This document shows, piece after piece, positions 1-34,349 of a stretch of 34,349 nucleotides of DNA; positions within the stretch are counted from its first letter, which is position 1, and every line of letters starts with the position of its first letter. The translations under genes and the position numbers were made by a program. This DNA is from Bacteroidales bacterium (GTDB lineage: Bacteria; Bacteroidota; Bacteroidia; Bacteroidales; UBA4181): NCBI GenBank assembly GCA_028700615.1, contig JAQVSH010000001.1, positions 1 to 34,349 on the forward strand, given 5' to 3'. The notes under the pieces are model-generated. The model made no database searches. It saw nothing but the letters and a program-made list of their open reading frames with translations, and was not told the DNA's origin.

Positions 1-1
1 G

Positions 2-403
2 TTGATTCTTGAAATCACGACCGATGGAACCATTCATCCTAAAGACGCTTTAAAAGAAGCTGCAAAGATTCTTATCTATCATTTCATGTTGTTCTCTGAT
101 GACAAGATTACGTTGGATTCAGACGAAAAATTTGGCAGTGAAGAATTTGATGAAGAAATCCTTCATATGCGCCAGCTTTTAAAAACCAAATTAGCAGATA
201 TAGATCTTTCCGTAAGGGCTTTGAATTGTCTTAAAGCTGCAGAGGTTGAAACTCTGGGTGATTTGGTTCGTTTCAATAAAAATGATTTGCTGAAATTTAG
301 AAATTTTGGTAAGAAATCTCTCAGCGAATTGGATGAACTTCTGGATGGGATGAATCTCAATTTCGGGATGGATATCAGTAAGTATAAACTTGACAAGGAA
401 TAG
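2..403 (+). CDS. rpoA: DNA-directed RNA polymerase alpha subunit, C-terminal part (5'-truncated by window edge)
   Basis: The ORF is open from the window start. It carries the alpha-CTD helix-hairpin-helix motif [22 protein letters not shown]...[14 protein letters not shown]. rplQ follows immediately, as in the conserved rpoA-rplQ arrangement. Confidence 0.9.
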
Positions 404-408
404 TAACA

Positions 409-909
409 ATGAGACATTTAAAGAAAATCAATCATCTCGGCAGGACGAGTTCTCATAGAAAGGCAATGTTGGCAAATATGGCCGCTTCTTTAATTATGCA
501 CAAAAGGATTGAGACTACATTGGCTAAAGCAAAAGCCCTCAGGGTTTATGTTGAGCCTTTGATTACCCGTTCTAAAAACGATTCAACGAATTCCAGACGT
601 GTCGTTTTCAGTTTACTTCAGAACAAAGCAGCTGTAACCGAATTGTTTCGTGATATCGCTGTAAAAGTTGCATCAAGACCCGGTGGTTATACCAGAATAC
701 TGAAAACCGGTAACCGGTTTGGGGATAATGCCGAAATGTCTATCATTGAATTAGTTGACTACAACGAAAACATGTTGGTAGAAAAAGCTCCCAAGGCAAA
801 GGCTAAGCCCTCTACACGTCGTGGAGCTAAGAAATCAGCAGTAAAAGAAGTAGCTGCCAAGACTGAAACGGAAGCCGCTGCTCCTGTTGAAGAACAAAAG
901 GCTGAATAA
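409..909 (+). CDS. rplQ: 50S ribosomal protein L17 (bL17)
   Basis: The N-terminus [45 protein letters not shown] is canonical L17. The C-terminal tail is Lys/Ala/Glu-rich. It lies 5 nt after the rpoA stop. Confidence 0.95.
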
Positions 910-955
910 CCTTTTATCAGAATAAACGGCTTTTAGAAAATAAAGTTTATATTAG

Positions 956-985
956 ACCCTCAGAGTTTATCTGAGGGTTTTTTAT
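956..985 (+). terminator. Rho-independent terminator after rplQ
   Basis: A 9-bp stem accctcaga (956-964) pairs with tctgagggt (970-978) around a 5-nt loop. A T-run (tttttta) follows. Confidence 0.75.
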
Positions 986-993
986 TGTATGCT

Positions 994-2898
994 ATGTCCT
1001 GGAAAAATTTGAGCGAGTTTGTTCACCATTTGGAATCCCGGAATGAATTGATCCGGGTCAGGTCGTATACGGACCCTGTACTTGAAATAGCTGAAATTAC
1101 AGATCGCTTTTCCAAACTTCCCGAAGGAGGGAAAGCCATCTTATTTGAAAATACCGGTTCGGATTTCCCTGTTCTCACCAATATGATGGGCTCGGATACC
1201 CGTATAGCCATGGCGTTAGGCGTATCCTCCCTTGATGAAATTTCGGAAAATATATCAGATTTGTTTTCAGGGCTCATGAGCCCGAAATCTGGTTGGAAAG
1301 AGAAATTATCCATGATTCCTCTTTTAGGAAGGATGCAGGCTTGGTTTCCGCGTTCTTTTTCCGGGAAAGCCCCCTGTCAGGAGGTCATCATGAATACTCC
1401 TGATTTGCGAAAACTACCCGTGATGCAATGCTGGCCTTTTGATGGAGGAAGATTCATTACACTTCCCATGGTACACACAAAGGATCCGGTCACGGGAGTC
1501 AGGAACGTGGGAATGTACAGAATGCAGGTTTTGGGCCCCGATCTGACAGGAATGCATTGGCATCGGCATAAGACAGGCGCCCGGCATTTTGAGAGTTATA
1601 AAGCCTTGCACCGCATCATGCCTGTGGCTGTTACTCTTGGCGGCGATCCGGCATGCATCTATGCAGCTACGGCACCCATGCCCGAGAATCTGGATGAATA
1701 CCTTTTAGCCGGATTTTTGCGTAAAAAACCGGTTGAGATGGTAAAATGCCTTACGCAGGACCTCGAAGTCCCTGCCTTTTCCGAATTTGTTATTGAAGGC
1801 TACGTGGATCCTTCCGAACCTTTGGTATGGGAAGGCCCCTTTGGGGATCACACCGGCTTTTATTCTGCTGCTGACTGGTATCCTGCATTTCATGTGACTT
1901 GCATTACCCATCGTTCAGGTGCGGTCTGGCCTGCGACGCTCGTAGGAATCCCCCCGCAGGAGGATGCTTATATGGCCAAAGCCACTGAAAAAATCTTTTC
2001 CATGCCCATTCGTTATATGATGCAACCGGAATTGCGAGGTTTGCATATGCCGGTTTGTGGAACAGCCCATAACCTTGCCCTGGTGAGCATTGAAAAATCC
2101 TATCCCGGTCAGGGAATTAAAACCATCCAATCCTTATGGGGTGCCGGGCAGATGATGATGAACAAGATTATGCTTGTGGCCGATGCCTCGGTAAATCTTT
2201 ACGACTATCGTTCAATAGTAAGGAATGCATTGCAAAAACTGGTCTTTCCCCGGGATCTGATTTTCTCCAGAGGACCGCTGGATATTCTGGATCATGCTTC
2301 TCCTTCTTTCTCTTTTGGATCCAAATTGGGAATAGATATGACCCGCAGGTTTCCTGAAGAAGAATGCGGAGAAGCCTGTTCTCTGCAGATCCCTGGAAAT
2401 CTGTCGCCTTCTGATTTTAAACAGGCTCTTCCCGCTGTCAGTGAGATCTGTTTGGACTGGTTTAAGGAGGGGCTTCCTATAGTATCCGTCTCGTTAAAAG
2501 AAGAGATGCAGGCATCCTATGCCGAATGGGTCGGAATATGTAATTCGAATCCGGCTTTCTCTGCGGTCAGAGTCTGGATCTGGCTGGATGAACCGGTCAA
2601 TATTTATGATCCCTGGCAGGTTGCCTGGATGGCGCTCAGTAATACGGATCCTTCACGGGATATATCAATCTATGAACAGCCCGGTTCCGGCGGCGTTATA
2701 CATATCAATGCTTTTTCCAAAGCCGGCATCAGCGGAAGAGACTGGCCTAACGTGGCCGTTATGTCCGAGAAAATCAGCCATCAGGTAGATACCCGCTGGA
2801 GTGAACTTTTCCCCCAAATCCCATGGATACCTTCACCTTCTGATAAGACAAGACAACTTCACCATTCCGGGGAAGCCATGGTGAAAAAGCCGGAATAA
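994..2898 (+). CDS. UbiD-family (prenylated-FMN dependent) decarboxylase, menaquinone-biosynthesis decarboxylase-like
   Basis: UbiD hallmarks are present: GMYRMQV, HWHRHKTGARH and EGPFGDHTGFY. The ORF-track start at 985 is a TTG inside the rplQ terminator, so the ATG at 994 is preferred. The protein extends about 140 aa beyond the length of E. coli UbiD. Confidence 0.85.
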   Translation: MSWKNLSEFVHHLESRNELIRVRSYTDPVLEIAEITDRFSKLPEGGKAILFENTGSDFPVLTNMMGSDTRIAMALGVSSLDEISENISDLFSGLMSPKSGWKEKLSMIPLLGRMQAWFPRSFSGKAPCQEVIMNTPDLRKLPVMQCWPFDGGRFITLPMVHTKDPVTGVRNVGMYRMQVLGPDLTGMHWHRHKTGARHFESYKALHRIMPVAVTLGGDPACIYAATAPMPENLDEYLLAGFLRKKPVEMVKCLTQDLEVPAFSEFVIEGYVDPSEPLVWEGPFGDHTGFYSAADWYPAFHVTCITHRSGAVWPATLVGIPPQEDAYMAKATEKIFSMPIRYMMQPELRGLHMPVCGTAHNLALVSIEKSYPGQGIKTIQSLWGAGQMMMNKIMLVADASVNLYDYRSIVRNALQKLVFPRDLIFSRGPLDILDHASPSFSFGSKLGIDMTRRFPEEECGEACSLQIPGNLSPSDFKQALPAVSEICLDWFKEGLPIVSVSLKEEMQASYAEWVGICNSNPAFSAVRVWIWLDEPVNIYDPWQVAWMALSNTDPSRDISIYEQPGSGGVIHINAFSKAGISGRDWPNVAVMSEKISHQVDTRWSELFPQIPWIPSPSDKTRQLHHSGEAMVKKPE

Positions 2899-2900
2899 TT

Positions 2901-4583
2901 TTACTGATGGATAAGTGTTATCATCGGCTTTCCCGTAGAAGCATTGGGTGCTGATATACCCAACAGATAGGAAAGCGTAGGTGCAATATCTGTTATTTCA
3001 ACGCTTTCTTCAATCGATAGTGAAGGAATCCGCCAGCCGTACCAGAGAAGCGGTACATGGGTATCATAATTATAGGGGCTTTTGGATGAAATTTCTGTTC
3101 CCAAACCTTTTTCCACCCACCCCGGTAACAGATTAATGATAATATCCCCCGATCTTTTCGGATGAAAACCATTTTGAAGGGTACTTAAAACGCCTCCGGT
3201 AAAGTCAACGGAATTCAGCGCTGAGGCTGTGACGGTATTGGATACTCCCGAAAACTGAAGCAAAAACTGTGCTGCCGTATTTTGAATCTTTTCCAGATCC
3301 ATTTTTTTGTCTTCAATCAGAAGATGATTCAGGTAGATCTGTTGATTAGAGTAACTCTTTACCCATTCTCCCTCTCCATACATAATATTCAGGTAGCTTT
3401 TCAGGAGGGAGACCGCGCTCTGACTGCTGAAAACTCCCGCCGGAAGATTTACACTGCTTAAATATTCGGGGCGTTCAGAGACGCCCTGATCGGAGGTCAG
3501 ATATATTAATACGTTGTCTTTCCCGATCGCCTCATCCACAAATCTGAGAAAGACGGAAAGATCCTCGTCAAGTCTTGCAAACGCATCTGCCACTTCGATG
3601 GAAGATGGCCCAAAAAGATCTCCTATTGCCCGCAGGGAAGAAAATGAAATCAGCAGATAATCCGTATCATCATCTTTCCCCAGCTCCAGATTCAGAATGG
3701 CTGAAACTGCAAAATCTTTGGTAAAAGAATTCCCCATCGGAGACATGCGCAATTTGGCATAATCCCGCTCGTTTTTACTGTTATTGAGCAAACCGAGAAC
3801 ACCGGATGCGGGTTTAGAAATAGTCTGGAAATCGTATGGAAATGTGGATTGGCCGTTGATGCCGGTCTCAAAAGGGTTGGAATCATTGAGACTGTTAGTG
3901 TAAGCAGACAAAGAAAATTTAGGAGCCCAGGTCTGTTGGAGGTAGAAGTCCGCCATTTTACTTTCATTGAAAGTTCTGACCCACAAATCCAGCCCGTTTT
4001 TATAATAAGTACTGGTGATCCATTCTCCCGAAGCATCATCATACCAGTAGACTTCTTTTGCGGTGTGTCCCCCTGAAAGAATAGCCGCTGCCGGGTCCAT
4101 AGAAATACTCACTACTTTTGACCGGAGCTGAGAGGAAAGTCTGAGTTCATCTCCAAAAGTTGTAGTAAAGAGATTTCTTGGAGACATTTTCCCCGCCTCA
4201 TAGCTGGCGCCTCCCACCGAGCTTTCATTTTCATCTTCAGTGCAGAAAATCTCTTTATTTTTAAGATATCCGTACCATTTATCCCCGATGATGCCGTGGT
4301 ATTGAGGCATTGATCCGGTCACGATCGTGGCATGTCCCGAAGCGGATTGTGTGGGGAAATAGTTGTGAAATGCATTTTTGCAGTCGGTACCCTCTGATAT
4401 CATCCGTTTAAAACCTCCTGATCCCATCAGACTGTCAAACCGGGAAAGATAATCATACCGCATCTGTTCTACCACGATGCCAATGATCAGTTTTGGCTTT
4501 GGCGGAGTTTCAGCACAGGTAATCCCAACACTTACCCATAAAACAAAAAACAGGAGAATCCATTGTTTTCTCACAGTGATCAC
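2901..4583 (-). CDS. Secreted alkaline phosphatase/NPP-superfamily protein, PafA-like fold, with divergent active-site motifs
   Basis: GTG start followed by a signal peptide (RKQWILLFFVLWVSVGITCAE). Long collinear similarity to PafA-type phosphatases (KPKLIIGIVVEQMRYDYL, GGFKRM, FPTQSASGHATIVTGSMPQYHGIIGD, SPRNL, ITSTYY, GPSSIEV, KRSGDI, YDTHVPLLWYGW, ITDIAPT). Most catalytic positions are substituted (see findings). Confidence 0.75.
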   Translation of the reverse strand: MITVRKQWILLFFVLWVSVGITCAETPPKPKLIIGIVVEQMRYDYLSRFDSLMGSGGFKRMISEGTDCKNAFHNYFPTQSASGHATIVTGSMPQYHGIIGDKWYGYLKNKEIFCTEDENESSVGGASYEAGKMSPRNLFTTTFGDELRLSSQLRSKVVSISMDPAAAILSGGHTAKEVYWYDDASGEWITSTYYKNGLDLWVRTFNESKMADFYLQQTWAPKFSLSAYTNSLNDSNPFETGINGQSTFPYDFQTISKPASGVLGLLNNSKNERDYAKLRMSPMGNSFTKDFAVSAILNLELGKDDDTDYLLISFSSLRAIGDLFGPSSIEVADAFARLDEDLSVFLRFVDEAIGKDNVLIYLTSDQGVSERPEYLSSVNLPAGVFSSQSAVSLLKSYLNIMYGEGEWVKSYSNQQIYLNHLLIEDKKMDLEKIQNTAAQFLLQFSGVSNTVTASALNSVDFTGGVLSTLQNGFHPKRSGDIIINLLPGWVEKGLGTEISSKSPYNYDTHVPLLWYGWRIPSLSIEESVEITDIAPTLSYLLGISAPNASTGKPMITLIHQ

Positions 4584-4585
4584 AA

Positions 4586-5689
4586 TTATACATTAAACCG
4601 GAAATGCATGATATCTCCATCCTTTACCACATAATCTTTTCCTTCAATGGAAATCTTGCCGTTATCACGACAAGCGGCTTCAGATCCCAGTGTAACGTAA
4701 TCAGTGTAACGGATTACTTCGGCACGGATAAATCCCCGTTCAAAATCTGTGTGAATAATTCCTGCAGCCTGAGGCGCTTTGATCCCTTTGGGATAAGTCC
4801 ACGCACGGGTTTCATCAGGTCCTGTGGTAAAATAAGTTTCCAGATTCAGCAAATGATAGGCTGCTTTAATCAGGCGCGAAACTCCGGACTCACTTAATCC
4901 TAAATCTTCCAGAAAGGCTTGTCTTTCCTCAAAATTTTCAAAATCGGCAATTTCAGCTTCTGTTTTAGCTGCAACCACCATGACTTCTGCATTTTCATCG
5001 CAAATCGCCTCCCTGATGGCATCTACATAATGATTCCCTTTCAGCGCAGAGCCTTCATCCACATTGCAAACGTAAAGAACCGGCTTGTCTGTTAAGAGAA
5101 ACAGATCCCGCGCCAGCTTCTTGTCCTCTTTATTGTCAATGACAACAGAACGTGCCGATTTTCCTTTTAACAGAGCTTCCTGGTATTGTGTTAAAATCTC
5201 TAACATCCTTTTAGCTTGCTTGTCCCCTCCGCTTTGTGCCTGTTTCTGAACTTTAGCTATTCTGGACTCTATGGTTTCAAGATCTTTAATCTGTAATTCC
5301 AGATCAATAATTTCCTTGTCTCTGACAGGATCTACAGATCCATCCACATGGGTGACATTATCATCCTCAAAACACCTCAGAACATGCAGAATGGCATCTG
5401 TTTCCCTGATATTGGCCAGAAACTTATTGCCCAGTCCTTCTCCTTTACTTGCACCTCTGACCAATCCGGCAATATCAACAATTTCGACCGTTGCAGGGAC
5501 CACTCTCAATGGTTTATCAATCTCAACCAACCGGTAAAGCCGGTCATCCGGGACTGTGATAACCCCGACATTGGGTTCGATGGTACAGAACGGAAAATTG
5601 GCTGCCTGTGCCTTGGCATTCGAAAGGCAGTTAAACAGAGTCGATTTTCCTACGTTGGGCAATCCCACTATACCGCATTGAAGTCCCAT
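4586..5689 (-). CDS. ychF: Redox-regulated ribosome-binding ATPase YchF
   Basis: [23 protein letters not shown] contains the G1 P-loop. Also present are DIAGLV, the coiled-coil insert, and a C-terminal TGS-like domain ending [11 protein letters not shown]. Confidence 0.95.
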
Positions 5690-5711
5690 AGATTATATTA
5701 TAATTTAAAGA

Positions 5712-6656
5712 TCATTTAAAACTAATGTTCGGATCGTATGAGGTGAGATGACGTTCCAGTTTCTCAGGATAAAGATCCGCAATCGTAATCATAATTCCTG
5801 TTTCTTCAACTGTTCCGAACCCTTCATTGATGGATGTTCCAAATGTTCTCATGGTAGGCGAGATATTCATATAGGAACTGATCAGCGGAGGAATATTAAC
5901 CCCTAATTTCCGGACTTTTTGAGAAAGAATCTTATAGTTTTCCTTATAGGATCCGCCATTAAATATTTTGCGTGCCTGTTCGGTGTCATAAGAGGGAAAA
6001 ATCGGATGAAAAGGTTCCAGCAAACCTTCCTGATCTCCAAAATGGAAATTCAGAAAATGTAGAATTAAATCCCTTGCCTCCCTATTGTAGGAAGGGTACA
6101 TGGTAACTTTTCCGATAAAATATTTTTTTTCGGGATTTTGTACCATGAGAGCACCCAATCCATCCCAGAGATTATCCAGTGCATAGATGCTTTTTCTTGA
6201 TTTTCCGGTAGACTGGTATGCTGGTTGCACAAACGATCTCCCCAATTCTATAGAATAAGGCAAATATTCATGGATACAACGTTCTGAAAACTTAAATAAC
6301 TCAGCCGTAGCCAAATTAATTTCTCCTTTTTCATCTACAAAGGTTTCATCGCAGATGTGATAGCGATATCCTCCAATAATTTCCAGATTGTCCGGGTCCC
6401 AGATAATCAATTGTTTATAAGGATTCGCTGCGTGATCGTAATGATCTATATCTACAGATTTTCCAGATCCGCCTCCGGGGGCCCGAAAAGAGACTTCTCT
6501 CAGCCTCCCGATTTCCTGCATTACGTTGGGTGCATTAAATGCTGTAACCACGTATATTTCGTTGCCTGCGTTATGAGTTTTTCTGATAAACTTGTCAGAA
6601 GAAAGCTCTTTCTGCAATAGGTCTTTATCAATAGGATCAATAATTGTTTCCGCCAT
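5712..6656 (-). CDS. GNAT-family N-acyltransferase ('hemolysin-like', OlsB/GlsB-type amino-acid-lipid N-acyltransferase)
   Basis: About 314 aa. The family resemblance to OlsB/GlsB-like N-acyltransferases is judged by eye. It is paired with a PlsC-type acyltransferase immediately upstream on the same strand. The ATG at 6656 (MAETIIDPIDKDLL) is preferred over the ORF-track start at 6677. Confidence 0.65.
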   Translation of the reverse strand: MAETIIDPIDKDLLQKELSSDKFIRKTHNAGNEIYVVTAFNAPNVMQEIGRLREVSFRAPGGGSGKSVDIDHYDHAANPYKQLIIWDPDNLEIIGGYRYHICDETFVDEKGEINLATAELFKFSERCIHEYLPYSIELGRSFVQPAYQSTGKSRKSIYALDNLWDGLGALMVQNPEKKYFIGKVTMYPSYNREARDLILHFLNFHFGDQEGLLEPFHPIFPSYDTEQARKIFNGGSYKENYKILSQKVRKLGVNIPPLISSYMNISPTMRTFGTSINEGFGTVEETGIMITIADLYPEKLERHLTSYDPNISFK

Positions 6657-6724
6657 ATAATAAACTGTATATCTCAAATATTAAAGATACAAAGATAGAA
6701 TAAATTGACAGGTCAGAACTTTCT

Positions 6725-7555
6725 TCATTGATTTTTCCTGTCAGGAAGGTGATATACTGTTTCTCTGATCCAATCCGCCCATTCCTGCGAAGATTTTGAA
6801 TGATCCAGAAGGGTCCAGGAAATAGGCTCTCCAAACCATATTTTCAGGGAACTTCCTTTTTGACGGAACATTTCATCCACCAAAAATGCCATTTCAATGT
6901 TAGTTCTGATTCTGAGATTTTTTCTCAGATTGGCTAATCGGTAAAAAAAATCGGAATTTCTTCCTTCAAAATAAACAGGAATAATGTCCCTTTGATAATG
7001 GATTGCTTTTTTTACAAAATTGGGGTTCCATTGCAGGTCTGTAATGTTTTTTCCTATTTTTCTGGAACATATGCCTGCCGGAAAATAGAGAAGCTGGGCT
7101 TCTGACATGAATCCTTCCCTGATCATACTGGCATATTGCAACGATTGCCGGCCATGTTTATTGACAGGCAAAAAAATTGATTTCAGAGGGGCAACATGCA
7201 TCAGAAGATCATTGGCAACAAACAGCATTTTGGGAAATTTCCGGGCGATCTGGTCCATCATAACCAATCCGTCCAGCCCTCCCAAAGGATGATTGGAGGC
7301 AAAAATAAACCGTCCCTGATCAGGAATCTGATCCAACCCGAAACATTGTGAAGAAATTCCCATTTCCTGTAATGCCCCGCGCACAAAATCAATGCCTGTT
7401 TTTCCCTGTACCTGAGATAAAAATTGATTTAACTCCTGTTCGTGAATCAATTTGCGAAGAAAACGGTATCCGAATTCGGGGATCCAGCGTGAAAGCTTTG
7501 CATTTTTCTTTGCTACAACTGATTTAACGTCAATGTATAAAGGTGTTTCCTCCAT
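6725..7555 (-). CDS. PlsC/LPLAT-family lysophospholipid acyltransferase (OlsA/GlsA-type O-acyltransferase)
   Basis: The acyltransferase block FASNHPLGGLDG is an HX4-5D-type motif, and FPAG is the block III motif. Co-oriented with the GNAT gene 69 nt downstream. Confidence 0.7.
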   Translation of the reverse strand: MEETPLYIDVKSVVAKKNAKLSRWIPEFGYRFLRKLIHEQELNQFLSQVQGKTGIDFVRGALQEMGISSQCFGLDQIPDQGRFIFASNHPLGGLDGLVMMDQIARKFPKMLFVANDLLMHVAPLKSIFLPVNKHGRQSLQYASMIREGFMSEAQLLYFPAGICSRKIGKNITDLQWNPNFVKKAIHYQRDIIPVYFEGRNSDFFYRLANLRKNLRIRTNIEMAFLVDEMFRQKGSSLKIWFGEPISWTLLDHSKSSQEWADWIRETVYHLPDRKNQ

Positions 7556-7646
7556 TTTTAAAGACTCTTATAAAACTGATAGATAAAATTAGCAAATTTT
7601 TTTTCCCCGATTCACATTCTTCTTATTCTCTAAAGTTATTAACAAA

Positions 7647-7682
7647 GTGTTTTTTTGTGGGATTAAGTGTGAACATGTGGGA
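7647..7682 (+). promoter_or_regulatory. Putative MraZ operator: GTG[G/T][G/T] direct repeats with exact 10-bp period
   Basis: Repeats are GTGTT at 7647, GTGGGA at 7657, GTGTGA at 7667 and GTGGGA at 7677. This gives TGGGA/TGTGA/TGGGA units separated by 5-nt spacers. They sit 40-75 nt upstream of the mraZ ATG and just upstream of a TATATTTT box (7691-7698). Confidence 0.5.
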
Positions 7683-7722
7683 GTTATTTGTATATTTTTG
7701 CCAGCATAATGACCTGAGTATT

Positions 7723-8190
7723 ATGATAACATTCATTGGAGATCAAACATGTATGATGGATACCAAGGGGCGGGTTCTGTTTCCCGCTTCATTCCGGAAG
7801 CAGATGCCTGATGGTGTTAGCGATTCTTTTGTCCTAAAGAAAGATATTTACGAATCCTGTCTGGTGTTATATCCTATGGAAGAATGGGAACGACAGAATT
7901 CGATTTTACAGAAAAAACTAAATCCTTATAACAAAGAACACAACAAATTTCTACGTCTTTTCTACAAAGATGTGGAATTTGTTTCTCTTGACAATGCCGG
8001 ACGCTTTCTGATTTCATCAAGACTTCAGGTTTTAGCCCGGATTGAAAAAGAAATTGTACTTGCCGGACAATTGGGCAAGATAGAAGTGTGGTCTAAAGAG
8101 CAATATGAAATGTCTACCCGGATGGATGGTTTTTCTGTCCTGGCCGAGAAATTACTGGGAACTTCACTTTTGGGAATGGAGGATGTTTGA
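7723..8190 (+). CDS. mraZ: Transcriptional regulator MraZ
   Basis: MITFIGDQTCMMDTKGRVLFPASFRKQM and a second half with LDNAGRFLISSRL form the duplicated SpoVT/AbrB-like MraZ repeats. It is the first gene of the dcw cluster. The ORF-track start at 7543 would add an implausible 60-aa extension. Confidence 0.9.
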   Translation: MITFIGDQTCMMDTKGRVLFPASFRKQMPDGVSDSFVLKKDIYESCLVLYPMEEWERQNSILQKKLNPYNKEHNKFLRLFYKDVEFVSLDNAGRFLISSRLQVLARIEKEIVLAGQLGKIEVWSKEQYEMSTRMDGFSVLAEKLLGTSLLGMEDV

Positions 8191-9098
8191 TGTATCATGT
8201 TCCGGTTTTGTTAAAAGAAAGTGTCGATGGGCTTCAGATTGACCCGGATGGCATTTATGTGGATGTGACCTTTGGGGGTGGTGGGCATTCCCGTGAGATT
8301 TTACGCCGGTTGGGACCGGGAGGGAAGTTATATGCCTTTGACCAGGATGCTGATGCGCTTAAGAATAAACCGGAGGATGAGCGGTTGACCCTTATTCATG
8401 GAAATTTCAGATTTATAGGTAATTATCTGAGGTATTACCACGTTGAAAAGGTGAACGGGATTCTGGCAGATCTGGGGGTCTCCTCCCATCATTTTGATGA
8501 AGTACAAAGAGGTTTTACTTTTCAGTCCGATGCTCCTCTGGATATGAGGATGAATACCTCTGCAAATCTTACTGCGGCCAAAGTTCTCAATGAATACCCG
8601 GAATCCTCATTAAGTATGATATTCAGTCAGTACGGAGAGATAGACAATGCCCGGAAACTGGCAAATTTTATCGTAACCTATAGGCAGAATGAAGTGCTCA
8701 AAACAAATCAGGATCTCATTGCGGCTGCAGGAACCTGTATTCCGCGCTTTTCAGAAAATAAATATTTGGCCAAAGTATTTCAGGCATTGAGGATAGAGGT
8801 AAACGGAGAGTTAAACAATCTTCGTGCTTTTCTTGAACAGTCGGTCCGGATCCTGGTTCCCGGGGGAAGGCTTTCCGTCATTACCTATCATTCTTTGGAA
8901 GATCGTCTGGTAAAACAGTTTCTCAGACAGGGAAAATTTGACGGAGAGGCTGAAAAGGATTTGTACGGAAGGGTGTTCCTTCCGCTCAGAGCTCTGCAAA
9001 GTAAGGTGATTCAGCCCTCAGAAGCAGAAATTGCCGCCAATAGCAGAGCCAGAAGTGCTAAGTTAAGAATTGCAGAACGAACCGAGTTGGCATCATGA
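8190..9098 (+). CDS. rsmH: 16S rRNA (cytosine1402-N4)-methyltransferase RsmH (MraW)
   Basis: YHVPVLLKESVDGL, DVTFGGGGHS, DLGVSSHHFD and SLEDRLVK are present. The ATG at 8190 overlaps the mraZ TGA. Confidence 0.95.
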   Translation: MYHVPVLLKESVDGLQIDPDGIYVDVTFGGGGHSREILRRLGPGGKLYAFDQDADALKNKPEDERLTLIHGNFRFIGNYLRYYHVEKVNGILADLGVSSHHFDEVQRGFTFQSDAPLDMRMNTSANLTAAKVLNEYPESSLSMIFSQYGEIDNARKLANFIVTYRQNEVLKTNQDLIAAAGTCIPRFSENKYLAKVFQALRIEVNGELNNLRAFLEQSVRILVPGGRLSVITYHSLEDRLVKQFLRQGKFDGEAEKDLYGRVFLPLRALQSKVIQPSEAEIAANSRARSAKLRIAERTELAS

Positions 9099-9466
9099 AA
9101 GACGATTTGAAACAACCTGAATTTGTTCAGGAGGAAAACAATCATCCTTCTGATTTTAAATTTTCCATCCGGAGTTTATTTGACGGAAAATTGATCGGCT
9201 CCATCTTGATTATTGATCGGTTGCCTTTCATCATGTTTCTGGCATTTTGGGGAGTCGTATATATCGGGAACCGATATCATGCGGAGAACATTGCCCGTCA
9301 GACAGAATCTCTGTCTGCTCAGGTAAAAGATTTGAGGGCTCAGTCTTTAATCACTTCGAGAGACTTGATGCAATTGAGCCGTGAACAGGAGGTGCTAAGA
9401 TTAATCAGAGCGCGCGGACTGGGTCTTCAGGAGCCGGTCCGGCCTCCCTATAAAATAAAACGATAG
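9095..9466 (+). CDS. ftsL: FtsL-like cell division protein
   Basis: 123 aa with a single TM segment (LPFIMFLAFWGVVYIG) followed by a coiled-coil-like segment. It occupies the conserved position between rsmH and ftsI, with an ATGA overlap with rsmH. Confidence 0.7.
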   Translation: MKDDLKQPEFVQEENNHPSDFKFSIRSLFDGKLIGSILIIDRLPFIMFLAFWGVVYIGNRYHAENIARQTESLSAQVKDLRAQSLITSRDLMQLSREQEVLRLIRARGLGLQEPVRPPYKIKR

Positions 9467-9472
9467 GCCGTG

Positions 9473-11596
9473 ATGTCTGCAAAGAAAAATATGATGGTCC
9501 GTATCGGGATTGTTTACCTCATGATTTTATTACTGGGGGTGGCAATTCTTGCAAAGATTGTTTATTTGCAGGTTGTGGAAGGTGAATACTGGAGAGGGCA
9601 GGCCCAGAAATCAACTTTAAAAGTTTTTAATGTAGAGGCCAAAAGAGGGGATATTCTTTCTTCAGAAGGTCTTGTGCTGGCTTCTTCCGTCCCCTTTTAT
9701 GATATCCGCTTTGACCCTTTGGCCGATGGAATCGCGGGCAGAAATAAAGGGATTTTTAATAAAGGGATTGATTCCCTGTGCCTATGTCTTTCTCGTCTGT
9801 TCAGAGATAAATCCAAAAGTGAATACAAAAGGATTATTATGAATGCGAGAGCTGCTAATAATCGTAATCTATTGATTCACAAGCAGGCGGACTATGAACA
9901 ACTGGTAAAACTGAAGAAATTTCCTTTATTTCGCCTGGGAAGAAACCGGGGCGGGCTGATTGTGGAAATCGATAACCGGCGTATTTATCCCTATGGAGAT
10001 ATGGGATACCGTACCATCGGATATTATAGCAAGGCAGATACCTCTGTGGGAATAGAAGGCAGCTTTAATGATCTGCTCAGGGGGAAAGACGGATCAGAAC
10101 TCAGACGAAAGATTGCGGGGGGAGGCTGGATGCCTGTTTCAGATGGAGACTACTCAGATCCTGTAGATGGCCTGGATGTGGTAACAACCCTGGATGTAAG
10201 GATTCAGGATATGGCCCAGGCCGCTTTACGCAGACAGTTGGTCGAGTTGGGAGCCGATCATGGAACGGTGATTGTGATGGAAACTTCTACCGGAGACATT
10301 AAAGCCATCAGCAACCTTCAGCGTCATAACGGGACTTATCAGGAACGCTATAATTATGCCATCGGGGAAGCCGTTGAACCGGGATCTACTTTCAAACTGG
10401 CGTCTTATATGGCTTTACTCGAAGATGGTTATGTTCAGCCGGATGATGTAATAGACAACAAGAATGGTTCATGGAATTACAAAGGCAAGAAATTTCATGA
10501 TGATGACAAAGAAGCTACCAAAGGAAAACTGACGGTTGAACAGGCTTTCGCGTTGTCCTCCAATCCTGCGATTGCCCAAATGGCAGTCCGGTATTATACC
10601 GGAAAGGAAAAACAATTTCTGAAACATTTTTCGGATTTTCACCTGACAGAACCTTTCTCTCTTCAGATTGCCGGAGAGGGAAAACCTTTTTTTCAGAATC
10701 CTGAAACTAAAAATCAACGCAATGCCTGGTCTGCCTGGACATTACCCATGATGTCTACCGGGTACGAACTCAGGCTGGCTCCGATTCATACCCTTACATT
10801 GTACAATGCGGTAGCCAATGGCGGGAAAATGGTAAAACCCCGTTTTGTAAAGGAAATACAAAAAGATGGTTCTACGGTGGAATCTTATCCTGTAGAAGTC
10901 CTTTCCTATAAAATATGTTCTTCCTCGACCTTGAAGAAGATTACACAGATGATGGAGGCCGTGGTGGAATATGGAACAGCCAAAGCCATTCGTTCGAAAG
11001 TGTATAAAATTGCAGGTAAAACCGGGACTGCACAGATTGCTATGGGAACAGGAGGATATGGGGATATAAAAAGGCACTATGCCAGTTTTGCGGGTTTTTT
11101 CCCGGCGGAAGATCCTCATTATTCCTGTATCGTAACGGTATACGCTCCGGCAAACGGGGCTTATGCGGGGGCTATGGCTGCGGCTCCTGTTTTCAGGGAA
11201 ATCTCCGACCGGATTTATGCCACTTCTTATGATCTTCATGCTACCCTGAGAAAATCTGGTAAGGATACGGTATCGCTTCCGACTTCCAAATCCGGAGATT
11301 ATGCTGCTTTGATAAAAGTTTTAAAATCGCTGGATATTCCGTATGATAATAATTCCGATCAGAAAGAATGGGTCAATACCCACACCGGATCAGAAGAAAT
11401 AAAAATAACAGACCGGAAGGTTGTGAAAGGGCTTGTGCCTAATGTTCAGGATATGGGCCTGAAAGACGCTTTATATTTGCTGGAAAGTTCAGGAATGAGA
11501 GTTCAGGTTCGTGGATCGGGCCGGGTGAGGAAACAATCGGTGTCTCCCGGAATGAAAGTTCACAAAGGGAATACAATCGTTATTGAATTAGGATAA
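9473..11596 (+). CDS. ftsI: Peptidoglycan D,D-transpeptidase FtsI (class B PBP) with C-terminal PASTA domain
   Basis: N-terminal TM anchor. Transpeptidase motifs are STFK (GSTFKLASY), SSN (ALSSNPAI) and KTGT (GKTGTAQ). The last 53 aa are PASTA-like. The ATG at 9473 is preferred over the GTG at 9470. Confidence 0.9.
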
Positions 11597-13065
11597 TGAG
11601 AAAAACTATGCAAAAACTATCGACAATTCTTCAGGGGATTCCCACATTGGCGGTGTATGGGAATGCTGATATTTCCGCAGAGTTTCTCTGTTTTGACTCC
11701 CGTCGGGTGCAACGCGGTTGTGTGTTTTTCGCAGTCCCCGGAGAAAAAACCGATGGACATGTTTATATTCCCCAGGCCATTGCATCGGGAGCGCATGCCA
11801 TTGTTTGCGAACATCTTCCCGAAAATCAGCACGAAGGTATTGTCTATGTTCTGGTAGAAGATGTACACAGAACCCTTGGTCTCATGGCATCTGCTTTTTA
11901 TGGACATCCTTCCAGACATCTTAAGCTGGTGGGAGTGACCGGAACTAACGGGAAAACCACTACAGCCACTTTACTTTACAGGCTTTTCCGGCAACTTGGC
12001 TATAAAGCAGGGCTTCTTTCTACGGTGGTCAACTATGTTGAAGAAAAGGCGGTCCCCACTACGCATACTACTCCTGATTCTTTGGAAATCAATCAATTGT
12101 TGTCTGAGATGGTGGAAGAGGGTTGTGGATATTGTTTTATGGAAGTGAGTTCTCATGCTGTGGTTCAGGAAAGAATCGCAGGATTATATTTTTCAGGAGG
12201 ATTGTTTTCCAATTTAACGCATGATCATCTGGATTTTCACAAAACCTTCGAATCTTATCTTCAGGCTAAGAAGCGTTTCTTTGATCAGCTTCCATCAGAA
12301 GCTTTTGCTCTTGTCAATACAGATGACCGCAATGGACGGGTCATGGTTCAGAATACCAAAGCCCGGGTAAAAACCTATGCCTTGCATTCCATGGCTGATT
12401 TCCGGGCAAAGATTTTAGAAAATCATCTTGAAGGCATGTTGATGGAGATTTCCGGGATTCAGACCTGGACCCGTTTTATCGGAGAGTTCAATGCCTATAA
12501 CCTGCTTTGTGTATATGGTGCGGCGGTTTCATTGAATCAGAACCCTGCGGCGGTTTTAGAAATACTGAGTACGCTTACCCCGGTGGCAGGCCGTTTTGAT
12601 TACATCCGTTCAAAAGAAGGAGTTCTTGCTATCGTAGATTATGCTCATACTCCGGATGCCGTAAAGAATGTTTTGACTGCCATTTCACAGCTTTCAGTTC
12701 AGAAATCCGGAAAAATCATTGCAGTCGTAGGCGCCGGAGGGGATAGGGATAAAACCAAACGTCCGGTAATGGCTAAAATCGCTTTTGAACAAAGTGACCG
12801 ATTGATTCTTACTTCCGATAATCCCCGGACCGAATCTCCTGAGGCCATCCTGCAAGAGATGATAGCCGGGATTCCTCCTTCCGACCGGAGTAAAGTGCTT
12901 GTGATTACCGACCGGCGGGAAGCCATTAAAACAGCCTGTGCTCTGGCTGTCCCCGGAGATATTATTCTGCTGGCAGGTAAAGGCCATGAAAACTATCAGG
13001 AGATTAACGGAGTTAAATATCATTTTGACGACAAGGAAGAACTTGAAAAACTATTGATCCAGTAA
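11596..13065 (+). CDS. murE: UDP-N-acetylmuramoyl-L-alanyl-D-glutamate--2,6-diaminopimelate ligase
   Basis: Contains the [12 protein letters not shown]-loop, HAVVQERI, and DNPR (LTSDNPRTE), which is characteristic of meso-DAP-adding MurE. Conserved dcw position. Confidence 0.95.
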
Positions 13066-13083
13066 CCTCTTATTTCTGACGAT

Positions 13084-14343
13084 ATGCTATACTATTTGTT
13101 TGATTTTCTGGATGAACGATACCAGTTTCCGGGGGCCGGAATGTTTCAGTACATTTCCTTCCGATCCGGTCTTGCCGTAATGACGGCCTTGTTTATAGCG
13201 CTGGTGATTGGTAAGAAGGTGATTTCCATACTTCAGAAAAAACTGGTCGGGGAATCCATCCGAAATCTCGGACTGGAAGGACAAATGAGCAAACAGGGCA
13301 CACCCACTATGGGAGGATTGATCATTTTGGTTTCTCTGCTGGTGCCGGTTATTCTCTTTGCCGATTTGCGTAATATTTATATCATACTTCTGATCATTAC
13401 CGCCGTATGGCTAGGGTTTTTAGGTTTTCTGGACGACTATATCAAAGTCTTCAAAAAAGATAAAGCAGGCCTTCAGGGGAAATTTAAGATCGTGGGTCAG
13501 GTCAGCCTGGGGATTATTGTTGCATGCATCATGCTGACACATCAGGATATCCGCGTCAGAGAAAAAGTGCCTGTCCAGGTTTCGGGGATTCAACCCACAG
13601 TAACAGATACCCTTCAGACCGGGAACCTTTCTTCTAATTCCGATTTTGTATATAAAGACATAAGGTCCCTGAAAACGACCATCCCTTTTATCAAAAATAA
13701 CGAATTTGATTATCACTGGTTTGTTCCTTTTGCCGGGGGAAAAGCAGAATACCTTGTCTGGCTGATTTTTGCGCTGATCATTATTTTCATTGTTACGGCA
13801 GTATCTAACGGAACTAATATTACAGACGGACTGGATGGCTTGGCGGCAGGAACCTCCGCAATTGCCGGAGGCACCCTGGCTATTCTGGCATATGTCTCCG
13901 GTAATATGATTACAGCGGAATATCTCGGGATTATGTATATTCCCCTGACCGGAGAAATGGTGGTGTTTATCAGTGCGTTTATCGGTGCACTTGTCGGATT
14001 TTTATGGTACAATACCTATCCGGCACAGGTTTTTATGGGAGATACGGGAAGCCTGGCCATTGGCGGAATCATTGCCGTATTTTCAATTCTGATTCGTAAA
14101 GAACTTTTGATCCCGTTTTTATGCGGAATCTTTTTGGTTGAAAATCTTTCGGTTTTAATGCAGGTGTCCTGGTTTAAGTTTACCCGGAAACGATTTGGAG
14201 AAGGAAGGAGAATTTTCTTAATGGCTCCGCTTCATCATCATTACCAGAAAAAAGGATATCCCGAGCCAAAGATTGTGACGCGTTTCTGGATTGTCGGAAT
14301 ATTTCTGGCAGTGATTACTTTAGTGACTTTAAAGATAAGATAA
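13084..14343 (+). CDS. mraY: Phospho-N-acetylmuramoyl-pentapeptide transferase
   Basis: Polytopic membrane protein with [33 protein letters not shown] and APLHHHY. Confidence 0.95.
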
Positions 14344-14352
14344 GATTTAGTT

Positions 14353-15696
14353 ATGAACAGCAAGAAAAGAATAGTGATTTTGGGGGCGGCTGAAAGCGGG
14401 GTAGGAGCCGCCGTACTGGCAAAAACGAAGGGATTTGATGTGTTTGTGTCGGATTCCGGAACGATTTTGTCTGAGTATAAGGCGAAATTAAATGAATATC
14501 AGATTATTTATGAAGAAAATGGCCATACTCCGGAATTGATTCTTTCAGCGGACGAGGTGGTCAAAAGTCCCGGAATTCCTTTTACGGCTCCGCTGGTAAG
14601 AGAATTGACCGCCAGAAACATTTCCATCATTTCCGAAATTGAGTTTGCCGGGCGGTATACCACTGCAAAGAAAATATGTATTACCGGAAGTAATGGTAAA
14701 ACCACCACAACTTCACTGATTTATCATATGATGAAAAAGGCCGGGTTGAATGTGGGCCTGGCCGGCAATATCGGGAAAAGTTTTGCACTGCAGGTGGCTG
14801 AATGCCAATTTGATTACTATGTGATCGAATTAAGCAGTTTTCAGCTTGACAGTATGTATAATTTTAAGGCGGATATTGCTATATTACTAAATATTACTCC
14901 GGATCATCTGGATCGTTATGATCATTGCTTTCAGAAATATGCGGATGCTAAAATGCGCATTCTGCAAAATCTCTCCCTGGATGAATATTTTATTTTCTGT
15001 TCTGACGATGAAGTCACCGTGAGAGAATTAAAGCAAATTGTTCTTACTGCACAGAAATTACCTTTTTCTGTACAGAAAAAAGAAGTCCCCGGGGCTTGGG
15101 CTGACTCGGATAATCTACACGTAGATATGAATCCGGGTGGTTTTGAAATGCCTTTGGGAAGTCTGTCCCTGAGAGGGAAGCACAATACATACAACTCTAT
15201 GGCGGCAGGTCTGACCGGGTCAGCGCTGCATATCCGGAACGAAATTATTCGTGAAAGTCTGACTGATTTTCAGGGAGTGGAACACCGGTTAGAACCTGTA
15301 CTGACCATCCAGGGGGTGGATTATATCAATGATTCAAAGGCTACCAACGTGAATTCGGTCTGGTATGCACTGGAATGTATGCAAAGACCTGTAGTATGGA
15401 TTGCCGGAGGAACAGACAAGGGAAATGATTACAGTGAATTATTTGATCTGGTAGACAGGAAAGTAAAGGCTTTGGTATGTCTGGGGAAAGACAATACAAA
15501 ATTGATCCGGTCTTTTTCAGGGAGAATACCTTTGATAGAAGAAGCTCATTCCATGGAAGAAGCCGTTTTGAAAGCCTCTGCCATGGCGGTACCCGGGGAT
15601 ACCGTATTGCTTTCTCCGGCATGTGCAAGTTTTGATCTATTTCGTAACTATGAAGACAGAGGGGAACAATTTAAAGCCACAGTGAGAAATCTATGA
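14353..15696 (+). CDS. murD: UDP-N-acetylmuramoylalanine--D-glutamate ligase
   Basis: N-terminal Rossmann motif (VILGAAESGVGAA), the ITGSNGKTTTT P-loop, NITPDHLDRY and DSKATN. Confidence 0.95.
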   Translation: MNSKKRIVILGAAESGVGAAVLAKTKGFDVFVSDSGTILSEYKAKLNEYQIIYEENGHTPELILSADEVVKSPGIPFTAPLVRELTARNISIISEIEFAGRYTTAKKICITGSNGKTTTTSLIYHMMKKAGLNVGLAGNIGKSFALQVAECQFDYYVIELSSFQLDSMYNFKADIAILLNITPDHLDRYDHCFQKYADAKMRILQNLSLDEYFIFCSDDEVTVRELKQIVLTAQKLPFSVQKKEVPGAWADSDNLHVDMNPGGFEMPLGSLSLRGKHNTYNSMAAGLTGSALHIRNEIIRESLTDFQGVEHRLEPVLTIQGVDYINDSKATNVNSVWYALECMQRPVVWIAGGTDKGNDYSELFDLVDRKVKALVCLGKDNTKLIRSFSGRIPLIEEAHSMEEAVLKASAMAVPGDTVLLSPACASFDLFRNYEDRGEQFKATVRNL

Positions 15697-16934
15697 TGGA
15701 TAATATCAAAAAATATGTAAAGGGAGATATGGTCATCTGGGGCGTGGTGATCGGTTTATTTCTGTTCTCTCTTTTAGCCGTATACAGTGCGACGGATACC
15801 CTGTCCTATTCCAAATTTGGAGGCAATAGCGGATCTGTGGTCGTGCGGCATTTATCCTTCATCTTTGCAGGACTAATCATTATGTTCTTTGTTCATCTAC
15901 TGCCCACTACCGTTTACAGGGCTTTATCCACCTGGATGATTTTTTTGATTATTCCTTTATTATTGATCACTTTGCTTTTTGGAGTCTCCATTAATCAGGC
16001 CTCCCGATGGATGGAAATCCCCGGTATAGGTATTACTATTCAGACTTCGGATATAGCCAAAGTAGTGGCCATGATGTTCCTTGCCAAGGGCCTGTCGGTA
16101 AGGCAAAACCAGATTCAGGATTTCAGAAAAGGATTTATCCCCGTGATCTGGCCGGTTTTAATTGTCTGCGCCCTGATTATGCCGGCAAATTTATCTACGG
16201 CAGTACTGTTGTTTATCAGTGCTACCGTGTTGATGTTTGTAGGACAGGTAAAAGTTAAACATTTGTCGGTTCTTTACCTTGCCTGCATCCTTTTGATCAG
16301 TGTTTTTATGGGAACCGGGATTCTTTTGAAAAAAATGGATATGGGAGATAATCCCATCACCCAGCGTGTAGATACCTGGATTAACAGGATTGAGAATTTT
16401 TCGAACGATAAGACAGATTCCAGAGGGGCCGACTTTCAATCCGAACAGGGAAAGATTGCTATTGCCTCGGGAGGTATTGTCGGTAAAGGTCCCGGAAACA
16501 GCAATCAGAGAGTGATGCTTCCCCAATCCTATAATGATTTTATTTATGCCATTATTATAGAAGAATATGGATTTGTGGGAGGAGCAATCCTGCTTATGCT
16601 ATACCTGACTTTACTTTTCAGGGCCGGTATGCTGGTTCAGCGTTCCGACCGTCTGTTCCCCTCTCTGCTGGCGATGGGACTAACCATCATCCTGGTATTT
16701 CAGGCGATGATTAATATGGCGGTAGTGGTCGGGATCGTCCCCGTAACAGGCCAGCCGCTTCCTTTAGTGAGTATGGGAGGATCTTCCTTGCTGGTTACCA
16801 GTGCTGCAATCGGTGTGATTCTGGGGGTCAGTAAAGAGCTAAAACGTCCGGATCAGACTCAGGACAAAACCACCCCTGAAGGTCCGTCCGAACTGGAAAC
16901 ACAATTTGCCCAACCCGGAAATCAATACAGTTAA
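15693..16934 (+). CDS. ftsW: SEDS-family peptidoglycan glycosyltransferase FtsW
   Basis: A roughly 10-TM protein of the FtsW/RodA/SpoVE family (SDFIYAIIIEEYGFVGG, TGQPLPLVSMGGSS). ATGA overlap with murD and conserved dcw position. Confidence 0.9.
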   Translation: MMDNIKKYVKGDMVIWGVVIGLFLFSLLAVYSATDTLSYSKFGGNSGSVVVRHLSFIFAGLIIMFFVHLLPTTVYRALSTWMIFLIIPLLLITLLFGVSINQASRWMEIPGIGITIQTSDIAKVVAMMFLAKGLSVRQNQIQDFRKGFIPVIWPVLIVCALIMPANLSTAVLLFISATVLMFVGQVKVKHLSVLYLACILLISVFMGTGILLKKMDMGDNPITQRVDTWINRIENFSNDKTDSRGADFQSEQGKIAIASGGIVGKGPGNSNQRVMLPQSYNDFIYAIIIEEYGFVGGAILLMLYLTLLFRAGMLVQRSDRLFPSLLAMGLTIILVFQAMINMAVVVGIVPVTGQPLPLVSMGGSSLLVTSAAIGVILGVSKELKRPDQTQDKTTPEGPSELETQFAQPGNQYS

Positions 16935-16937
16935 AAT

Positions 16938-18035
16938 ATGTCTGTAAGAATTATCATAAGCGGAGGTGGAACGGGAGGTCATATCTTCCCGGCGATTTCG
17001 ATTGCCAGGGCGCTGGAACAGTTAGAGCCCGGAATAGAACTTCTCTTTGTGGGAGCCTTGGGGCGTATGGAGATGACAAAGGTAGCCGGGGCCGGCTACC
17101 GGATTATCGGACTTCCTGTCAGTGGCTTTCATCGCAGTTTTACTCCGGCTAATGTTAAAGTATTGTACCAATTGTGCCTCAGCTTATGGAAAGCCCGTAA
17201 ATTAATACGGGAATTCAAACCTCAGGCTGCGGTGGGCGTGGGAGGGTATGTGAGTGCTCCTGTATTAAAAATAGCCTCATTGAGCGGAGTGCCTACAGTC
17301 ATTCAGGAACAAAACTCTTATGCCGGAATGACCAATAAATGGCTGGCTGCCAAAGCCCGTAAAATATGTGTTGCTTATCCGGGAATGGAAAAATTCTTTC
17401 CTGCTGACCGGATTATTCTGACCGGAAATCCTGTGCGTCAGGAGATTGAAATGAATCAATCTACCCGGGAGGAAGCCTGTCGTTATTTTGGACTGGATCC
17501 CGCCGGTAAGATACTCTTGGTATTGGGAGGGAGCCTGGGTGCGAGAACCATCAATGAGAGTATGAAAGGGGTTTGCCGGCAAAAAGATGCTGAGACCCAG
17601 ATTATCTGGCAGACCGGAGAGCGTTACTATCAGGAAATGACAGGTCTGTATGGTCAGAAGGATCCGAAAACTGTCATCAAAGATTTCATCCAGAGAATGG
17701 ACCTGGCATATGCAGCGGCCGACCTGATTGTTTCCAGAGCAGGAGCCGGTACAATTTCTGAATTGTGTATTGTAGGAAAAGCCTGCATATTAATTCCTTC
17801 ACCTAATGTAGCAGAAGATCATCAGACGCACAATGCACTTTCTCTGGTTAACCGGGGTGCTGCCTGCCTGATTCCGGACGCAGAGGCGGAATCAGCTCTG
17901 TCCGCGAAGGTTAAGGAATTGCTTGATAACGAAAGCGTAAGAAAACAAATGTCTGAAAAAATTCATGAGTTGGCCGAATTTCATTCAGCAGAACGGATAG
18001 CCCGAGAGGTTTTGTCCATCATTAAAACAAATTAA
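16938..18035 (+). CDS. murG: UDP-N-acetylglucosamine--N-acetylmuramyl-(pentapeptide) pyrophosphoryl-undecaprenol GlcNAc transferase
   Basis: Contains SGGGTGGHIFPAISIA, GGSLGAR, SRAGAGTISEL and EDHQTHNA. Confidence 0.95.
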   Translation: MSVRIIISGGGTGGHIFPAISIARALEQLEPGIELLFVGALGRMEMTKVAGAGYRIIGLPVSGFHRSFTPANVKVLYQLCLSLWKARKLIREFKPQAAVGVGGYVSAPVLKIASLSGVPTVIQEQNSYAGMTNKWLAAKARKICVAYPGMEKFFPADRIILTGNPVRQEIEMNQSTREEACRYFGLDPAGKILLVLGGSLGARTINESMKGVCRQKDAETQIIWQTGERYYQEMTGLYGQKDPKTVIKDFIQRMDLAYAAADLIVSRAGAGTISELCIVGKACILIPSPNVAEDHQTHNALSLVNRGAACLIPDAEAESALSAKVKELLDNESVRKQMSEKIHELAEFHSAERIAREVLSIIKTN

Positions 18036-18036
18036 A

Positions 18037-19416
18037 ATGGATTTAAAAAACATACAGAGCGTTTATTTTATCGGCATAGGCGGCATTGGGATGAGTGCTC
18101 TTGCCCGGTATTTTCTATTTCTCGGCAAAAAGGTTGCAGGTTATGACCGTACGGAAACTGACCTTACCAGAACCTTGAGCGCGGAGGGTATGGAAATCCA
18201 TTACCGGGATGAGGTATCCTTAATTCCTGCATACTGCAAAGCCGGCCCTGAGAAGGTCATGGTGATTTTTACCCCCGCCATTCCTAAAAATCATAGTGAA
18301 TGGAACTGGTTTCAGACAGAAGGATACACCCTCATTAAACGGGCTCAGGCTTTAGGTGAGATATCCCGTCAAAAAAAGACCATTGCCATTGCCGGGACTC
18401 ATGGTAAAACATCCATTACTACGATGACTTCTTATTTACTCAAAGAAACCGGAGTGGGTTGTGATGCTTTTCTGGGCGGCATTTCAAAAAATTATCAGAC
18501 AAATCTTCTGTTGCAGGAGGGCTCTGAATGGGTGGTCATTGAGGCGGATGAATTTGATCGTTCTTTTCATTGGCTCAGACCCTATATTGCAGTCATTTCC
18601 GCTATGGATGCGGATCATCTGGACATATACGGGGATCATGAAGCCGTGAAGGTTTCCTTCTCGGAATTTACTGCGGGAATCTCTGACGAAGGAATCCTTT
18701 TGACCAAATTGGGGGTTGAACCGGAGGTTCGCACGCGTGCCAGACGTTACCGTTATTCGCTGAGAGATACAAATGCTGACTTTTACGCCGAAAACATTCG
18801 TTTATCGGATGGGAAATATTGTATAGACCTTCATACTCCTTTTGGGGTAGTTCCTTCCATCAAAATTGGAGTTCCGGGTTTACTCAATGTCGAAAATGCA
18901 GTTGCTGCCATGGCTGCGGCCATTCTTTCTGGAGCGGATAAATCTCTTATTCCCGGAGTTATGCCGGGTTTCTCAGGTGTCAATCGTCGCTTTGATATCA
19001 GGTTCCGTTCGGCGGATAGACTTTATATTGATGATTATGGACATCATCCCGAGGAGTTGAGATTTACCCTTCAATCTATTCGGGATCTTTATCCGGGACG
19101 GCATATTACAGCTGTTTTCCAACCTCATTTATATTCCAGAACCCGCGATTTTGCCGAAGAATTTGCAAAAAGTCTGAGCCTGGCCGATGCTCTGTTCTTG
19201 TTAGATATTTATCCGGCCAGAGAAGAACCTATCGAAGGGGTTACCTCTTCGATCATATTTGACAGGGTAAACCTTCAGGACAAGATCCTTTGCAGAAAAG
19301 AAGACTTTCCGGATTTGCTGGAAAAACACAAAATAGACATTCTGGTCACTATGGGGGCCGGAGATATTGATAGACTGATCATTCCGATTACAGATTGGTT
19401 AAAGAAAAATAGCTGA
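18037..19416 (+). CDS. murC: UDP-N-acetylmuramate--L-alanine ligase
   Basis: Contains FIGIGGIGMSALA, the IAGTHGKTS P-loop, MDADHLDIYG, DDYGHHPEE and QPHLYSRT. Confidence 0.95.
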   Translation: MDLKNIQSVYFIGIGGIGMSALARYFLFLGKKVAGYDRTETDLTRTLSAEGMEIHYRDEVSLIPAYCKAGPEKVMVIFTPAIPKNHSEWNWFQTEGYTLIKRAQALGEISRQKKTIAIAGTHGKTSITTMTSYLLKETGVGCDAFLGGISKNYQTNLLLQEGSEWVVIEADEFDRSFHWLRPYIAVISAMDADHLDIYGDHEAVKVSFSEFTAGISDEGILLTKLGVEPEVRTRARRYRYSLRDTNADFYAENIRLSDGKYCIDLHTPFGVVPSIKIGVPGLLNVENAVAAMAAAILSGADKSLIPGVMPGFSGVNRRFDIRFRSADRLYIDDYGHHPEELRFTLQSIRDLYPGRHITAVFQPHLYSRTRDFAEEFAKSLSLADALFLLDIYPAREEPIEGVTSSIIFDRVNLQDKILCRKEDFPDLLEKHKIDILVTMGAGDIDRLIIPITDWLKKNS

Positions 19417-19421
19417 GAAAA

Positions 19422-20198
19422 ATGTGGAAGAGAATTTTTATTCTTATTGCCGGACTCATGATCATAGCATACTTTTCAGTATCTATTGTCTTTACTGAGA
19501 GCAAACGCAAAGAAGTAAAATGTACTTCCGTTAAAATTACTATGCCCGATGAAAAATACGGAAAGTTTTTCACGGATCAGGAAGTTTATTCCCTGATGGG
19601 CAGCTCAAAAAAAAATCTGATCAATAAACCCATAAACGCTATTGAAACCAAAAAATTTGAAGAAAAACTACAGAAGCATACTCTGGTTGAAAGAGCCGAT
19701 GTTTACATGACTACAGACGGGACTTTTCATGTGGATATTGTACCCAGAACTCCGATTCTCCGGGTGATTAATAAGCATGGGAGCACCTTTTATATTGACA
19801 AAAAAGGATATATCATGAACCCTCCCTCGGGGTATGTTGCCTATGTACCTGTAGCTACCGGAAATATATCGCAGGGACAGGTCAAAAAATCAATTTCTGT
19901 TTTCTCAGACAGGGTGGAATCAGTTGTGGGAGAATTATATAAATTAGCGCAATATTTAGAAAACGACGATTTCTGGAGAGATCAGGTAGATCAGATCCTG
20001 GTTGACAACCAAAAGGATATTCGTTTAATTCCGCGTGTGGGAGCTCATTCTATCGTGTTGGGAAACATGGACCGGTATCAGGAGAAATTTGACAATCTGA
20101 CTTCATTTTATTTGAACGGATTGAATGTGATAGGGTGGGACAAATATGATAAGATTAACGTAAAATTTAAAGGACAGATTGTTTGCACAAAAAAATAA
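19422..20198 (+). CDS. ftsQ: Cell division protein FtsQ
   Basis: 258 aa with an N-terminal TM anchor (IFILIAGLMIIAYFSVSIVF) followed by POTRA/FtsQ-type periplasmic region. Conserved position between murC and ftsA. Confidence 0.75.
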   Translation: MWKRIFILIAGLMIIAYFSVSIVFTESKRKEVKCTSVKITMPDEKYGKFFTDQEVYSLMGSSKKNLINKPINAIETKKFEEKLQKHTLVERADVYMTTDGTFHVDIVPRTPILRVINKHGSTFYIDKKGYIMNPPSGYVAYVPVATGNISQGQVKKSISVFSDRVESVVGELYKLAQYLENDDFWRDQVDQILVDNQKDIRLIPRVGAHSIVLGNMDRYQEKFDNLTSFYLNGLNVIGWDKYDKINVKFKGQIVCTKK

Positions 20199-20203
20199 TT
20201 CAT

Positions 20204-21556
20204 ATGAAGCAGACCTCAGATTATATTGCAGCCATTGACATTGGAACTACAAAAATTGTTGCCTTGGTAGCTCAGAGAACTACCGGCGGGAAAATTGATA
20301 TTATTGCCACATCAAAGACAGAATCCCACGGAGTGAGGAGAGGGATGGTGCTTAACATTGAAGAAACTGCTGCCGATATCGAAAAGGTGGTTGCTGATGT
20401 TCAGAAACAGACCGGATTTTGTTTTGAAGAAGTTTTTGTTGGGATTGCCGCCGAGCATGTCCGCTGTATTAAATGCAGAAACTATTTTGACAGGGATTCC
20501 GGGAGTGAATTGATTACCCATGAAGATGTGGCCCGTCTCAAGCATGAAGTTTCGAAAACTCCTATTGATGCAACAGAGCAGATTCTTGCGGTAATTCCTC
20601 AGCATTATATTGTAGACGGAGAAGCGGAAATTAAGAATCCTGTCGGATTTCTTGGAAAACGTCTTGAAGCCAATTTTAATATCGTGGTCTGTAAAAAGAT
20701 TTCCGCCATGAATATTCAGAGGTGCCTGGAGATGAAAGGATTAAAAGTTAAGGCTTTAATGCTGGAACCCTTAGCCTCTTCTGAAGCCGTAGTTACCGAT
20801 GAGGAAAAAGAAATGGGTGTCGCCCTGATTGATATCGGAGGAGGAACAACCGACATTGCGGTTTTTCATGACAAGGAATTGAAACATACGGCGGTGATTC
20901 CTTTCGGCGGATTTGCAATCACCCGGGATATCAAAGAGGGTTGTGGAATCCTGCAGAAACATGCCGAAGAGTTAAAAATCAAATATGGTTCAGCTTTTGG
21001 AGATCTTGCCGATCCTAATAAAGTAGTGGTGTTGAATACAGTTGCCGGACGAGAACAGCGTGAAATCTCTTTCCAGACGCTTGCCCATATTATTCAGGCG
21101 AGAATGGTTGAGATTATCAATATGGCCATGTTTGAGGTCGAAAACTCGGGTTACGAAGAAAGACTCAACGGAGGGATTGTGATCACCGGAGGAGGGGCAT
21201 TACTTCAACATTTGCCTCAACTGTTTCATTATAAAACAGGAATGGAAACCCGTGTGGGTTATCCGGGGAAATATGTTTCTGAAAACGATGCGGAATATTT
21301 GAATAGCCCTATTTATGGAACCGGGATTGGGCTCATCTTAATGGGATATAACTGGCTGGATGAAAATGCGGCTTCTATAAAAATAAAAGCAGAAACCTCT
21401 AAACAAGAAGTTAAAAATCAAGCCGAAGAGCCTGCTGAGGAAACTGCAGTTCCGGAAAAAGAACCTTCTGAGGGTAAAAAATCAAGCCTGATTGATTCTC
21501 TGAAGACTTCAATAGCAAAGCTATTTAATGATAATGATGACGAATATTTGAACTAG
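20204..21556 (+). CDS. ftsA: Cell division protein FtsA
   Basis: Actin-fold motifs AAIDIGTTKIV, ALIDIGGGTTDIAV and ITGGGALL. The C-terminal segment (SLIDSLKTSIAKLF) looks amphipathic. The ATG at 20204 lies after the ftsQ stop and is preferred over the TTG at 20183. Confidence 0.93.
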   Translation: MKQTSDYIAAIDIGTTKIVALVAQRTTGGKIDIIATSKTESHGVRRGMVLNIEETAADIEKVVADVQKQTGFCFEEVFVGIAAEHVRCIKCRNYFDRDSGSELITHEDVARLKHEVSKTPIDATEQILAVIPQHYIVDGEAEIKNPVGFLGKRLEANFNIVVCKKISAMNIQRCLEMKGLKVKALMLEPLASSEAVVTDEEKEMGVALIDIGGGTTDIAVFHDKELKHTAVIPFGGFAITRDIKEGCGILQKHAEELKIKYGSAFGDLADPNKVVVLNTVAGREQREISFQTLAHIIQARMVEIINMAMFEVENSGYEERLNGGIVITGGGALLQHLPQLFHYKTGMETRVGYPGKYVSENDAEYLNSPIYGTGIGLILMGYNWLDENAASIKIKAETSKQEVKNQAEEPAEETAVPEKEPSEGKKSSLIDSLKTSIAKLFNDNDDEYLN

Positions 21557-21579
21557 TTGCTTACTTAACGTATAAAATT

Positions 21580-23013
21580 ATGGAATTAAACTTAGAAGAC
21601 ATGATTCCCGTCATGAACGAACGATCTTCCATTATTAAAGTGATTGGAATCGGAGGCGGTGGAAACAATGCGGTCAACCATATGTATCGTCAGGGTATCA
21701 ACGATGTGGATTTTGTGATTTGTAATACAGATGCTCAGGCGCTTCAATCCAGTCCGATTCCTATTAAAATCCAGCTGGGGAAAGAGCTGACCGAAGGCCT
21801 TGGGGCCGGGAGTAATCCTAAAGTCGGAAAACAATCTGCTTTGGATAGTCTGAGTGAAGTGGAAAATATTCTCAGAGACAATACTAAGATGGTTTTTGTC
21901 ACCGCAGGAATGGGAGGGGGTACAGGCACCGGCGCAACTCCCGTTATTGCCCAGACAGCCAAGGATATGGGAATTCTGACGGTGGGTATTGTAACGCTGC
22001 CTTTTAAATTTGAAGCCCGGTTGAGATATAATCAGGCCATTGAAGGAATCAAGGATCTGAAAGATAAGGTAGACTCATTGCTGATTATTAACAATGAGCG
22101 GCTTCGCGAAATGTATGGAAACCTTCCTATTTCTCAGGCTTTTTCCAATGCGGACAATATTCTGACGGTAGCAGCAAAAGGCATTGCTGAAATTATTACA
22201 GGACGCGGATATGTCAATGTGGACTTTTCTGATGTGAATACCATTATGAAAAACAGCGGGGTTGCCATTATGGGCTCTTCAACCGCGAGTGGTCAGGACC
22301 GGGCTATCAAAGCTATTCACGAGGCATTGAATTCACCTTTGCTGAACAATAGCGACATTACCGGGGCAAAGGGAGTCTTATTAAACGTAACCTATGGGAA
22401 GCAGGAACTGACTATGGATGAGCTTTCGGATATTACAGATTATGTATATAATGCCATTGCTGAGGACGCTCATTTTATCTGGGGGCTTGCTTCTGATGAA
22501 TCGTTGGATGACGCCATCAATGTAACCATTATTGCAACACGTTTTGAGGCAAACACATTGCCTGATTTAATTGTGGATGAAAAGGAAAAAGTCTTTCTTC
22601 CTTTAAATGATCAGCCTGAATCAAAATTAACCGGTAGAGACAGAGTAGACTTTCGTGAATCTAAGGATCTTTCAGGGGAAATTCTTTCCGGAGGCATGAG
22701 GATTGTTGATGTTCCTGCTCCTTCAGTAACCCCCAAACCCACTGCCAGTAACGTCAGGACCTCTTCACCTGTGAGAATGGAAAACACGGAAGAACAAAGT
22801 TCTGAATACTCTTCTGCTAAGTGGAACAGGCAACCTTTTTACTCGGTAGATACCAGAACTATTGACGCACTGGAAAATGAACCGGCATTTAAGAGGGTAA
22901 AAATAAAAACTCCTAAAACGGATACAGATGAAACGCCCGATCTTTCCAATTATTCCATGGGAAAATATGGGCTTAGTGACCATAATCCTTACCTGAATCC
23001 TAAGAAGGATTAA
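21580..23013 (+). CDS. ftsZ: Cell division GTPase FtsZ
   Basis: Contains IKVIGIGGGGNNAVNHM and the tubulin signature GMGGGTGTGA, plus NVDFSDV. A long disordered linker and an EPAFKR peptide are followed by a 38-aa tail. Confidence 0.97.
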   Translation: MELNLEDMIPVMNERSSIIKVIGIGGGGNNAVNHMYRQGINDVDFVICNTDAQALQSSPIPIKIQLGKELTEGLGAGSNPKVGKQSALDSLSEVENILRDNTKMVFVTAGMGGGTGTGATPVIAQTAKDMGILTVGIVTLPFKFEARLRYNQAIEGIKDLKDKVDSLLIINNERLREMYGNLPISQAFSNADNILTVAAKGIAEIITGRGYVNVDFSDVNTIMKNSGVAIMGSSTASGQDRAIKAIHEALNSPLLNNSDITGAKGVLLNVTYGKQELTMDELSDITDYVYNAIAEDAHFIWGLASDESLDDAINVTIIATRFEANTLPDLIVDEKEKVFLPLNDQPESKLTGRDRVDFRESKDLSGEILSGGMRIVDVPAPSVTPKPTASNVRTSSPVRMENTEEQSSEYSSAKWNRQPFYSVDTRTIDALENEPAFKRVKIKTPKTDTDETPDLSNYSMGKYGLSDHNPYLNPKKD

Positions 23014-23032
23014 ATTCAGTGCATAAGAAAAT

Positions 23033-23066
23033 AAAAAAGCTGTCGGATATCGACAGCTTTTTTATT
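23033..23066. terminator. Bidirectional rho-independent terminator between convergent ftsZ and exbD
   Basis: The stem agctgtcg (23038-23045) pairs with cgacagct (23051-23058). It is flanked by an A-run on the left and a T-run on the right. Confidence 0.7.
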
Positions 23067-23081
23067 TATCATCACGGAAAA

Positions 23082-23558
23082 TTAAAAAATAGCCTTTGTT
23101 TTCTTTGCTGAATAACTGATTTTTAGGGCATTAGCTTGTCTTAGCGCTTGCTTAAGATCATTGACAACTCCCATTTTGGTGTTTTCATCAATTTTCAACT
23201 GGATGGTCATCTTGTTTCGGTCCACTTCATTCAGTTTATCCCGTTCAGCAGCAATAAAGGTCCTGATATCTTCCAGCGTGGCAAAACGATCATTTAACTG
23301 AATACGCGTCATGGTTCCAAATGCCTTCTGGAAATTAGGCTGCGGAACCCCGACATGGATAGAACTGACCAATGACTTGTTTTCCAGCTTCTTTACTTCA
23401 GTAGCTTCCGGTGTTTTTTCAATCACCATAATCATCGATTCCTTCATGGAAGAAGTCACCATAAAAAAGAACAAAAGAATAAACACAATATCAGACGTAG
23501 AGGATGTTGCTAAATCCGGAGTCTTTATATTCCTTGATTCTTTAAATTTTGACATCAT
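23082..23558 (-). CDS. exbD: Biopolymer transport protein ExbD/TolR
   Basis: 158 aa. The N-terminal TM region has the ExbD signature (DIVFILLFFFMVTSSM). ATGA overlap with the upstream exbD paralogue. Confidence 0.85.
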   Translation of the reverse strand: MMSKFKESRNIKTPDLATSSTSDIVFILLFFFMVTSSMKESMIMVIEKTPEATEVKKLENKSLVSSIHVGVPQPNFQKAFGTMTRIQLNDRFATLEDIRTFIAAERDKLNEVDRNKMTIQLKIDENTKMGVVNDLKQALRQANALKISYSAKKTKAIF

Positions 23559-24136
23559 TTGTTTCCTCCAATATCTCTAGGCTCTGCTTCAGATATGTTC
23601 ATAGGGATATACTTTCCGATGGCATCGCGTTGTTCCTCTGTGAGATCATCATAACCAACAGCAAAACGGGCTTTGGCTGCCTCTTCTCTCATTTCATTGA
23701 TCGCTCCGGTAAGCTCATTTTGCACCATCATGTACGTTTTATAACTTGTTCCCCGGTCATTCTGCAAGGAAACCACTCCCTTACTGATCATTACTTTTCC
23801 GAAGAGAGGAATCTCTTCTTCCTTTTTATCTGAAAGATTCGGATTGTTGGAAGGATTGAGGAAAAATTCTTTGGTTTTTGCTCTCAAATTGCGGATATCC
23901 ATCAATTGACCTTCAACCTGCAATTGATCATGCTGATTGATCAGAACAATAAAAACATTGCGCTCATTTACTTTTGTTTCCTCATTCTTGCTTCCTTCAT
24001 CAGCCAGCGGAGGAAGCTGACGTATCAGCCCGTAATCGGAATCCATGGATGAAACCATCAAGAAAAAGAACAAAAGAATAAAAGAAACGTCCGCCATCGA
24101 ACCCGAAGTAATTCGGGGTATATTTCTTCTTCTCAT
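23555..24136 (-). CDS. exbD: Biopolymer transport protein ExbD/TolR (longer paralogue)
   Basis: 193 aa, with N-terminus ITSGSMADVSFILLFFFLMVSSM and an ExbD periplasmic domain. Confidence 0.8.
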   Translation of the reverse strand: MRRRNIPRITSGSMADVSFILLFFFLMVSSMDSDYGLIRQLPPLADEGSKNEETKVNERNVFIVLINQHDQLQVEGQLMDIRNLRAKTKEFFLNPSNNPNLSDKKEEEIPLFGKVMISKGVVSLQNDRGTSYKTYMMVQNELTGAINEMREEAAKARFAVGYDDLTEEQRDAIGKYIPMNISEAEPRDIGGNK

Positions 24137-24142
24137 AACTAC

Positions 24143-24469
24143 TTATTTATTATAAGCGGATGAGACGGCTGTGTATACAGCTGATAAAATTGCGGCACCA
24201 GCTACAATATATACCATATTCAGGCTGGCGCTGACAAAATGAGACTGTCCGGCTGAGGCCAGGATAACTCCGTTAGAAGATGTAACTTCCTGACCGTCAG
24301 TTAATGCCCAGGAAAGCAAGAATAATATGATGATGCCGAACAATGAAGCCAATGGAATGATAGAGGATTTGATATTCTCAAACATACCTTTTAAGCCAAA
24401 ATAGAGCGTTAGTCCTATGGCTACAAAAAAAATGATATAGGTAAAATACAGAAAATAATCCAACCACAT
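24143..24469 (-). CDS. Hypothetical small membrane protein (3 predicted TM segments) within the exbB-exbD cluster
   Basis: 108-aa ORF with three hydrophobic stretches, packed between exbB and exbD on the same strand. I recognise no family. Confidence 0.5.
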   Translation of the reverse strand: MWLDYFLYFTYIIFFVAIGLTLYFGLKGMFENIKSSIIPLASLFGIIILFLLSWALTDGQEVTSSNGVILASAGQSHFVSASLNMVYIVAGAAILSAVYTAVSSAYNK

Positions 24470-24502
24470 AGCAATTTATTTTTTACCCGGTAGAGAAACC
24501 GG

Positions 24503-25231
24503 TTAATTATTTTTGTACTTAATAAGAATATCCATTATGGATATGGAAGCATCTTCCATATCATTAACGATTCTTTCAATACGCGTTACGATGTAGTTAA
24601 AAAATACTTGAAGAATCATCGCCGTGATCAATCCGAAAATTGTAGTGATCAACGCCACCCTCATGCCATCGGCAACGATGGTGGGAGAAATATCACCGGC
24701 TTTTGAAATGTCATCAAATGCGTATACGATACCGATCACTGTCCCCAGAAATCCAAGGTTAGGAGCCATGGCAATAAACAGCGTGATCCAGCTGAGGTTC
24801 TTTTCCAAACGGGCTGCATGAATACTGCCGTATGAAACGATAGATTTTTCAACTACATCAAGGCCTTCACTATAACGATCCAAGCCCTGAAAGAAAATAC
24901 TGGCCACAGGGCCTTTGGTATTACGGCAGATGTCTTTTGCACCTTCAATTCCACTCTGATTCAGAGCTTCTTCAACTTTTAACAGAAATTTCTCTGCGTT
25001 AATGGCCGAAAGATTCACATATAGAATTCTTTCAATACAGAGCGCAAGACCTACAATCAGAACAAGAAGAATAGGGGTCATCCATGCTACCCCCCCCTCA
25101 ATGAACCGTTGTTTTAACATTTGATGTACTACCTGGTCTCCGCCGGAAGTCGTGACCTCTTGCGCAAAACATACAGAAGTCATAAGGAAGAAAACCCCAA
25201 AAACCACCAGTAATGAGATTAGGTTTTTCAT
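24503..25231 (-). CDS. exbB: MotA/TolQ/ExbB proton-channel family protein
   Basis: Signal-peptide-like N-terminus. The C-terminal core (APNLGFLGTVIGIVYAF...GMRVALITTIFGLITAM) is typical of ExbB/TolQ. exbD genes lie downstream. Confidence 0.85.
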   Translation of the reverse strand: MKNLISLLVVFGVFFLMTSVCFAQEVTTSGGDQVVHQMLKQRFIEGGVAWMTPILLVLIVGLALCIERILYVNLSAINAEKFLLKVEEALNQSGIEGAKDICRNTKGPVASIFFQGLDRYSEGLDVVEKSIVSYGSIHAARLEKNLSWITLFIAMAPNLGFLGTVIGIVYAFDDISKAGDISPTIVADGMRVALITTIFGLITAMILQVFFNYIVTRIERIVNDMEDASISIMDILIKYKNN

Positions 25232-25294
25232 GGCTTATACAAAATTTAGGTTGAGAATGTGAGAATTTAAGTTGTTTATAACCCAAATTCGATG

Positions 25295-25382
25295 CGGAGA
25301 GAAAGGGATTCGAACCCTTGGTACCCTTTAGGAGTACACACGCTTTCCAGGCGTGCGCCTTCGACCACTCGGCCATCTCTCC
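25295..25382 (-). tRNA. tRNA-Ser (anticodon GGA), class II with long variable arm
   Basis: Reverse complement is GGAGAGATGGCCGAGTGGTCGAAGGCGCACGCCTGGAAAGCGTG...AAGGGTTCGAATCCCTTTCTCTCCG. The acceptor stem is 7 bp (GGAGAGA/TCTCTCC). The anticodon stem is CACGC/GCGTG with loop CTGGAAA. The T-arm is AAGGG-TTCGAAT-CCCTT. CCA is not fully encoded. Confidence 0.9.
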
Positions 25383-25557
25383 ATTAGTTCTTGCTTCTGA
25401 TTATATATCTATTTCAATAATAAGGGTCTGATAATCAATCACAAAAAACTTAAATTCTCTTTACAACCTACTTTGTTAGGATTTAAGGACTGCCAAATTA
25501 CAAAAAAATCTTCAAAGCACCATACCTTCCCTATAAAAACAATCCATAAGCTATCTT

Positions 25558-26346
25558 TTAAATCATTTTTGGCTCACCATCATTAAAAAAAAGTTTAATG
25601 GCTGATTGTGTGGTTTTCCTTGCCACCTCTTCTGTTGATAGCTGTTTGATCTCAGAAATTTTAGTTCCGATCAGCGGAATATATGAAGACTCGTTCCTTT
25701 GTCCGCGGTATGGGACAGGTGAAAGGTAGGGAGCATCGGTTTCCAGTACAATATAAGACAGGTCGGTTTCTTGCACAACCTTTGCCAGTCCGGCGTTTTT
25801 AAAAGTGACAACTCCGCCGATGCCCAGCAAAAAGCCCAGGTCTGTAATTCTTTTTGACTGGGGGATATCTCCGGGGTAACAATGAAAGACGCCCTTCAAA
25901 TTCCCGTTTTGTCTGGGTTTTATCATTTCCAGAATTTGCTCAAGCGATTTTCTGGAATGAATGATCAGAGGAAGTCCTGTATCCCTCGCCCATTCTAGCT
26001 GACGTGCAAAAGCTAACTCCTGTTCATGTTTTTTTGAAACATCCCAATAAAAATCCAGGCCAACTTCTCCGATAGCCACTATTCCCGGTTTATCAAGCTC
26101 TTTCTCCATGCTATCGAGGATCTCCGAATATTTTTCATCCACAGAGGTAGGATGTAATCCGAGCGTCGGGTAAAAAACATCAGGACAGGCCTTGCAGAGC
26201 TCGTCCATAGGAGCTATGGAATGCTGATCTATATTGGGAAGAATTATTTTAGAAACGCCGCTTTCCCGGGCTCTTTGGATGACAAGGGACAGATCATCCC
26301 GGAATTCCTCCGAATAGAGATGGGAATGAGTATCTATCCAGTCCAT
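25558..26346 (-). CDS. tatD: TatD-family metal-dependent hydrolase/DNase
   Basis: MDWIDTHSHLY carries the HxH metal motif. AIGEVGLDFYW, PLIIHSR, GVFHCY and LETDAPYL are also present. Confidence 0.9.
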   Translation of the reverse strand: MDWIDTHSHLYSEEFRDDLSLVIQRARESGVSKIILPNIDQHSIAPMDELCKACPDVFYPTLGLHPTSVDEKYSEILDSMEKELDKPGIVAIGEVGLDFYWDVSKKHEQELAFARQLEWARDTGLPLIIHSRKSLEQILEMIKPRQNGNLKGVFHCYPGDIPQSKRITDLGFLLGIGGVVTFKNAGLAKVVQETDLSYIVLETDAPYLSPVPYRGQRNESSYIPLIGTKISEIKQLSTEEVARKTTQSAIKLFFNDGEPKMI

Positions 26347-26384
26347 TTGTCATGCTTTTAGTAAAATGTGCGGCAAATGTAAAT

Positions 26385-26418
26385 AAAAAAGCCGGGATAA
26401 TCGGATCCCGGCTTTTTA
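26385..26418 (-). terminator. Rho-independent terminator downstream of gdhA
   Basis: The stem agccggga (26390-26397) pairs with tcccggct (26406-26413). A/T runs sit on both sides, with the T-run following the hairpin when read on the minus strand. Confidence 0.7.
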
Positions 26419-26433
26419 TCAGATGAGGATCTG

Positions 26434-27774
26434 CTATACGTATCCCTGAGCCAGCATGGCTTCGGCAACCTTAACAAAGCCTCCGATATTTGCACCCTGA
26501 ACATAGTTGATATATCCGTTGGGTTGAGTTCCGTATTTCACACAGGTTTTATGAATATTAATCATAATCTCGTGCAGACGGGCATCTACTTCCTGGCTGG
26601 TCCAGGGAAGACGCATGGAATTCTGGGTCATTTCAAGGCCTGAAGTGGCAACCCCACCGGCATTAGAAGCTTTCCCGGGAGCATATAAAATACCGGCTTT
26701 GATAAATGCTTCAACAGCGCCTATGGTAGAAGGCATGTTAGCACCTTCTGCAACACAGATACAACCGTTTTTCAGAAGGGTTTTTGCATCGTTTTCTTCC
26801 AATTCGTTTTGTGTAGCACAAGGCATAGCCACATCACATTTCACTTTCCAGGGACGTTGTCCTTCAAAATATTCGCAACCAAACTTATCAGCATATTCCT
26901 TGATACGTCCTCTGCGGTTGTTCTTCAGTTCGAGCACAAACTGGAGTTTTTCGGCCGTAATTCCGCTGGGATCATAGATAGATCCGTTTGAATCGGAAAG
27001 GGTAACCGGTTTAGCTCCCATTTGCAAACATTTTTCTACTGCATATTGAGCTACATTGCCTGAACCTGAAATGGCAACGGTTTTTCCTTTCATACTATCA
27101 TTACGGGTTTTAAGCATTTCTTCTGCAAAATATACTGTCCCGTAACCGGTTGCTTCAGGACGAATGAGACTTCCTCCCCAGTCCAATCCTTTGCCGGTAA
27201 GAACGCCGGTAAATTCATTCCGGACTCTTTTATATTGTCCAAAGAGGAATCCGATTTCACGGCCACCTACTCCGATATCTCCTGCGGGGACGTCTGTATC
27301 GGCTCCGATATGCCGGCTGAGTTCAGTCATAAAACTCTGGCAAAAACGCATTACTTCATTTTCTGATTTTCCTTTAGGATCAAAATCGGAACCTCCTTTA
27401 CCTCCGCCCATAGGCAAAGTGGTAAGACTATTTTTGAACGTTTGTTCAAAGGCGAGAAATTTAAGAATCCCCAGATTTACCGTAGGATGAAAACGCAGAC
27501 CTCCCTTATAAGGGCCAATGGCACAATTCATCTGAATTCTGAAACCGCGGTTGATCTCAATCTCCCCTTTGTCATTGATCCAGGGAACTTTGAACATGAT
27601 TACTCTTTCCGGTTCAGCAATTCGTTCGAGAATTTTGGCATGCTTGTATTTCGGATTTTCCTCAATAAAAGGAATCAAAGATTCTGCAACCTCTTGCACT
27701 GCCTGATGAAATTCCGGTTCTCCCGGATTTTTGGCTTTAATTTTAGCCATGAATTGTTCTACTCTCGGATCCAT
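26434..27774 (-). CDS. gdhA: NAD(P)-specific glutamate dehydrogenase
   Basis: 446 aa with the catalytic-lysine region LPMGGGKGGSDFDPKG and the dinucleotide fold GSGNVAQYA. Hexameric GDH family. Confidence 0.95.
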   Translation of the reverse strand: MDPRVEQFMAKIKAKNPGEPEFHQAVQEVAESLIPFIEENPKYKHAKILERIAEPERVIMFKVPWINDKGEIEINRGFRIQMNCAIGPYKGGLRFHPTVNLGILKFLAFEQTFKNSLTTLPMGGGKGGSDFDPKGKSENEVMRFCQSFMTELSRHIGADTDVPAGDIGVGGREIGFLFGQYKRVRNEFTGVLTGKGLDWGGSLIRPEATGYGTVYFAEEMLKTRNDSMKGKTVAISGSGNVAQYAVEKCLQMGAKPVTLSDSNGSIYDPSGITAEKLQFVLELKNNRRGRIKEYADKFGCEYFEGQRPWKVKCDVAMPCATQNELEENDAKTLLKNGCICVAEGANMPSTIGAVEAFIKAGILYAPGKASNAGGVATSGLEMTQNSMRLPWTSQEVDARLHEIMINIHKTCVKYGTQPNGYINYVQGANIGGFVKVAEAMLAQGYV

Positions 27775-27808
27775 TTTGAATTATTAAATTAGAAGTAACA
27801 AATTGCTG

Positions 27809-27816
27809 CAAATATA
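27809..27816 (-). promoter_or_regulatory. Candidate Bacteroidota -7 promoter box (TATATTTG) for gdhA
   Basis: Read on the minus strand this is a perfect match to TAnnTTTG, ending 34 nt upstream of the gdhA ATG. No clean TTTG -33 element is seen. Confidence 0.35.
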
Positions 27817-27894
27817 ATAGTATTGGTTATAAAAAAATAAAAAAAATGAGAGAAAATGATATTTTGAAAGAAATTAACGACAATTTATGTTAAA

Positions 27895-29025
27895 TCATAA
27901 TCCGGTCGCAAGCCTGAACTGGTTCCCGGGTATGGTTTCCACAAGTCCTTTGAGTTCCATTTCCAGTAATAGATTTAATATCTGTGAAACGGTTTTTCCT
28001 GATTTTAAGCTCAATTCATTTACATTCATTGTATTATGTTTTTTAAAAAGTGTCAATATGCTTCTTTCTGATTCGGAAAGTTCAGGAAAACAATTTAACT
28101 GGGCTGGATTTTTAAATATCGGATCGGGCGTCCATCCAAGATAATATTCAAGGTCTTCCGGACTTTCGACCAATGCTGCTTTTTGATTTCGGATGAATTG
28201 ATTACAACCCTTAGACATCCTGTCTGTACTTCTTCCCGGAACGCAAAACACCTCCCTGTGGTAAGACAAAGCTAATTCCGCCGTGATCAGCGATCCTCCC
28301 TTCAGGTCGGATTCGATGACCAGAGTGGCTTCTGAAATACCTGCAATAATACGGTTTCGTCTCACAAAATTGCTTTTCCCACCCTGGTCAAGACTATGAA
28401 ACTCGGTGATCAACGCTCCGTGACTGATCATTTCTTTTGCTGTCTCACGGTGTTCGGAAGGATAGATCTCCCTGAGCGAATGTCCGAGAACTGCTACCGT
28501 ATCCAGTCCATTTTTCAACGCCGCCCTGTGTGCGCAAATATCAATTCCATAAGCAAGCCCACTGATGATCAGAGGATGATGCCCTTTCCGGCTCAACCCG
28601 GAAATCAAAGCTTCGCACATCCCAATCCCATAAGATGTAGCTTTTCTGGTGCCGACAATGCTTAGACATCTCTTGGTATTGATAGACACATTGCCTTTGG
28701 AGAACAAAACCAGCGGGGCGTCTTCACAATGTTTGAGAAGCATAGGATAAGAAGCATCTTCGTACCAAAGAGGTCTGATGGAATGCTTTTCCAGAAACAG
28801 GAGCTCACGCTCCGCATCCTCCAGAATTTTTTTATTGGATAGCAGCAATAATACCTCTGGTCGGATGCCGGGCATTTTCTCCAATATTCTTTTTCTTTCT
28901 TTAAAAAGAAACTCTGCGTCTCCGCATGCATCCATTAATAATTTCAGGTTCCTGCAACTGATCCCCTGTAACATACAAAGTGCAATTTTATACAGCATAT
29001 ACATTGTATTTATAAAACAATACAA
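27895..29025 (-). CDS. dprA: DNA-processing protein DprA (Smf)
   Basis: Contains the Rossmann-like DprA core (IVGTRKATSYG, SGLAYGIDICAHRAAL, GGSLITAELA) and a C-terminal winged-helix domain. The start is uncertain: Met codons at 29025, 29004 and 28998. Confidence 0.9.
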   Translation of the reverse strand: MYCFINTMYMLYKIALCMLQGISCRNLKLLMDACGDAEFLFKERKRILEKMPGIRPEVLLLLSNKKILEDAERELLFLEKHSIRPLWYEDASYPMLLKHCEDAPLVLFSKGNVSINTKRCLSIVGTRKATSYGIGMCEALISGLSRKGHHPLIISGLAYGIDICAHRAALKNGLDTVAVLGHSLREIYPSEHRETAKEMISHGALITEFHSLDQGGKSNFVRRNRIIAGISEATLVIESDLKGGSLITAELALSYHREVFCVPGRSTDRMSKGCNQFIRNQKAALVESPEDLEYYLGWTPDPIFKNPAQLNCFPELSESERSILTLFKKHNTMNVNELSLKSGKTVSQILNLLLEMELKGLVETIPGNQFRLATGL

Positions 29026-29075
29026 ATATACGCATAAAACCCACGTATCATTTTTTCAACAGTGAAAAGGACGGC

Positions 29076-29525
29076 CTAATGTTTCCGGATTCTGTCCAGC
29101 TCTCGTTGTGTATCTTTTTGTTTGATATCCTCTCTTTTATCAAAGGATTTCTTCCCTTTAGCCAGCGCAATCTCAAGCTTGGCCAACCCTCTTTCGTTTA
29201 CAAAAAGACAGGTAGCCACGATAGAAAGACCTTTTTCCTGGGATTTTCTCAGCAGTTTACTGAGCTCTTTTTTATGCAAAAGCAACTTTCTCTCCCGTTT
29301 GGGCACATGATTATTACAACTTCCCCACCAATACTCCGAAATATGCATACCCTGGACATACAACTCATTCCCCACAAAATGGCACCAGGCTTCCGAAATA
29401 TTTGCCTTACCCATACGGATAGATTTAATCTCCGTACCCTGCAGCTGAATTCCTGCAATATACTTTTCCAGCAACTCGTACTCGAAGCCCGCCTTCTTAT
29501 TCCGTATGCTTATTTTATCAGCCAT
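29076..29525 (-). CDS. smpB: SsrA-binding protein SmpB
   Basis: 149 aa with IRNKKAGFEYELLEKYIAGIQLQGTEIKSIR and a basic C-terminal tail. Confidence 0.95.
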   Translation of the reverse strand: MADKISIRNKKAGFEYELLEKYIAGIQLQGTEIKSIRMGKANISEAWCHFVGNELYVQGMHISEYWWGSCNNHVPKRERKLLLHKKELSKLLRKSQEKGLSIVATCLFVNERGLAKLEIALAKGKKSFDKREDIKQKDTQRELDRIRKH

Positions 29526-29532
29526 TGCAAAA

Positions 29533-30138
29533 TCAAATAACAGTTGCGGCCTTCTCCGCCATGGCCGTCAGTATGGAATGAAATATAGTATAAAATAAGG
29601 TATAAAAAAGCAGAAACAATCCGCATGAAACCGCAATAAGCCATATTCTTTTTTCTTCAGCCAGATCATGAAACAAAAATATGGTCCCTTTATACATAAG
29701 AACCAAAGAATACAAGCCCAGCATCAAAATCAACTTCAGCTCAGGAAATAAAAAAACAATCATCCCGGCAAAATATGTCGGCGTTAAAGAATAAGCATAC
29801 AGTACAAAAAACTTCCCGGGTTGTTTTTTCAATCCAAACTCCGGGGCCATCTCACTGGTTAACCAACCCGCGCCGAAAAGAGCAATCATCCAGGTTAGAA
29901 AAACAGAAAAAACAGTATAAAACAAAAAATTCCATGCAAACACCAAGCGGGACTCAAATAAAAAATACCCCACACCTGCCGCCAGGGAAAGCAAAACACA
30001 CCAAGGCAAAGCAAAAGAAAAAAAAGCGGTTCCTTTTCCTGTTTTTTCAGCAACAATTTGCTCCCACTCAGACTCTGGAGAAAGTATAAGAAATTTTGAC
30101 CGCCTTCCGGCCATCACGGCAATTGAACGCAAATTCAT
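29533..30138 (-). CDS. YIP1-family membrane protein
   Basis: About 200 aa with 5 hydrophobic segments. The N-terminal FLILSPESEWEQI motif is typical of bacterial Yip1-domain proteins. The ATG at 30138 avoids overlap with the divergent miaA start; the ORF-track start is 30201. Confidence 0.6.
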   Translation of the reverse strand: MNLRSIAVMAGRRSKFLILSPESEWEQIVAEKTGKGTAFFSFALPWCVLLSLAAGVGYFLFESRLVFAWNFLFYTVFSVFLTWMIALFGAGWLTSEMAPEFGLKKQPGKFFVLYAYSLTPTYFAGMIVFLFPELKLILMLGLYSLVLMYKGTIFLFHDLAEEKRIWLIAVSCGLFLLFYTLFYTIFHSILTAMAEKAATVI

Positions 30139-30193
30139 GGAGCAATTATTGTGCTGCAAAATTCGTATTTTTATCGGATAAAAAAAACCATTT

Positions 30194-31123
30194 ATGGCCA
30201 ATCCCTACAACCTGATTGTCATCACAGGACCCACCGCGACCGGAAAAACATCCGTTGCCGCAAACCTCGCATTACAACTTGGAGGCGAAATAATCAGCGC
30301 AGACTCCAGACAGGTATACCGCGGGATGACACTTGGAACCGGCAAAGACCTGGCCGAATACACCATCGGCGACAAAAAAATCCCATACCACCTGATCGAC
30401 ATCGCCGATGCCGGCTACCAATACAACGTCTACGAATACCAACGCGACTTCCTAAAAGCCTTTGACCAAATCCAAAAAAGAAAAAACACCCCCATCCTCT
30501 GCGGAGGATCCGGACTATACCTCCAAGCCGCCATCGAAGGCTACCGCCTCATCAGCGTACCACCCGACCCCGCCCTCAGAGCAACCCTTGAACAACAAAG
30601 CGACCAGACCCTCATCGACCATTTGGCCTCCTTCAAAACACTCCACAACCACACCGACACCGACACCCGCAAACGACTCATCCGAGCCATAGAAATCGAA
30701 GAATACTACACCGCCCATCAAGTCACTGACAAAGAATACCCCCCCATCCATCCCCTCCTCATCGGAATCAACCTCGACCTCCAACTCCGTAGAGACCGCA
30801 TCACCCAAAGACTCCAACAAAGACTCGACCAAGGCATGATCGGCGAAGTCAAAACACTCCTTGACCAGGGACTCACCCCCGAACAAATAGAATACTACGG
30901 CCTTGAATATAAATTCATTGTTCGCCACCTCACCGGACAACTCGATTACCAACAAATGTTTCAGGGACTCAACACCGCCATTCACCAATTTGCCAAACGC
31001 CAAATGACCTGGTTCAGAAGAATGGAAAAAAACGGACACCACATCCACTGGATAGACGCAACCCTCCCCATGGACCACAAAATCCAACAAATTCTCACCC
31101 TCTTCCGGATGGAAAACAATTAA
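30194..31123 (+). CDS. miaA: tRNA dimethylallyltransferase (tRNA i6A37 synthase)
   Basis: Contains the VITGPTATGKTS P-loop, ISADSRQVYRGMTLGTGK and QFAKRQMTWFRR. Codon usage is highly atypical for this window (see findings). Confidence 0.93.
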   Translation: MANPYNLIVITGPTATGKTSVAANLALQLGGEIISADSRQVYRGMTLGTGKDLAEYTIGDKKIPYHLIDIADAGYQYNVYEYQRDFLKAFDQIQKRKNTPILCGGSGLYLQAAIEGYRLISVPPDPALRATLEQQSDQTLIDHLASFKTLHNHTDTDTRKRLIRAIEIEEYYTAHQVTDKEYPPIHPLLIGINLDLQLRRDRITQRLQQRLDQGMIGEVKTLLDQGLTPEQIEYYGLEYKFIVRHLTGQLDYQQMFQGLNTAIHQFAKRQMTWFRRMEKNGHHIHWIDATLPMDHKIQQILTLFRMENN

Positions 31124-31137
31124 AATCCATCCCCCTC

Positions 31138-31168
31138 CTTGCAAATCCCATCCATTTTTGTACATTTG
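31138..31168 (+). promoter_or_regulatory. Candidate Bacteroidota promoter for tRNA-Ser(GCT): cTTG (-33) N19 TACATTTG (-7)
   Basis: TACATTTG (31161-31168) matches TAnnTTTG. A TTG at 31139-31141 lies 19 nt upstream. The mature tRNA 5' end is at 31180. Confidence 0.4.
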
Positions 31169-31179
31169 CCTCACTTTTT

Positions 31180-31267
<88 letters not shown>

Positions 31268-31269
<2 letters not shown>

Positions 31270-31408
31270 AAAAGCCAACTCACGAAAAAGCAGCGATTCA
31301 TCGCTGCTTTTTTTATACACAAAGGCTGCTGAAAGCTTGCTTTCAAGCAGCCTTTTGTATAAAAATAAAGATTGCGAAGCAACTACTATTTCGTGAGTTG
31401 GCTTTTTG
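31268..31408. repeat. 141-bp non-coding element bounded by a perfect 20-bp inverted repeat, enclosing two hairpins
   Basis: CAAAAAGCCAACTCACGAAA (31268-31287) is the exact reverse complement of TTTCGTGAGTTGGCTTTTTG (31389-31408). The left arm starts inside the tRNA CCA end. The interior holds hairpins at 31285-31316 and 31321-31355. Confidence 0.7.
31285..31316 (+). terminator. Rho-independent terminator-like hairpin after tRNA-Ser(GCT)
   Basis: The stem gcagcga (31290-31296) pairs with tcgctgc (31301-31307) around the loop ttca. It is extended by A/T pairs and followed by a T-run (31308-31314). Confidence 0.65.
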
Positions 31409-31776
31409 AAGCCCTCCCCACAGGGGATCACGAGCGAAGCGAGTAATCCCCCCGTCCCTCCACCCGGACAGTCGATAAATTTTATTCTGAAATTTATTGA
31501 AAATCAATTCAAAAAAGATGCCCCCTAAAGGATACCTCTATGGATTTTTTTGTAAATTGCTATCCATAACAACTGCAGCATCGCATTGAAAAACACAGAC
31601 ATGAACTACGGAACTCTTTTCCCGTCTTTATTGGTATTTCCCTATCCTTTTTCTGAAAAGACCTCATTCGTCCAATCCGGATATAAACGCAATACATTTC
31701 GTTTGCACAAATGTTGTAGCCAATTTAAAAAAGCTCACTGTGCAAAAATCGAATATTCATTTGATAACTATAATTG

Positions 31777-31784
31777 TATATTTG
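31777..31784 (+). promoter_or_regulatory. Candidate -7 promoter box (TATATTTG) for the three-gene island operon
   Basis: Perfect TAnnTTTG match ending 4 nt before the ATG at 31789. A second near-match, TATAATTG, lies at 31769-31776. No correctly spaced -33 TTTG is seen. Confidence 0.3.
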
Positions 31785-31788
31785 TGAC

Positions 31789-32583
31789 ATGGGATACAAA
31801 GCAAGAAATTATACAGACCAAACAATAAAAAAGCTCTTTGGGCTTTCTGGTAATTTATGTGCCTTCCCGGGCTGTAATAATCGTTTGCTTAATGATAAAA
31901 ATGCTTTGGATTCAAATATTTGTCATATTGAAGCTGCAAATGAGGGTGGTGAGAGGTATAACCCCAATATGACAGACGAACAAAGAGCGGATTATGAAAA
32001 TCTCATCCTTTTATGCAGACAATGTCACGATAAGACAAATGATGAAAGTGTTTATACGGTTGAAGCATTAAAGGAAATGAAACGAATCCATGAAAGTAAT
32101 TACCTGAATCAACGTATTAACAACAATCCATCGATGCTGAAAAATGCAATCAATGCAATATCATTTATATCATTGGATGGCATTGATAAAATGGAATCTT
32201 TAAATACTTATAATCCCAAGGTTAAGTTAAATTATAACCAAGTGAAGTTTAATTTTTCTCTTATTCAAGAATATAAGGTTTATCATGAAAAGATAAATAT
32301 TTTGTATGATGAACTTGAAGCTCAGGGTTCAATAAAAAAGGAAAAATTATTATATAACATAGAACAATTGTACCTTAAAATAAAAGGAAAGTATGTTTTA
32401 GATTCTGATGAACCAATTGAAATAATTCGAAAGAACTCTGATAATATAATAAATGATATTTTTGATGAATTATATTTACGCTTGGGAAATTCTATTTTTT
32501 TTGATGAAGATATAATATTGGGTATTAGGTTAATAATGGTTGATGCATTTATTCGATGTAAAATTCTTGAAGAACCAAAATGA
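31789..32583 (+). CDS. HNH (beta-beta-alpha-Me) nuclease fused to a ~170-aa helical C-terminal domain; putative effector of a three-component ABC-ATPase conflict system
   Basis: The N-terminal ~90 aa carry CAFPGC...ICHIEAANEGGERYNP...YENLILLCRQCHDKTND. That is two Cys pairs forming a Zn knuckle, a catalytic His in HIEA, and Asn in NLILLC. The remainder looks helical by eye. The ATG at 31789 is preferred over the TTG at 31774. The stop overlaps the next start (ATGA). Confidence 0.75.
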   Translation: MGYKARNYTDQTIKKLFGLSGNLCAFPGCNNRLLNDKNALDSNICHIEAANEGGERYNPNMTDEQRADYENLILLCRQCHDKTNDESVYTVEALKEMKRIHESNYLNQRINNNPSMLKNAINAISFISLDGIDKMESLNTYNPKVKLNYNQVKFNFSLIQEYKVYHEKINILYDELEAQGSIKKEKLLYNIEQLYLKIKGKYVLDSDEPIEIIRKNSDNIINDIFDELYLRLGNSIFFDEDIILGIRLIMVDAFIRCKILEEPK

Positions 32584-32813
32584 TAATAAGCAAAGACATA
32601 AACCCAGAAAGAGATTATTATTATCTTGGAGCTAAGGTTATAGAAATACTTGCAAAAACAGAGGATAAAAAACACGACTATTTTTCGACTTTTGAAGAAT
32701 TAAAATCTTCTGAAAATATCTCTATTAGCCTATTTACACTTACTTTAGATTGGTTATTTTTATTAGGTGCTATTGACAAATCTGATAAGGGATTTATTAC
32801 AAAATGTTTCTAA
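32580..32813 (+). CDS. Small (77 aa) protein; putative middle component/adaptor of the three-component system
   Basis: Overlapping stop/start junctions on both sides (ATGA with the HNH gene, 10-nt overlap with the ATPase gene) suggest translational coupling. No TM segment or signal peptide. Contains the hydrophobic motif LTLDWLFLLGAI. The size and position match the 'middle component' of predicted ABC-3C operons. Confidence 0.6.
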   Translation: MIISKDINPERDYYYLGAKVIEILAKTEDKKHDYFSTFEELKSSENISISLFTLTLDWLFLLGAIDKSDKGFITKCF

Positions 32814-34339
32814 AAAAACTGAACATATATAATGAGGCTAAATTGGTTAGGGAAATACCTTTTCATAAAGGCATTAACCTGATTGTAGATGAAACTAAAT
32901 CACAAAACAAAACTGAATCTGGAAATAGTGTAGGTAAAACAACAGTTTTGAGATTAATAGATTTTTGTCTTGATGGTGATGGAAAAAATATTTATATCGA
33001 CCCAGAATTTAAGACTACCAACAAAAAAATTGAACAGTTTTTAAAGGAAAACAATATTCTAATATCTCTTACATTAGTTGAAAATATTGACGATTTAAAC
33101 TCGAAGGAAATTGTAATAGAGAGAAACTTTTTAAGTTATAAACATAAGATTCAAAGAGTAAATGGGGAATCATTAAACAATGATGATTTTCCTAAAATAT
33201 TGAAAGAATTAATTTTTAATACTCAAAGTGATAAGCCAACATTCAAACAACTAAAGTCGAAAAATATCCGTGATGAAAAGAATAAACTAATTCATACTCT
33301 TAAAGTATTGGATGCTTTTACGACAGGTGTTGAGTATGAATTACTTTTCTTATTTTGGCTTGGCATTGATACAGATAGCTCAAAAGATAAGCTTGTTAGA
33401 GATAAAAATCTCGAAGAAAAATTACAAACTCGCCTTCGAAAAGAAAGTAATTTGTCTCAAATTAATCAATCTCTTATTATTGTAAATAAGGAGATTGCTG
33501 AGTTAAATAGAAAAAAAGAGTCTTTTAATCTAAATGAAAAATACGAAGAAGAACTTCAACATCTTAATCAAATCAAATTAAAAATAAATCAAGTATCTAC
33601 TAAGCTTTCTCGTCTTGAGTTGCGAAAGGAATTAATTATTGAGAGTAAAATAAATCTGGAACAGGATTTTGCTGAAATTGATACTGAGCAGATTAAAAGA
33701 ATGTATGATAAGGCTAAATCATTAATTCCAAATATTCAAAAAACATTTGAACAGACTTTGTCTTTTCACAATGAGATGATTCAGCAAAAAATTTCATATA
33801 TAACTGAGGAACTTCCTAGTTTAGAGCACGAGATAAATAAGGAAAAAAGAAATCTCAACTCTTTTATTCTTCAGGAGAAATCCCTTTCGGAATCATTAAA
33901 TAAAGCAGGAGCTATAGATGACCTTCAAATTATTATCAATGAATTAAATTCTTTTTATGAGAGGAAAGGTAATCTTGAAGAACAAAAGCGACTATGGGAA
34001 AAATCGAACGATAATTTAAATCAAATCAATAATAAACTAGATGTGATAAATAAAAGCATCCTATCGAAAGATGAATTGATACAGAAACGGATTGAAGAAT
34101 TTAATGTGTTTTTTTCAGATATATCAAGTAGGTTGGATGGATTGTATTCATTATTAAGTGCAGAAAATGAAGATGGTGTTTATAAATTTAAAATAGGAAA
34201 TATTGAAGGAAATCCAGGCACTGGTAGTAAAAAAAGTCAAATGGCATCTTTTGACTTAGCATATATTAAATTTGCAGACTCTCTTGGTATTCCTTGTCTT
34301 CACTTTGTATCGCAAGACCAAATTGAAAATGTTCACTGA
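32804..34339 (+). CDS. ABC/SMC-like ATPase with long coiled-coil insert (DUF2326-like); possibly truncated or split at its 3' end
   Basis: The N-terminal ABC head is FLKKLNIYN...IPFHKGINLIVDE...SGNSVGKTTVLRLIDFCL, which includes Walker A. Heptad-rich coiled coil spans about 230 aa (roughly aa 195-430). The C-terminus has GTGSKKSQMASFDLAY (signature-like) and IPCLHFVSQD (Walker-B-like). The ORF stops 6 codons later, 10 nt before the window end. Confidence 0.7.
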   Translation: MFLKKLNIYNEAKLVREIPFHKGINLIVDETKSQNKTESGNSVGKTTVLRLIDFCLDGDGKNIYIDPEFKTTNKKIEQFLKENNILISLTLVENIDDLNSKEIVIERNFLSYKHKIQRVNGESLNNDDFPKILKELIFNTQSDKPTFKQLKSKNIRDEKNKLIHTLKVLDAFTTGVEYELLFLFWLGIDTDSSKDKLVRDKNLEEKLQTRLRKESNLSQINQSLIIVNKEIAELNRKKESFNLNEKYEEELQHLNQIKLKINQVSTKLSRLELRKELIIESKINLEQDFAEIDTEQIKRMYDKAKSLIPNIQKTFEQTLSFHNEMIQQKISYITEELPSLEHEINKEKRNLNSFILQEKSLSESLNKAGAIDDLQIIINELNSFYERKGNLEEQKRLWEKSNDNLNQINNKLDVINKSILSKDELIQKRIEEFNVFFSDISSRLDGLYSLLSAENEDGVYKFKIGNIEGNPGTGSKKSQMASFDLAYIKFADSLGIPCLHFVSQDQIENVH

Positions 34340-34349
34340 AATCAAATTA

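What the first reader, a model, noticed from the sequence alone, without database searches (positions are those of the whole stretch)
31789..34339. HNH nuclease, 77-aa protein and coiled-coil ABC ATPase: candidate three-component (ABC-3C / Lamassu-like) anti-phage system
Seen in sequence: three co-oriented ORFs have overlapping stop/start junctions (ATGA at 32580-32583; 10-nt overlap at 32804-32813), which implies one operon and probably a stoichiometric complex.
- Gene 1 is an HNH nuclease: a Cys4 knuckle (C-x4-C ... C-x2-C-H), a catalytic His in ICHIEAA and Asn in NLILLC. It is fused to a ~170-aa helical C-terminal domain ending MVDAFIRCKILEEP.
- Gene 2 is a 77-aa soluble protein.
- Gene 3 has an ABC/Rad50/SMC-type N-terminal head with Walker A (SGNSVGKTT), a ~230-aa coiled coil, and then signature-like and Walker-B-like motifs.

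Established knowledge: the order effector-with-CTD, small middle component, coiled-coil ABC ATPase is the architecture predicted in silico for 'ABC-three-component' systems (Krishnan, Burroughs, Iyer and Aravind comparative genomics). It parallels the experimentally validated Lamassu (LmuA effector, LmuC small protein, LmuB SMC-like ATPase) and Septu (PtuA ATPase plus PtuB HNH) systems.

Inference: the ATPase and middle protein sense foreign DNA and hold the HNH effector in check through its C-terminal domain. Release or activation would then cause DNA cleavage or abortive infection. I know of no experimental work on this HNH/DUF2326-type variant. The operon sits in an AT-rich island next to a tRNA gene, which fits accessory defence cargo.
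Basis: partly seen in the sequence, partly recalled or inferred. Interest (0 to 1): 0.9.

Follow-up and report, generated by a model that had tools for sequence, protein, structure and literature searches.

The report
HNH-type short Lamassu (ABC-3C) defence cassette
This is a horizontally acquired three-gene cassette of the already catalogued Lamassu / ABC-three-component family of candidate anti-phage systems, here with an HNH nuclease effector, and its ATPase gene is cut short by a stop codon 11 bases before the contig ends.

Summary
Three overlapping, co-oriented genes lie at 31789-34339. Gene 1 is a Cap5/SPARHA-type HNH nuclease fused to Pfam CTD10. Gene 2 is Pfam MC6. Gene 3 is a Walker-A, coiled-coil, SMC/Rad50-like ATPase of the DUF2326/YydD clade.

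The same gene order occurs in 73 of 80 genome loci from many phyla. The 10-nt gene 2/gene 3 overlap is kept in 67 of those 73. G+C is below the flanks in 75 of 76 loci, and no fourth gene is conserved. A sister clade replaces HNH with a SMEK domain on the same chassis.

Pfam and NCBI already name these parts. PADLOC lists a related candidate, PDC-M68. A 2025 PNAS survey lists HNH and SMEK among "short Lamassu" effectors. I found no experimental test of the HNH subtype.

One correction: gene 3 here is 511 aa, against 562-565 aa in most relatives. TGA replaces a conserved Ser codon 11 nt from the contig end. This is either an assembly error or a real inactivating mutation.

The likely mechanism, by analogy only, is that the ATPase and MC6 sequester the effector's C-terminal domain. 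DNA-end sensing then releases it, and the HNH domains oligomerise and cleave DNA.

The parts
31710..31788 (+). Upstream region shared with the closest cassettes. It marks the left edge of the transferred unit and is the probable promoter region.
   Evidence: Alignment with L001-L006. Similarity to L002-L006 starts at about 31710, and the DNA further upstream is unrelated. The promoter assignment is inference only: the sigma-70 scan gave nothing above chance.
31789..32583 (+). Gene 1, the effector (LmuA-like), 264 aa: an N-terminal HNH nuclease plus C-terminal domain CTD10.
   Evidence: Pfam HNH and CTD10. PADLOC CBASS-type HNH effectors and PDC-M68A, N-terminal half only. AlphaFold2 model with pLDDT 79.6.
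31801..32127 (+). HNH (His-Me finger) domain of gene 1, residues 5-113. Catalytic H46, N71 and H80; zinc ligands C24, C29, C76 and C79.
   Evidence: Invariant columns. Profile matches to SPARHA HNH 9om4_A (E 1.5e-13) and to SAVED-domain HNH proteins, including Cap5 chains 7rwm and 7rwk. Foldseek matches to Cap5 and McrA. Beta-beta-alpha elements E44-46, E72-74 and H77-82 in the model.
32167..32571 (+). CTD10 domain of gene 1, residues 127-261, all-helical. It is the predicted docking and oligomerisation domain.
   Evidence: PF20275, E 7.8e-9, above the gathering score. Foldseek match to chain B (481 residues) of the YydD-YydB integrative model 9a6c (TMq 0.43, 147 columns); which part of that chain aligns was not checked. 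The same CTD10 follows a SMEK domain in the sister clade.
32580..32813 (+). Gene 2, the middle component (LmuC-like), 77 aa, family MC6.
   Evidence: PF20293, E 5.4e-15. Present immediately upstream of the ATPase gene, usually with the 10-nt overlap, in related loci. Alignment A8.
32804..34339 (+). Gene 3, the SMC/Rad50-like ABC ATPase (LmuB-like, DUF2326/YydD clade). It is truncated at residue 511; nearly all full-length relatives are 562-565 aa.
32921..32944 (+). Walker A motif G40-N-S-V-G-K45-T-T47 of gene 3.
   Evidence: Sequence. Invariant columns.
34310..34312 (+). TCG (Ser) where relatives have TTG. Leu503 is invariant or nearly so in the family and sits in the Walker B strand.
34337..34339 (+). 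TGA stop where the closest cassettes have TCA (Ser512). It removes the last 52 residues, including invariant Q529, D537, K538 and P540 and two predicted core strands.
   Evidence: The TGA variant was not found in JGI metagenome contigs.

Best explanation
The locus is a horizontally acquired three-gene cassette of the ABC-three-component (ABC-3C) / type II "short Lamassu" family.
- Gene 1 is the LmuA-like effector, a Cap5/SPARHA-clade HNH nuclease fused to CTD10.
- Gene 2 is the LmuC-like middle component (MC6).
- Gene 3 is the LmuB-like SMC/Rad50-type ATPase (DUF2326/YydD clade, short coiled coil, no CxxC zinc hook).

Shown here: the domain identities, the fixed gene order and overlaps, co-inheritance across phyla, the foreign base composition, and an effector swap (HNH to SMEK) on the same CTD10-MC6-ATPase chassis.

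Inferred by analogy with solved Lamassu complexes:
- Two ATPase protomers plus one MC6 hold one effector monomer by its CTD10, which keeps the nuclease inactive.
- Binding of free double-stranded DNA ends or replication intermediates of an invader, together with ATP, releases the effector.
- The free effectors oligomerise, bringing HNH domains together into an active site that cuts DNA without sequence specificity. This aborts the infection.

In this contig the ATPase reading frame stops 52 codons early, 11 nt from the contig end. This copy is therefore either mis-assembled at its end or inactivated.

My confidence is about 0.9 for the classification and about 0.5-0.6 for the mechanism.
For: Classification:
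- Pfam CTD10, MC6 and HNH score above their gathering cut-offs.
- DUF2326 is found in the 98%-identical full-length relative.
- PADLOC gives PDC-M68B and an end-to-end LmuB match, E 9e-8.
- The AlphaFold2 ATPase model (pLDDT 79.2) matches YydD (E 9e-22), the SMC head 5xei (1e-12) and Salmonella LmuB 9hqx_B/9hqu_A (1e-10).

Unit character:
- 73 of 80 genome loci from Bacteroidota, Campylobacterota, Proteobacteria, Spirochaetota, Planctomycetota, Firmicutes and others carry gene 1, gene 2 and gene 3 in the same order.
- The 10-nt gene 2/gene 3 overlap is kept in 67 of the 73.
- Pairwise identities of the three proteins correlate (Spearman rho 0.70-0.85).
- No fourth gene is conserved within 2 kb.
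- Operon G+C is below the flanks in 75 of 76 loci.
- Different flanks surround 98%-identical ATPase genes.
- The sister clade has SMEK_N + CTD10 + MC6 + DUF2326.

Mechanism by analogy:
- Lamassu forms an LmuA1-B2-C1 complex that sequesters LmuA. It senses double-stranded DNA ends, and LmuA then tetramerises through its C-terminal domain (bioRxiv 10.1101/2025.03.14.643221; PMC12663957).
- The HNH domain belongs to the Cap5/SPARHA clade.
- PMC12738770 reports that this clade is activated by tetramerisation, and it names ABC-3C effectors as members.
- PDB entry 9a6c, whose title describes an integrative model from crosslinking mass spectrometry and deep learning, pairs a DUF2326 ATPase (YydD) with YydB. 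Chain B of that entry matched the gene 1 model (TMq 0.43).
Against: - Nothing functional was measured here, and I found no published test of an HNH-type system.
- Sequence profiles of the ATPase, MC6 and CTD10 find no LmuB, LmuC or LmuA chain among solved structures.
- Foldseek similarity of gene 1 to a chain of the type II Lamassu LmuACB entry 9uxh (chain C) is negligible (E 3.8).
- The ATPase resembles LmuB no more closely than it resembles SMC heads in general.
- The glutamate that PMC12738770 reports as bridging HNH dimers in SPARHA aligns with an invariant Asn (N43) here. A Cap5-like tetramer interface is therefore not demonstrated.
- The neighbourhood census of 21 loci (125 ORFs) showed only a few restriction-modification methyltransferases and mostly housekeeping genes. 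Defence-island enrichment was not shown here.
- The window copy lacks the ATPase C-terminus.
Confidence: 0.75

Rival explanations
1. The cassette in this genome is a decaying pseudogene. A real nonsense mutation (S512 to stop) together with L503S has inactivated the ATPase, so the locus is a remnant and not a working system.
For: - TGA replaces TCA and TCG replaces TTG at conserved positions.
- The lost 52 residues carry invariant Q529, D537, K538 and P540 and two predicted core strands.
- About 8 of 80 related loci also show split or shortened genes: L009, L011, L019, L024, L051, L063, L076.
Against: - Elsewhere gene 3 differs from L002 at 25 synonymous and only 9 non-synonymous codons, all mild changes. 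That pattern fits ongoing purifying selection.
- Both damaging changes fall within the last 40 nt of the contig, where assembly errors concentrate.
- Genes 1 and 2 are intact.
- No second contig carries the TGA variant.
Confidence: 0.35
2. The early stop and the L503S change are assembly or consensus errors at the contig end. On this reading the organism carries an intact 563-aa ATPase gene and a functional cassette.
For: - The two changes lie 11 and 38 nt from the end of a MAG contig.
- They hit a position that is invariant or nearly so (L503) and one that is at least 90% conserved (S512), while the rest of the gene looks constrained.
- The aligned DNA is otherwise in register with L002, L003 and L006 up to the last base.
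Against: No independent read-level evidence is available. The only other contig of this strain, L001, stops at codon 42 of gene 3.
Confidence: 0.5
3. It is a Septu-like system, in which an ATPase (PtuA) works directly with an HNH nuclease (PtuB), and not a Lamassu-like one.
For: It has an ATPase plus an HNH nuclease.
Against: - No PtuA or PtuB model matched any of the three proteins at E <= 1.
- The HNH domain belongs to the Cap5/SPARHA clade. PMC12738770 discusses this clade separately from the Septu HNH.
- The ATPase has an SMC-like coiled coil.
- An obligatory small middle gene and a Pfam ABC-3C C-terminal domain are present.
Confidence: 0.03
4. The cassette is not an immune system. It could be a mobile DNA-repair or recombination module descended from SbcCD/Rad50-Mre11, or a selfish addiction module that is kept because losing it is toxic.
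For: - The ATPase fold also matches Rad50 and SMC repair and maintenance proteins.
- PMC12663957 derives Lamassu from SbcCD.
- Flanking genes in my census are mostly housekeeping.
- No phenotype is known.
Against: - The effector module is swapped (HNH to SMEK) on a constant sensor chassis, which is typical of conflict systems.
- The cassette is patchily distributed, AT-rich and horizontally spread across phyla.
- The related PADLOC candidate PDC-M68 comes from a screen for genes embedded in known defence systems.
- Experimentally validated Lamassu relatives are anti-phage and anti-plasmid.
Confidence: 0.07

Closest known systems
Type II 'short' Lamassu: Vibrio cholerae DdmABC (= LmuA/LmuC/LmuB) and Salmonella enterica LmuACB
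   Same: - Gene order is effector-with-CTD, then a small middle protein, then an SMC-like ATPase.
- The ATPase has a Walker A motif, a short coiled coil and no zinc hook. Its Walker B reads F-V-L-Q-D505-Q, with Gln in place of the catalytic Glu. PMC12663957 reports hhhhD[Q/S/T/E] for short LmuB.
- The ATPase fold matches LmuB chains 9hqx_B and 9hqu_A, and a PADLOC LmuB model matches end to end.
- PMC12663957 lists HNH and SMEK among short-Lamassu effectors.
   Different: - The effector is an HNH nuclease, not a Cap4 nuclease.
- The C-terminal domain is CTD10, against CTD7 in V. cholerae. The middle component is MC6, against MC3.
- No sequence-level match to solved LmuA, LmuB or LmuC chains was found.
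- No experimental data exist for this subtype.
ABC-3C systems of Krishnan, Burroughs, Iyer and Aravind (2020), as encoded in Pfam CTD10 / MC6 / DUF2326
   Same: All three Pfam families that define this sub-architecture are matched above their gathering scores. DUF2326 is matched in the full-length relative. NCBI already names homologues 'ABC-three component system protein' and 'middle component 6'.
   Different: Nothing differs in architecture. I could not read the original paper: it is not held. What it says is therefore taken from Pfam descriptions and from papers that cite it.
Bacillus subtilis YydD with YydB (PDB integrative model 9a6c)
   Same: - The ATPase model's best structural match is YydD (E 9e-22).
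- The gene 1 model matches chain B of 9a6c (TMq 0.43).
- JGI labels homologues 'YydD (DUF2326 family)'.
   Different: Sequence identity to YydD is only 17%. The domain content of YydB was not examined here, and its function is uncharacterised as far as I could find.
SMEK-CTD10 / MC6 / DUF2326 sister cassettes (Firmicutes, Campylobacterota, some plasmids)
   Same: They share CTD10, MC6 and the ATPase (about 40% identity), with the same gene order.
   Different: The N-terminal effector is a SMEK domain, not HNH. This clade also reaches a few plasmids and four IMG/VR contigs. The HNH clade was found in neither phage collection and has no close relative on plasmids: the plasmid hits reached at most 40% identity, and their effector genes were not examined.
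CBASS Cap5 and SPARHA HNH effectors
   Same: They belong to the same HNH clade. It has an N-terminal helix, a C-x4-C element, the catalytic His in an (I)(A/C)HI motif, and NLILLC..HH. These nucleases are reported to be activated by tetramerisation.
   Different: The sensor is an SMC-like ATPase with a middle component, not a SAVED domain or a short Argonaute. The SPARHA dimer-bridging Glu aligns with an invariant Asn (N43) here.
PADLOC candidate PDC-M68 (two-gene cassette from the 'guilt-by-embedding' screen)
   Same: It gives the best PADLOC match for both large genes: A, E 6.5e-28; B, E 3.5e-34.
   Different: Gene 1 matches only positions 2-115 of the 253-position PDC-M68A model, which is the HNH half, so the C-terminal domain differs. 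PDC-M68 is defined by two families with no middle component. It is listed only as a candidate.

Membership tests
ABC-3C (Pfam CTD10 / MC6 / DUF2326 architecture) | The effector protein ends in an ABC-3C C-terminal domain (CTD10). | tested here: met
   PF20275, 36.6 bits against a cut-off of 28.1, residues 127-261. The domain is precomputed for all 120 listed homologues.
ABC-3C (Pfam CTD10 / MC6 / DUF2326 architecture) | A small middle component lies between the effector and ATPase genes. | tested here: met
   PF20293 MC6, 55.6 bits against 27.2. The position is conserved in 73 loci.
ABC-3C (Pfam CTD10 / MC6 / DUF2326 architecture) | A coiled-coil ABC ATPase of the DUF2326 type. | tested here: inconclusive
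   The window copy has no DUF2326 hit because its C-terminus is cut. The 98%-identical full-length relative P0002 scores 54 bits against 28.7. Walker A and the coiled coil are present.
Lamassu (type II / short) | An SMC/Rad50-like LmuB ATPase with a Walker A motif and a coiled-coil insertion. | tested here: met
   Foldseek matches to LmuB 9hqx_B and 9hqu_A (E 1e-10) and to SMC heads. PADLOC LmuB model PDLC03859, E 9e-8, over residues 1-548 of P0002.
Lamassu (type II / short) | LmuA consists of an N-terminal effector domain plus a C-terminal domain that docks on LmuB and LmuC. | tested here: inconclusive
   The domain layout is met. Structural similarity to a chain of a solved LmuACB complex is negligible (9uxh_C, E 3.8). 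Docking was not modelled because no multimer tool was available.
Lamassu (type II / short) | A small LmuC protein is present. | tested here: inconclusive
   A 77-aa protein sits at the right position. No PADLOC LmuC model matched, and no solved LmuC chain matched the MC6 profile.
Lamassu (type II / short) | An A1-B2-C1 complex, activation by DNA ends, and anti-phage or anti-plasmid activity that depends on Walker A and the effector active site. | not testable with these tools
   This needs biochemistry and phage assays. No paper in the library reports it for an HNH subtype.
Septu (PtuA/PtuB) | A PtuA-type ATPase paired with a PtuB-type HNH nuclease. | tested here: not met
   No PtuA or PtuB model appears among the PADLOC hits at E <= 1 for any of the three proteins.
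PADLOC candidate PDC-M68 | Full-length matches to both PDC-M68A and PDC-M68B. | tested here: inconclusive
   Model B is matched over positions 9-497 of 581. Model A is matched only over positions 2-115 of 253, the HNH half.
HNH (His-Me finger) nuclease, Cap5/SPARHA clade | A beta-beta-alpha-metal fold with a catalytic His, an Asn, a second His, and zinc ligands. | tested here: met
   H46, N71, H80, C24, C29 and C76 are invariant. The model shows E44-46, E72-74 and H77-82. Matches to 9om4_A (E 1.5e-13) and to Cap5 chains.

The most novel reading that the evidence does not exclude
The HNH/CTD10 branch of short Lamassu may not simply copy the Cap4-type mechanism.
- Its C-terminal domain and middle component have no detectable sequence similarity to solved LmuA and LmuC chains. 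By fold, gene 1 gave only a negligible match to an LmuACB chain; MC6 was not modelled.
- The dimer-bridging Glu of SPARHA aligns with an invariant Asn here.
- Between otherwise near-identical cassettes the HNH domain is far more diverged (about 70-75% against 97-100% nucleotide identity).

This leaves room for a different activation geometry, or for effector alleles that are exchanged under pressure from phage inhibitors.
Probability: 0.1. Interest if true: 0.5.

Novelty: new member of a known kind. Interest (0 to 1): 0.25.

Why it matters
This locus adds one more example, incomplete at the contig end, of a widespread and already catalogued defence architecture.

Its practical value is modest:
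- The HNH-type short Lamassu is abundant. More than 1,100 gene 1 relatives and more than 4,000 ATPase relatives were detected.
- It is compact, about 2.6 kb, and self-contained.
- It is apparently untested, so a full-length relative from a cultured strain would be an easy candidate. It could show whether the Lamassu sequester-and-release switch also controls His-Me finger nucleases.

For genome annotation, the lesson is that the 511-aa ATPase ORF here should not be taken as the native protein.

Tried and rejected
- Exact-protein look-ups to extend the contig failed. Gene 2 occurs on only one other contig, of 1.36 kb. The 511-aa gene 3 product is on record nowhere else.
- Two metagenome scans, one for a strain-specific 52-mer and one for the TGA variant, found nothing. 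The stop codon could therefore not be confirmed or refuted.
- Sequence-profile searches of the ATPase, MC6 and gene 1 against PDB chains found no Lamassu component. The ATPase gave only coiled-coil noise, and gene 1 gave only HNH matches.
- The Krishnan et al. 2020 paper could not be read.
- Literature searches for DUF2326, PDC-M68, YydD and YydB returned nothing relevant to function.
- A defence-island census of 125 flanking ORFs from 21 loci showed no conserved neighbour and only sporadic methyltransferases. I do not claim defence-island enrichment from my own data.
- tRNA-targeted integration was considered. No tRNA flanks the cassette in eight related loci, and the right end is missing here, so it is unsupported.
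- The sigma-70 promoter and terminator scan of 31100-32000 gave nothing above chance.
- Septu membership was rejected.
- Phage carriage was rejected for the HNH clade.

Full report
**1. Observation**

The three ORFs exist as described.
- Gene 1 runs 31789-32583 (264 aa).
- Gene 2 runs 32580-32813 (77 aa).
- Gene 3 runs 32804-34339 (511 aa).

The ATGA junction at 32580-32583 and the 10-nt overlap at 32804-32813 can be read directly. The alternative TTG start at 31774 is not used by relatives, which begin MG or MS at the ATG.

The operon has 27-28% G+C, against about 38-49% in the rest of the window. It lies about 520 nt downstream of tRNA-Ser(GCT) at 31180-31269. The window to the left is ordinary chromosome: UbiD, the cell-wall and division cluster (FtsI, MurE, MraY through FtsA and FtsZ), glutamate dehydrogenase, DprA and MiaA.

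**2. A correction to the coordinates**

The window is the complete 34,349-nt contig of a Bacteroidales MAG. Nearly all full-length homologues of gene 3 are 562-565 aa.

Three contigs (L002, L003, L006) carry an ATPase that is 98% identical. Aligned with them, the window reads TGA at 34337-34339 where they read TCA (Ser512). It reads TCG at 34310-34312 where they read TTG (Leu503).
- Leu503 is invariant or nearly so, and Ser512 is at least 90% conserved, in alignments of 12, 14 and 32 sequences.
- The missing 52 residues include invariant Q529, D537, K538 and P540 and two predicted core strands.
- Elsewhere, gene 3 differs from L002 at 25 synonymous and 9 mild non-synonymous codons.
- Two damaging changes confined to the last 40 nt of a contig look more like an end-of-contig error than decay.
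- Decayed copies do exist, however, in roughly 8 of 80 related loci.
- I could not find another copy of this strain's 3' end.

I put an assembly error at about 0.5 and a true pseudogene at about 0.35.

**3. What the genes are**

*Gene 1.*
- It matches Pfam HNH and CTD10, "C-terminal domain 10 of the ABC-three component systems".
- C24, C29, C45, H46, N71, C76 and H80 are invariant in 31 homologues. Position 79 is Cys here but usually His.
- The AlphaFold2 model (pLDDT 79.6) shows the beta-beta-alpha core followed by an all-helical C-terminal domain.
- By sequence profile, the HNH domain matches the SPARHA nuclease 9om4_A (E 1.5e-13) and SAVED-domain HNH proteins, including Cap5 chains 7rwm and 7rwk.
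- By fold, it matches Cap5 and McrA.
- The gene 1 model also matches chain B of the integrative YydD-YydB model 9a6c (TMq 0.43, 147 columns).

*Gene 2.*
- It matches Pfam MC6, "ABC-3C middle component 6" (E 5e-15).

*Gene 3.*
- It has no Pfam hit in the window copy because DUF2326 covers the missing C-terminus. P0002 matches DUF2326.
- PADLOC gives PDC-M68B (E 3.5e-34) and, for P0002, an end-to-end LmuB match (E 9e-8).
- The model of P0002 (pLDDT 79.2) has a split ABC head with about 250 residues of coiled coil.
- Its best PDB matches are YydD (E 9e-22), an SMC head (1e-12), Salmonella LmuB (1e-10), then cohesin, Smc5/6 and Rad50.
- Conserved motifs are Walker A G40-x4-G-K45-T-T, Q149, the signature-like G474 and K476, and D505-x2-E508-x2-H511. 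H511 is invariant in two of the three alignments and at least 90% conserved in the third. Gln, not Glu, follows the Walker B Asp.
- P0002 has only three cysteines and no CxxC, so there is no zinc hook.

**4. Is it one unit?**

A scan of species-representative genomes returned 80 loci. They come from Bacteroidota, Campylobacterota, Gamma- and Desulfobacterota, Spirochaetota, Planctomycetota, Omnitrophota, Nitrospirota, Firmicutes, a Parcubacteria MAG and one archaeal MAG. ATPase identities of 64-79% extend across phyla.
- All three genes are present in the same order in 73 loci. Most of the remaining loci lack gene 1 or gene 2 because the contig ends there.
- The 10-nt gene 2/gene 3 overlap is kept in 67 of the 73. 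Pairwise identities of the three proteins correlate (Spearman rho 0.85, 0.70, 0.75).
- No other gene family recurs within 2 kb in more than 4 of 79 loci.
- Operon G+C is below the flanks in 75 of 76 loci, by 8.6 points on average.
- Against L002-L006, similarity starts about 80 nt upstream of gene 1 (about 31710), and the flanks are unrelated.
- A clade whose ATPase is about 40% identical carries SMEK_N + CTD10, MC6 and DUF2326. This is an effector swap on the same chassis.
- Plasmid hits reach at most 40% identity, and at least three of them have an adjacent MC6 gene. Four IMG/VR contigs carry an ATPase about 38% identical. There are no GenBank phage matches.

**5. Mechanism**

Nothing functional can be shown here. 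The closest characterised systems are type II Lamassu.
- In Salmonella and Vibrio cholerae, one LmuA is held by two LmuB protomers and one LmuC through its C-terminal oligomerisation domain.
- Double-stranded DNA ends are sensed, and LmuA is then released and forms a tetramer that assembles a nuclease site.
- The HNH clade found here (Cap5, SPARHA) is also reported to be switched on by tetramerisation. The SPARHA paper names ABC-3C effectors as members of that clade and predicts the same for them.

I therefore favour sequestration of CTD10 by ATPase2-MC6, DNA-end and ATP-dependent release, then oligomerisation and non-specific DNA cleavage. My confidence in this mechanism is about 0.5-0.6.

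Four caveats apply:
- CTD10 and MC6 show no detectable sequence similarity to solved LmuA or LmuC chains.
- By fold, the gene 1 model gave only a negligible match to a chain of a solved LmuACB complex. MC6 was not modelled.
- The ATPase is no closer to LmuB than to SMC heads.
- The SPARHA dimer-bridging Glu aligns with an invariant Asn43 here.

**6. Comparison with what is known**

- The literature equates type II Lamassu with ABC-3C. The V. cholerae LmuA carries CTD7 and its LmuC carries MC3. This cassette uses CTD10 and MC6.
- The 2025 PNAS survey divides Lamassu into long and short types. It lists HNH, SMEK and lipase as short-type effectors. It reports a Walker B of hhhhD[Q/S/T/E] and zero to two zinc hooks in short LmuB. 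These features fit this ATPase.
- That survey experimentally tested the Cap4 and lipase systems, not HNH.
- PADLOC's PDC-M68 is a related two-family candidate from the "guilt-by-embedding" screen. It is listed only as a candidate, and its A model matches only the HNH half of gene 1.
- No Septu model matched.
- NCBI already annotates homologues as "ABC-three component system protein", "middle component 6" and "DUF2326 domain-containing protein".

**7. Verdict**

This is a new member of a known, catalogued but experimentally untested subtype, and in this contig it is incomplete at its 3' end. A specialist would not be surprised by it. I score interest at 0.25.

The most novel reading still open is that the HNH/CTD10 branch uses a different activation geometry, or exchanges effector alleles under phage pressure (probability about 0.1). 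It rests on the lack of similarity to solved LmuA and LmuC chains. It also rests on the strongly diverged HNH domain between otherwise near-identical cassettes.

Noticed in passing
window 31789-32583 against L002 2971-3765: The cassette is a mosaic relative to its closest relative. Genes 2 and 3 differ from L002 by 2.1-2.3% of nucleotides, but gene 1 differs by 14.5% (58 synonymous and 30 non-synonymous codons). The divergence is concentrated in the HNH domain (31829-32068, about 65-85% identity per 60 nt) and fades across CTD10. This suggests recombination or allele exchange of the nuclease domain.
   Followed up: partly
window 31268-31408: A nested palindromic structure lies directly 3' of tRNA-Ser. 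Its 26-nt outer arms (31268-31293 and 31383-31408) are 92% complementary and enclose two hairpins (31285-31312 and 31310-31365). It could be a pair of terminators or a small repeat element. It is not part of the DNA shared with other cassettes.
   Followed up: no
window 31759-31786: TTTG at 31759-31762 and TATATTTG at 31779-31786 resemble, from my own knowledge, the Bacteroidota -33/-7 promoter consensus. They lie within the 80 nt conserved with L002-L006. If used, they would put the transcription start at or next to the ATG, giving a leaderless or near-leaderless mRNA. The sigma-70 scan is not designed for this promoter type.
   Followed up: no
L007 3302-4264, 5622-6584, 10849-11811 (all minus strand): Three 100% identical IS110-family transposase ORFs bracket the cassette in a Bacteroidales chromosome, two upstream and one downstream. 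This hints at IS-mediated mobility in that genome.
   Followed up: no
L071 3175-4734 and 5225-7179: In a Tannerella MAG contig, the MC6 and ATPase genes are preceded by a 519-aa ORF and a gap of about 490 nt, not by an HNH or SMEK effector. It may be a third effector type. Its domains were not examined.
   Followed up: no
L002-L006, downstream of the ATPase gene: The closest cassettes are followed by an XRE-type HTH gene. In L003 there is also a Gp49 (weak Pfam hit) / dnstrm_HI1420 gene pair, which may be a toxin-antitoxin pair. An 85-aa ORF is present in L004-L006 but absent in L002 and L003. The right flank is missing in the window.
   Followed up: no
window 25294-25382 (minus strand): A second tRNA-Ser gene (anticodon GGA) lies in the core part of the window.
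   Followed up: no
L009, L011, L019, L024, L051, L063, L076: About 8 of 80 related loci carry a split or shortened gene 1 or gene 3. Decayed or mis-assembled copies of this cassette are therefore not rare.
   Followed up: partly
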